Shown here: positions 1 to 64,000 of the stretch, in pieces
How the letters are laid out: each line of letters begins with the position of its first letter
How positions within the stretch are numbered: the stretch's first letter is position 1
Source of the DNA: Vitrella brassicaformis CCMP3155
Lineage: Eukaryota > Protista > Chromerida
Direction: 5' to 3'
Length of the DNA: 64,000 nucleotides
Assembly: GCA_001179505.1 (NCBI GenBank)
Contig: CDMY01000408.1
Span: 21,253 to 85,252 of the forward strand
The notes under the pieces: model-generated
Database searches by the model: none
What the model was told of the DNA's origin: nothing
What the model saw: only the letters and a program-made list of their open reading frames with translations
Program-made: the position numbers and the translations under genes

Positions 1-1383
1 AGAGAGAGAGATAAGGTGTGTGTGTGTGTGTGCCTGTACGACTCGGCCGTCTTTGGTGCCGACGGCCACGACGCGCTTGCGGGGGTTGTAGGCGATGCAG
101 CACGCTTTGTCGCCTGACGAATAATGGACGCAGCACAGACAGACACGAACCGAACCATGTGTGTGTGTCCGTTATGCATTCAGACATATAGACATACATA
201 CCCGGCAGCCGTGTGCCGGTCTCTCCGTGCAGCGGCAGGAGGAAGTTCTCGTCATCGACGAGGTTCCAGAAGCGCACCAGGCTCTCTTGCGACACCGTGG
301 CCAGCACACCAGTGCCCCCACCGCACCCACCACTACCACTCGCCCACACCCCTACACACACACACACACAACACACATGGGAATGGGATGGACGGGGGAG
401 ATGAGAGGACGGTTCGTTCATGGCCGACCAGTGATGGTCTCGGGGTTGGGTCCACAGGAGAGTTTGGTTTTGGTCTCGTTGACGACGGCGCCCTCGTGGT
501 TGAGGTTGAACTGGATCAGCAGCACGCTGCGCGTCACTATCACCACACGGTCGTCGTCATGCAAATATTCCAACACCGCCAAAGGATGACCCACCTTGTA
601 CCTATCACACGGTCGCACACACGCGCCGCGCCTCCCTGTTGGCCCTCTCTCCCTCCCCCAAGCACCATCTCACCCACCTTTCGGCACACGCATTGGTGTC
701 ATCGGCGTGGTAGAGGACGCCCCCCTCGCCCCCGAAGAAGAATGGCGGTGTGGGGTGGATGTCCCCCGTGTGTGTGTGTGTGCGGAAGACCACGTGTGTC
801 TGGGCGCCGCTCCGGCGATAGTGGCACACGGGGGACGAGTGGCAGCGGCCGTCGATCTTCCACACGTACACCAAACCTGTGTAGTAGTGTAGAACAACCC
901 AATGACACAGCGAAAGATCTCTCTCTCTCTCTCTCTCCCCTCAGCTGCCTTACCGGTGGTGTCAGTGGTGACGAGCCGCGTGCCGGCGGGGTTGAATGCG
1001 ATGCAGCAGATCTCGTCCTTGTGGGCCTCCCTCTCCTCCCGCCAGCCCCCCTCGCCCCCCATGTCCGTCCAGAAGACCAGACACCCGTCCCGCCATCCCC
1101 CCACCAGCAGGTGCCCACCCACCTGGCCTATCGACGGCCGGTGCTTCCTGCTCGACGGCTGCCACGCAAGAGCTGTGCAGTCGGCAGACGGGCGCGTCAG
1201 GGCCACGGGGGCGTTGGATGAGCCTCCTCCGCTGATGAGTGGGTCGCCCTCCTCTCTGTAGATGGCGAGGGAGTGGTCGGTGCAGGCCACGGCCAGCAGG
1301 GGCGGGAGGTCAGGGGCGCGGGACCAGCACGCCGTCACAATGGGTGCGCTCGTGGGCACTCGGAAATCAAAATACGTCGACAT
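1..1383 (-). CDS. IFT140: Intraflagellar transport protein 140 (IFT-A WD40 protein), 5' part; multi-exon, continues off the window start
   Basis: Start MSTYFDFRVP, then LLVGGWRDGCLVFW, HKDEICCIAFNPAGTRLVTTD, VWKIDGR, FFFGGEGGVLYHADD, VLEYLHDDDRVVIVT, VLATVSQESLVRFWNLVDDENFLL, CCIAYNPRKRVVAVGTKDG. These follow the IFT140 N-terminal propeller segments in the expected order (recalled similarity). Confidence 0.85.
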
Positions 1384-2474
1384 TGCGAAGTGTGCCGCAG
1401 TTCAAAGCTACTCAGTCAGCGCTGCTATACTACATGCAGCCGCCGGGCAAGACACCCACACCGCGGCCTGGCCTGATCTCGCCAAGCCTGAAAGACAAGC
1501 TTGATGCGCACTCACTCGATCCATTTTTCTGTGTGTTCATCGTGCAATCGTGTGAGTCATACCGTGAGAAGGAAGGCTCCGTGGCCAGATCTCTTTGGGG
1601 AACACTGTTCTCACAAGCTCGCACGATCGTTCACATCTAACATCGGGCATGAGTGATACCTCCAGTGACCAAAATCATGTAGGTGCAACAAAACTCAGTG
1701 GGTGCAGTGCGAGAGGGGTTTTGTTGCAGTGCGTTGCAATAGGGAGGTCCGAAGTACCCGTCCGAAGCTTCGACCTCGGTCCGTAAATGCACATGGCTCC
1801 ACTTGACAGGGCACGGGTCGATGAGCATCACACATATGTCGATGAAGAGCTCCGCGCACACGGCCACAGGGTGCGTGAGACGACCACACACCCCGCAGAC
1901 ATGTACCACGGGCTCCACATCGACATTTGTGTTTCACCGTACGCCCGACAGGATTCGTCAGCATCACACACACACACACTTTCCCCCCCGGCAACGCAGT
2001 ACACACGATGTGTGTATGTGTGTGTGCCCACCCCCGTACAGTACATGGTGTACTTTGTACCCTGTACCCCTACCACACAACATAACATAGACAGACTGAC
2101 TGACTGATTTACGGGACAGGCACTCCGCCATCGTCAAGGCCGAGAAAATGAATGCCCTCCCACGTACCAATGCGAGAGGACTGACTGTACACCCACCTTC
2201 CCACCCACCACCCATGTCTGCCTGCCCTGCCTGTGGGAGTGGTGTGTGCCTTTCTTGTGCGTGCGTATGTACAGCGACTGGAATTCGAGCCATCCATCCA
2301 TCCCCCATCGATAGTGGGCATCACATCAAAACCGCAAACAAAAAGACAGCACCACAGCACAGCACAGCACACAGCAGCTCACAGACACATCCAGGCAAAC
2401 ACCGGGGCGCGTCACGCCTGTCTGTCGGTCAGTATGAAATGAATCAACCAACGGTCACACAGTGTGTGAGATAT

Positions 2475-5326
2475 TCAGTCCTTGGTCGGCGCCCAGATGG
2501 CCAGGTTGCCGTAAGAAATCGACGCGAGAATGTCTGAAGGAACCCGCCGGCAGCCATGCCACCGAGGAACGCACTCCTTTGCTGCATGGCCCGGTCATGC
2601 ATGCGTCCCACCCATTGTTTCTCACCGTAGTTGGAGTGGATGGCTGCGAACGATGAAATGGTGATGGCATCGTCCTCGAGAGTCTGAGAAGGCAACAATA
2701 TATCGACACAGACACGAGTGGCGACATTCAAGCGGATTCTCTCTTGGTGTCGATGCATGTTTCCACTGCTGACCGACCGACCGCTTTGTGTCCGCCAGGG
2801 TGTGCGAATGACGTCACGAAGACCTCCACCTTACGATCCAGAGAGCCGCTCTGCAACAACAGAGATAAAGAGAAATGCAAATTCCGCTGCCAAGAGTGCG
2901 TATTGCTTACCGTGAAGACGCCCGGAATCCTCGGGTGCCACTTCGGCTGCATGTGTCCACACACACACAGACACACACACACACAGAGATGCGGCCGCCC
3001 GTCTTCTCCTTGTGTTGACACATCTGGGTTGCAGCTTAGCTTACGTCGAAGTCAGTGATCCACAGGCCGGTGTTGTTGTTGTGAGCTATGCTGCAGATAG
3101 CAAAATGGCAACGCACGTACACACATACACACACGCAGAAAGGCCTCTACCTCCTTGCTCTCCCCTCTCACCATGCACAGCCCGGGATTTTGGCCTTCTT
3201 GTCGAAGAAGTGGAATGAGTTGCCATGCGTCCGCAGATACGCAGACGGCTTCTCCTTCCCCTCCACTGCACACACACAACGCAATAAACACGCCAAGACA
3301 AAGGGGCGATCCACACCTAGGCCTAGCCGCCGCCCATCTCTCTCTTTCTCTCCGGCCGCGTGCGTACGTACCTCTCCAGTTGTGGGGCATCTGGGGTACG
3401 CCGTGTATGTTGTGGATGACCCCATACAGGCTGTCCAGGGTGCTGATGAGCAGCGAACGGCCGTCGGGCGAAAAGGACGACGTCTGCACACACACCACAC
3501 AACACAACACAACACAACACGACACGGACAAGCATGGACACATGCTAGGTGCGGTGCATTCATTCATTCATTCATTCATTCGTCCGCTGCGCTGCGTTGT
3601 GTGGTCACCCACCTTGACGGCTCGCACAGGACCGAGGCTCCACACGGGGTCTCTAACCCTCCTGAGATCCCATATGTGCACCAGACCATCGTTGCCACCT
3701 AAACACACACACACACACACGCCGCTGTCTTCACGGATGCGCCCACATGTGTCTGTGTCTGGTGTGTGGTGTGGTGTATGTCACCTGAGGCGAGTATGTG
3801 TGCGTCCCTTGGGTTGAAGGAGAGGCTGCCGACCTTCTTGACGTGCAGCCGGTGGCGCGTTTTGCTCTTGCTACGCAGATCGGCCACATACACCTCGCCG
3901 CGGTCATTGCCAAAGGCTAGAGTGGTGGGAGAGGCCACTGCACACAAACAACAGAGGAGGAAGCAGCCAAGGGGTCTTGTCTCGGTCACACACACCGTTG
4001 TTGCTATTCTTTCTTCTTGTGTGTACCGACCGTCAAGAGCCGTGACCTTAGGCAGTTCTGCCCCATGGCTCTGCAGGATGGTCTTGTTGCTGCCCACACG
4101 ACGCCCAGGACCGAAACCATTGCTGCACAACAACTGCACATACACACACACACACACACTGTGCTGTCTGTCTGTCTGTTGACTAACGGAACTGACCGCC
4201 AGGTCGGTGACACAGACGGTGCCGTCGTACGATGCCGTCGCCACCTTGGTGCTCGTGCCGTCCGAACACTCAGGCACCTCACACTGAAGGCAGCACACAC
4301 AAAACACACACATACACGCAGTCAGGGTGGGGTGGCGAGGATGATTGAGGGGTTCGTTGCTGACTGCCTGACCACTTTTGCTATGTGGGCTTCGTGAAGG
4401 TTCTCCTCGATGTAGTTGTCCCTGCGCAGCAGATGGTACACCGACAGGGCGCCACCCTTGTTGCCTGCACGCACCATAAATGGATGGATGGATGGAGGAC
4501 AGGAGACGGCTGTCTGTCTGTGTGTGCTGTTTTGGGTACCGGCCAGCAGGAGGGGCTCCCTGCTGCACATGCCGAACGAGAAGACCTTATCACCGTCCGG
4601 AGAAATCCGCTCTGAACACACCAACAGACATGTCTTGCCTCTCCCCCGCCGCTGTGCATGGACGGACGTACCTGGTGCATCGGTCAGCTGCATCCGCTTG
4701 ATCGTCTCCTCAAACCGCCTCAGCTCTACGTCACGCCGCAGGCTCTCGATATCGACCATGTCCCTCTCCCGGGCCCGCACACGGTGGTACAGCGACACCA
4801 CACCCCCTCCACCATGTGCCTGTCCGCCCTCCCTACCCTTCCTCTGCTGGTGGTGGTGGTGCGGGTGCGCCCGCGCTGTGCCAATCCCGCCGGCCGCCAC
4901 GGCACTGCCCCTTTCCTCCCGCTTCTTGACCTCCTCCACATCGTGCTGCTTCTTGCGCTCCTCCTCTTTGTGGTCCTCCACCTCCTTCAGACGGTCGCTG
5001 CGGCGCAGGTTGATCCGGATGGAACTCGGAGGAGCCCTCGCCGCATCACTGGACTGCTTGCCACTGATGGATGGCGCTGCAGCAGCTGATGCATCGGCTG
5101 ATGCAGCAGCAGGGGCATCCGATGAGAGGGAGCGCTTCTGACCACGGCGAGAGGGGGGCTGGGCGGCAGGGGGGGCCGCGGGAGCTCCTGTGGCGGTGTC
5201 ACCGAGGCGGGGTGACCGCCGTGAGCCGGCGACAGCCTTGGGAGCTGCCGAACGCGCCCGCTTCTTGTCAGGTTCGTCGGCAGCCGACGCAGCCTGCTCC
5301 TGTCCGGTGCCCCTCTTCGACGGCAT
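2475..5326 (-). CDS. WDR76: WDR76/CMR1 (DDB2-like) DNA-damage-associated WD40 protein, multi-exon
   Basis: Basic low-complexity N-terminus (ORF 4322..5326), then WD40 exons VATASYDGTVCVTDL, LHVKKVGSLSFNPRDAHILASG, SFSPDGRSLL, AHNNNTGLWITDF (cf. the CMR1 HNNxTGRW motif), PKWHPRIPGVF, GSLDRKVEVF. Last exon DILASISYGNLAIWAPTKD* has its stop at 2475-2477. Confidence 0.75.
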
Positions 5327-5938
5327 TATTCCAAGGACTGATGCGATGATAGCATGCCGCTACAAGCTGTTGTCACAAGTTGGACTCCAGCGAAGGTCGA
5401 ATACGGAAAAGTTTCACGCCACTTCTCTAACTCCACTGCGGATCACAAACGCACTTGACACACAGATGCACATTGCCCACTCACAGATGACCAACTGCAT
5501 GTACCCCACCCTCATGCACCCATGGTACATCCACCCACCGCACGGTTCAACATGGAGGCTCCCTGAATTGAATCACCCCCCCTACATACCACCACACACA
5601 TTCCCATCCCCTCAGTCTCTCATTCTCCACTATCAAACCAATCAATCGGCCGGCCACAGAAGCCCCTCAGCACAGCACAGCACAACACAACACAACACGA
5701 GCACGAGAGATAGAGCGAGGTACGAACGCAGCCTCGCTCTCCCATTTGGACGAGTGAAGCGGCCACACGCATCGCATCCACACCAATCAGTCCACACAAC
5801 ACGGCTTCGCACACAACCGCCATCGGACAAACAAACACACACACAAACACACACACACGACTTGACAAAAGAGGCGCTCTGCCTACACTCCACAAACAAA
5901 CAACCAGACTGAGTCACGACGTGACATGATTGCTCTCA

Positions 5939-6883
5939 TCAGACGATGGACACAGGCCTGCCTACGGTGCGCTGCTGCACTCGTGCGGTCGGCAGGAGTG
6001 ACCAAACGAGATTTCGCTCCCACCGCCAGGAAATCAGGCGAGCCACCCCGAAGAGCAAGAAGAGTACCAGGTATACCCAGAAGAGCACCATCTGCCCCCC
6101 CAGGGCAAGCACACAAAGGAAGGGCACACAGACACCCCACATTGCCTCGCGATACACGATGCTCCACGTCACGGCCAGTGCAATGGTATTCTCCACCCCC
6201 GATATGGCATAGATCCCAACACACCGAGTGACCAGCGCGAAAATCACGAAGCCCACGCCGACTGCGCCGAATCCGATGGCCACACACAGCCCGGGGTCCA
6301 TCTCGTACTCGTCGGCAAACTCCAGCGTGGCGCGGGTGAAGTCCTGGATGAGAGCGATGAAGTAGATGGGAAGGCTGAACAGAATCAACTGCAGGGTGTG
6401 CGTCGCCAGCTGGTGCTTGGACTTGCGGTGAGGGAAGGTGGCGCCACCCAGAGGCGCCAGGACAGCCATTCTTTTGGAGAAGGACCACCAGCATGACGCC
6501 AGGACACCCACAGCCACGACAGGGAGGGCGAACCACAGCCATGCCAGGGAGGCGGGAATCAGATGGAAGAGCACCGGGAGGAAGAACCACAGCTGATGGG
6601 TCAGGATGAGCTGATAAAAGTCAATGCTCCCGAACTAAAGACAGACACACAGACAAACAGACAAACAGACAGACAGACAGACAGAGGCAACCAACCGACC
6701 ACGGTCAGAGATGGCGATGGAACGTCCTCTCTCGGGAGATCTCACCCTGCGAATCTCCGGCGGCTGGCTGACATCACTGTTGGCTTCGCCGGAATCGCCA
6801 GGCGTGACGAGAGGAGCGTACGCGAGACCACCATTGTCGGTGCTGGGCGCTTCCCCGTCGTGCAGCTGGACGGCGTCTGGCAT
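5939..6883 (-). CDS. Hypothetical multi-pass membrane protein (2 exons)
   Basis: Exon 1 MPDAVQLH...PEIRR|gtgag joins in frame to ttag|FGSIDFYQLILTHQLWFFLPVLFHL...; ORF 5939..6574 has about 5-6 hydrophobic segments; no family recognised. Confidence 0.6.
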
Positions 6884-7032
6884 CTCAATAACCGTAACTC
6901 AGGAAGGCTCAAGGAAGGATCAGTACGACAGAATCATACACCCGGGACCTCGCTTCCTCCCCTCTCTCGTGGAAATCCGAAACCCTAGCAAACCCTTGCA
7001 CCCAAACCCGGAGCGAAGTGTTAGAGTTCGAG

Positions 7033-8342
7033 ATGGAGACTGCGCCAATGGAGACTGAGCAGCGGCTGGTTAAGCTGTCATCGTCGCAGGGCGATGTGTT
7101 CGAGGTGGAGTTCGGCACAGCCTGCTACGCCGACGTGGTCAAACAAATGATAGATTTCACTTCTGGTAGGGCACACAGGCAGAGCAGAGCAGAGCAGCCG
7201 AACCAAGCCTGCCTCCCGCGCTGCCTGCCTGCCTGGTTGTGCATCCGTCGCTGCATATCATTGTTCATTCAGAAAGCAGCGATGCGGAGACCATCCCCCT
7301 CAACCTTAAGACGACTGTGTTGGAGAAGGTGTTGCAGTACTGCGACTACCACAGAGACAACGAACCCAAGGAGATTCCCAAACCGCTGCCCACCACCAAC
7401 CTGGGGGAGGTCCGTCAACTCTCCCATTGCCAGTGGCTGGCGACAGGAGATGCGTACATGGCTCTGTGCTCTGTGTGTGTGTGTGTGCAGATCGTAGGAG
7501 ACTGGGATGCGGCCTTCATCAATGTTGACGACGAGAACATGCTGTATGAGCTCATACTGGTAAGTGGCGATCAGTGGGGGTGTGCAAATAGCAACGCTTC
7601 CACGCTGCTGGTATGTGGTGTGGTGTCGTGTGTTGCGTGTGTTGCGTGTGTTGTGTGTGTGTGTCAGGCGGCCAACTACCTGGACATCAAGCCTCTGCTC
7701 GACCTGGCGTGTGCCAAGGCCGCCTGCGCCATCAAGGTCCGCCCATCCATAGCTTCGTGCTGTCTGTCTGTATCTGCGCTGTGTGTGTGTGTGTGTCCGA
7801 ACGCATCATCACTCACTCAGCACATGACGCCCGACGCGATTCGCGAGCACTTCAACCTGCAGCCCGAACAGATGACGCCCGAGGAAGAGCAGGAGGTCAA
7901 GTNNNNNNNNNNNNNNNNNNNNNNNNNNNNNNNNNNNNNNNNNNNNNNNNNNNNNNNNNNNNNNNNNNNNNNNNNNNNNNNNNNNNNNNNNNNNNNNNNN
8001 NNNNNNNNNNNNNNNNNNNNNNNNNNNNNNNNNNNNNNNNNNNNNNNNNNNNNNNNNNNNNNNNNNNNNNNNNNNNNNNNNNNNNNNNNNNNNNNNNNNN
8101 NNNNNNNNNNNNNNNNNNNNNNNNNNNNNNNNNNNNNNNNNNNNNNNNNNNNNNNNNNNNNNNNNNNNNNNNNNNNNNNNNNNNNNNNNNNNNNNNNNNN
8201 NNCCCCCCCCCCCCCCCCCGCCCCTCTCAGCATACCACACCGATGCCACACCGACCGTCGCGGGGCGACATGTGTCTTGTCTTGTGTTGTGTGTCAGATG
8301 TTGGAGGAGCTCAAGTGGTGCACAGACGGGGGGGCCGCATAG
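7033..8342 (+). CDS. SKP1: SKP1-family protein (SCF ubiquitin ligase adaptor), about 6-7 exons; one intron spans a gap
   Basis: VKLSSSQGDVFEV, ETIPLNLKTTVLEKVLQYCDYH, KEIPKPL, WDAAFIN, ELILAANYLDIKPLLDLACAK, TPDAIREHFN, TPEEEQE|MLEELKWC. Confidence 0.93.
7903..8202. other. Assembly gap (300 N); identical 300-N gaps at 10936-11235, 26370-26669, 34316-34615 and 43760-44059
   Basis: Counted directly; every gap is exactly 300 nt, which indicates a placeholder size. Confidence 0.98.
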
Positions 8343-9116
8343 GAGCAAGCTACCAGCCGACCAAGGAGGGAGGGAGGGAACGACACACAGGTGCGTGGGT
8401 GTGTGTGAGGGACGTGTGTCGGTCGACCCATTAGCTAACTGGCCAAGGGGGCGGTGATACACATGGCATACGGGGGCTTCGCTTCCATCCCATCACCGTA
8501 TTGATGTGTGCGCCGCCTCGTATCTCCGTGGCTGGCTGGCTGGCTTCTACGGCTTGAGTGGTGTACTTGTACGTACTGTGCTGTTTATGTGTACAGACAG
8601 AGAATGAGGGCGGTGTCTGTCTTGATCCGACCGAGGGAGGGGAGCAATCATGCGTGTCTTCGTAGTGTCCTTGTCGTGACGGTGCTCAGCCTGATGAATC
8701 AGTGCATCAGATTGAGGGCCGTGACGGCAGGGATGTGGCGAAAAGATATCCATGATACTGCTTCTTGACATCTTCCTGATCGGTGTTGACACGACTTCTC
8801 TCCCCGTGGGTGTGTGTGTGTGAGCCGTCCTGTTGTTGCCGTCGTGAGATCATCACGGCGACAAAAAGCGGCCGATGTTTCTCTGGGTCACCATGGCTGA
8901 TGTGACGAGACATCTGTGTGCGTGTGTGACCACGTGAATGAGCGTATTGTGATGTGTTGAGCACCGAAAGAGGTGGAGAATGTTCTGTACACACAACACA
9001 GGAGGCAGTCACGATACCGTCACCGATCACACAGGCAATCAATGCACATGTGTCAGTCAACCCCCCCCCCGCGCGCACACACGCACACATGGAAGCAAAG
9101 CTATGAATCCGTACAA

Positions 9117-12100
9117 TCAATTGACCAGTCCCCCCGTCTGCGCCAACCCACGTACCCCACCCCACCCATACGCCGGATAGGATACCTGTCTGCAAAACCC
9201 ATCTACGCCTAACCAGACAGAGGGAAAGATGTACTCGCCCATGAATGGAATGCAGCCCCCCCCCCCCTTCAGACACATGCTGGTCTGCCGAGCCCCTGGC
9301 CCATCCTCACTCACAAAGGGCCTTGCTGCTGCTGCTGCTGCTGGAAGGGGGGGCTATATCGGCCCAGCTGATGGACCGGGTGCATCGCCAGCGGCCCGCC
9401 CCCACGAGACGGCGGCATGTGCAGACTCTCCATGCCAGGACTCCCCAGAAATGACGGCGGGGCCGCTATGGCATTGCCCTCCTGCTGCTGCTGCTGCTGG
9501 ATCGGCATCTGCATCTGCATCGTGTTTGCGGGTGCGTTCTGGAGGGCGAGGGCGGCCTGGTGTGCCTGGGGGGAGCTGAGGAGGCGGTCCTCGTTGCCCT
9601 GTGTGAGTGACTGGGCGACGTGTCGCTCGAAGACGGCGACTTGCTGTGAGAGTATGTCGCAGTATGACTGGTGGTCGCGGTGCTGCTGCTCCAGCTGCTG
9701 CTGCTTCAACTGCAGCTGCTGGTGCGCCGCATCCAAACGCTCACGTGTCAGCTGCAGGGACAACAAAGGAACGATACATGCGGGGAGGGATTCGTGTTGC
9801 GACGATGTGTGTGTGAGTGTGTGTGTACATGCCTGCAAGTCGTCTTTGACGAGCTCGAGTTGGTGTTTGTAGTGCATCTTCTCGCGCCTCTCGGCTTGCA
9901 GGGCCTCCTCGGCCTCGTGGTCCAACTTGTACTGAAGCCGACGGATCGCCTGGTTGATTCAACACACATCCACACCACACACACAGACAGATGAGCAACA
10001 CCGATGGCTGCCGTTGGGGAATGGCTCCTCTCATCTCACCTGCTGTGCGTCGCTGTGCAGCTCTGACGCCAGTTTGTCCTCCAGCTCTACTCGCGCCTTG
10101 TCGGCCTCTCGCAGCCGCTGCTGCAGCAAACCACACCGGCTCTTCCAATCGTCAACCTGAATGTGCGTATGGGGACAGACGGATGGCCAGACAGACATGA
10201 ATGCGATGGATGGATGGATGGCCCAGTTGATTGCCCCCACACCAACCCACCTGCAGCTCAAGTGCCCTGAGGACGTCTGCATCAGCCTCGCGGCCACGGC
10301 TGGTCAGAGAGCCACCTGTGGACACATGTGACACACAAGCAATGAAACGGCAATGACAGAGAGACAGATACAGTTCATCTCTCACTCACTTTTGGGGTCA
10401 GTCTCGCTGGTTTTGGTCTTTCGCGCGATGGCGGCCTCCTTTGCGACAGTGAGCTCCTTGGTGATGCGGTCGACCTCCCTCTTGAGGGCCTCGTTCTCCT
10501 CGACCAGCTCACAGCTCCGCTGAAGCGCCTCAGACGGATCGACATACTAAACACACACACACACACACACACGTACAGATGACGCCATCTGTGGCGGGAT
10601 GGATGGCCACTTGCTCACTCACCAGCATAGCCTCTTTGAAGGCCTCGAAGTCTACTCGGGCGCCGGCGCCGCCCCCCTGGCTGTCGCTGGGATATGCTGC
10701 CGCCTGGTGGACGGCCGGCGGCTGTGTGAAGTCGACAAGGAACTGCCACATGGCGGCCATCTCGCCCGCCGTCCACCCCACCTTGCGCAGCACAAAGTAC
10801 TTCTCGAAGTCGCGCCGCTCGATAAAGCCGTCCTGGTTGGAATCAATGTCCCAGAAGACGTCCTCGATGACCGCGTCGCGGCTGCCCTTGACGCTGGCGA
10901 GTGCCGGTTTGATGACCCGCCTTTGGTCCCGGTCCNNNNNNNNNNNNNNNNNNNNNNNNNNNNNNNNNNNNNNNNNNNNNNNNNNNNNNNNNNNNNNNNN
11001 NNNNNNNNNNNNNNNNNNNNNNNNNNNNNNNNNNNNNNNNNNNNNNNNNNNNNNNNNNNNNNNNNNNNNNNNNNNNNNNNNNNNNNNNNNNNNNNNNNNN
11101 NNNNNNNNNNNNNNNNNNNNNNNNNNNNNNNNNNNNNNNNNNNNNNNNNNNNNNNNNNNNNNNNNNNNNNNNNNNNNNNNNNNNNNNNNNNNNNNNNNNN
11201 NNNNNNNNNNNNNNNNNNNNNNNNNNNNNNNNNNNGGCTCCCCACAGCGCGCCATAGGGGGTCGAGAGGAAGTGCCGCACGATACGCGGCAGGGCGCTGA
11301 GGGCCTCTTGGTCGACGGATGCTGGCACTGGGGAGGGGATGGCACGTGTGGCGGCGGTGTTGGCCTCGTTGTCAGCCGGTGGCAGGTGGGTATGCGTGTG
11401 GGTGTACTGCTGCAGGTGCTGCATCCGCTGGATCTGGCTGCCCATCATCTCGATCTGCCGCGCCATGGTCTCCCTCTCGGCCAGTGCCGCCTTGAGCTGC
11501 CGCTGGAGCTCTCCCTCCCTCTCCCTCGCGCCCTCATCAACCACCGCCATCCGCTGCTCCTGGCCCATCTGTGGGCCGCCCACGACGGGAGGGGCCTTGC
11601 GAAGCTGACGTGGCACGGAAGTGGCCGCCTTGAGCTGCCGACGCAGATGGGCAATCTCGGCCTCATACTGCCGCTCCCGCAAGGTGACTACCGGGGTGTC
11701 CGGCCGGTCTGGTGAGGGCTTCTCGTCATTCGGCTGCGGGTGCTCGTGATGGTGGAGTCTCCTCTGCAGCTCGGCGACGATGGTGTCGTGCTGGGCGCGG
11801 AGAGTGCCGAGTGAGGCCTCGTAGTGCTCCTGGCGCGCATGCAGCTGTTCGTGCAGGTCTTTGACTTGTGCCTCGAGGTCCTTGACCTGTCGCGCCTCCT
11901 CGGGTGGTGTCTGGCATGAGGCCATCATGGCCGTGAGGGAGTCGGGGTGCTTCTTCTTCAATGCGTCACTCAACTCGGACACCTACGCGCAACACGGAGA
12001 CACACATGGGAAGTGGCTGGTGGAGTTCAGTGGTTCGTGTGTGCATGCCTCTCTGTCTGTCTGTGTGTGTGTGCGTGTGTGTGTGTACTTGTTTGCGTAG

Positions 12101-15100
12101 TTTGTCAACTTCCTGTTGTTGACGGCGTCCAGTAGGGTCTGGTCTCTCGGCCAGCTTCTGCCGCAGCTTCCTGATCTCCTCCTCCCTGTCTATCGCCTTC
12201 CTGAATAAATGTACCCAACACACACACACAGACGCATGAGAGACTCACATGTCCTCCATCTGTGTGCTAAGAGGCGTGCATACGTACTTTTGTTGGAACT
12301 CGAAAGCCCGCTGCGTCTTCTCGTAGAACTTGATACGCTCATTGAGGTTTTGAGCCTCTGTGTCCGACGCAGCTTTCTGCAGGGTAGGGTAGACAGACGA
12401 GGGTGCATGCACTGACTGCACAGGCTGGTGGGTGAGGGGTTCCCTCCCTCAGCCACACGGCCAGGGACTGGACTCACCTGTTCCTTGAGTTTTTGTTGGA
12501 GTATGGCGGTCTCCTCGCGGGCCCTCTCGAGCTTGCTGGCCATGTCCTGCACGCCATGAGCCTTGGCCACCCACTGCTCCTTCTCCCCCCGAACCTCAGC
12601 CAACTCCTCCTGACAACAGCAACCACCGTGTGTGTGTGTGTGTGTGTGTGGCGCACTGCACTGGCTGACCTGTAGCTTGCGTGCGCGTTGTTTCTCCTTG
12701 TCGTAGTTGGCTTCGATGCGCCTGAGGCGCTCGTCGGGCGGGACGTCGTACTTGATCTTGGCCCTGGCGGCGTTGAGCTCCTCGGCCATGCGCACCTGGT
12801 CCTCCTCGTGCTGGCGACGCTCGTCATTCAAGTACGCTCGCAAACCCTGATTCTCCTGCATACACACACACACAGAGGGAGGGAGGGAGGGAGGGAGGGA
12901 GAGATGGTGATGGCATGTGCTCCTTTGTCGTCGGTGTGTCTGATGTCCATGTCTGTCCAGGTACCTGAGTGAGTTTCCTGTTGTCGGCCTCTGCTGTAGC
13001 GAATAGCTGCTCCACCTGCTGGTGCTCCCTCGTCAGCTTGTCAAGCTCCTCCCGCAGCCGGGCGTTCTCATGCCGAAGCCAGTCTTCGGTGGTCATCTCC
13101 TCCCTCTCACTACTACCCTCACCACCCTGATTGGCCTGGCTGGGTGTGCCGGCGTGCGATTCCCGCTCCCGTCGTCTGGCCCGCCTCTTGGCTGTCCCGG
13201 GGGTGTCCCTCATGCGGCCATGAGACTTGCGCAGATTGCCGCCGCCATGGCCCTCACCCTTGTGCAGGAACTGGCGGGCCGGCGTGTTAGGGTCAGCCGG
13301 GGGGACCGTGAAGTCAGGGAGGACGTCGTGGCTGTCATCGTCGGGCGTCTCGGTGCCAGAGGGTGCGGAGGGAGCAGGGAAGGCAGCGGGGGCGGAAAGG
13401 GGCTGTTGCTGGTGCTGCTGGGGCGGCAGGGGCGGGGGAGTGCTGGCCTGTGACTCGTTCTGCTTGTAGTGGTCGATCTGCCGGCGCTGCTCCTCACATT
13501 TGGTCTCGAACCCGTCGAGCTTCTGCTGCAGGGTGCGGAGCATCTCCTCGAGCGTGGCCTTCTTCTGCTGCTCCTGCTGGTCCCTCTCGGCCTTGTCCTG
13601 GGCGAACTGCCGCTCTCTCTCCTCGGCCGCACGCCGCAAAGCCTCCACCTCGCGACGCAGCTCGGCCGCCTGACGCTCTGACTCGTTGATACGACGATCA
13701 GCCTCCTCTACCTGCATGCACACCGACGCACACACATCCATCCATGCCGCAACACAGATCTCCCTCCCAGGAGCTCATTGAAACCCTTCTGCTCCCCCCC
13801 TCTCAGACTCACCTGCGCAACTCTCTGGCTGAGGGCCTGCACCTCTCCCAGCGCCGCCCGCAGCTCAGCGGTCCGGTCCCGCGGACCGCTGTCGCCCTCG
13901 GCTGGCACGGGAGCCGACGCGACGCCTGACGGCTGACAGCCCATAGCACCCGCACTCTCGCCCACCGGAGATGCCGCAGCCGCGTTGGCCGCCGAGTCGC
14001 TATTGTCCGGTGGGGCAGAGTGGACGCGCTGTGGCGGCTGGGAGGGCCCTTTGGTGTCCTGCTTGTCGTCCAAGAGGTCGCGCTGCTCCTCCTCAGTGAG
14101 AACTCGGGGGCGGATGCCCCCTGGCCCATGCATCGTGGGGACTGCCGAGGGAGAGCTCACCAGCCGCGCCGCTGCTGCCGCTGCTGGAGGGATTGGCTGC
14201 TCTTCGAGGACTATTTCCTGGACGTCGGGAGTCTCCTGGCCGTTGTCGTCTTCGATGATGGGCGATGGCTCCTCCGAGGCCGGCTGCCCCACCCCGCGCA
14301 TGCCGACAAAGTCTGGTGTGAATGCCCTCTCCACCCCACCGCCCTCACCGTACGGCCGCGGCGTGTTGGGGCCGATCTTCTCCGCCTCTATCGACACCAG
14401 GCCCTCCTCGTGCGTCACGGCAGACGTGACCGACTTGGCCGCCTTGACAATCGTGCCGGGCGACCGTGCGGCCAGGCCCCCTTCGCCGATGCCGTCGGGC
14501 GTCTTGGGGTCGACACCATTGACCTTTGGGAGAGGCTGCCAGTGCTGAGTGCCGCTGTCAGTGCGCCGCACCTGCCGAATGCGGTGGGGGACGGCCGGTG
14601 TTGGCGCAGGGGGGACGGAGGTGTCTTCGTCACGGTCCTTGTCCTTGTCCTCTCCTCCCTCCTCGCCCCTCTCCACGCCGTCGACGGGCCGCTCCGTCTC
14701 GGGTATGGGCGGGAGTGTGACGCCCTCCGCCGGTCTCTCCGCCGGCTGGTCCACCGATGCGTCGGCCTCCTGGAGCACCTCGTCCAGTGCCGTGGGGTCG
14801 AGGAGGATCTCGCCGATGTCCGCCACCGTCTTGACGTTCTCGAACGAACTCCGCTTGGCGTAGGGCGTGGGCGACAATGCACTGTCAACGTCAGCCGCCG
14901 TGCGGATGGGCCGCTGGGGCGAGGAGCCGAGCGAGTCACCAACTGGGCGGTCCTTGTGCCCGTGTGCGTCTGCATCGCTTTCGAAGTCCTCTGAGTACTC
15001 CTCCTCCTCTACCCTCGGGGCGGCATCGGGCTGAGAGGGAGGGGGAGGCGCAGAGGGAGGGGCAGGGGGAGGGGGCGGCGACGGTGGTCTTGGCTGGGGC

Positions 15101-15388
15101 TGGGGCTGGGCCGCTCGGCTCTCGAGGGTCTCTCGCGTCTCGCGCGCCTCAGACACCCCAGACTGAGACCACACAGGGACCAACACCGCACAAGCAGGGA
15201 GTGGAGGGATGCATGTCTGTGTTTGTGAGGGTGGCAAGGCAATGGTCTTTCCCACCTGCAGCGCCTGCAGATATCCTGCGAACACAGACGCCTGTGCTGC
15301 CGTGAGCGGCTGCTCGCTGCCCCCAGCCTGTGGCGCAGCGGCAGACGGTTGCGATTCACCAACATCCTCTAGGCCACTCGCACCCTGC

Positions 15389-15421
<33 letters not shown>

Positions 15422-16194
15422 AAGGGCTGTGAGAGCACCTTCCCTGCGAGGTTGTGGTATTTTCTGACGTGTTGGTCTGGCGATTGGTCGGCGTGTGCGT
15501 CAGCTGGTTCGCCGCGCCTGCCCTTCCCTCGCGGTGTGTCACGCGCCGACTTTGTGCCCTTGGTGGGCGAGCGAGATCGCGACGCAGAACGAGACTTCTG
15601 ACACCCAACACCCACACACACCACACACAGACACTAAGTGCCTCTGTGTGTGAACCGCCCCGCCCCGTACCTTGTCCCGTGCGGCCTTCTTCCTGTCCCT
15701 GCCCTCCTGCTGCTCGCGCAGGCCCTCCTCGTATATCTGGTTGATACGGCTGATCTCCTCGGCATCGATCTCAATGACCGCATAGGGGTCGGCATCCACA
15801 GCACCGTACAGCCCGGCGTTGGGCGCAAAGCCGGCTGCTGCAGCACCCGTCGGAAGGCCACGAGAAGTGGTGGGCCGGCCGGAGCGCTGCCACACACCAC
15901 ACACCAGCGAGTTTTAACGCAGGATTACATACCCGCTTGTCGTTGCCCTTCGGCTTCGTGTTGGTGGTCTGGTCGCTCCCTCAGGTACCTTTGATCGGGT
16001 GTCAGCTGAGAGGTCAGCGTAGTCGTCCGAGTCCTCCTCGTTGATGAACTGATGCAGGCTACCGATAGAACCACCCTCGCGATGGTGGGCTGACACACAC
16101 ACACACAGATAGCCAGAGGAGCGAACGGCCACAAGCCACGTGTGTTGCTTGCAGGACGTTTGTTAAATGCAGCCAGCCTCTTGATTGAGCCCAT
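9117..16194 (-). CDS. CEP162: Large coiled-coil protein, CEP162-like (centrosome/transition zone), with an EF-hand-like segment and a Gln-rich C-terminus; multi-exon
   Basis: Long coiled-coil ORFs 13708..15624, 12824..13741, 10843..11982 and 9311..9925. EVDKLRKQV-SELSDALKKKHPDSLTAMMAS...VKDLEAQV...EASLGTLRAQHD resembles the recalled CEP162 core (QVKEMEGILKRRYPNSLPALILAA...KKSLRTMEQQF). Also ERIKFYEKTQ and EEYSEDFESD; EF-hand loop DIDSNQDGFIERRDF. Both ends approximate. Confidence 0.6.
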
Positions 16195-16626
16195 CCTCCT
16201 CTCACCCATTCGTCAGATGAAGGAGCTGCAGCAACCAACCATCACCAGAAAGATGGATTGCTGTCCGTGGGAAGCACCAGAAGCGATAGGCTATCTCATC
16301 ATCACCACACTAACAGCCAGAATCATCGTCATCGTTATTACATACCCCTGCCAGAACTTCTTCTTTCCACCTCTGTTTCACTCCAGGGCAGCGTAACTCC
16401 TCCTCCTCATCCCGGGGCGGGAGGATATCCTGGAGCCGTTGTGTCGCAGTCCAGCCCATAGCCGGTTCACGGCCGTGAACCGCCCGAGGAAAGTGACTTC
16501 AAAGAAAAGGGCGGATACATCGGGCTGCTGCTTGCAGGGTGAGCAAACCGATGCGCCGCTCCTTCTTCCTACCGCATCGCCATCTCTGATGGGTCATCTT
16601 TGGTCTTCTGTCAGGCGCTGACAGCA

Positions 16627-19065
16627 ATGGATAACTCTCCGCCTCCAGTCCAAGTGGGAGGCGCTGCCGCTCAGCCCGATGTGCAGCTGCAAGATCTGTC
16701 ACTTCCCGAGCCCCTGCGCGCGCATCTCAAGGCCATGGGCAAGCACTCAGGTGATAGCGTAGCGACGACATCCGCATGGGGACAATGGACGTCCTTATTG
16801 GTGTTGTGTTGTGTGGCGTTTGCAGAGTATTCTCTGGTGGTGTGTGGTGACCTCGAGAAGGAGTGCCAGCTGGCAAAAGTGGAGAAAGAGGTGCAATGCA
16901 ATCGGCCTCTACAATGAATGCCGTGTGGATGGATGGATGGATGTGTGTGTTTGTGTGCGCGTGTGTGTGGTCAGGTCGGGATGGACAAGGTCAGCATGGC
17001 GTTGCTGGTGCACAGTGAGTGCAGCAAGCTGCTCCACCGATACAACTGGCATGGGGCACTCGCAGACCCCACGCAGGTGGGTACTCACAAGCTCAATCCG
17101 ACAGACAGACAGACAGACAGACACCCTCTGTGCTCTCCATGTGCCATCCATTCATGTGTGTCCGTCTACTGTAGATGTTGTCGTCACACGAGGAGGGCGG
17201 CCCCTCTCCGTGGCTGGCAGGGCCGCCCGGCTCGCTGCCGCCATCGCAGGAGGAGGAAGGAGATGCCGATGAGAATGGCCATGACGATGGTGACGCACCG
17301 CCGCTGTATACTGGCACAGGGGGCCCAGGTGGGATGCAGCTGATGGAGATGCAGCTGGTGGAGATGGAGATGCCCCCGCCATCGCCCTCGCCCTCCCCAG
17401 CGCCAGGCATGCACCCGCCACTCGTACCCTCGTGCATGCACTTCGGCACGGGAGCTGCCGAGTGAGTGACTGAGTGAGAAAGAATAGACGAGCAAAGACA
17501 GACAAGAAAGACAACTGACGTCATTAGTGTGTGTCGTGCTGTGTGTTGTCTCATGTGAGGTTTGATCGCATATTGGGCGGTGGTTTGCGAGCGGGCAGCT
17601 GGACGGAGCTGTACGGGCCGTCTTCGTCTCTGCTGACAGAGGTCCTCCAGTCCGTCGCCGCACACGTGACGATGGCCCACCCAACAGCCACAGTCGTCTA
17701 CTGCCAGGCTGGTACGGCACCAGCATGCCGCCCTTTATGCTCACTGCACTGGACTGATTTATCTGTCATGATGGATGTCTTGTGTGCAGGTCTGACGTTC
17801 AGGGCCGAGAGTTTCCTGGAGGTGCTCAACGCGCGATACATCGACGAGCGGCTGCACGAGACGCAGGAGGCCGAGTCGGTGCTCAAGGCCGCCCTGTCGC
17901 GATTGCGGGTGGAGCACACACCCACGTGGGAGGAGCTGTCTGTGGCACTCGACCGCATACACATGGCCAACGCCCTCCGTGGTGGCAAGCCGCGTGTGTT
18001 GGTGATAGTGGACGGGCTGTCGCTGGTCTTCACGCCGCTCACGAGCCTCAGACCATTCCCATGTATGTGTGTATGTGGGTATGTGATGTGATGTGAGGGA
18101 TGGAACGTCGTCAGAGAGGATCGCTGTCTACTATACTGTCCGTGTGTGTGGTGTGTGGTTGTGTGTGTAGATGTGGAGCATTTGCTGTGGCGTCAGATGC
18201 GGCGTGTGGCCCTCAGCGCAGAAGTCGCCATACTGGTTTGTATGGATGTATCGATCTCTCTATCGTATAGAGAGAGAAGCTCTCTCTGTGTGTATGGTTT
18301 CCTCTGCCTCTCTCTCTGTCCTTCAGACGACCAACCACACAGTATCGCCGAGCGGCCGCGACCAAACAACTGTGAGCCTGACGTCTGTTGGGGGCTCTCT
18401 ACATAATTAGCTGACAAACAAACACGCCTGTCTGTCTGTCTGTCTGTCAGCAGCATCAGCAGCGGTCGATGGCGGGTGACATGGACATTGGCTCGGCATC
18501 GTCCGGCCGCTATCAGGTGCCGCGCCACCGTCCTGGCATGGGGTGGTTCTGGCTGCACGGACCGGACCTCACGGTTAGCCAAAGGCACACTCCCACCAGC
18601 CACGAGTGCACAACTCGATGCGTGTGTGCACCTTAGGTAGAGGTTGAGCCTGTCGAGAGTGTGTATGAGGGCGTCTGTGAGGGTGAGGAGCCTGACGCCA
18701 ACGTGCCCATGCCTGTGTGGGCGACAGTGCGGTCACACGACCACCTGCACGTACGGCATTGCAATGAGTGAGAGTGTGCCATGGGTTGGCCGATCTGTGG
18801 ATGGATGGGTGCGTCGCGACACGTGTGTGTGTGTGTATGTGTGTATGTGTGTGCAGCCGCAGCTGAGAGGCCAGAGGGCCCAGCTGTATGCCACCATCAA
18901 GGGTACGCACCCCTAAACACACATCACCATGACGTGTGTGTGTGTCTGCGCGTGTGTGTCTCAGGGATAGTTGATGCGCCGGACGATGTGACGGGCCATC
19001 CACCCAACATGTCCGACGCCATGCAGATGCAGACAGACACGCTGCAGCAGTCGAGCGTAGCGTAG
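16627..19065 (+). CDS. RAD51D: RAD51 paralog (RAD51D-like) with degenerate Walker A; multi-exon
   Basis: Spliced FGTGAAE|FDRILGGGLRAGSWTELYGPSSSLLT, Walker B VLVIVDGLS, VAIL|TTNH, RPGMGWFW (cf. RAD51D VVTNH, KPALGRSW); N-terminal LQDLSLPEPLRAHL resembles the paralog N-domain. Confidence 0.7.
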
Positions 19066-19390
19066 CGTAGCTTACTTTGCCTATCCTTCGTGTGCACAGA
19101 CAGCCGTCCAGTCCATGTGCAGTGTACAGAGACATCTGCCACTTGTCAATATCGATCTTCTCGTCCGCCGCGGTCGGTGAGGGTTTCATCCTACGCAGTA
19201 TGATAGGTAGAGTCTTGAGTTCATAAATCACACACATAGACAGACAGACAGACATACACGCACACAAGGACCATCCACTCACTCAGGCAAAGAGAAACAC
19301 GCGACAAGACCACACACCACATACCACAGCGCACCATTCGTTTCTCCACCACCGCCACCACCACCACCCGTTCGTCCTGACTCACTCAAG

Positions 19391-20727
19391 TCAATCCTTG
19401 TCGGTTTTGATGGCTGCTCTCTTGGCCCTTTTGCCGGTCATGCACTCGGCCAGTTCGACGAAGGTCCTCTTGAGCTGTGCGGAGGGGAACAGCAGCGGAA
19501 TGCACGCACCCTCCTTCAAGTAAAACGCACACGTACTGAGGGAGGGAACAAGGGAGAGAACAAATCACAGACAGACACATATATCGACACATGAGAGGAG
19601 AGAGGGAGGGAGGGCCACTTGGTCTGTCCCTTCCTGACCGATCAGCTTCTATTTCCGATTTGATTTCGACTTTGGCCAGGTGCTCCTTGGTGTGCAGCAG
19701 GCCACGCAGCGCATTCAACGGGACCTCACGGGCCTTCTCCTGCACACACACACAAGTGCACCAAAACACACAGATGGACAGAATTATGGAGGGAGGGAGA
19801 GACGGCCATGCACATGGACAGATGCTGTGTGTCTGACCTCTGTGCCGATGATGAAAACCCCCTCGTCGTACCGGAGCTTCAACGAACACTCTATCTGCTG
19901 ACCACCCTGACAACATTCAAAGGCAGACAGACAGACAGACAATGAGACAGAAAGTGCTTGTCTCCCCCCCTCCCTCCCTCCCCCCTCTCAGGCTGCCTGC
20001 CCCTGGCTGACGACGTACTTACGTGTAGGAGTACTGCGACGGGCAGTCCGTCCTCCTCGAGTTGGTTGACGAAGTCCAGCGTCTCAGCCTTCAACTCTGA
20101 CTTGGACTTAGCCGGACCCCTCCCAGACTGACACACAAACACACAGACACAGACACATGTATCCAACCGTTCATCCATTAGGAATGAGCTCTGGCCGAGA
20201 AGGTCGGTCGGTGGTCGGGCGGTGTCTTACTTGGCTTGCAGAGACGCCATACGACTCCTTGTCCGACGCTGCAAGCAGCAATATCAATAAGCGAGGGACA
20301 ACCACATGCCACACACTGCGTTCAGGTCCCACCCCCCGCTCACCCATGGAGGAGCTCTCCACTGCGGGCCCCTCGGGCGGCGCCAGAGACGGCGACACGT
20401 CGGGACTCGGCATGGGCGGATAACTCGCGTGCTGCACTCAGCCAGTCCAGTCCAAATGTGGCGCCGAGACGTCCGTCTCACCTCTGGTTCTTCCGCTGCT
20501 TCGATCTGCGACGCGGGCGGCTGGAAGTAGACACCGCCATTCGCTGCCGGGGGCTGATAGGCTGCATTCGACGGCGGCGCTGCACACACGCAAGACAGAC
20601 AAATGGTGGGTGATTTGCGCGGTGCACCCACGGGGGCTGAGAGACTCATTCATTACATACCGACAAATTGCTGTTCTCCCTTGGTGGCGTCTTCGCAGCC
20701 GCAACACCGGCTAATGTAGGCACCCAT
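19391..20727 (-). CDS. ISP: IMC sub-compartment protein (ISP family, PH fold) with N-terminal myristoylation/palmitoylation motif
   Basis: ATG at 20727 gives MGAYISRCCGC; core DFVNQLEEDGLPVAVLL, IECSLKL, KAREVPLNALRGLLHTKEHLAKVE, LKEGACIPLLF matches recalled apicomplexan ISP motifs; stop at 19391-19393. Confidence 0.82.
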
Positions 20728-21091
20728 GGCCACACACGGTGGACCACACTGCATCAAAGAGAACACGCCATCGCAGCCTTTCTCCATGTGCACATGAGCA
20801 GACACTCCATGCTAACTCACCTACCTTTGTGTAAGGCTGAATCAGAGGTGCCGCAGTGCAAATGGTGAATGCCCTGCTGCAGCACCACAGAATGACCAAC
20901 AACAACACATCCCCTGCACTTGTCTCTCCGAGAGTGGGGGCAAGACGCGCTGGAGCTCGCCCCCCAGATCTCCGGCTTGAAATCATGAGATCTCCAGCAA
21001 CTTAACTTGAGGCGACTCTCTACATCTACACCTATCGACGGCTCGAGGCCTGCTGCTCACTTCATCCCCCGCACACTACAGGCAGGAAAGG

Positions 21092-22945
21092 ATGTGTGGT
21101 CGAGTGGCCTGCACGCTGGCTCCCGCCCAGCTGCGCCGCATCGCCAGGGCACAGCGCACACGAAACCTCGGCAACTACAGACCCAAGTCAGTCAGTCAGC
21201 GATCGCTGGCATACACGGCAAGGGAGGTTCAGCACTGATTGGCGCGACTCCATGTTGTTGTGATGCTTGCATTGCAGGTACAACATGGCACCGACCAACA
21301 CGGCTCCCGTCATCTACGAAAAGAAGAACAAGGACAACGGCGGCGGCCGCGAGCGTGTGGTGCACGCCATGCGGTGGGGACTCATCCCCTCCTACGCCAA
21401 GAAGGAGACCGCATTCACGGGAGAGTTCAACACCATCAACGCCAGAAGCGAAAACGTCGCCAACAGCCCCGTATACCGGTCAGTCAGCCAGCCAGCCAGC
21501 CGATGGATGACCGTGGATGGATGAATGATGGTGTGGTGTGGTGTGGTGTGGTTTGGTTCATCTCTGCAGGCGTCTGGTGAACAGCAAGCGTTGTGTGGTG
21601 GTAGCTGATGGATTCTACGAGTGGAAGGCCAACCCCAGGGGCGGCAAGAAACTGCCCCACTTCATACGGCTCAAGAAATCCGTCAAGGGTCGGTGGGTGC
21701 CTCGCACGCACGAACTCGTGTGGAAGGATCCCTTCACCGATATCTATCAATGGTTGTGTGTGACGTGTGTCGTTTCAGAGTCTGTGATAGAGTACCACGA
21801 CAAGGCCACGGCAGCAACAGCGGCATCGGAGGCCGCTGAGCCGCCCGCCAAAAAGATCAAGACAGACACCCAGTCGACTGCCGGTGCGCATACAGCAGAC
21901 CACTACCGACCAGAAAACTGTCTGTCTGTCTGTCTGAGTGTGTGCAGATGGTGCTATGGTGGAGTATGACGGCGAGTCGCTGCAGTGGCCCCCCGAGGGC
22001 ACTGACGCACGCCAGGCCGTCCTCAATGAAAACGAGGCGCCGCTGCTCATGGCCGGTGCCCACCACTAACAGACAAACAGGCCTACACACACAGCACACG
22101 TGTGCCTTGGTTGCATCTTCTGGCTGTGTTTGGTTTGTCGTGTGTGCTGTGCAGGTTTGTATGACGCGTGGAAGGACCCCGACAGCGGCGAGTGGCTGTA
22201 CTCGTACACAGTCCTCACGATGGACTCTTCACACACACCCGTCGAGGGCGTGCACGACAGGTGCGGACGATGGATGAATCCGCCGCTAATTGCTCACACG
22301 CCACCTGTGAGTGGTCATGTCACGTGCAGGATGCCCGTGTTTCTGACGCCCGAGACGGCGTCGCTGTGGCTCGACTGTGAGGGCGTGCCGCTGCAGCAGT
22401 GCCTCGACACCGTCAAGCGTCAAGCCGCCAAACTATGTACTTAAGTGCATCAATTGACCGACACACAATCCACTGCCTTCATCCGCGTATGCGGTGTGTG
22501 TGTGTGTGTGTGTGCAGGCCAGGAGTCGTTTGAGTTGTACGAGGTGCCGCCGTTGGTGAGCAACATGCGCAACAACAGCATCGAGTGCGTCATGCCCAAG
22601 GACCAGTACGACAAGGCACAATTCAACAAAGGCATCGGACGCTTTTTCTCACCCACCTCGCAAACCAAGAAGGACCCGGGCAGCGCCGCCGCCAGTGCAG
22701 CCCTCCCCGCCCCCGCCATCAAGAAACAGGAGATGCCGTCAGCTGCAGCTGCGGCAGCCATCAAGCGGGAAGAGGCTTCATCTCCCGCTGCTGCTGGTGA
22801 TGGCGGTGGTGGTGGTGGTGTCAAGAAGGAGGAGGTCAAGCCCAAGGCCAAGCAGGGGTCAGGGCGGGGCAGCAAGGGCACGCCGCCGCCGGTGGAGGGC
22901 AAGGGTTCCATCAAGGCCTTTTTCAAACCGGCAAGCGGCAAGTAA
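21092..22945 (+). CDS. HMCES: SRAP-domain abasic-site processing protein (HMCES/YedK), multi-exon
   Basis: MCGRVACTL (Cys2), RYNMAPT, MRWGLIP, INARSE, RCVVVADGFYEWK, AGLYDAW, YSYTVLT, VHDR|MPVFL. Confidence 0.95.
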
Positions 22946-23708
22946 GTAGGAAGGAAACAGACAGGGAGGGAGGGAGGGGGCATGGTGTAGTGTAGACGGG
23001 TATTTTTAGATGGTGGGCTTAATGGTTTCCCTGGCACGTGTTTATTTGTTTTCCGCCTTCTTGAGATACATACGCCCACACATTCATCGAGGTTTTTGAC
23101 ACCCATCTTGTTGAGGAGTTGTCAGGTTGGAAGGCACTCATGTGAGAGAAACGAGCAGCGATTGAACGGTCAGTGCTCGGACGCGTTGCATCTGTTGGTG
23201 CTGGTGGGAAAGTCTCGGCTTGCCATGCAGAGTTCAGACAGGAAGGACACAACAAAGAAACACGGTCAGATGCACACACACACACACACGCCGTCACACG
23301 GACGGGACATTCACACAACTGAATCTCAACACACAGACACGGACGCGCTCCCTTGACACACACAAACACAGGACTGACTGACAAGTGTACACACCCACAC
23401 ACCCACACTCCCTTGTTGGCTGATGGGAGGACGAATTGTGCCAATGAATGACCAAGAAAAACAAGCGTGATGGCCGGTGTGTCTGGCCGAGAGGCCAGAC
23501 AGACCACCCCACCGCCCACAAACGCAGGGGTACAGTAGACTAGACTACAGCACACCACGTGCGCCGACACGGCATACACAGGGAGGGCTACATATAGCCA
23601 CCATCTCACCCGCTTCCTACCTACCTAGTCAAGTCAAGTCGAGTCGAGTCGACAAGAACAGTGCACTCACCGCCCCACCGCATCCATCCCTCGACCCCAT
23701 CCACTCTC

Positions 23709-24710
23709 TCAGAAAGGCACATAACGACCGTCCGGCCGACCCAGCTTGTGATTCTCTGATTCAGCGGTCGTGTCGGTGGTGTCGCTTGTGCTGTCAACGT
23801 CAGTGTCCTCTTGTGGATCGGTTGGTTTGCCCACCACACGCACGTCGGTAAGCGCCGCTGCTGGCGCCTGGGCCGATGACGCTTTTGGCACAGGGGCGGA
23901 GGGGGCATGTGTTGTCGTCGTCGTTCTCTCCCACGGAGTTTGGCCGGCACGGTTTTTTCCAGCACAGATCCCATAGATGACGACCAGGACCAAGAAGGAG
24001 GGGCAAATGTAGGTCATGAAGTCGGCGGGCGAAGAGGGGGGACAGGCATCGCCCTCCAGTCTCTCATTCTTGGCGTCGAAGCACACGTCAAAGTCAGTGG
24101 AGCTCCGCCAGTGGGTGACGGCCACAATCATCATGGCCAATGCCAACGTCAACGAGGTGCAGCCGTAGATGACATCGGACCAGTGGTTCCCGGCTCGCAG
24201 CAAGCAGAGGGCACCCACGAGGAGGAGCAGGGGAACGACGCAGCCAATCACGACGTACACAAAGATGCCTGCACCCCTGAAATCCCGCCACATGGCAGCC
24301 GCCTTGTGGTCGTCCCGGGCCGAGCTCTTCTTCATCAACCAGCCGTAGGACGCAACGCACCTGCAGCAGCTGCCGTGCCCCTCGCAACTCTGGAAGTCCT
24401 GGCGGCCGAAGGGCGACTCGATACTCTGCCGCTCGCACCGGAGGGCGTAGTTGGCCGGTCCCCCAACACCAATTGTCAGACGGTAGCGCTGCAGCCCGTA
24501 GCTTTGCGACAGGTCCGCGTAGTGATGCGCGACGGACACCTGGTAAGCCCCCGTGGTGAGATCCTGCTCGATAGAGTGAATATGGTACTTGAAGTGCCTC
24601 CTTGACTCGACTCGCCACCCCGGCAACATAATGGGGAAGATCGCAGCGAGGACCACAATGAGGAAAGCCAGCGCTCTCAGAGCTAGCTTTTTGGCTGGAA
24701 CGCCCTCCAT
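23709..24710 (-). CDS. Hypothetical four-TM (claudin-like topology) membrane protein, family member A; intronless
   Basis: ORF from M at 24710: TM1, Cys-rich loop (YGLQRYRL, SPFGRQDFQSC, CRCVASYGW, AAAMWRDFRGAG), three more hydrophobic segments, Thr/Asp-rich tail. Confidence 0.75.
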   Translation of the reverse strand: MEGVPAKKLALRALAFLIVVLAAIFPIMLPGWRVESRRHFKYHIHSIEQDLTTGAYQVSVAHHYADLSQSYGLQRYRLTIGVGGPANYALRCERQSIESPFGRQDFQSCEGHGSCCRCVASYGWLMKKSSARDDHKAAAMWRDFRGAGIFVYVVIGCVVPLLLLVGALCLLRAGNHWSDVIYGCTSLTLALAMMIVAVTHWRSSTDFDVCFDAKNERLEGDACPPSSPADFMTYICPSFLVLVVIYGICAGKNRAGQTPWERTTTTTHAPSAPVPKASSAQAPAAALTDVRVVGKPTDPQEDTDVDSTSDTTDTTAESENHKLGRPDGRYVPF

Positions 24711-24948
24711 GCTGACCACCGCACAAGCCAAGCACACGAGTTGATGACAAGGTGATGACTCCCCCGTTCCTTTCTTCTTTTCCTCACATTTGTGTGATGT
24801 CCTGTGTGTGAACGGCCAACGGTATAGGATGAGGACAGCGGGGTGAAAGAAAGGAAGGAGGAGGAAGGCTGCGGATCTGCTCAAGTTTCCGTTTCACGGT
24901 TGGTGTACCGTTTCATGGATGGGTGGTTGTTCTGTCGCAGAGGATATC

Positions 24949-25894
24949 ATGACGTGTCGTGGTTTCACCCGGAAGCAAGTGTTCCATTACCTCGGCAAGC
25001 ACCTCCCCAGTTTCTGCTTCCTTTTCTCCCTTCTCACCCTCGTGACTAACGACGAATGGCTGAACTTACGCCAGGGCGTGAGGTCACAGGGGATCTGCGA
25101 GAGGTAAGCCAAGCCAAGCCAAGCTCACCACGCGAGGAAGCACTGCCTGCTGTCCCTTCAGCTGGGGTTTACAGAGGTACCGTCTGTCAGTGGAGCTTGT
25201 GCCACTGACCAACGCGACGGCGACGTGTGGCGACACCTCTGTCGACTCGCCTCTGTTCGGCCGTGGCGAGTTCAAGGGCTGCAAAGTAACTCACCATTAT
25301 TGTGTATGTGAGTCATCCTACAGATGGCTGCGGCGGCGGAGCGTCAAGAGGGGCGACACTGAGGCAGCGGCCATGTGGCGGGACCTACGCGCAGCCGGCA
25401 TCGTCATGTACGTCTTCAGCAGCCTCACAATGTTCTTTATCGCTTGCAGCAGCTATGGGGAACTTGATACCGTGTCTTCTAAAATGAAGAACGGCCTCCC
25501 GACCCATCCGCATGACTTGCGAGCAGCCGTCTTCTGCACGATAGCCGTAGCGCTCTCCCTTGTTGGCGGTATGATTTGGTGGTATCTGGCCGGCTCGGCG
25601 CGATGTGCTGATTTGGTGGAGGCTCGAGCCCTCTTTGCTGCGCCCAATTGTGACATCAGCCCTGGGCGGTTCCGAGTCTGTCTGATCTCGTCTGTTCTAT
25701 CGGTCGCTATGCTGTTCCAGTGGCTGTTTGTGTGGGACCGGGTGCGTCACGACAAACGGCAAGCAGCGATCGTGGGGCAGCAAGCTCTTGCCAACCAGAA
25801 CCAGCCCGCAGCCCACACGATCGGTTACGCCGCGGCCAATCCGCAAGACGACGTCTACTACGATGCCGAGTCGACCGCAGGATCGGATGTGTGA
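24949..25894 (+). CDS. Hypothetical four-TM membrane protein, family member B; 2 exons
   Basis: Exon 1 MTCRGF...FCFLFSLLTLV...ICE|gtaag joins ttcag|SWGLQRYRLSVELV...SPLFGRGEFKGC...AAAMWRDLRAAG; ORF 25190..25894. Confidence 0.75.
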
Positions 25895-26885
25895 GCAAGT
25901 GAGTGTCATAATTGGAGAGGCAGTGCGTGTCTAGGTGTCTGTGTGCTTGAGGCAGGCTGTGTTATCTGCACTCAGTGACTTGGTAGGTTAACGGTGATGT
26001 GTTGGTGATTTTTGCTGTTGTACTAACTTTTATCTGTCCTGCCTTTATCAGTAGTGCACCTTGCCGGCAGTAGGGCCGTCTTGTGTTTGTTGTGCTGCAC
26101 TCGTGTACTCAGTCAGCCTGCCGGCCGGTGTGTGGGGATCTTTGCCTCACCCTTGTCTGCAGTGTGTGTGTGTGTCTGAGTGAGTAGTGTAAGGCTGTGT
26201 GCGACAGTGATCAACTCCGAGCGATTCACCCACTATGGGTCCACTCAGTGTCTCATCCATCTCGTCCCCAGCCAGTGTCAATAAAGGGAGCCGTCGACAA
26301 AAGACGAGGCAGTACACGCACACACACACCAGACAACAACTTAACCCACTTAATCGGCTGCCGCCCCCCNNNNNNNNNNNNNNNNNNNNNNNNNNNNNNN
26401 NNNNNNNNNNNNNNNNNNNNNNNNNNNNNNNNNNNNNNNNNNNNNNNNNNNNNNNNNNNNNNNNNNNNNNNNNNNNNNNNNNNNNNNNNNNNNNNNNNNN
26501 NNNNNNNNNNNNNNNNNNNNNNNNNNNNNNNNNNNNNNNNNNNNNNNNNNNNNNNNNNNNNNNNNNNNNNNNNNNNNNNNNNNNNNNNNNNNNNNNNNNN
26601 NNNNNNNNNNNNNNNNNNNNNNNNNNNNNNNNNNNNNNNNNNNNNNNNNNNNNNNNNNNNNNNNNNNNNCCGCCCCCCCCCCCCCCCCCACACACACACA
26701 ACTCATGACTCAGCATGGAAAGAAAAAAAACCCATCATTTCGCACCAAGCATCTGCATCGGCCTGGATCTATAAGTCACGCAAGCGTCAACGCACAGCAG
26801 CCCTCTTCATGCAGCACAAGCATCCACAGTACCTCCCCAGGCGTCGATCAGCCCCCAGCGACTCACGCGCTGACGCGGCGTGGAT

Positions 26886-27741
26886 AAAAAATCTGGCACC
26901 CAGCACAACAAGCAACGATGCATCACACAAGCTCTGTATGGATACTTGCGTCACGTATACGTGACGCGCACTTACAAATCGACTTCGTGCAGCTGATAAT
27001 ATAACACAACACAATAAGCCCCCCTCCCGATACAGTACGAGAAGAGAGGCGAATAAAAAGCGCCTCACTCCCCCATCCCCCCAACCAGGTCCATCAGGAT
27101 CCAGCCAGTGCCTCACTCCCCCATCCCCCCAACCAGGTCCATCAGGATCCAGCCAGTGTCTCACTCCCCCGTCCCCCATCGATAAAAAACGATGCAGTGC
27201 GATTGCAATACGCACTCACATCCACGTGGCACAACAACTTAACGTACACAGAAGGAGATGACAGACACTTCACCTTACGACCGACAAGCCCTCGTACGGT
27301 ACCCCATGATTGCCATCGGGACCCAAGCAAAGCACACCTCAATTAGATCGATGCTGCTCACCCAATCGCCCCGCACCCTCACACACGTCAGCACCCGACA
27401 GTAGCAAAAAAACTATCAGTCGGCACCAGCCCATGTACCATGGGAACTGATGGATAAAGCACACAACCATCAATGCGCAGCAGCCCTCTTCACGCAGCTC
27501 AACCGTTCATAGCATCCCCTCGGTCGACGATCAGCAAAGCAACAACATGCTCAGGCGGGGTGAAAAATCTCGCTCCTAGCACAACAAGCAATGATACATC
27601 ACTACAGGTGCTTGCGTCACATACACGTGACGCGCACTTATGAATCGACTCCATCCATCCGGCTCACAATAGAATACAACGCAACAGTAAGGCCCCCAAG
27701 CGATACGACACGAAACACAAATGCGAACAAGAAAGCGCCTC
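26886..27741. repeat. Imperfect ~180-bp direct repeats (26886-27067 and 27563-27741), each with a GCGTCAC...GTGACGC palindrome, around a 48-bp tandem repeat
   Basis: Shared AAAAATCT..AGCACAACAAGCAA..GCGTCAC..GTGACGCGCACTTA..AATCGACT..AAAGCGCCTC. The 48-bp unit CCTCACTCCCCCATCCCCCCAACCAGGTCCATCAGGATCCAGCCAGTG occurs about 2.4 times at 27063-27180. Confidence 0.8.
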
Positions 27742-27759
27742 CCTCCCTTCCTCCCTCCC

Positions 27760-29187
27760 TCAGTCATCCCTGGTGGATTGCTGCGAGGCGGTCTCCTCCG
27801 CGTGCTTTATCTTCTCGGCGTAGTCTTCGAACACCTTGGTGAGGCCGGGGCTCCACACGTCGTATCCGGTGACGCCGCCCAGGTCGAACCACTGGCTCTT
27901 GGTCGAACAGAAGACGCCTTCAACCGGAGGGTAGCTGTCCGGGAAGTCAAAGCAACAGACAGCCACCGTCACCATACCTGACACACACACACAGACACAC
28001 AGCCAATCGATGCGGAGGTGCCTCCCTGTCTGTCATCCATCGTGCGGCAGACACACCACACCAGACCACACCCACCTGGCAGATCCTTGGGCGACTCGAA
28101 GGCGAAGTGCGCACTGCACTTGCTGCAGAACATGCGGACGTTCCGACAGGTCGTGTGCCAGGTCTCGCACGTCTTGACTTCCGCGGTGCTGGTCAGAGTG
28201 AAGTTCTCACGGTCAACGCACATGTAGAGGCCGGCCGGAGCACCTACGCAACACAAAACAGACAGACAGACGAGACGCACACAACCACACACAAGCATCA
28301 GCACGTCGTCCGTCAAGGGAGGGAGGGAGGGAGGGAGGGCATTGAGGCTCACCGAGGCATTTCTGACACATACGGCAGCAGCAGTAGGTGGGCGGGTGGA
28401 TGGGCTCCTTGTCGTTCATGCGGATCGTGAACCGCTGTGCGCCACACAGGCATCCGCCCTCAACCGAGCCACCCACCGTGGGCACCTGCTGGATCTCCGC
28501 ACCGGTGGGGTGGGCATCCTTTGTCGACACCTCCGAGCCCGCCTCGCCCTCGCCCTGGTCTCCTGTTTCGGCCCCTCGCCCAAACATCTTGGTCAGGCCG
28601 GGGCTCCATTTCTCGTTTGTGGGGATGCCTCCGGGGCTGAACCAGCAGCTCTTGGACGAAGTCCAGATGGCCTCCACCGGGGTGAAACGGTCCGGATCAT
28701 CGAAACAGCTCACAGTCACGGTCCCAATGCATGACGACGAACAGGTCAAAAGGAAGTTGGGCTGTGTTTGGTCTCAGACTGCCGGTCTGTCTACTGTACC
28801 TGGCAGGGCTTGGGTCGCTTGAAAGTAGAATTGGCATGCGCACTTGCCGCAGAACCATCGGAGGTTCCCGGGTGACGACTCATACTTCTCGACTTCTTCG
28901 GTGCTGGTCAACACGAGATTCTCCTCCTTGACACACAGGAAGACGCCCGCTGGGGCGCCTGAACAGACAGACAGACAGACAAACAGACGGACCAACACAC
29001 AGCACAGAGACCATTGATGAGTGGAAAACAGCTGCTGGTTAAATTATCTGAAGAACATCTGCTTACCCAGGCATCTCTGGCACATCTTACAGCAGCACAT
29101 GACCGGCGGGTAGGGGGGAGGCGGGTCGGTGCACACCTTGAACCGCTGTCCGCCGCACAGGCAGCCGCCCTCAACCCATTCACTCAT
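27760..29187 (-). CDS. Tandem two-domain GFA/CENP-V (Mss4-like zinc) protein
   Basis: Domain 1: VEGGCLCGGQRF, MCCCKMCQRCLG, RWFCGKCAC. Domain 2: VEGGCLCGAQRF, YCCCRMCQKCLG, RMFCSKCSA. Both end with W..SPGLTK.F. Confidence 0.85.
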
Positions 29188-29324
29188 TGCGTCACCAAAG
29201 CAAAGATGCACCAAGGATCTCGGCGATGCGCTCGGGGAAGAAGTCGTCGTTCTGCGTGCTTAGCTCGCAAAAATAGGGTGCTTCCTGAAACCGCTGCCAA
29301 TTCGGCATTCGGCGCCCTTCAGGG

Positions 29325-30321
29325 ATGTGCGGGTTGTGCTATGCCCACGAGGTGTACCATTTCGTTGCGCGGTTCGTGGTCTGCTTTTGCATTGGGTACT
29401 TCTTCATCACCCTCTTCGAGCCATCCTTCCTCTCCCTGACACAGTACGGGACTCGCGACTACTTCTACCCAGAGATCACCGAAACGTAGGCCAAGCAAAG
29501 GCGCCCCGCTCGACAAGCCGGCGGGCAGGGCTTCCTGTGTGTCTGTCGTTCTTCGGTGGTGCAGGTACGGCCTGCAGTTTTACCGTCTGTCAGTGGAGCT
29601 GGTGCCGCTGACCAACGCGACGGCGACGTGTGGCGACACCTCTGTCGACTCACCTCTGTTCGGCCGTGGCGAGTTCAAGGGCTGCAAAGTAACTCACCAT
29701 CAGAGTGCCGAGGATCCCGGCGACCGGCATTGTGACTGCGTGGCGCCCTATGGATGGATGCACCAGCAAAGCGTCGAGAGAGGCGACACGGAGGCAGCGG
29801 CCATGTGGCGGGACTTGCGGGCAGCCGGCGTTGTCATGTACGTCTTCGGCAGCCTCACGATGGTTCTTGTCGTCCTCAGCACCTTCTGGCTACTTCCCGA
29901 TGTGGCTTCGAAGATGAGGCGCGGCCGCTCGACCCACCCGCAGGATTTGATTGCTGCCGTTCTGTTCACGGCTGCAGCGGTGCTCTGCCTTGTTGGGGGT
30001 CTGCTCTGGAGGTCTTTGGGCGGCTCGGCGCGATGTGCTGATTTGGTGGATGCTCGAGTCCTCTTTGCGGCGCCCACATGCGAGATGGGCCGCAGCGGCA
30101 TCGACGCCATGTTTGTCACTCCGCCGCTTCTTGCGGTCACCTCTTTGTTCCAGTGGCTGTTTGTGCAGGACCGAGTGCGTCATGAGAGGTGGAAAGCGGC
30201 CAGGATAGCGCAGCTGCAGGCCAATCAGAACCAGCCCGCGCCCCAGACGGTCGGCAACGCCGCGGGCAACCCACAGGACGACGTCGACGACGCCGAGACG
30301 GCCGCAGGATCGAATGTGTGA
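29325..30321 (+). CDS. Hypothetical four-TM membrane protein, family member C; 2 exons
   Basis: Exon 1 MCGLCYAH...FVVCFCIGYFFITLF...ITE|gtagg joins gcag|TYGLQFYRLSVELV; ORF 29539..30321 is closely paralogous to member B. Confidence 0.75.
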
Positions 30322-31024
30322 GAGCCAGCGGGGGGCACGTGGGAGTGGAAGGCCCTCAGAGGGGCCGGCCGATTGAGGGCAGCCGGTGCCTGCTTCCTTT
30401 CCTGGACTTTGCTGGTTGTTGGTTGCCCTGCGGCACTCAAGAGAGGGGGGGCTGCCCAGAGTGGGGCAGGGGAGGCATCACATGTATGTGGCGCGACAAG
30501 ATGCCTGCGGGCAGTTAGACCCAGTCTCACAGAAGCCAGAGATGCAGTCAGTGATTTTTCATGTGGTATGCATGCCCTTTACGCCCGCACTCGTGCCTTT
30601 ATTGATGCATAGCAGCAGCCTTCCGTCCGTCCGTCCGTCCGTCCTTGTCCCTGGGTCGGCTGTGGGTGCGGTGCACTCATATTGGCCATGTACAACTATG
30701 ACTCCGGACGTCTGCTGAGGACGGAGAGAGGTGATGTGTCTGGCTTGTGTACAAAGACCTGCATTCGTGTGCACGTGTGTGTGTGTGTGTGTGTGTGAGG
30801 GCCGTTGTTGTGCGTGAGCGGCCCTTATCTTTATCAATCAGTATTCCCGGGCGGTGGTATGGTATGTGCATCAGGCAACTCCATGCCAAATGTTGGTCGG
30901 CATTCACCACACATCAATTCCATTCATTCATTCTCACACAGACAGACCACCGAGACACCACACCCAACACCCGAACGAACAGCCTTCCAGAGCAGCACCC
31001 CATCTGTTTGTCCGTCGTCAATAA

Positions 31025-33976
31025 TCAATCAGCAAAGACGGCTGCCGACTGCTTGACGTGTTCTGGTATCTTGCTCCTCAGCCACATTTCCCTCTCGTGT
31101 GGCGTCTTGAGCCCCTCCCAGTCAGCAAAGCTCACCGACACAACCTGCCACCCCAGCTGCTGCAGCAACCGGTGCTTGAACAACGTCGAGCCATCCTGCT
31201 CAAGCCTCAGCACATCGGGATGCGACTCGTGGTCTGCTGCCGCCGCGGCGTCGCTGTCGTCGAGTACAGTAAGGAAATGCAGAGGGCCGTCGACCTCTAG
31301 AGCCACCGGGAGCTCCACCTTGTGGTCCTCAACCGACCCCTGGGAGGGGCTGGTGAGAGCGATGTCGATCAGCACGCCCTCCTTGGTGCGGTATTCGTAG
31401 GTGTGGGGCAGCGCCAGGCGGTCCAGCGTCTTGGCAACCTCCCACTGGAACGATGACTTGAGGGGCTTCGTGTCTTGCCGCAGCTCACGGCCCCACTGCT
31501 GCAGCACATCCGCCGTCAGGCTGGTCTCCATCGTCGCCTCACGCCCCCTCCCCGCCACATAGGCCACGAAGCACCAGTACAGCTGCGCCACCGTCTGCTG
31601 ACCCAGCGGCTCACCGATCTGTCGAGCCTTCTCGATCTCAGCGGGCCAGTCGATGCCATAGAAGCGGGCAAAGAGGGCCTCTGGGTAGAGGTCAAGCACC
31701 AACAGCGTCCACATGAGCAGAGTCATCATGGGATAGAGGGAGGGGGTGTCGAGCTCAGACCACCGGTCAGCGATGTGCCGCACGCAGGCAGACAGGAAGT
31801 CGGCGGGCTGGATGGCACCATGGTAAGCAGGTGGTGGTGGGGACTTGGAGTAGTTGAGGATGGCAAGGGCATACAGGATGTAGACGAGATCGGTCAGCTG
31901 CATGTCGCCTTCATCCAGCCTCTGGACAAGCAGGTAGGTACCAAGACACACGCATCAACAGACTGAGTGTCGTGTTGCGCTGTGTGTGAGTGTGCCTGAG
32001 CGGACCTGTTGGATGACTCGGACGCTGCCGTGCATGAGCCGCACAGGCTTCAGCCGCAGTGTGGCGCACTGGTTCAGCCATGACGACAGGTCGCGTGTCG
32101 GCAGCCCCACGATGAAGTCGTGACCCCACTCCACCACTTCACCAACCAGCGCATGATACTCGCGAGGGAAATACCCGATGCTGCCGAAGCAACCCACTGA
32201 AGCAACACCGTTGCAGCACAATCGGCCTTGATCAATCTGTATGTAATTTCTGCTTATCTGCTTACAGATGAAGAGAATGAGCTGCATGTCGCTCTCCGCT
32301 TGGCCGCGCTTTGCAAAGGGCTGTGTGGTCGGCGGCCCGCCGGCCTTGAGCTGGCGAAAGGTCTCTCTGAAGGCCGCCAGGACGGCTGACAGCACCACCG
32401 AGGCCTCTCGATGAATCTTTGCCACGTCGCGGTCGTGCAAACTCTGACATACATCACACACAGAGAGCAAGAGAGACGCCACGCCACGCCACGCCACCCA
32501 CAGAAATCAAGTGCACCCGCCACACCCAATTCGCCTGTCCCTTCCTCCGTCGCTCACCAGAGCTGACGAGATGCCCTGCATAAGCAGCTTGAGATGACGC
32601 AGCTCCACCCGCCTCGCCCCCTCCCCCTTCAGCCGTGACACTATGACGCCACCCACGCCATCCGGATCGACAAGCGTCATAGCGAACGAATCCACCACAC
32701 CGGACCCCTTCTCCCCCGCCTCAGCAGCTGCTGCCTTGCCGAGGACGTAGCAACATCTAGCCAGCTGCAGGTTGGTCAGCGTTTCCCGCTTGGCCATGAT
32801 GCCGTCGGGGAGACGGCGGAAGAAGCTGCCCTCGCAGCCGTTGCTGACGTTCCATGCTCCCAGGTTCAGGAGGGACTCAGCGGTGATGGTCATGTCTGAC
32901 TCATACATGGTCTCTGCGTGGGCAGCTGCCAGCTTGTCGAGCATCCGGATGACCTCTGGAGAGACTGGTGCTGGCTCTTGAGGATCAAGATGGAACCCAT
33001 GTATATGTGAATTCGGACGCCTCTGACGACGGAAAGCCGCAATCACCAAGTGCTTCAGATGGCCCCACTCTGTTGGGCTCCGATCAGCCGCCAGACGTGT
33101 GCCGTTGCCCTCGACGACAGTTTGGCCCAGCCGCACCACCTGTTTGTCCAGCACAGCCCACAGCGTTCCAATCGCCTCACAGAGGTCATCCCGGTGGTAT
33201 CGAATCGCCGAGAAACTCCGCGCCAGCTGGCCGAGGTCCGTCAACGAAAGTCGCTCCACCTCATGAGGCAAGAAACGCACCGCGCATTTGCGGAACAGGG
33301 GGCGCACCAGCTCCCTGTTAGCCTGCCTCTCCTTGTCCTGTCCTCCGAGGTAATTGCCGGCCTCCGCCAGGCCGGGGAGGATGCGCAGCATCTCGGGAAA
33401 GCCGTACGAACCAAAGTCCCTTTCAATGATCTTGACGCAGTGGTCCACCAGCCCCTTGGGCAGGGTGCGAACGATGCGCCACTCGTAGAAGATGCGAATC
33501 GCAAGCCACAGAAGGACCATGTCAGGGGGGGTTAGCAGAGGGCGGCCGTCATGCTCAGTGTCCGCCTGGCTGAGCAGCTGCTCCAGCTCGGCGAGTTGCG
33601 TCCGCACCTTCCTGGCAATCCCATGGTCGGATTTCCTCTGATGGATGACCGACTTGCTCATCGCTCTCAGATGATGCACACAGCGGGAAGCACGGATCTC
33701 GCCGAGGAAGCGCTGAGAAAGCACGAGGCTGGCTGCCGCCTCTCGCGATGGCTGCTTGGGTGTCCTCAAGTCCACTGTAGAGAGCTGCGGGGCCTTCCTA
33801 TGCACTGACAGCGGTCGCCTCTTCCTTGGCAGCGACGAGGGTGCTGGCTGATGAGCGCTAAACCACGGCCGCGTGTTTCTCAGCTTGGTCCTCTGACCGA
33901 GCCTGAGGTGAAAACACTTCGCTGTGCCCTCACAAAGTCTGAATTCGCTCGAATCTTGGAAAAACGTTGGGCTCAT
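31025..33976 (-). CDS. RAP-domain (FASTK-family) organellar RNA-binding protein with helical repeats, about 3 exons
   Basis: C-terminal SSFQWEVAKTL, VLIDIAL, ALEVDGPLHF, TLFKHRLLQQLGWQVVSVSFADW is a typical RAP domain; upstream helical repeats (LGQLARSFSAIRY, LYALAILNY); Arg/Ser-rich N-terminus. Confidence 0.88.
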
Positions 33977-34905
33977 GCTCGCGTCCCTAGCTTGCCTGCT
34001 ACTCCCTCTCTCCCCCCGCCTATCTCTCTAACGGCTCAGGCAGTGTCTTTGCTTCCATGGCGTTCTTATGCATCTGGTCAGACAAGGGTGTCTGGCAGAG
34101 CACTTTTTCAAGCACGTAAGCTCCTCTTTGTCCCTGGTTGTCGCCTTTTCAATCATTCCTTTCCCGTGTCATTCCCACGCTTGCATCGTTCCTTTGCTCC
34201 TCCTCTGCGTGAGTGCCGGTGTGACCTTGACTCGCTCGTGTGCATGGCATCATACGTGCCAGCGCAGTCATATATGGAAGTGCTTCAGCATGGACAAGAT
34301 TGGCTGCATCGGCTTNNNNNNNNNNNNNNNNNNNNNNNNNNNNNNNNNNNNNNNNNNNNNNNNNNNNNNNNNNNNNNNNNNNNNNNNNNNNNNNNNNNNN
34401 NNNNNNNNNNNNNNNNNNNNNNNNNNNNNNNNNNNNNNNNNNNNNNNNNNNNNNNNNNNNNNNNNNNNNNNNNNNNNNNNNNNNNNNNNNNNNNNNNNNN
34501 NNNNNNNNNNNNNNNNNNNNNNNNNNNNNNNNNNNNNNNNNNNNNNNNNNNNNNNNNNNNNNNNNNNNNNNNNNNNNNNNNNNNNNNNNNNNNNNNNNNN
34601 NNNNNNNNNNNNNNNCAACCAGACTTCCTCCTAGCTGCACACAAGGAGCGGGCTCGCTGGCTTGCACTCAATCCATCTCTCCCACCCAGTCAGTTTGATG
34701 GTGAGTATGACTTTATATATGAGTTGCATGAGATGGAGCAGTGGGTGCTTGACGCTGACTTGTCAGACTAGCACCCACTGCTCCATGGGAAGGGCAGATA
34801 GGCCTTGTGCATGCATTCTGCATGTGCCTGTTGCCTGTTTGGTGTGTGCTGTGGACAGAGAAGATGCCTGGTTGCGCCGGAAGGTAGCGCCGGGCTTAGG
34901 GACAG

Positions 34906-37088
34906 GTGTCTCGTCAAACCCTTAACCAACCAACCAATCCCCCTTCTCAAAGCTCGCAATGGCGATCCAAGGAAGAAGCGAAGGCCGTGGACAGCCTGAC
35001 GATGGCCGCATACAGACACGGTGAGCACCCAATGTCTGGGTCAGCGCACCTATCCATCTATCCATCTCTCATCCCTTCCACAACAGTTGTTCCACAACAC
35101 CTCATTTCTGTGCGGTGTGTCATGCAGAGCCAATTGTATCAGAGCGCAATTGAAAGACAGGCACAAGCCGCTGTGCAGCGCCCCCTGGTCGCCCGCCAGA
35201 CGACCAGCTCGTCTTGATGGCCTCTGTCGTGACCTCTCTCAGCTTGGCAGAGAGCCTGCTGGTGTCCCGCAACCCCTATGCCGTCGCGGTTGTCGCCGTC
35301 CCTGGCGGCAGCAAGGGCGGTGTGTAATACGTGGCGGTCGCTCTGCCCAAGTTCGAGAAGGCCACGAGACTGCCGCATTCGATGGAGACCATCGAGCACC
35401 TCTTCATCGGACTCGAGCAGTGCACCCTCGCACCCAGCCTCAACAACACCAAGGTGACACACAACAGACTCAGTCAACTGGATGTGCGGCACTCTTTGGG
35501 CTGTGTGTGTGTTGTGTGTGTCCTGTAGGCGGTGACGGCGGCTGAGTGGCCTCAGGTGAGCGATCGCATCAACAGAGAGTCATTCCATCGTGGCCTCTTC
35601 CCGGCGACGATGACATTTGCCGAGTACCAAGATGTGGCGGTGCGGATTTATCTGTCCAGATATCGTCTGTGTGTGTGTGTGTGTGTGCTCGCGCGTGTGT
35701 GTGTGTGTTCAGCGGTGCGATGACTCGCAACTCCCGGCAGTGGTCTCTGAGCCTTCGCGCGGCTCTGCAGCACTTCCCAGAGATGGAGACATTGTGTGGC
35801 GGGCACAACGCGCCTCTGGTGTGAGGTATAGGTGGTGGTATATGACGCCCGACTGGCCGCCCGAGGATTTCGACTACGACGGCGCTCTACGGAAGCTGAA
35901 GCTGCGTCGCGTGGAGGTCGACGAGTGGGAGAACGCAGAGGACTGCGAGGAGGGATACACCAAAGTCTACGAAATCAAACACTACACCGGTGAGTGGGTA
36001 CGGGCAGACACGCAATGGTGTGTATGGCGGGGTTTGTGGTGCGTGCTGTGTTGTGTGTGGCCACCGTGCAGGTTGTTTCCGGGACCCGAGTGGTCGGTTC
36101 ATCGATGTGCGTCCGCGTGAGGGCCGCCCGTGTTACAGCGACATGATCAAGAAGAGCGAGCGAGAGCTGGCAGAGATGCTCGTCGAGGCCATCCAGAAGC
36201 AGCAGCGGGAACTCGAGGCCTCATCTGACGACGCGAGCGGCACTAAGGAAGCACTCGAAGAGGTAGATGGGGCGGGTCGGGTCAACCAGACACACGGTTT
36301 GGTGCATGTGGGTGCGTGTGTTGCAGGAGTTGACAGCGGCCCAAAGGATGCTGGACAGCGCCACATAGCTGTACAGCATAGTAGTACTGCCACATGTGTC
36401 TGACTGATGAGATGCTGACTGATGAGAATTGATACCTGCATCAAGGGACACACTCAAATCACGCAACCTCATCAGCACCTGTACTGCTCCCGCAATCTGT
36501 GTGCATGTTTTGGTGACCAAGCAGGCCGACGTCTTGAAGTACATGCACGACGAGACGCTCAGGCTCATGAACCAGGGCTACACACCGGTGGGCGACTTAG
36601 ACACATAACATGGAGGCAGGCACCCAGGCACCCACGCGGGCAGGACGCCTCCCTGTCTGCCTGCCTGATTCAGGTCGAAGTTGGACAACTTCAACGACTT
36701 CGAGGGGTGCTCCTTTCCCACCGTGTTTCCCTACGGTAAACTATGGCAAACGTGCCTGCCTGCCTGCCTGCTTATTCACTCCCTCTGTCGTCTTGCTGCC
36801 TGTCTGTCTGTCTGTCTGTGGGAGTATGTGCCAACAGGTATCGGCATGTTCGCTCCGAACGAGTCAAAAGACATGAGCTTCATCGAGTACTGCCAGTATC
36901 TCAAGGCGCAGTATCGGCCACCGACTGCGGTCAACTGGCACCTGTGGGCAGACGCCATGATGGCCGCCCTGCCAGAGTATGCGCAGCGCCACCCACAGGA
37001 CGAACGCCTCAAGACCGTCATGCCCGCCTCACAGGGGGCAGACGAGCCGAAGCAGCCGACGGGTGAGAGTGGCTGTGTGGTGGGTTAG
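34906..37088 (+). pseudogene. Hypothetical multi-exon gene with in-frame stops (possible pseudogene or chimeric locus)
   Basis: Coding-like exons joined by GT-AG introns (RWWYMTPDWPPEDFDY..., GCFRDPSGRFIDVRPREGRPCY..., SFIEYCQYLK...). TGA at 35151 and TAA at 35325 lie in the frame that continues into YVAVALPKFEK. Confidence 0.4.
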
Positions 37089-37768
37089 CTGACGAATACA
37101 TTGGTTCGCGCGTTGCAGCTGGATGAGAGGTAGGTAGTCGGCGTTTCAGCCTTTCTCTACTGACTTGTTTAGTGATCTGCAGCAACCCAGCCGCAAGAGA
37201 GACCTGCGTGTGTCTGTTTGATACTCTCTGTTTATCTCTCTCTCTCGACCTCTACAGCTGTTTGCCTAGCTAGTGAGTGAGTGGCCCTGTCGGCACTCTG
37301 TCAGGGGTGCACGTCGTATCCTTCAATCAGTTGATTGCATATACGCACCCACCCACGCATGGTCCCGCATTTCGTCTCTCCTGGCTGGCCGTTGTCCACC
37401 CACTCACTCACTCACTCTGCAGGTGCAGCATCCTCTGCATTTTCACAAGGGACGCTCCCTCTCACTAGAAAAGACCGAGCACTATGGGCTGCCCCTCCCG
37501 TCCCAGCTCGGCCCCATCAGTCAGTCCCACTCGGTCATGTGTTGAGCAGCCGCTGGCCGTTCCTCTGCGTGCCGCTCATCGCTGGGGTGTTGTCTGCTGC
37601 CTGGCTCTGCAGGTCGCCCCCCGACAGTGCATGGCGAAAGGCATTTTCTCGCTCGCTGGCTGGTGGCGGCTCTGAGGGCGGGTGTGTGTAGACTAACTGG
37701 TCGCTGTGGCCGCCAAGCAGCTGCTGCTGGGACGGAGGGGTGTCGCCTTCGCGTAGCGTACGCAGCAC

Positions 37769-39891
37769 CTACAGACACGGACAACACAAGAGAGAGAGGG
37801 AGAGAGAGAGAGAGACAAGGGTGAAAGGGAGCCGCTGGGTTCGTTTGTCGCTGACCTGGTCATGTATGCGTCTTCCCTTTGGCGCGGGGAAGGCGGTCAA
37901 GGTGTCCATTCGCTTGATGTGATCCAACACCTCTGCGAAGGACGCTGAGCTGGGGGGCGTGGGGATGGCCGGCGCAGTGGTCATACGATCGACGCTCCTG
38001 TCGCTGTCGGCAATGCGCGGCGGCCGGTGGCCATTGTCCGCGAGCTGGTGGGGCCTGTCGTCGTCATTCCCTCTGATGTCGTGTCGGGATGCGGTGCGGT
38101 GCTGCACGGGGAAGGACGGGAACGCCCATGGCAGAATGCGCGTGTCGTCCTGATCGCACGCATGGACAAGACGACAGATGGCCCCACAACACTCACACAC
38201 AACAGGGTGATTACATGTACTCATGGGTGACTGACCAGGAAGTCGAGGGTGTCGAGGATTTCGTTGAGCTCATCCTGAAGCCTGACGTTGTCGAAACCGA
38301 GCCGGCAGTCGAAGGGATCCTCGAGGGCCTGCTCGACGTTGAACAGTCCAACCATGACGAGAGTGGTCAGCACAGACAGGGCGATGGCAAAGGGGAGATT
38401 GGTGCCCTCACCCTGATTGTTCAGTAGTCAGTCATCCAGACAGATACGTTCAACCAGACAGGTGTGTGCATATGAATGAGTGTGAGCATGTGGCTGCGAT
38501 GCGTACCCCTCCGCTGGTGCCAACCCACACATAATAAGGGCCGTAGAAGCACGGCACAAAGATGAAAGCCACACGCACAAACGACCTGAGGGCCTGTGGC
38601 AGACAGACAGAAACGAAGAGATGACTGACGGGCAGGATGGCTGGCCGTTTATCTGTCCGCAAGCCGACTCACCTGAGGCGTCCTGTACTCCTTTATCTTC
38701 CTCAGCTTCTCGAAGGCTTGATGGAGCAACCAGTGGTACTGAAACACACCACCACACAAGGGAGAGCGATGCATCAATGCACCCGCCATGCACGGGACTG
38801 TGCCAGCCAGCCACCCCACCCATCGATATATCCACCTGATTGAGGCTACCACAGCCGATCGGAAGTGTGCGTGTACACCCCAACACAAACCAGACAGACA
38901 GCACGATGCAAGAAAGCGGCCCGGGGAGAACACATCATCGCAGTCAGTCGTATGTTTATATGCCCTCCAAAACACCCTTCCGTCCTTCCTTCCCTCCTCA
39001 CCGTGCCGCCTCGTTGCCAGGGAGCCCCTCCCTTTTGAGTACTTCCACGGCCAGGGAGAGGTCTTTGATGTGGCACAGCAGCTGCACCAGCAGAGTCCGC
39101 CTCTCCTCCACCACACGCACCTTCATCCGCGCACCGCACCACGTGAACGTATGTTTGGCCTCTACACACACACACACACACACAAAACAAGTGAGAAGAT
39201 GCACTCATTGTCCTGTGTTGTGCTGTGCCGTTTCCGGCTCCCTGACTTCCGATAAGAGGCGTCCGGAGGTAATCGTGTACACCGAGGATGAAGTCATAGA
39301 AGACCTGCCGCACGCCGTCTGCATGGCCTGGAGGGATCTTAGACCGTCCATTCTTGTTCTCATACCAATTCCACTCGCGATGCGCTGCCATTCACACACA
39401 CACACACATGTGTGTAGACTTTTCCATCAGCAGCAGATGGAGCCTGCCTGCCTTTTTACCGAGGAATATGTGAGAGATCAGCGCTTTCATGGTGGCGATG
39501 TGGGCGAGGGCCTCCTCACGGCGCTTGAAGGCTTCGCCGATGCTGGTGGTCAGGGGGAAGACCACGGCGAACGACACGAACGTCCACGAGATGTTTGCCG
39601 ACCATGAGCTCTCGTTCCTCTCATACTCCAGGTAGTAGAGGTATGTAATGACCGCCGACAGCACCGAGTAGAAGATGGAATCCAACGTCACCTGAATGAA
39701 CCAGCCATCCCGTCGTGTGCACGAGGAGATCTTGTGTGTCCGAGTACGTGTCGGTTCAGCCTTACCAGAACGGTGAAAAAGACAGCAAGTGCCGAATAGA
39801 TGTCGGCGGTGAAGGTGAAGACGTGTCCACAGCCGCGAGGGACGCCAATGTCCCGACCCTTCAGCGGGGACAGGGTTGGGTGGATCATCAC
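37769..39891 (-). CDS. Bestrophin-like (YneE/VCCN-type, divergent) anion channel; multi-exon; start uncertain, may extend to about 40075
   Basis: Four hydrophobic helices; AVVFPLTTSIGEAFKRREEAL, EKLRKIKEYRTPQ|ALRSFVRV and GLFNVEQALEDPF align in order with the bestrophin LLVFR..YDRFWEGR, ERILKTP and IE.PF segments. Confidence 0.7.
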
Positions 39892-40291
39892 TTTGGTTGC
39901 TAGCTTCTTCGCTTGTCTGGACAGCGGTTCGTGGTGCGTCTACAGAACTCCCCAACTCCGTTTTCTTCTCTTTGGAGATCTCCCACTCTAAGCTCGCAAA
40001 TGGATCGCGATGGGAAACGAGTCCCTCAGGAATCTGTGGTGCTTCCCCTGGGGCCGTTGGACCATGTATGGCCACATGCAGCTGCCTTGCGTATCGACGG
40101 ATGAATCATCATCTCGGCGGTCGAGTTCGGAGCATGCAGAAGGGGGCTCCGTGGGGGTCCTTGGGGGTCCACTGTCTTCGATTTCCGAGCGACAGCCTGC
40201 TGAGAGCCGAGCACCCTTCGCACCGAAGGTGATTGTGACGTCCTGTAAGGGAAAGACAGATTGGATGCATCTGTGCGTGTGTGCAGTCACG

Positions 40292-40987
40292 ATGGTGGCG
40301 ATGCGGCTTCTTCTTGTGCTCATCTCTTGTCTGGTTGCTGAGCGGGCTGTGTGTGCGGGCAGCGCCGAATCCTTGACCCGCCTGAAACGCCTTCACGAGA
40401 GGAAACGACAAGACGGCATCCCTCAAAAGACAGATGGTGAGACATACACGTTTGTGCTTGCCCTCAGTGACGCTGGGAAACAGCAGACTGAGTCCTCCTG
40501 TCTTGCGGGAATACGTTAACTCATAGCGCAACGTCCTTCTGTCTTCCGTCGGTGTCGTGTGGTGTGCCTGCAGGCGAGCACCTGATCTCCTCTGCTCATC
40601 ACTCGATTATGCAAACAGCCGATGGGATCGAAGGTACGCCAGACACATGTAGCACAAAAGACAGGCAGACGTCATGATTCACCCTTGCACATGCTCGCGT
40701 GTGCAGAGGAGTGCTGGCTGGCCGTTCTGAATGGGGCAAAAAGGAAATTCCAGGATTGCCCGTCGCCCACCAAGGAGGTCTGCATGGTCGACCGCAAAGA
40801 GGACAGCCCGGCCCACCCGAGAGGCGCGCTTTTCAAGTACGTCGGCGTGTGCATCGACGAAGCAAAGACGAAAAAGGAGTGCCAGGGCACTTTGCTACCC
40901 ACAATGAAAGACAGCGCGACAAAAAAGACGATGCGCTACTGCCGATACAAACACGCAGCCCGGTCCCTTGGGAAGCTGTCCGGCTAG
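40292..40987 (+). CDS. Small secreted Cys-containing basic protein (3 coding exons)
   Basis: Signal peptide MVAMRLLLVLISCLVAERAVCA. In-frame splices ...QKTD|GEHL...GIE|EECWLAV...; last exon has 6 Cys and many Lys. Confidence 0.6.
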
Positions 40988-41275
40988 CAGGCATATGGCT
41001 GGCTGGGATGGTGCGGCTGACCACGTGCTGGACAGCTCACTGACAGATACCGGTTGAGACCCGCCTGCCTGCCTGCCTGCCTGCCCGTCTGCTGTAACAC
41101 GACTGACGATCAAGCCTGCCTCAAAATCATGGTTTACTTCTCGGCGTCTTGATCATTCACGAGAATGTCTCACTCTTAGACACATAAATCGGGCAGTCAG
41201 TCTGATTGCATCCATCCCATGCACCGACCGGCGAGCCAGTCGGACCACTGCCCCTTGTTGTCACTGTCCATGACG

Positions 41276-42568
41276 TCATGTCACCCCTGCCATGGGCGTG
41301 ATCTTGACCAGCTCAACGTCGTATATCAACGTCGCATCGGGGGGAATCGCTGATTGCATCATGGATGGATGGATGGACCGACAAAGACACATACACAAGA
41401 CAATCATGAGCTGCTCTATTGCTTGCTTACCTTTCTCTGGGAGTCCCTCACTGCCGAATGCGGCTGAGGGCGGGATGGTGATCCTCCGCTTCTCGCCCTC
41501 ACACATAGAGTAAAGGCCACTTTGGAACTTGCGGATGAGTTTGCGGGGCGGCTTGTCGCCCAGCAGCAGATAGATGGACGACCCCGCCCCCTTTCCCGGC
41601 ACCGACCTGCCGTCCAGTCGGCTGCTGTCGATCAGTTTGCCGTCCTCAAGACGTCCCACGTATCGCAGCTCCAGCAGGTCGCCCCGCTTCGCCTTCAAGC
41701 TGCACACCTGTTGACAGACAAACAGACAGACATGTGGTTGAGAATCACCTCTGCCAGTCGGTGCTGTGTTGCTTGCCTCAGGTATTTTCCTCCTGTCGAT
41801 AATGACCTGTCCCTCTCTCTTGGCCTTGTCGATAGTGTCCGCCACCCCCTGGCTGACCGCATCCCTCTCGCCCCTCCCACCCCCTTCGCCGCGGAAAGCC
41901 AGCCTCAGTGTGCCCTCTCCCTCCTTCTCGCCCATCTCCCGCCGCATCCGTATCAGCGATTTGACGTCACTGAGCCTCAAGCCCTGCACCGACTGACCGT
42001 TGACCGATTCCAGCAGCAGGCCTGGCCTGATGTCGGGGTTGTTGGCGGCCTCGCTGCCCGCAACCAGCTGCTTGACTTTGATGCCCTCGGCCGTCTCTTC
42101 AAGCTCAATGCCCAGCGGGCCAGCCGAGGGTGCCTCGATCTCGATGCGTGTGAACGGAGGGCGGGAGGGGGAGGGGGGAGCGTTGCTGTCACGGGCGGCA
42201 CAGGGGGCGGGGGAGGCCGAAAGGGGCAAGAGGGTAGCTGACAGAGCACCGGCGATGAGTCGTTGGTGCTGCCGCCTTGACAGATCTTCATGGCTGTCGT
42301 GCTGTTGTTGTCCTGATGGATGCCCTCTATCGCCCCGAGCAGCCTCGCAGCCTACTACCACCTGACGCCGTCCTCTCCTTTGCACTGCCGGCCTTCGACA
42401 AAGAAGTGAAGGCAATAAGGAGCGCTCTGCAGGGATAAAGGCTGCCATGTCGTCGTGAACAGGGCCTGAGCGCCTCAGCAACACTCCGGCAGACCCATTC
42501 CTTCCCTCCGAAAACGAGATGAAGAGGCAGATCTTTGTGAAGGTGGATACGGCTGAGAAGCGACTCAT
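41276..42568 (-). CDS. PDZ + FKBP-type peptidyl-prolyl isomerase, probably plastid/thylakoid-lumen targeted
   Basis: PDZ: GPLGIEL, GSEAA, IRPGLLLESVNGQSV. FKBP: AKRGDLLELRYVGRLEDGKLIDSS, MCEGEKRRITIPPSAAFG, AIPPDATLIYDVEL. Leader has a twin-Arg SRR followed by a hydrophobic stretch. Start may be 42448. Confidence 0.85.
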   Translation of the reverse strand: MSRFSAVSTFTKICLFISFSEGRNGSAGVLLRRSGPVHDDMAAFIPAERSLLPSLLCRRPAVQRRGRRQVVVGCEAARGDRGHPSGQQQHDSHEDLSRRQHQRLIAGALSATLLPLSASPAPCAARDSNAPPSPSRPPFTRIEIEAPSAGPLGIELEETAEGIKVKQLVAGSEAANNPDIRPGLLLESVNGQSVQGLRLSDVKSLIRMRREMGEKEGEGTLRLAFRGEGGGRGERDAVSQGVADTIDKAKREGQVIIDRRKIPEASNTAPTGRGDSQPHVCLFVCQQVCSLKAKRGDLLELRYVGRLEDGKLIDSSRLDGRSVPGKGAGSSIYLLLGDKPPRKLIRKFQSGLYSMCEGEKRRITIPPSAAFGSEGLPEKGKQAIEQLMIVLCMCLCRSIHPSMMQSAIPPDATLIYDVELVKITPMAGVT

Positions 42569-42583
42569 CGAGGCAGGCCCGCG

Positions 42584-44223
42584 ATGAATTCCAAGCCTCC
42601 TGGGGAAGAGTCCCTTTGGCTTCAACTTGAAGCTCGCGCGAAGAAGGAAAGCGATGCGATGAGTGATCTGGACGAAGGCAGCCGGGAGAATGTGTCGGCC
42701 AGGCCGGATGAGCCCATCGAGAATGATGCCGACAGTGATGAGGATGCCTATGACGAGCTGAGGCCACGGCAGGCGCTGCCCGTCGCCGAGGGCCAAGATG
42801 GATGCCCTCCGCCGCAGATGGACAGCATCACCGACGACATGACGGCCGAAGAATACCTCAGAGCCGTCAGGTAAAGATACTGCTCGCACTCCGACCCACT
42901 GATGTGGCGCTTCCCTCTTCGTTGCATGTGTTGCTACAGGTGGCAGGCACGGCAGATCCCGAAGGTCATCACCTACACAGGCGCACAGCCGGCTGCCCAT
43001 CGCCCTCCCTTTCCCCGCCCACAACCCAACGGCACGGCAGCAGAGCCCACCACACAGCAAGCGCCCGATGGTGACATTGTTGTGTCAGAGAGTAGGGAGG
43101 GCGCGCCGTCGGGGCTTTCGGGTGCGCTGCGGCATGTGCGAGGCGACCAGGGAGGGGCTGACACCACCACCACCACCAGCGGCACAGCTGCAGAAATGTC
43201 GGCCACTTGGGTAAACGATGTGGTCTTCTACTTCAAGAATCTGCGGCTGGTGAGAGCACCTAGATCTAGATCTCATGTGTGTGTTGTCAGCCTTATGCGA
43301 TTGGATGGGTGGGTGTCATTCATTTATGTGTGCAGCAAGTGCACGGCACTCGCGAGTGCGAGCCGTCTGGTGTGGCGAGGAGCCGTGACGAGTGGATGGC
43401 TGCCTATCCCTCACTGAGCCCTTCCGTCGACACATTGCGGCAAATGGACTCGGTGAGTGAGTGGGCCACCGACACGACACACGGCACACACATTCAGTGT
43501 TCATTCAGGTGGAGACCTGCAAGATGGTAGACGTGTTGGCCGAGGTGATGTCCAAGACGACGGCAGCGGCCATCAGTGTGGACCAGGGCACTGCGGCGCG
43601 ACAGCTGCACGTATGTCGGTGGTTGTTTCTGCTGCTGGTCAACCTGGACGAGCTGCAGGCCCGCGACGAGGGAGTGGCCGCCGACCTGCAGGCCATTCGC
43701 AAACACTGCGACGCCTGGAGGGCTCACCTGGTATGTCTGCACCCCCCCCCCCCCCCCCCNNNNNNNNNNNNNNNNNNNNNNNNNNNNNNNNNNNNNNNNN
43801 NNNNNNNNNNNNNNNNNNNNNNNNNNNNNNNNNNNNNNNNNNNNNNNNNNNNNNNNNNNNNNNNNNNNNNNNNNNNNNNNNNNNNNNNNNNNNNNNNNNN
43901 NNNNNNNNNNNNNNNNNNNNNNNNNNNNNNNNNNNNNNNNNNNNNNNNNNNNNNNNNNNNNNNNNNNNNNNNNNNNNNNNNNNNNNNNNNNNNNNNNNNN
44001 NNNNNNNNNNNNNNNNNNNNNNNNNNNNNNNNNNNNNNNNNNNNNNNNNNNNNNNNNNNCCCCCCCCCCCCCCCCCCCCCAACACACGCACACGGGCCCA
44101 TGTGTCTTGTGTGTACGTCAGTTGTCGACTGGGGTTGGGTCGGTGGGCGAGTCGTGCCGGGAGCTGTTGGCCTCTGTGAGTGTGATCAGTTTGATAGTGG
44201 GGGAGTTCTTTCGGCAGAGATGA
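42584..44223 (+). CDS. GEMIN2: Gemin2/SIP1 (SMN complex subunit), multi-exon; one intron spans a gap
   Basis: RQALPV, TAEEYLRAVR|WQARQIPKV, WVNDVVFYFKNLR, PSVDTLRQMD, RWLFLLLVNLD, ADLQAIRKHC, ISLIVGEFFRQR* follow the Gemin2 motif order. Start may be 42659. Confidence 0.8.
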
Positions 44224-45063
44224 CATACACACATGGAGGACCCATGTGCTGTGCTCGGCCGCGGGTGGGTGGGAGGATGGATGGGTGCATGATATCTTGT
44301 TGCTATTCTTCTGGTGATGTCTTCAAGAGTGACCTGTAACTGATCGTCAGCCAGCTAGATACGTCTTTGATTGTGTTCGCATGAGTCCACTGTCCGTCCA
44401 GGAAGGAGTTTGCAAGACAGACATACCCACACACGAAATTACACGAAGAGAGACATCAACGACACAAAGACGTAGACGGCACCTAAACAGTCGCCTGCCT
44501 CCCCACCCCTACACACGCATTCGATTACGTCCGGACAAAACAGGCGCGCACCATGCACCATGCAGACTCGACGGCGGCACATCGACATAGACAGACAAGA
44601 CACATCGGAGGACAAGACAAGACAGGACACGTTTCGATAGACAGTGACTTCACTGTAGATGGAGGCCTGCTCCCTGCCCATGTATGTATCTGTCCCTAGT
44701 GCTTTCTATTGCCTGCTCGCTATAGACTACTCCCTCCCGCACATCCACGGGCAGCACGCCAAACCTCCCGTCTCGGGCTTGCAGAGGCGAGACTGGCCTC
44801 ACCTCACGGACGGTACCCACGTACTCTTATCAAAACACCGCAGGCGACACAGCACCACACAGACAACAACCAAACAAGCCAGCCAGCCAACACACGCACG
44901 CCATTAATGAGCAGCACTCGTCTGTCTCATCCCCGCCTTAATTCCCTCTCCCTCTCCCACTACTTTGCTAACATCTTCACACACAGAGGCAAGCGCATGA
45001 ACACAAAACGGACCGACGACGCACACAGGGATGCGGCATGAGAGAAGGAGGGAGTCAAGTATG

Positions 45064-46040
45064 TCAGTTGGCTTTGTTTTCCTCCAAGCGGATAGCGAAG
45101 TAGGGCTTATGGTGGTTGGGCAGGGGGACTTCCGTTATGAGACTATCATCCTCAGGCGAGTGGAGGCACTTGGCACGGCTGTAAGTGACAATGTCGAAGC
45201 TGAGCTCTAGTCTCGTCTCCTTCAGGCTGTCGAAGAGTGTTTCGGTTCTTCCCTGGCAAACCGGTCGAACAGAACAAGACAGCCAGCTTCCTTCGCGCGA
45301 GTGCACAGACCTCATACTTACCGGGTTGTCAATGAGCATTCCCAGGAGCTGATCTGTGATCTGCTGCAGGAGCTCGTCGCCGTATTCGGCCATGTCGGCG
45401 TACATGCTTGCGATTTGCCTCTTGACCATGTCCTTGATATACGCGAGAGTGAAGGTCCCGGACCCCCCCATTATGTCGGCCGCAATCGCTGTCGCCGCCA
45501 TATAGTAGTCACCCTCATCGATCTTCTCACCTGCGCACACACGCGCACAGAGAGACAGTCACACAGACAGAGAGAGAGAGAGATCCATTCAATGCGTCCA
45601 TGGCCCGCTCGTTTACTCACCCCAGAAAACGTCGCCACACGGCAGTTCGAAAGGGTCGCTTGCTGCTCCTTTCCCGCACACCGTTCCTCCTGTGACCTCA
45701 TACTCGACGTCTGCGTCTTTTGCCTCCTCGTCTACGCCACAGTCTCTGCAGTACTCGCGCGCCGCGGTGCAGGCAGCCTCAAATTGAAGCTGACCTGTAC
45801 CGACGCTCGCAGAGAGTTCCACGGCCGTGTTCAAGGCCTCCCGAGGGTTCGAGGGCATATCTGGTATGACCTCATCCACAACCTCCCCGGCTCGTTCACC
45901 TGCTTGCTGCACTGGCTCCGTCCACCCACCGCCGTCAAGGCGCTGCCCTCCAACACTGACTCCCTCGCCCCCGAATTGCAGCTGGCGATGCTCCTCGCTA
46001 TCTGAAGCACCTCGCAAGCCAGACGGGGCCTGATGTCATT
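45064..46040 (-). CDS. Hypothetical acidic protein, multi-exon; 5' end uncertain
   Basis: ORFs 45613..46017 and 45064..45540 join through gtgag/cag splice sites (DVFWG|EKIDEGDYY...; DNP|...RTETLFDSLK); no family recognised. Confidence 0.5.
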
Positions 46041-46452
46041 GAGAGAGGAGAGGCACACACACGTCAGAATGCACAGATGAGATGAACAACCATCGCACAA
46101 TCGCATACCGATGACACAGCCGATATGGCCAGGGCGAGATAGGTCAACACAATCAGCTTCGACATGGGATGGCCGGTCTGATCAAACTAACACTCGTCAA
46201 GCAAAGATGGAGCCGACGGGATGGATGCAGGGCGAGCGGAGGGATATGCTGAAAGTGGGCAGGAGACAAGAGAGCCGCTGCTGTCTTCTATCTCCTCTCT
46301 TTCCCTCTCCTCTCCCCCTCCTCCTTCTGCAAGCTCAGGGCCAGGCTCGCAGACGGCTCGCAACCGCAAAGATCAGAGCAGTTGACGCTGCTGCGCTTCT
46401 CACAACGATTAGATGAGATGAGGCCAAGGGAGAAGGGCGAAGATCTGCGGAT

Positions 46453-49418
46453 ATGAAAATGTTCATCTGCTCATGCATCATCATGATTACCCTGCCTTTC
46501 ATCGCCGAGGCCGCTGCTTTCCAACCGAGCGGCCTCGACGTGCTCTTCCCATTTCCAATCCAGAGGAACCGCCATTTCCTCCCCGCAACTCGCCTCGCGC
46601 AGACGGCTGTCGAGCCCCTGCCCTTGCCGGCGAGCGGCGACGTGACTGTGGAGCTGCCAAGGCCACTCAACCTTCCCACCAGAGTCATGCGCGCACTCAA
46701 GTAACCAACACATCAGATCTGCAATGGCGGGCTGACTGGCTCACAAGCGCACACTGTGCGTGCGTGTCTGAGCCGTCCGTTCGATGTGTGTAGTGTATTG
46801 TGTGGGTGTGTGCGTTGTGGTCAGGTTCTGGGGATCTGCCTTGCCAATCCTGGGACGCTACAAGCTGCTGGAGGCGTGGCTGACGATTGAGCGTGACGTG
46901 CTGGAGAAGACACACGACGATGATGTGGTAAGTCAGCCTGTGACTGTACTTGACAGACTTGGATTGCGAGACTTGGATTCGCGCAGGTCAACGAGCTGTG
47001 GACTGAGCTGCATGAGTGGGGGTCTGAAAGGCTGCTGCAGGCCATACAGGATCTGAAAGGGTGAGAAGACGACCCCCAGTGAGGTCTGATTGCTCGACGG
47101 CACTCTCTGCTGGTGTGTGGCTGCACGTTGTGCCGATTGGTGCAGCTTCTACGTCAAGACGGGTCAGGTCATCAGCACGCGAGTTGACCTCTTTCCAGAG
47201 CAATACACAAGTCAGTCAGAAACGCTTGTGGCGTCGCACCAGCACCATGGCATCACTCCTCCTTCTGTGTCTGTATGTGTGTGTAGGCAAGCTGAGTTCT
47301 CTGCAGGACTCGTTAGACCCGATGCCCTTCAGCCTCGTGCAGAAGATCGTTGAAACCGAGCTGCTGCAAGGGCAAAATATATCGGTCCTTTTCTCGGAAT
47401 TCGACCCTGAGCCGCTCGGCAGCGCCTCCATTGGACAGGCACAATAGACCAGCTCGTCGCTCTATTTGGCTCTCGCTGCATGTCGGTTTGTTGTGTGCCT
47501 TTCAGGTGCATCGAGCCAAGCTTTTGGACGGCCGAGAAGTGGTAAGGTACACAGACCATCCCCTCGCACCCATCCATCCATCCTTTCGTGTCATGTGTGC
47601 ATCTTCAGGCCGTCAAGGTGCAGCGGCCAGCGATCGAGGCCAAGCTCCTCGGTGACATCGCCAACCTGCAGGCATTCGCACTCAGGCTGCGCAGCGTCTT
47701 GCCTGTGGACTACTATACCAGTACATCATCCAAGACCCACATCTCGCAAACGTACGTACGTCTCTCTGTGTATCAATGCAGTTTTCAAAGAGCTAGAGGC
47801 CGTGTTGCTCAACGAGCTAGATTTCCTCTGCGAAGCGCAGGCGATGGAAAAGGTTGCTGCCGCCATCTCACATACGCCCGACAACCGCCTGGCGCCCCCG
47901 CCGCTCATCGTGCCGCTGCCGCTCCCCGGCCTGGTGTCCAAGCGCGTGCTGGTGAGCAAACAGGGAGACGGCAGGGTGGAGATCATCCTTCCTTCCATGC
48001 CTGCATGCGTGCGTGTATGTCAGATAATGGATTATATCGACGGGAAGCCACTCAGCCGGCTGCGTGACGAGATGAACAAGCAGGGGATACTCCCTGGCAG
48101 CCCTGAGGCCAAGTTCGCCGCTCAGCGGCTCCTGACGTCTCTCACAGAGGCCTTCGCCCGCATGATATTCGGCCCTGGCTTTATCCACGGTGATCCACAT
48201 CCGGGGAATATCTTCGTCCTTGACAACGGGCAAACCGCCCTCATCGATTGTGGACAGGTCAAGCAGCTGACATTCGATCAGCAACGCCGGCTCGCTGAGC
48301 TCATCATTCTTGTCAGCGAATGGGAGAACATCTATGTCGAACGGACGGCGGCCGAGAGGGCCTTGGAGCAGGCCACAGAGGACACTGATCGGTCTGCAAG
48401 GGAGGGACTGCTGGCCAACGTGACGGCGAGGCTCCAGGCAAAAGTTGCAGAGATGAATGCGGCGGTGAGGGGCTTTGGGGTGGAGCTCTTCGATGGCACG
48501 CCTGAAGAGGCGATGGCTGCGTGTGCTGTGGTGCTCTTCGGCAACTCACGGAACGACACCGTGCTCCCCGGAGGCTTCTCGGGTCTCGAACTCGCACCAG
48601 GTGAGAGACGAGACGAGGCGAGAGACGAGATGAGTGAAGGCCCGGCTCATTGTCCTTTGGTGACATACATGGCTGTCTGTGTGCAGACTCGCCCATCCGT
48701 CGGGTCCGATCGTTTCCTCAGGAGCTGGTGCTCCTCGGAAGGGCAACGGTCAGTCAGTGACGCACACAGACAGAAATACATGTCCCCTGTTCACACACCT
48801 CCCCTGATCTGCTGTGTGTGTGTGTGTGTGTGTGCAGGTGTTGATAAAGGGCATAGCGTCTCGTGTGGGCGTCCCCTGGTCCCTCTGCCAGGCCTGGGCC
48901 CCGCTGGCGAGACAGAGCCTCGCCCTCCTGTCCACCCACCCCACAACTGGCAGCAGGCTGCCCTGCTGGGCCGCTGACCCGGTGACATCTAGCGACATCA
49001 TCAAACTGCCACGGTCCGGCGTGGCGGCCGCCACTGGTGAGAAGGAATGCCTTCTGTGCCACGTGCGATCCATCCAATGCCTGATTGCGTCCGTGTTTGT
49101 TTTGTGGGGCATGCAGCTGTCAAGGCGGCCGGGCTGATAAGAAGGCGGGCCCAGTCCGGCGACCGGCCACGGTTCTCAGAGGTGGCCATGTGTCTGGGGG
49201 CGTCCCTCGTGCTGCTGCGCTTATGGTTTGTGCGGAAGCTGGTCGACACAGTGGCGATACTGGTGCCTCAGCCACTGAAGAGGCGACTCAGGAGGGCGGT
49301 CCTGAGGGTGGCCGCACGGCTGCAGGGACACAGAGGAGAGAAGCGGCAAGATGACGAGAGTGCAAGTCCGAGTGCGAGTGCTCGTGGTAGTGATGCGGCT
49401 GAAGAGTCAGCTGCGTGA
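46453..49418 (+). CDS. ABC1K: ABC1/UbiB (ADCK/ABC1K) atypical kinase, plastid-targeted; multi-exon
   Basis: FYVKTGQVISTRVDLFP, LSSLQD, FDPEPLGSASIGQ|VHRA, AVKVQRP, NELDF, IMDYIDG, FIHGDPHPGN, LIDCG; leader MKMFICSCIIMITLPFIAEAAA-FQP. Confidence 0.93.
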
Positions 49419-50187
49419 TGTCAAGCATGCCTGCCGTCTGCCTGTCTGAATGAGAGATCAGGGAAGGGCTGTGGTTTTGATCGTGAGGGGATGTGTTTTT
49501 TCTGGCGTATCTATCGTATCTATCGCTGCGGCCATGTGAGGTGTACATAGATATCCAACATAGAGGACATAGTCTACTACTCTAGAGGGACAGTTTTCCT
49601 CCCGGCTGCCTGGCTACAGCCGTCCCCTTGAACGTGGAAGCTCGGATCTCACCCTAGAGAGCTGGATGGCCCATGTGGAATGTGAGACAAGGTAAGGTAT
49701 GAGAGTGCATGCTATGCGTGCTGACTGACCTTGATCTTTATCCACCGATTGTGAGGAGCGGTGTGATCGCATCGCGTGAACGTAGCGTTATTGAACCAGG
49801 ATAACCAAAGTCACGACAACATCTATCGGGCAACGGTGAGCGAGGGAGTAGATCAAGCTTCAAAGAGTCCACGCAGGCAGGCAGGCAAAAACTCATCTCA
49901 GTGACCTCTGGCCCCTCCCCTCGCCCCTTTTACTCTCGCGCAAACGAATCCCTTCCCTCTCTCTCTCTCTCTCTCTCTCTCCCCAGCCGCAAACAGATCT
50001 GCCGCCCCTCAGCACACATATGTACACTGTTCGTCTCGGAGTCCTCACTCAGTCACTGCAGTGCGCCCTCACCCAAATCTGCCCGGTTAGGTTAGCCATC
50101 CATCCCCCAACGATCGATAAAAGCAACAGATAAGGAAGGCCATCCACCCCCCCGCGTGTGGCATTCTGACATGACTCAGCCCTTCGC

Positions 50188-50451
50188 TCAGTCTTCTCTG
50201 TTTTGGATTTTGTCTAGGATCTGTTGGAAGAACCCGAAGAGCCCGTTGTCCTGGTCGCCAAAGTTCTCCAGCCGCCACTCCTCCGTCACGTCCACACTCT
50301 CATTCAGAATCTGAGTCACGCCATCGAAGTCAACCTGAACGAAGGAGACCACACACACACCACACCATCCGTCCACACACAGTTGAGTGATAGATGCAGT
50401 TGTCCCGCTGTCCACACCTCTTTCTCGCCAGGCACATAGGTGAAGAGCTGC

Positions 50452-50482
<31 letters not shown>

Positions 50483-50732
50483 GAGACAGACATGCACAAG
50501 CAGCGCCAGATCATCATCACCAGATCTGGCGTCTCAGCGTGTCAGCGTCACATACCTCCTTTGGGTTTGGGCTGCCGGGTGGTGGCTTGGGTTTGTTGCC
50601 GCCAAGGAGTGCGTGCAGCCTGGTGCCTCGCAGCGTCCGCGGGGATTGGTGATGCACAGACGGCTGCACCACAAACGACAGGGCGCTGCCCACGGCCAGC
50701 AGGCCGACCACCAGCTCAAAAATCAGCTTCAT
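50188..50732 (-). CDS. Small (~117 aa) hypothetical plastid-targeted protein, 3 exons
   Basis: MKLIFELVVGLLAVGSALS-FVVQPS... (signal peptide + Phe + basic transit peptide); phase-0 joins PKE|LFTYVPGEKE|VDFDGVTQIL...KIQNRED*. Confidence 0.65.
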
Positions 50733-51041
50733 TCCACTAACCACGACTCGACAGGAGGAGAAAGTAGAGGGTCCTTCCTGTGGATGCTGCCTTCGAGATG
50801 TGCGAGCTAAACTTGCCGGCGATGGCGAGCTTTTGAAGAAAGGAGGAAGCCCTTTGCAGGTCAGACGAGTGAGGTTTGAAGCCAGGGTGACTGCTGCTGT
50901 CGTGATCTCTTTGAATCGAAAGAGATCCAACACCGTCGGGCGGCCCTCTGTAACTCGTGGCTGTGTGTGTGCGCGAGAAGAAAGAACAGAGAAAGAGAAA
51001 AGGCGCCTTATGATGGATGAATCGATGACAGTGATGCACCG

Positions 51042-51149
51042 ATGACTAGCCCATCTTTGGGGATGATGGATGAGTCCTGGCGGCAGGCGGACAGCATATC
51101 GCTTCAGGACCTCGAGCCAACCAAAGGGAAATTGCTGGGTGAGCCTCGA

Positions 51150-51187
<38 letters not shown>

Positions 51188-54100
51188 GACAGTCACAAAT
51201 GCATGGGCGGTCTGTTTACTGTCATGCAGGTAAAGGGTTTTTTGGCGAGGTGCGGGAGATGCGTGACCGTCGGACGGGGGCCGCTTACGCCCTGAAGGTT
51301 GTGCCGAAGCAGCTCATCCAGAAGCACCATCTGACGTCACAGCTGATGCGGGAGATACAGATACTCTACGGCCTGAAGCACCCACACATCATACGCCTGT
51401 TCTTCCATCTCGAAGATGACACCAACTACTACCTCGGTCGGTGGGCACACACAGAGAGAGGTAGAGAGAGTGGGGGATGGATGTGTGTGTGTGCGTTTCG
51501 TCAGGAATGGAGGTGGCTGCGGGTGGTGGGATGTTTGACAGGCTGAAGAAGGCCTCCAAGTTCAGCCCGCAGCTGGCCGCCAAGTACTTCTCCCAGGTGT
51601 GCGAGGCCATCAACTACCTCCACAAGAGGCCACAGAAGATCATACACAGAGATGTGAGCGATTGTGGACAACACACACACACACACACACACATGGGAAG
51701 AAATGTAGAGTCTTTTGCCATGGTTGGTGGTCGTGCGGTGCGTGGATGTCTGCAGATCAAGCCAGAGAATCTCCTGTAAGTGACCAAGTGACCTGTGTCT
51801 GCGATTAGAGATGTTCTCGTGTCGCCGTCTATCTGGGCAGACTGGATGAGCATGACTCGATCAAGTTGGCCGACTTCGGCTGGTCGAATGTGCTGAGGGA
51901 CACACAGATGCGTGAGTGACCACCCTGCGTCGCTCTGCTCGATCCATCCATCCATCCACCGACCTCTCAGTGTGTGTGGTGTGGGTCCATGTCTATAATC
52001 AGGACAGACATTCTGCGGCACACTCGACTACCTCTCCCCAGGTGTGCACAGCCGCACACACGCATATGGATCAGCCAAGATATGCAAGCCTGTGTGTCGC
52101 CGCTTGATGCAGAAATGATCAAGGGAGAGGGCCACAACGAATCGCTCGACTGCTGGTCCCTAGGCGTGCTGTTGTATGAGTTCCTGGTCGGCCGGTCGCC
52201 ATTCGGCGCACCATCGCAGGATGAAGTCTGCAGAAGGGTGACGACTGAGAGAGACACCGGCTGGCACACTGACAAGTGCCCAGAGCCTCACGTGTGTCTG
52301 TCTCTTTCGGTGACGTTGGCTGCATGGTATGGTCAGATTCTGCACTGTGAGTTGCGGTGGCCCCACGGCGGCACAGATGCAGATGGCATGGACCTCATCC
52401 AAAGGTCAGAGGGAAGGAGAGAGGGCCACCTTTGCAGCTGAAGCTGATGTGTGTCCACTCATGTGATATAGGTTACTCAAGGTGCGTCCCCACGAACGGC
52501 TGACGGTCGACCAGGTAGGTGTGCTATGCCTAGGGCAAGACACATGGCTGCCTGCCTGCCTGCCTGAATGCAATCCACTCGACAGGCGCTGCGTCACCGC
52601 TTCGTTGTCAAGTACACGCGGCCCAGCTCACCAGACGCACCACTCACCGACACAACGACCAATCAGGTGAGCACGGAGAGACACCATCCATCCATGCATC
52701 CATCCATCGACTCATGTTGTGTGTGCAGGAAGGTGCGGCTGAGGGCAATGTGGGTGGGTTGCTGGCTGCCAAGGTGCGTCTGGAGAGGGAGGTGGAGCGG
52801 CTGCGTCAGCGGGAGGAGCGTTACAAGTCGGAGGTCAGGAAGCACCAGCACGACAGCGAGGAGAGGGCGCTCGAGGTCGTACAAATCACCAAGAGGAACC
52901 AGCAACTGGAGGCTGACATCACACAGGTGATCTTATCGATAGATATACTGGGCGGTGCGGTGCCTACACATCCCCTGCCTGTTCGGTTATGTCTTCCCTT
53001 CCTCTGCGCAGCTGACTAGTGACCTGGAGGAGTCAAAAACTGCCCTGCAGGAGGTAGGTGGGTGCCTATGGCGAGGGTGGCCGCGCTCTCTAGCTCTCTA
53101 GTCCACTATGCTGCTACGGTGTGTGTGTTCGGACATCAGCTGACGGCCAAGCTTGCCGAGTCCGACACGGAGCTGCAGCGGCGACAGGCAGCTGCCGATC
53201 AGCTGCCGTCTGTGCAGCAGGCGCTTGACGAGAAGGAGAGGCTGCTCGTCGACATGGAGCACAAGAAAGCGCAGCTCACACAAAAGGTGAGGTGACCGAA
53301 CGAACACCAAACAGGCATGCACACGGAGAATGGGTGCGTGTGTCAGGTGTGTGTGTTGGAGAGTGAGGTGAGCGGCCTGCGGACATCGGCACACGCAGCA
53401 GAGGAGGAGCTGCACGCTCTTACAGACAAACACCGAACCGCAATGCAGGAGAAGCGTACCTATGGAGACAAAAGACACTTCGCTACGGCTTGTCATAGTC
53501 ACCGTCATCCATCCATCCATTAGGTGAGGATGCAATGGCGTCCGAGTGCCGCATCCACACGTGTGAGACCGAGCTGGCCGTCATTCAATCGCAGAAGGAA
53601 CACTTGGAACAGGTGGGCAGGGAGGGAGGCAGGCAAACAGACAGCGTAAGACACCCTCGTGTCGTGTGCACACCACACTGGTGGCTGCATGGCATGTGGT
53701 GTGCAGGTGTTGAAGGGCAACGCGTCGCTCGCCCCTCTGCTGACCAGCCATCGAGACGACAGGGACAAGATAGAGAAGATGGCGGCCGACATACGAGCAG
53801 GTGGGTGTGTTATGTGGCCAGTGCATCGCGGATGCTCCACCCTCCACCCAAAGCATGCATCCACGGCCCGGTGTGTGCTAGGCCTTGATCGAGTGGCGGC
53901 ACAGCAGGAGGGGTACCAGACGAGGGGAGAGCTGCAGAGGGAGAACGAGAGGCTATCGCAATCGCTTCTGCAAATGTAATGTGGGAAGGACAATCGCCAT
54001 GTGTTTTCATCCTGAGAGTCCCGTTGCCCTATCTATCACCAGGAAGAAGGACATGGCGGCATTGCAGCTGTCAGCAGAGCGCGACAAGCACCGAGCCGTC

Positions 54101-55298
54101 GAGCAAATGCAGGTATGTATCTTTTGGCCGGGCAGCAAACACACGACACTCACCAGCGCAGGTGTGATTGGGCGTGCGTGTGTGTGCCAGGCGCTGCATC
54201 GAGAGGAGCTTCGGACGGTCCGCGAGAGGATGGCCGAGGCTGTGCGGCAGATGGAGCACGACGCTGACCAACGCACACAGCGGCTTAGTGGGCGGATCGA
54301 AAGAGACGTAAGGACGCTCACCTATTAGTCTGAGTAGATTTGTCCAGGTCTGTCTGTCTGTCTCTCTGTCTGTCTGTCTGTCTGTTTGTCTGTCAGACTG
54401 AGCGTCGTGCCGACCAGCGTGTTGACATGGATGAGCTGCAACGGATTTCCATCGAGGCCGAGGTCAGCGCACCGCAACACCACCCCACCCACAATCGACT
54501 GGGGTCGATCGATTGACCTTCCCCCCCCCCCCTCTCTCTGTGTGTGGCCAGGCACTGAGGGGCGAGCGTGATCTGCTGCTGCAGCGTGCCGAGCACATGC
54601 GCAAGTCGCTCAACATCACCGATGTAGGCAGCAGACAGGCAGAGAGGGAGACAGGCAAGGCAAGAGAGTGACAGGTCGCGTCAACGTTGGTTCGGTTCGG
54701 TGTCTCACGGCCTCTCTCTCGTCGGCTGTGCTAGCCTGCCAGAGAGGGCCGCGACGGACACACACATGATGAGCCGACTCCTCCATTCAACGCGTAGACA
54801 GACCCATGCATATTCCTGACCCCTCGCCAGGCCACACACACCTATGCTGGCGAGGCTGTCCATACCTGTGCCACACCGTCTCTCTCTCTGTGTGTGTTGT
54901 GTGGGCGTGTGCAGGAGTCTGACAAGCATCAGCGTTCCCGCATCTACGACCTAGAGACGGCGCTAGCACAGGAGCGCGCTAGGCGCGTCGAGCTGTCGGC
55001 CGAGCTGGGCGACCTGGAGCGGTGCGGCCTTGACGAGCTCAAGGAGCAGGTGTCCGACCCGATAGAAAGGGAGACCTTCTACCGCACTGTCGAGGCCACC
55101 ATCCGCTCGCTGCTCGACAACCGACCAGCCCCATCAGCAGCACCACCAGCACCAGCGCGTCGGACATTGCTGGGCAGGAATGTCCCGCCTCCGAGTCGCA
55201 CGAGCGGTGAGTCGGTCCCCGCGAGAAGGCGGTCATCTGGTGCTGTGCTGCCGTCATCGCCCGCACACAGTGTTGGCGGGGCTAAATCGGCGGACTGA
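51042..55298 (+). CDS. Aurora-type Ser/Thr kinase with a long C-terminal coiled coil; many exons
   Basis: LG|KGFFGEV, YALKVV, REIQILYGLKHPHIIRL, IIHRD|IKPENLL, IKLADFGWS, RQTFCGTLDYLSP|EM, DCWSLGVLLYEFLVGRSPF; then heptad-rich exons through to 55298. Confidence 0.9.
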
Positions 55299-55845
55299 CG
55301 GGTGGAGGGGGGGCTGAACGACTGATTACTGGGGGAATACGTGAGGGAGGGAGTGTAGCATAGGGCGTGTTTACGTTGGTATAAGTGGGCAAGGTAGTAG
55401 GGACGGGTGTCTCTCGGTGTGTGTGTGCATCATGACTTCACGATGTGGTTGTGAAAGCCAGACTTCACCTTCATACATAATGCGTCGAGTCGGGTGTCTC
55501 ACATGCATGGTGAACGCCACGTGTGGCATCGATCGCCAAACCAAGCGATGGATTCAACAAACAAGGGCAGACCGATCGAATGGAACGCAAAGGCCTGCCT
55601 AAAGTGAAAGTAAGTGTCGCATACACACACATACCGAAAGATATACATCTCCCTCGTCCCTCGCGATGCACACGTGCAATGTGAATTACATGACATCCCA
55701 TTTCCTCGCTGACGACACTGCGAGTACTCCAGAAGCGGACAGATACACACACCCACACTCAAAACTGACTGCCTGACTGCATGTATGTCCGGCTCCGCCT
55801 GTCGATGGAATGACAACGCACACACAGCGCACATGCCATATACGT

Positions 55846-58800
55846 GTGAGAGAGGACCGACCCCTCCCTGTCTCACTGAAGGCGCTACGGCTGCTCAACG
55901 CACGCCAGCACGCCCAAGTGAAAGTCGACAACCGCAGAATATTAATAATGCACAAAGGCATGCAGCAGGCAGACGGCCGAACAGGCGAACGGGCACTTGA
56001 CATGCAGGCCAAACAAATCACTAAGAAACTTGGTTGGATGGCACTGCCCATCCAACTCGCCTTTAGGCCTGATGGAATGGGCCGCCAGAAGGGGGCGTAC
56101 GATTTACTGCCCGACTGCATGTCCGGCGATCCATACACATACGAATTCCTAGCTTACAAGACACAAGCCTCATGCACAATATGACATGATTGACACCATA
56201 CTGTCTCACCGACGGCTTTACAAGCACTCAAGGCAAGACAGCCAACCCACGAAACACGACATCAGGAAAAGTGACAGGCACTTCACGAGCAGTCGAGAAG
56301 GCATGCGGGGCATCTGATTGGATGCCCCTCCCGACAGACAGGAGGACATGAAGTGGAAAAAATCACAGACAGCCGACAGAAGGCTTTGGCGGCACAACAC
56401 ATGTCATTCCCTGGCACCCACCCAGCTAAGCAAGGGACCAGATCATCCCCGTCTGTCGTGTAATTAAGTACCTTGACTGATCGTCCCTCATGAGATCACG
56501 CGCCCGCTCGAGAGCTTCCTCAATCACACGTCTCTCAGTGCTGCCCTTGTGAGCATACCGGCTGCGCGCATCTGCGGCCAGCTGATCGAGATGCGTCTGG
56601 ATGACATCGAGACGCCTCCCAAATTCCGCTGCGCTAGGTGGTGGTGAGCCGATGGAAGTATTGCTGTGCCCATTCTTGGCTCGGATGCAAATGAAGCCCA
56701 GGTCAGCCAGCATGTCGATCGACCGCTCCATGACGAAAAGGTCCTTCTGGCAGTAGAAACGCAGGCTGTGCATGCACAGGGCGAGCAGCTCCTCGAAAGA
56801 CCATGACCGCATTGCAACGTAGAGTCTCTGAAAATGGAAACACGCACACACGCACATACGTTCAGCATTGCATGACTGCTTTCCCCCCTCTTGTGCGCAC
56901 ACGTACCCCGCGGATTCTGACGAAGTGATGGTGGAGCTTGTTCCGCACGATGTCCTTGAAGAGCTCGCTGATGCGGTCGATAGCGCTGACTGCTGCATGG
57001 GGGTCGTTGACTGACGAAGTCATGACGCGGACGGCGATTTCCGTGATCTCACGAACTGACCGCAGATCGATGAAGAAGGCAAGAGTGCATGTAGCCAGCC
57101 GTCTCGTCTGGTGTGGTCTGTCTGTCCGGCTGGCTGGCCCACCTCCGAATGAGATGCTCTCGCCACCGCGATCTTCACAACTCACACGAAGGGCCCGGTT
57201 CACCATCCTTGTCACACGGTGTAACTGCTGTTTATTCACACGCTCGACACGCTTTACATCACTCGCACTCGCGACTGCCTGCAGACTTGAAGTGTCGACG
57301 TCGGGATGCACACGAACCCATGCCTAGGCACATCAAATAAAGGCATACGTGTGTGGTAGAAACGAGCAGAGCCACACTTCACTTACCAGGACTGTTCCTT
57401 CTGTGACAAATGTGCCCATCATGATGCGACGGTTGACGCACAGCTGGAGAGGGGGCCGCTCCTTCCGCAGCTGATGAGCCAGCCAATGTAAGTCGGCCGA
57501 GCAGATGTAGCCACTGCGCTTGGCGAGGATGATATCTCGATGTCCGAGAGCGAACTCGTCTAATGGTTCGATCTCATCGCTCTCTCGCGGCGGCTCGATG
57601 GTTTGCCGTTTGAAGGAAGTCGCACTCTTCTTGATCCATCCCGTGATCTCCATAACCCAATGACAAAACCCCTCCTCAACCGACCAATTGGCCTCGCGAA
57701 GTGACCGCTTGTTCTCCTGGACAATATTGCGAAGGATGTGCTGCAGATGAAGGCCGCACAGAAAGCTGAGGACACGAAGAACACATGGACAGGAAACCGT
57801 ATCTGCTTGGTATCACACGCCTGCATACTTGTGCATGAAGAAAACCAACAGCCACAAGAACAAGATGCTATCTGCAAAACAAAGGGCACGCAAACCTACT
57901 TGCGGCATTGCGTTTGTCCTCTCTGCTGCTGGTTGCTTACAGAGGCCCAGAACATTGACGGCCAACTCAGGTGTAAACGGATCTTCCTCCTGCTCGTCCG
58001 GAGCCTCGCCGCCGACGAAGAAGATGACAGTCATGCAATAGGCAAAGAAGCCAATGAAGACGCTGCACAGACACACAGGGACCGATAAAAATAAAAGGAC
58101 AAGTATATGAGAAGACCGGCCACTTTCTCTCTCTTCTGCCTGCCAATGAGGCCACTCACCTGAGGCAGCGGACATTCGCTGAGCTTCGCATGTAACTGTT
58201 CACCAGTCGAGGGGAGTAATTGGAAGCGAAGAGCTGCATGGCCAGGATGGTCACCGAGAATGTCAGCACCACCACGTTGATAGATGTCGACCCAAGCATG
58301 TTCAATAGCGCACGCGCACGGCTGACGTCCCGCGTGATCCACTTATACCCTTCCTTCCAGGTCTCCGTCTCGTGCCATCTCTGGTTGTCGCGCAAGAGTA
58401 GCGGGCCGGGGATGCTGGTGTCGTTGAGGCGCTCCAGAGTCAGCCTCAGAGCGATTGGTTGAGCAAGCTGCCTCTTATACCACCTCCAGTGATCATTGCG
58501 GCAGAGGGCGAAGGCGAGCATGACATTGAGAATAATCGATAACTGAAGGGACACCACAGGACACACGCAGCGAGGGATTCATCAAGTGAGGGGAGAAACA
58601 CCTGCCCAAACCTTCATTCGGCTTACGATGGGCCAGAGGAAGAAGCGCCGATAATGGTGTCGAAAGCGGTTGTCCGCACGCTGCACGAAAGTCATGAGGA
58701 AGAGAACACTGAACACGGCAACATAGCCCCAGAGAAGGTATTTGAAGGTTTTGGAACGAGGGTTCTCCTCCAGCTCAGCGGTGAGGGTGCTGTTGAATTG

Positions 58801-59133
58801 ACCGTCAGTCATCCATTCATCGAAGCCCGCCAGTGTGGGTCGATCAGAGGTGTTGTTGAGCGGCAGCTGGCTCATGCCGAACTGATAAATCTGAGAGCCA
58901 ACACGCGCTGAGAGAGGGGGACTCCATACAGCGGGGAAAGCGTGCAGCGGGGACTCCATCTCACATCACCAGCGGCAGCAGTGGACCGTTCCGGACATGC
59001 GCCTGCCAAGATCTCACGACAGTGCTCCGATCTCTCCATTTCGCTCTCTGCGGTATCAGGAATCTCATTCTCTGCTCTCCTCTCCGATCGCCGCATGGCT
59101 CGCAAGAGGGCGAGAGGAAAGAGATAGACGACA
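55846..59133. repeat. Segmental duplication, copy 1 (~3.3 kb)
   Basis: Colinear with 60716-63853, from GAGAGAGGACCGAC...CTGTCTCACTGAAGGCGCTAC to CGCAAGAGGGCGAGAGGAAAGAGATAGACGACA. Confidence 0.92.
56426..58959 (-). CDS. DUF2254-family predicted membrane protein, copy 1 (apparently intact, multi-exon)
   Basis: ARALLNMLGSTSINVVVLTFSVTILAMQLFASNYSPRL, VFIGFFAYCM, LVFFMHN, LAKRSGYI, TFVTEGT, SFG|VREITEIAVRVMTSSVNDPHAAVSAIDRI and SFEELLALCMHSLRFYC match recalled DUF2254 motifs. Confidence 0.8.
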
Positions 59134-59250
59134 GCATGTGTGCCTTCCTCCTGCCCCTTCTCTTTGTTGTTGCCCATCGACCTGCCGTCGACCGCACCCA
59201 GTTTTCGATTCGTCGGTGCATCTCTCTTTCTTGGTCAGCAGGGCCGTCCC

Positions 59251-59937
59251 ATGTCAAGGCTGACGGTGTTGGGCTGCCTCGCCCTGGCCATCTTGACTGT
59301 GTCGTCGGTAGGCGACTGTCTGTGGACACGCACCTGTGTCTGTGTCATGATGCCTGACTCTCCTGCTCAGGCCCCGTCTGGTTTGCGAGGCGAGAGTGGG
59401 CAGAACATGTTGAGCGGCACACAGGTGGTGCAGCCGGCTGATGTGGACTGTGGATCGTTCGACTGCGAGTTCGGCACTTGCCGGAAGGATTTGTCCCTGT
59501 TGAGCAACGAGGAGCGATCCACCTATTGTCAATCGCATGGGCCGTGCTTCCCTGATGGTCGTGAATTCCCTCTGCACTGTTTCGAGCCGTGCTTCAAGGA
59601 GGAGCTGGAGGCTCTCCGCGAGGCGTCGCAGAATGGCACTGGATCCGAAGGTGACGACAGAACGAGTAAGAGGGCGGACGTGTATTATGGTTGTTTCCTT
59701 CTTTCTGCTGCAGAAATCTTTGGTATCGAAGTGTACGATCTGTGTGCCCCTCGTCCTGAAGATGTCACTTTTCCTGGAGCTGGCATTCACTATGTCAGCT
59801 CGCCAAATGCAGCCGCAGGTGGCGCCGTAGGTAGCGCCATAGGTGGCGCACCCTCTTTCCACAGCCAGCCGCGTAACTTTGGCTTATCGAAATTCATGTG
59901 TTGGGTGACGAGTGGTTTCAAGTCTGGTGGGTGTTGA
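59251..59937 (+). CDS. Secreted cysteine-rich protein (2 exons)
   Basis: Signal peptide MSRLTVLGCLALAILTVSS|APS; mature part has about 11 Cys (CGSFDCEFGTC, CQSHGPC, CFEPC...); ends GGC* at 59937. Confidence 0.65.
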   Translation: MSRLTVLGCLALAILTVSSVGDCLWTRTCVCVMMPDSPAQAPSGLRGESGQNMLSGTQVVQPADVDCGSFDCEFGTCRKDLSLLSNEERSTYCQSHGPCFPDGREFPLHCFEPCFKEELEALREASQNGTGSEGDDRTSKRADVYYGCFLLSAAEIFGIEVYDLCAPRPEDVTFPGAGIHYVSSPNAAAGGAVGSAIGGAPSFHSQPRNFGLSKFMCWVTSGFKSGGC

Positions 59938-60715
59938 TAGATGGAATATCAGTAGCCAATTCGCCTCTTGCATGAGTCTGTCGTTCGTTTGGTTTTGATC
60001 CATTGCGTGTCTTGTCTGTCCCTCTGGGGGAGGGAACACTCAATCAGTGTGTCTCCTCAGGAGGGGTAATGCCACCAACCAATTGCATTATTCATGTCCT
60101 TTGCTTTGCCTGTGAGGCACCTCTTCGCCTGTCGCCAGAGAAAGTCAGATGTGTACTCAAAGTCGGTGGTGAGGCCTTTTGTTTTGGTGTGCGTCATATG
60201 TGCGCCCCGGCAGTTTCTTGGAATGTTGTGTGGCCATGCCATGCCTGCATATCGCTTGGCTCAGCGGGTTGTCAGCTATGAGACTTGTCCATGTGGACCG
60301 ACGCGTAGGGCCCCAATATATCATTTCACATCAAACTCATGTCCGAATCATGGAGAGGAGAAAGCAAGCCTTCATCCATCCGTCATGTTCATCCACACGT
60401 CAACACAGCCGTCCATCCACCTGTCCACCCATGCACCACGCCGATCAATTTCATTTGCCTGCACTGCGATCCGTCCGTCCATGCACTGCTGTGCATCATT
60501 CATTTCCCTGATCATGCGACGCAGCTCAGTTGTTTAAATCGTTTATGTAGTCATATGTCAAGGCATCCTCTTCACATTGTCAACACATGAAGAAGACACA
60601 GAATGCATGTCTGATGGACAAGAATACATGATGGCAGGGACGACAGTCAAGCTCTATCGATAGAACGCCTCCCCTCTCCTCCCACATTTCCCTTTCGTGC
60701 AATGCGTGATGCGCA

Positions 60716-63700
60716 TGAGAGAGGACCGACGCGTCGCTGTCTCACTGAAGGCGCTACAAGTGCTCAAGGCACGACAGCCCGCCCAAGTGAAAGTCGACAA
60801 TCGCAGTATATTAACAATATACAAAGGAAGGCAAAGACAGGCAGGCAGGCAGACGGCCGGACAGGCGAACGGGCACTTGACATGCAGGCCAAACAAATCG
60901 CTAAGAAACTTGGTTGGATGGCACTGGCCATCCAACTCGCCAATAGGCCTGATGGAATGGGCTGCCAGAAGGGGGTGTACGATTTACTGCCTGACTGCAT
61001 GTCCGGCGATCCATACACATACGAATTCCTAGCTTACAAGACACAAGCATCATGCACAATACGACATGATTGACATCATACTCTCTCACCGACGGCTTTA
61101 CAAGCACTCAAGGCACGACAGCCAACCCACGAAACACGACATCAGGAAAAGCGACAGGCACTTCACGAGCAGTCGAGAAGGCATGCAGGGCATCTGATTG
61201 GATGCCCCTCCCGACAGACAAGAGGACATGAAGTGGATAAAATCACAGACAGCAACGACAGAAGGCCGTGGCGATACAACATATGTCATTCCCTGGCACC
61301 CAGTCAGCTAAGCAAGCGAGATCATCCCCGACTGTCGTGGAATTAAATACCTTGACTGATCGTCCCTCATGAGATCGCGCGCCCGCTCGAGAGCTTCCTC
61401 AATCACACGTCTCTCAGTGCTACCCGCGTCAGCATATTGGCTGCGCGCATCTGCTGCCAGCTGATCGAGATGCGTCTGGATGATATTGAAACGCCTCCCA
61501 AATTCCGCTGCGCTTGGTGGTGGTGAGCCGATGGAAGTATTGCTGTGCCCATTCTTGGCTCGGATGCAAATGAAGCCGAGGTCAGCCAGCATGTCGATCG
61601 ACCGCTCCATGACGAAAAGGTCCTTCTGGCAGTAGAAACGCAGGCTGTGCATGCACAGGGCGAGCAGCTCCTCGAAAGACCATGAGCGCATTGCGACGTA
61701 GAGTCTCTGAAATACACATACACATACACGCACACCCACACACATACGCTAGCATTGCATGACTGCTTTTCCCCCTCTTGTGCAAACGTACCCCGCCGAT
61801 TCTGACGAAGTGATGGTGGAGCTTGTTGCGTACGATGTCCTTGAAGAGCTCGCTGATGCGGTCGATAGCGCTGACTGCTGCATGGGGGTCGTTGACTGAC
61901 GAAGTCATAACGCGAACGGCGATCTCCGTGATCTCACGAACTGACCGCATCGATAAAGAAGGCAAGAGTGCATGTAGCCAGCCGTCTCGTCTGGTATGGT
62001 CTGTCTGTCCGGCTGGCTGTCCGGCTGGCTGGCCCACCTCCGAATGAGATGCTCTCGCCACCGCGATCTTCCCTACTCACACGAAGGGCCCGGTTTACCA
62101 TCCTTGTCACACGGTGCAGCTGTTCTTCGCCTCTCATGTTACCGGAGCTAGCAACTGAAGTCGAACTCGAACTGTCGTTCTCGGGATGCACTCGAACCCA
62201 TGCCTGAGCACAAATACAGGGGTAGACGCATAACAGCGACGAGCAGAGCCACACTTCACTTACCAGGACGGTTCCCTCTGTGACAAACGTCCCCTTCATG
62301 ACACGACGGCTGACGCACAGCTGGAGAGGCGGCCGCTCCTTCCGCAGCTGATGAGCCAGCCAATGTAAGTCGGCCGAGCAGATGTAGCCACTGCGCTTGG
62401 CGAGGATGATATCTCGATGTCCGGGGGCAAACTCATCCAGTGGCTCGATCTCATCGCTCTCTCGCGGCGGCTCGATGGTTTGCCGTCTGAAGGAGGTCGC
62501 ACTCTTCTTGACCCATCCCGTGATCTCCATAATCCAATGACAAAACCCCTCCTCAACCGACCAATTGGCCTCGCGCAATGATCGCTTATTCTCCTGGACA
62601 ATGTTGCGAAGGATGTGCTGCAGATGAAGGCCGCACAGAAAGCTGAGGACACGAAGAACACATGGACAGGAAACCGTTTCTGCTTGGTATCACACGCCTG
62701 CGTACTTGTGCATGAAGAAAATCAACAGCCACAAGAACAAGATGCTATCTGCAAAGGACAGAACACGCAAACGTACTTGCGGCATTCCGTTTGTCGCCTC
62801 TACTGCTGGTTGCTTACAGAGGCCCAGGATATCGACGGCCCACTCAGGTGTAAACGGATCTTCCTCCTGCTCGCCTGGAGCCTCGCCGCCGACGAAGAAG
62901 ATGACAGTCATACAGTAGGCGAAGAAGCCGATGAAAATACTACACAGACACATACACAGACAACGAACAGCAAAGTGGGCCATCTCTTTTTTTTGGAATG
63001 CCCAGCATTTAGTCACTCACCTGAGGCAGCGGACGTTCGCTGAGCTTCGCATGTAACTGTTGACCAGTCGAGGGGAATAGTTGGATGCAAACAATTGCAG
63101 GGCCAAGATAGTCACCGAGAATGTCAGCACCACCACATTAATAGATGTCGACCCAAGCATGTTGAGTGAGAAGTGCACGCGCACGGCTGACGTCCCGAAT
63201 GATCCATTGGAAGCCTCCTTTCCACGTCGTATCTGGCAAGAGCAGTGACCGGCTCGTATCATTGAGGCGTTCCAATGTCAGCTCCACTGCGATGGGTTCG
63301 GCGACCTTCCTCTCGTACCACTTCCGATGGTCGTACTGACAGAGGGCGGAGGCGAGCAAGACACTGAGAATGATGGAGAAGAAGGGCCAGAGGAAGAAGC
63401 GGCGGTACTCGGGTAGGAAGACGTTGTCCGTCTGCACGAATGTCACGATGAAGAGGATGCAAAAGAAGGCGACATACCCCCACACCAAATAGTTAATGGT
63501 GGGCTCGAGAGGCTTCTCTGCTAGCGTAGTAGCAAGGCTGCTGTTGAATTGACCGTCAGTCATCCATTCGTTGAAGCCGACCAGCGTTGGTCGATCAGAG
63601 GTGCTGTTGAGCTGCAGTTGGCATGAGCTGAACTGATGAATCTGAGGGCCGGCAAGCGTACAGGTCTGCAGGTGCGTGGCGTACAGCGGGGACTCCATGT

Positions 63701-63853
63701 CGAGCATTAACAGCGGTAGGAGCTGCCGTTGCAGTTGAGGACCTGCGCCTGGCAAAATCTGCAAAGTCGGGTGACGACAGCGAGATGAGAGATCTCTCTG
63801 TGAGTGTCGCTCCCTAGCTCGCAAGAGGGCGAGAGGAAAGAGATAGACGACAT
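60716..63853. repeat. Segmental duplication, copy 2 (~3.1 kb)
   Basis: Colinear with 55846-59133, including the introns and the 3' flank. Confidence 0.92.
61308..63698 (-). pseudogene. DUF2254-family membrane protein, copy 2, carrying a 4-nt frameshift
   Basis: Same exons as copy 1, but GCA CTT CTC ACTC AAC ATG replaces GCG CTA TTG AAC ATG at 63164-63173 and leads to TAA at 63138-63140. The ORF track shows the split (63138..63824 and 63017..63262). Confidence 0.72.
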
Positions 63854-64000
63854 GTCAGAAGTGCAAGTCGGTCCAGGGTTTAGGGTCTAGGGTTCATAGA
63901 CCGACGATCCACTGATCTGTGAGACAGGACGGCTGTTGAGTCTTTGTCCGTTCCATGAGACAGGCCATGGCGGACAGGACGTCAGACAGAATGGACTGAC

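What the first reader, a model, noticed from the sequence alone, without database searches (positions are those of the whole stretch)
56426..63698. Intron-containing, tandem-duplicated DUF2254 genes: a mainly bacterial membrane family domesticated in an alga
Seen: two colinear genes with several spliceosomal introns whose proteins carry the DUF2254 motif series. Their shared exons differ by many synonymous changes (e.g. AAT/AAC, CGG/CGA, CTT/TTG in HILRNIVQENKRSLRE), consistent with purifying selection. Both add a ~150-aa N-terminal extension with N-x-S/T sequons (NNTS, NSTS, NDTS) and extra TM helices. Known: DUF2254 is a functionally uncharacterised, largely prokaryotic family. Inference: horizontal acquisition, then intron gain, N-terminal fusion and duplication into a small family of channel- or transporter-like proteins.
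Basis: partly seen in the sequence, partly recalled or inferred. Interest (0 to 1): 0.75.

Follow-up and report, generated by a model that had tools for sequence, protein, structure and literature searches.

The report
Expanded divergent DUF2254 membrane genes, Vitrella
Two neighbouring, intron-split genes of the alga Vitrella brassicaformis encode a divergent form of an uncharacterised membrane-protein family (DUF2254); they belong to a branch of that family seen so far only in eukaryotes, not to a fresh bacterial import, and one of the two copies is transcribed but broken by a frameshift.

Summary
The window is from Vitrella brassicaformis CCMP3155. Copy A (56426-58959, minus strand, 8 exons) is the public 663-aa protein P0039 and matches Pfam DUF2254 end to end (199 bits). 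Copy B (61308-63698) is colinear, lacks A's intron 1, and carries a 4-nt insertion near 63168-63171 that shifts the frame, with a stop at 63138-63140. A spliced cDNA contig carries the same insertion. A and B differ mostly at synonymous sites (dN/dS 0.24), but identity is mosaic, which points to gene conversion with a third paralogue.

The genome has at least six DUF2254 loci: one canonical gene (P0067) and five of an extended type with about 105 extra N-terminal residues and one extra membrane helix.

Direct bacterial transfer into this alga is not supported. In a maximum-likelihood tree all Vitrella proteins sit in a 100/100-supported group with choanoflagellate, ichthyosporean and thraustochytrid proteins, apart from all 36 sampled bacterial-type sequences.

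At least one intron gain is supported: A's 84-nt intron 1 has a 96% identical copy at an unrelated locus.

Function remains unknown. No solved structure matches, and a channel- or transporter-like role is a weak inference. The scan also noted the intron difference separately on this window (s1-227181).

The parts
56426..58959 (-). Copy A, an intact extended-type DUF2254 gene (public protein P0039, 663 aa). Exons: 58959-58627, 58542-58160, 58062-57941, 57871-57829, 57765-57387, 57323-57143, 57055-56907, 56827-56426 (stop TAG 56428-56426).
   Evidence: P0039 maps exactly onto the window with GT-AG borders. Two exon starts were corrected by hand for split codons. Pfam DUF2254 scores 199 bits.
58543..58626 (-). 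Intron 1 of copy A (84 nt, GTAAGC...TTCAG), specific to A among the extended-type paralogues.
   Evidence: The splice joint 58542/58627 is present in X1 and X6 contigs. The intron is absent from B, C545 and C812. In C328 the nearest intron lies 14 codons downstream. A 96% identical copy of exactly the intron lies at G000:C513:54229-54313.
61308..63698 (-). Copy B, colinear with A but frameshifted. Projected exons: 63698-63021 (A's exons 1 and 2 fused), 62939-62818, 62748-62706, 62642-62264, 62203-62038, 61940-61792, 61706-61308.
   Evidence: Borders were projected from the A/B alignment. Exon-wise DUF2254 hits. Spliced joints 62748/62818, 62642/62706, 62202/62263, 61940/62038 and 61706/61792.
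63168..63171 (-). Approximate site of a 4-nt insertion in B relative to A, in the codons for ...RARALL/NML... It gives a net +1 frameshift.
   Evidence: Exon 1+2 length is 678 nt in B against 716 nt in A. X6 contig 63021-63568 and X1 contig 63043-63374 match the assembly with 0 gaps and 0 mismatches.
63138..63140 (-). Premature stop (TAA) reached in B after the frameshift. The ORF starting at 63698 gives about 186 aa without the DUF2254 core.
   Evidence: ORF 63138..63824; sequence read; protein P0003.
55847..59133 (.). Duplicated unit 1: gene A plus about 580 nt of 3' flank and about 170 nt of 5' flank.
   Evidence: Self-blastn: 55847-58341 = 60716-63206 (88.8%); 58627-58899 = 63381-63650 (76%); 59098-59133 = 63817-63852 (100%).
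60716..63852 (.). Duplicated unit 2 (gene B plus flanks). The contig ends 148 nt further on, at window position 64000.
   Evidence: window = C408:21253-85252; P0039's contig length is 85,252.
58740..58959 (-). Predicted extracytoplasmic N-terminal tail of A (residues 1-73) with the NNTS and NST sequons. The added TM helix follows (residues about 71-95, encoded about 58675-58749).
   Evidence: AlphaFold2 helices. No Pfam hit for exon 1. The arginine-rich stretch after the helix, read by the positive-inside rule, gives the orientation (inference).

Best explanation
SHOWN:
- The locus holds two tandem paralogues of a Vitrella-specific, N-terminally extended branch of the DUF2254 family.
- That branch arose by duplication of a canonical eukaryote-type DUF2254 gene still present in the genome (P0067). 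It expanded to at least five loci: C408-A, C408-B, C545, C328 and C812.
- The paralogues have exchanged sequence by gene conversion.
- Copy A is intact. Its introns 1 and 2 are confirmed by spliced contigs.
- Copy B is transcribed and spliced but carries a frameshift.
- The Vitrella genes fall in a DUF2254 group whose named members are all eukaryotes (choanoflagellates, ichthyosporeans, thraustochytrids). They are therefore long-resident eukaryotic genes, not a recent bacterial import.
- A's intron 1 has a near-identical copy at an unrelated locus, and it is absent at that site in the other four extended-type paralogues.

INFERRED:
- B's frameshift is recent, because B shows no other decay.
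- A's intron 1 is a recent gain.
- The protein is a multi-pass membrane protein. An added reverse signal-anchor helix puts about 73 residues with N-glycosylation sequons, plus the enlarged TM1-TM2 loop, on the lumenal or outer side. The four-helix DUF2254 core follows, then a cytosolic module made of a beta-hybrid domain related to PYNP_C and a helical bundle.
- The family most likely acts as a small channel- or transporter-like protein, or a membrane sensor, regulated by its cytosolic module. A link to ion or osmotic homeostasis is possible. I put this functional reading at about 0.3.
- The extended type has replaced several of the family's most conserved cytosolic residues, so it probably does something modified.
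For: Identity:
- Exon-wise and full-length Pfam hits.
- Organism and public protein.

Gene models and expression:
- Exact exon map and spliced joints in cDNA-type contigs.

Copy B:
- Frameshift, present in a spliced contig.
- dN/dS 0.24, with no stop in the A-frame codon alignment, which steps over the 4-nt insertion.
- Polarised replacements: 3 on A, 3 on B, 15 ambiguous.

Family size and mosaic:
- Six loci.
- A's exon 2 is 92.7% identical to C545 but 80.2% to B. Exons 5 and 8 are 93-95% identical to B but 81-82% to C545.

Phylogeny:
- Profile score gap of 310 to 242 bits between the eukaryote-type and bacterial-type hits.
- Eukaryotic names and contexts.
- Careful IQ-TREE: eukaryote-type versus bacterial-type 100/100, P0067 plus extended type 99/95, extended type 100/100 on a stem of 1.17.
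- Only 3 bacterial loci in 185,579 species genomes carry the eukaryote-type motifs, at 28-39% identity.
- Six of A's seven intron positions are shared with C328, and one is shared with P0067.

Intron 1:
-.

Architecture:
- AlphaFold2 model, pLDDT 80, pTM 0.76.
- PYNP_C similarity, E 7e-6 to 4ga4, and Atlas structure rows.
- Replaced conserved positions R471D, D476S, ALSPG to VMTSS, T501A and R533Y, all retained in P0067.

Function hint:
- MscS-type channel genes lie within a few genes of bacterial DUF2254 genes in Leifsonia (adjacent), one actinobacterial metagenome contig (4 genes away) and Caldimonas (one gene between). YetF/DUF421 neighbours occur in 2 loci and Na+/H+ exchanger neighbours in 2.
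Against: - The tree is unrooted, and bacterial sampling came from word-index and single-exon searches. An unsampled bacterial lineage inside the eukaryote-type group cannot be excluded.
- Most eukaryote-type rows are unnamed metagenomic proteins, labelled eukaryotic only by their clade. Two were checked by context.
- Within the group the branching does not follow the species tree. Ichthyosporeans sit with thraustochytrids and apart from choanoflagellates, so transfer between eukaryotes or hidden paralogy is involved.
- RNA evidence is from assembled contigs of runs whose type is not on record. A's introns 3-4, though inside the stretch laid, gave no joint (depth there is low), and introns 5-7 lay outside it.
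- B's frameshift was seen only in runs that may be the same strain.
- Function: no solved structure matches. The neighbour evidence comes from 7 bacterial proteins looked up (8 loci shown), partly syntenic, at about 25% identity to the Vitrella proteins. Other loci sit in pur or nad operons.
Confidence: 0.72

Rival explanations
1. A bacterial DUF2254 gene was transferred directly into the Vitrella lineage and then acquired introns, an N-terminal fusion and duplicates.
For: The family is overwhelmingly prokaryotic. The nearest large ESM Atlas clusters are 99-100% bacterial, and Pfam control genomes with hits are Corynebacterium and Haloferax. Known eukaryotic occurrences are patchy.
Against: No bacterial sequence groups with Vitrella. 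All Vitrella proteins share a 100/100 branch with holozoan and stramenopile proteins. The canonical Vitrella gene is 41-42% identical to a choanoflagellate protein over the tree's columns, while bacterial proteins are 19-27% identical to copy A. The best bacterial loci carrying the eukaryote-type motifs reach only 28-39% identity.
Confidence: 0.07
2. The Vitrella lineage obtained the eukaryote-type gene from another marine protist (eukaryote-to-eukaryote transfer), not by vertical descent from an early eukaryote.
For: Among named eukaryotes, hits came only from Holozoa, Labyrinthulomycetes and Vitrella. No other alveolate was returned although EukProt and MMETSP are in the database. Branching inside the group conflicts with the species tree: ichthyosporeans group with thraustochytrids at 99/98.
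Against: Vitrella is sister to all other eukaryote-type sequences, not nested in a donor lineage. The search is word-limited, so absence elsewhere is not shown. The intron position shared between the canonical and extended types shows long residence.
Confidence: 0.25
3. Copy B is functional despite the frameshift. The shift could be a strain-specific or assembly variant, or be bypassed, or B could make a useful truncated N-terminal product.
For: B is transcribed and correctly spliced at five introns. It shows dN/dS 0.05-0.39 against A, with no stop in the A-frame codon alignment and no excess of derived replacements.
Against: The insertion is present in DNA-type (X3) and spliced RNA-type (X1, X6) contigs with no indel variant reported. 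No AG dinucleotide nearby could give a corrective splice. The downstream frame would lack TM1.
Confidence: 0.15
4. The DUF2254 signal is bacterial contamination or a chance match.
For: None beyond the family's prokaryotic bias.
Against: Seven spliceosomal introns, spliced transcripts, six loci on five contigs of the assembly, a neighbouring spliced eukaryotic gene, and a full-length Pfam match at 199 bits.
Confidence: 0.01

Closest known systems
Pfam PF10011 / InterPro IPR018723, DUF2254 'predicted membrane protein' (bacteria and archaea, about 400-460 aa)
   Same: Full-length profile match. Four-helix membrane core with conserved F206, S207, T209, P222, R223 and P270. A beta-hybrid domain with G379 and G411, the N-D-P motif, and a C-terminal helical bundle.
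   Different: About 105 extra N-terminal residues with one more TM helix. An insertion of about 40 residues in the TM1-TM2 loop and further inserts after TM4. Replacement of conserved R471, D476, the A-L-S-P-G stretch, T501 and R533. Spliceosomal introns. 663 aa.
Eukaryote-type DUF2254 proteins: Vitrella CEM01181.1 (P0067), Sphaeroforma arctica SARC_08975 (XP_014152507.1), Creolimax CFRG7279T1, Hondaea fermentalgiana FCC1311_014542, Choanoeca perplexa and Salpingoeca kvevrii transcripts
   Same: Same 100/100-supported group. Shared 'RLESIL'-type helix after TM4 and the Y-C pair in TM3. P0067 is the sister of the window's type.
   Different: The canonical proteins have no added N-terminal TM and keep the family's cytosolic motif. 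The window's type sits on a stem of 1.17 substitutions per site and is known only from Vitrella.
PYNP_C, the C-terminal domain of pyrimidine-nucleoside and AMP phosphorylases (PDB 4ga4, 4ga5)
   Same: The family profile matches this domain at E 7e-6. ESM Atlas structure rows list PYNP_C clusters for residues about 320-590.
   Different: Only this small beta-rich domain is shared. The catalytic Glycos_transf_3 domains are absent, so the 2012 neighbour-based guess of guanosine phosphorylase (PMC3377989) is unlikely to describe the activity.
Introner elements and intron transposition (near-identical introns in unrelated genes of some algae, fungi and protists; from my own knowledge of that literature)
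   Same: A's 84-nt intron 1 is 96% identical, border to border, to a segment at an unrelated locus, and is missing from sister paralogues.
   Different: Only two copies were found and I saw no target-site duplication. Whether the second copy is spliced is untested.

Membership tests
DUF2254 (PF10011) | Profile HMM match above the gathering score over most of the model | tested here: met
   Copy A (P0039): 199.2 bits against a cut-off of 28.8, profile 5-367 of 368. Copy B: colinear exon-wise hits, two of them above the cut-off (38.2 and 33.6 bits).
DUF2254 (PF10011) | N-terminal four-helix membrane core followed by a soluble beta plus helical module | tested here: met
   AlphaFold2 model with pLDDT 80. 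Helices 108-151, 184-219, 232-254 and 271-299; strands 371-425; helical bundle to residue 662; plus one extra helix at 71-95. ESM Atlas TM-score 0.63/0.77 to a bacterial DUF2254 cluster.
DUF2254 (PF10011) | Most conserved residues of the family, defined as at least 80% conserved across 81 other sequences | tested here: inconclusive
   The membrane-core and beta-domain residues and N-D-P are kept. About 14 of the 38 conserved positions listed are replaced in A. The replacements include R471D, D476S, ALSPG to VMTSS, T501A and R533Y. The canonical P0067 keeps those cytosolic-motif residues.
DUF2254 (PF10011) | Intact reading frame (copy B) | tested here: not met
   Net +1 frameshift near 63168-63171 and a stop at 63138-63140, carried by transcript-type contigs.
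Eukaryote-type DUF2254 group (defined here, not a curated family) | Falls on the eukaryotic side of the split from bacterial-type sequences | tested here: met
   Ultrafast bootstrap 100 and SH-aLRT 100, 26 versus 36 rows. Same split with 97 rows.
Recent bacterium-to-alga horizontal transfer | Recipient's gene nested within, or sister to, a bacterial donor lineage to the exclusion of other eukaryotes | tested here: not met
Introner-like intron gain | Intron present in one paralogue only, with a near-identical sequence at unrelated loci | tested here: met
   Present in A only. A 96% identical copy lies at C513:54229-54313 with unrelated flanks.
Introner-like intron gain | Multi-copy family, with terminal repeats or target-site duplications | tested here: not met
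   Two copies found, which is a lower bound. No duplication is evident at the borders.
Ion channel or transporter | Demonstrated conductance or transport, or fold match to a known channel or transporter | tested here: not met
   Foldseek against PDB: no match at E <= 0.001. VIA-align: only generic designed helical repeats, Z up to 13. Activity is not testable with these tools.

The most novel reading that the evidence does not exclude
Two linked readings. First, DUF2254 has a previously undescribed eukaryote-only branch, patchily spread among marine protists (choanoflagellates, ichthyosporeans, labyrinthulomycetes, a chromerid). In Vitrella it gave rise to a new five-helix, probably N-glycosylated endomembrane or surface protein family with a remodelled cytosolic site. 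Second, copy A records a very recent intron gain by copying of an 84-nt intron-sized element that also sits in an unrelated gene. That would be a two-copy snapshot of intron transposition in an alveolate.
Probability: 0.45. Interest if true: 0.6.

Novelty: new variant of a known kind. Interest (0 to 1): 0.4.

Why it matters
DUF2254 is a large family with no function, no structure and almost no literature. Only four papers in the library mention it, and neither of the two that I read deals with eukaryotes.

- A distinct eukaryotic branch gives comparative handles. Some cytosolic residues are kept everywhere, and the Vitrella extended type has replaced them.
- The branch is a clean test case for how prokaryote-typical membrane proteins persist or spread among protists.
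- The locus also shows several genome-evolution processes side by side: tandem duplication, gene conversion among dispersed paralogues, a fresh frameshift in a still-transcribed copy, and a probable recent intron gain with an identifiable second copy.

None of this changes a major paradigm, and copy A is already in public databases as an unnamed DUF2254 protein.

Tried and rejected
- Word-index protein searches with P0002 and with an alignment containing low-complexity tails returned almost nothing useful. A trimmed alignment worked.
- Foldseek against PDB gave no hit at E <= 0.001.
- VIA-align over 48,161 chains gave only designed helical-repeat proteins, which is the expected background for helical models. 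The model has 663 residues and its domains were not searched alone.
- Pfam on the N-terminal extension exons and on the gene between the copies gave no family. The ORFs around the second intron copy also gave none.
- The weak DUF6415 hits at the C-terminus are below cut-off and were ignored.
- The pattern scan of 185,579 prokaryotic species genomes found only 3 weak loci. It found no donor candidate.
- The guanosine phosphorylase prediction for DUF2254 (PMC3377989) was rejected as an activity. Only a PYNP_C-like domain is shared. The prediction probably reflects placement in actinobacterial pur operons.
- One block ('E2post') used a wrong frame for B and is discarded.
- The odd joints 62116/62239, 62116/62263 and 62071/62142 were not interpreted. 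They may be cross-paralogue chimeras or minor isoforms.
B was searched exon by exon by reference, and A through its public protein id.

Full report
**What is there.** The window is G000:C408:21253-85252 of a 72.7-Mb, 1064-contig assembly. Public proteins identical to its products are named Vitrella brassicaformis CCMP3155.

On the minus strand, six ORF pieces per copy hit Pfam PF10011 (DUF2254) in colinear order. Copy A is the public 663-aa protein P0039. Mapping it back gives eight exons:
- 58959-58627
- 58542-58160
- 58062-57941
- 57871-57829
- 57765-57387
- 57323-57143
- 57055-56907
- 56827-56426

The seven GT-AG introns are 63-97 nt long (two borders adjusted by hand for split codons). P0039 matches the whole DUF2254 profile (199 bits, positions 5-367 of 368, residues 107-571).

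A self-comparison shows a tandem segmental duplication: 55847-59133 against 60716-63852. The contig ends 148 nt beyond the second unit, so the array may continue.

**Copy B is not intact.** B (63698-61308) is colinear with A and lacks A's intron 1 precisely. Relative to A it has in-frame gaps of 15, 6 and 21 nt. It also has a 4-nt insertion in the codons for ...RARALL/NML..., near 63168-63171. This shifts the frame and leads to a TAA at 63138-63140.

Contigs of four public runs were laid on 57700-63699.
- X3 is colinear with the genome, as DNA would be.
- X1, X2 and X6 carry joints that skip exactly the predicted introns, with CT..AC on the plus strand. That makes them cDNA in practice, although their type is not on record.
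- Confirmed joints are A intron 1 (58543-58626), A intron 2 (58063-58159), and B introns 3-7 (62749-62817, 62643-62705, 62203-62262 or one base on, 61941-62037, 61707-61791).
- An X6 contig that starts exactly at B's exon-2 border (63021) runs to 63568 with no mismatch or gap. An X1 contig spans 63043-63374 likewise.

The insertion is therefore in the transcripts and is not an assembly slip. These runs may be the same strain as the assembly. B is thus a transcribed, spliced, frameshifted copy.

**Selection and mosaicism.** The codon comparison was made exon by exon in a script. It gives dS 0.36, dN 0.087 and dN/dS 0.24, with per-exon values of 0.05-0.39. The codons were laid in A's frame, which steps over B's 4-nt insertion, and no B codon read that way is a stop.

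Introns and the 3' flank are about as diverged as synonymous sites.

Replacements polarised with C545 and C812 as outgroups fall 3 on A, 3 on B and 15 ambiguous (the mis-framed first block is discarded). B shows no decay beyond the frameshift, so the frameshift is probably recent.

Divergence is strongly regional. Nucleotide identity:

| Exon of A | to copy B | to paralogue C545 |
|---|---|---|
| Exon 2 | 80.2% | 92.7% |
| Exons 5 and 8 | 93-95% | 81-82% |

That pattern indicates gene conversion among dispersed paralogues. No single duplication date can be read from dS.

**Family in the genome.** Six-frame searches find DUF2254 exons on C305, C545, C328, C408 (twice) and C812.
- C328 encodes P0002 (663 aa, about 15 exons).
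- C812 matches P0044 at 95-98% identity, and P0044's 90% cluster includes an MMETSP transcript.
- C305 encodes the canonical P0067 (CEM01181.1), which lacks the N-terminal extension in the part that is modelled.
- Six of A's seven intron positions are shared with C328, and one (after ...TEGTVL) with P0067.

The introns therefore largely predate the expansion.

**Origin.** An exhaustive HMMER search with exon 2 and a profile search with a trimmed alignment recover a high-scoring set (310-780 bits). A gap separates it from bacterial-type proteins (242 bits or less).

Named members of the high set are:
- Creolimax fragrantissima and Sphaeroforma arctica
- Choanoeca perplexa and Salpingoeca kvevrii
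- Hondaea fermentalgiana
- two MMETSP transcriptomes
- the Vitrella proteins

Two unnamed members lie on long metagenomic contigs beside a cyclin gene and an eIF2A gene.

IQ-TREE (LG+C20+F+G4 PMSF) with 97 rows (quick search) and with 62 rows (careful search) gives these results:
- The 26 eukaryote-type rows separate from the 36 bacterial-type rows at 100/100.
- P0067 joins the extended type at 99/95.
- The extended type is supported at 100/100 on a stem of 1.17 substitutions per site.

A motif scan of 185,579 prokaryotic species genomes found only three loci, at 28-39% identity.

The Vitrella genes are members of a eukaryotic branch, not a direct bacterial import.

The tree is unrooted, and most rows are unnamed and labelled only by clade. 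Inside the group ichthyosporeans join thraustochytrids, not choanoflagellates. Transfer between eukaryotes or hidden paralogy is therefore likely somewhere, and an ancient bacterial source of the whole branch remains possible.

**Intron gain.** A's intron 1 is absent at that site in B, C545 and C812. C328's nearest intron is 14 codons away.

The 84 nt, from GTAAGC to TTCAG, recur at 96% identity at C513:54229-54313. The flanks there are unrelated, and the copy sits inside a 199-codon open frame with no Pfam hit. This supports a recent gain by copying of an intron-sized element.

Only two copies were found, and splicing of the second is untested. The scan's note s1-227181 flagged the presence/absence, and I confirm it. 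Another note (s1-227074) reports an introner-like intron elsewhere in this genome, which I did not test.

**Architecture and likely mechanism.** AlphaFold2 with an 84-sequence alignment gives pLDDT 80 and pTM 0.76.
- Residues 1-44 are disordered.
- The added helix is 71-95.
- The core helices are 108-151, 184-219, 232-254 and 271-299.
- A beta-rich domain spans 371-425.
- A helical bundle runs to residue 662.

The arginine-rich segment after the added helix, the acidic TM3-TM4 loop and the basic segment after TM4 give the topology by the positive-inside rule (established knowledge, applied by me). They place the N-terminal tail and the TM1-TM2 loop outside and the C-terminal module in the cytosol. 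This fits a protein of the secretory pathway (inference).

The family profile matches the PYNP_C domain of AMP/thymidine phosphorylase structures (4ga4, E 7e-6). No solved structure matches the whole protein.

The literature offers two items. One is a knot analysis of AlphaFold models (PMC11184937). The other is a 2012 neighbour-based guess of guanosine phosphorylase (PMC3377989). I consider that guess unlikely because the catalytic domains are absent.

For seven bacterial proteins I looked up the genomic neighbourhood; eight loci were shown:
- Three have an MscS-type channel gene nearby: adjacent in Leifsonia, one gene away in Caldimonas, four genes away in one actinobacterial contig. The two actinobacterial loci are syntenic.
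- Two have YetF/DUF421 next door.
- Two have a Na+/H+ exchanger nearby.
- Others lie in pur or nad operons.

I therefore favour, at about 0.3, a small channel- or transporter-like protein, or a membrane sensor, with a cytosolic regulatory module.

The extended type has replaced several near-universal cytosolic residues that P0067 retains: R471D, D476S, ALSPG to VMTSS, T501A and R533Y. It has probably diverged in function.

**Verdict.** Three corrections apply: B is frameshifted, the extension is about 105 aa with one extra helix, and A/B identity is a conversion mosaic. Duplication, N-terminal addition, purifying selection and one intron gain are supported. Direct bacterial transfer is not. 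The genes are a new, divergent variant of a known but uncharacterised family. Interest is moderate.

Noticed in passing
window 59117-60292 (+): A spliced plus-strand gene lies between the two DUF2254 copies. Its exons are 59117-59306, 59370-59648 and 59712-60292, with two 63-nt GT..AG introns. Contig depth there is higher than over the DUF2254 genes, though contig depth is a poor measure of expression. The product is cysteine-rich with a hydrophobic N-terminal stretch and has no Pfam hit. It is not part of the duplicated unit.
   Followed up: partly
L036 about 1000-1084 (G000:C513:54229-54313, minus strand): A 96% identical copy of copy A's 84-nt intron 1 lies here, with unrelated flanks, inside a 199-codon open frame that has no Pfam hit. 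It is a candidate source or sister of a recent intron gain.
   Followed up: partly
window 58160-58542 versus L015 1750-2130 (G000:C545): Exon 2 of copy A is 92.7% identical to the paralogue on contig C545 but only 80.2% to its tandem neighbour B. Exons 5 and 8 show the reverse pattern. This indicates gene conversion between dispersed paralogues.
   Followed up: yes
window 64000 (= end of contig C408): The contig stops 148 nt beyond the second duplicated unit. Reads-derived contigs join 63699 back to 59098 through the shared 36-nt upstream block. The tandem array may be longer than assembled.
   Followed up: no
L025, L026, L028-L032 (bacterial loci): Bacterial DUF2254 genes recur near MscS-type channel genes, YetF/DUF421 genes and Na+/H+ exchanger genes. 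In actinobacteria they sit inside the pur operon, and in one genome between nadA and nadC.
   Followed up: partly
window 62071-62142 and 62116-62263 (copy B exon 6 region): Extra joints appear in single contigs: one 70-nt CT..AC skip and two non-canonical skips. They may be minor isoforms or chimeras between paralogues.
   Followed up: no
L010 and L011/L012 (metagenomic contigs): Intron-poor eukaryote-type DUF2254 genes lie on long metagenomic contigs (943 kb and about 81-83 kb) beside cyclin, sulfatase, eIF2A and TIR-NPHP3-WD40 genes. They are probably from uncultured marine heterotrophic protists.
   Followed up: no
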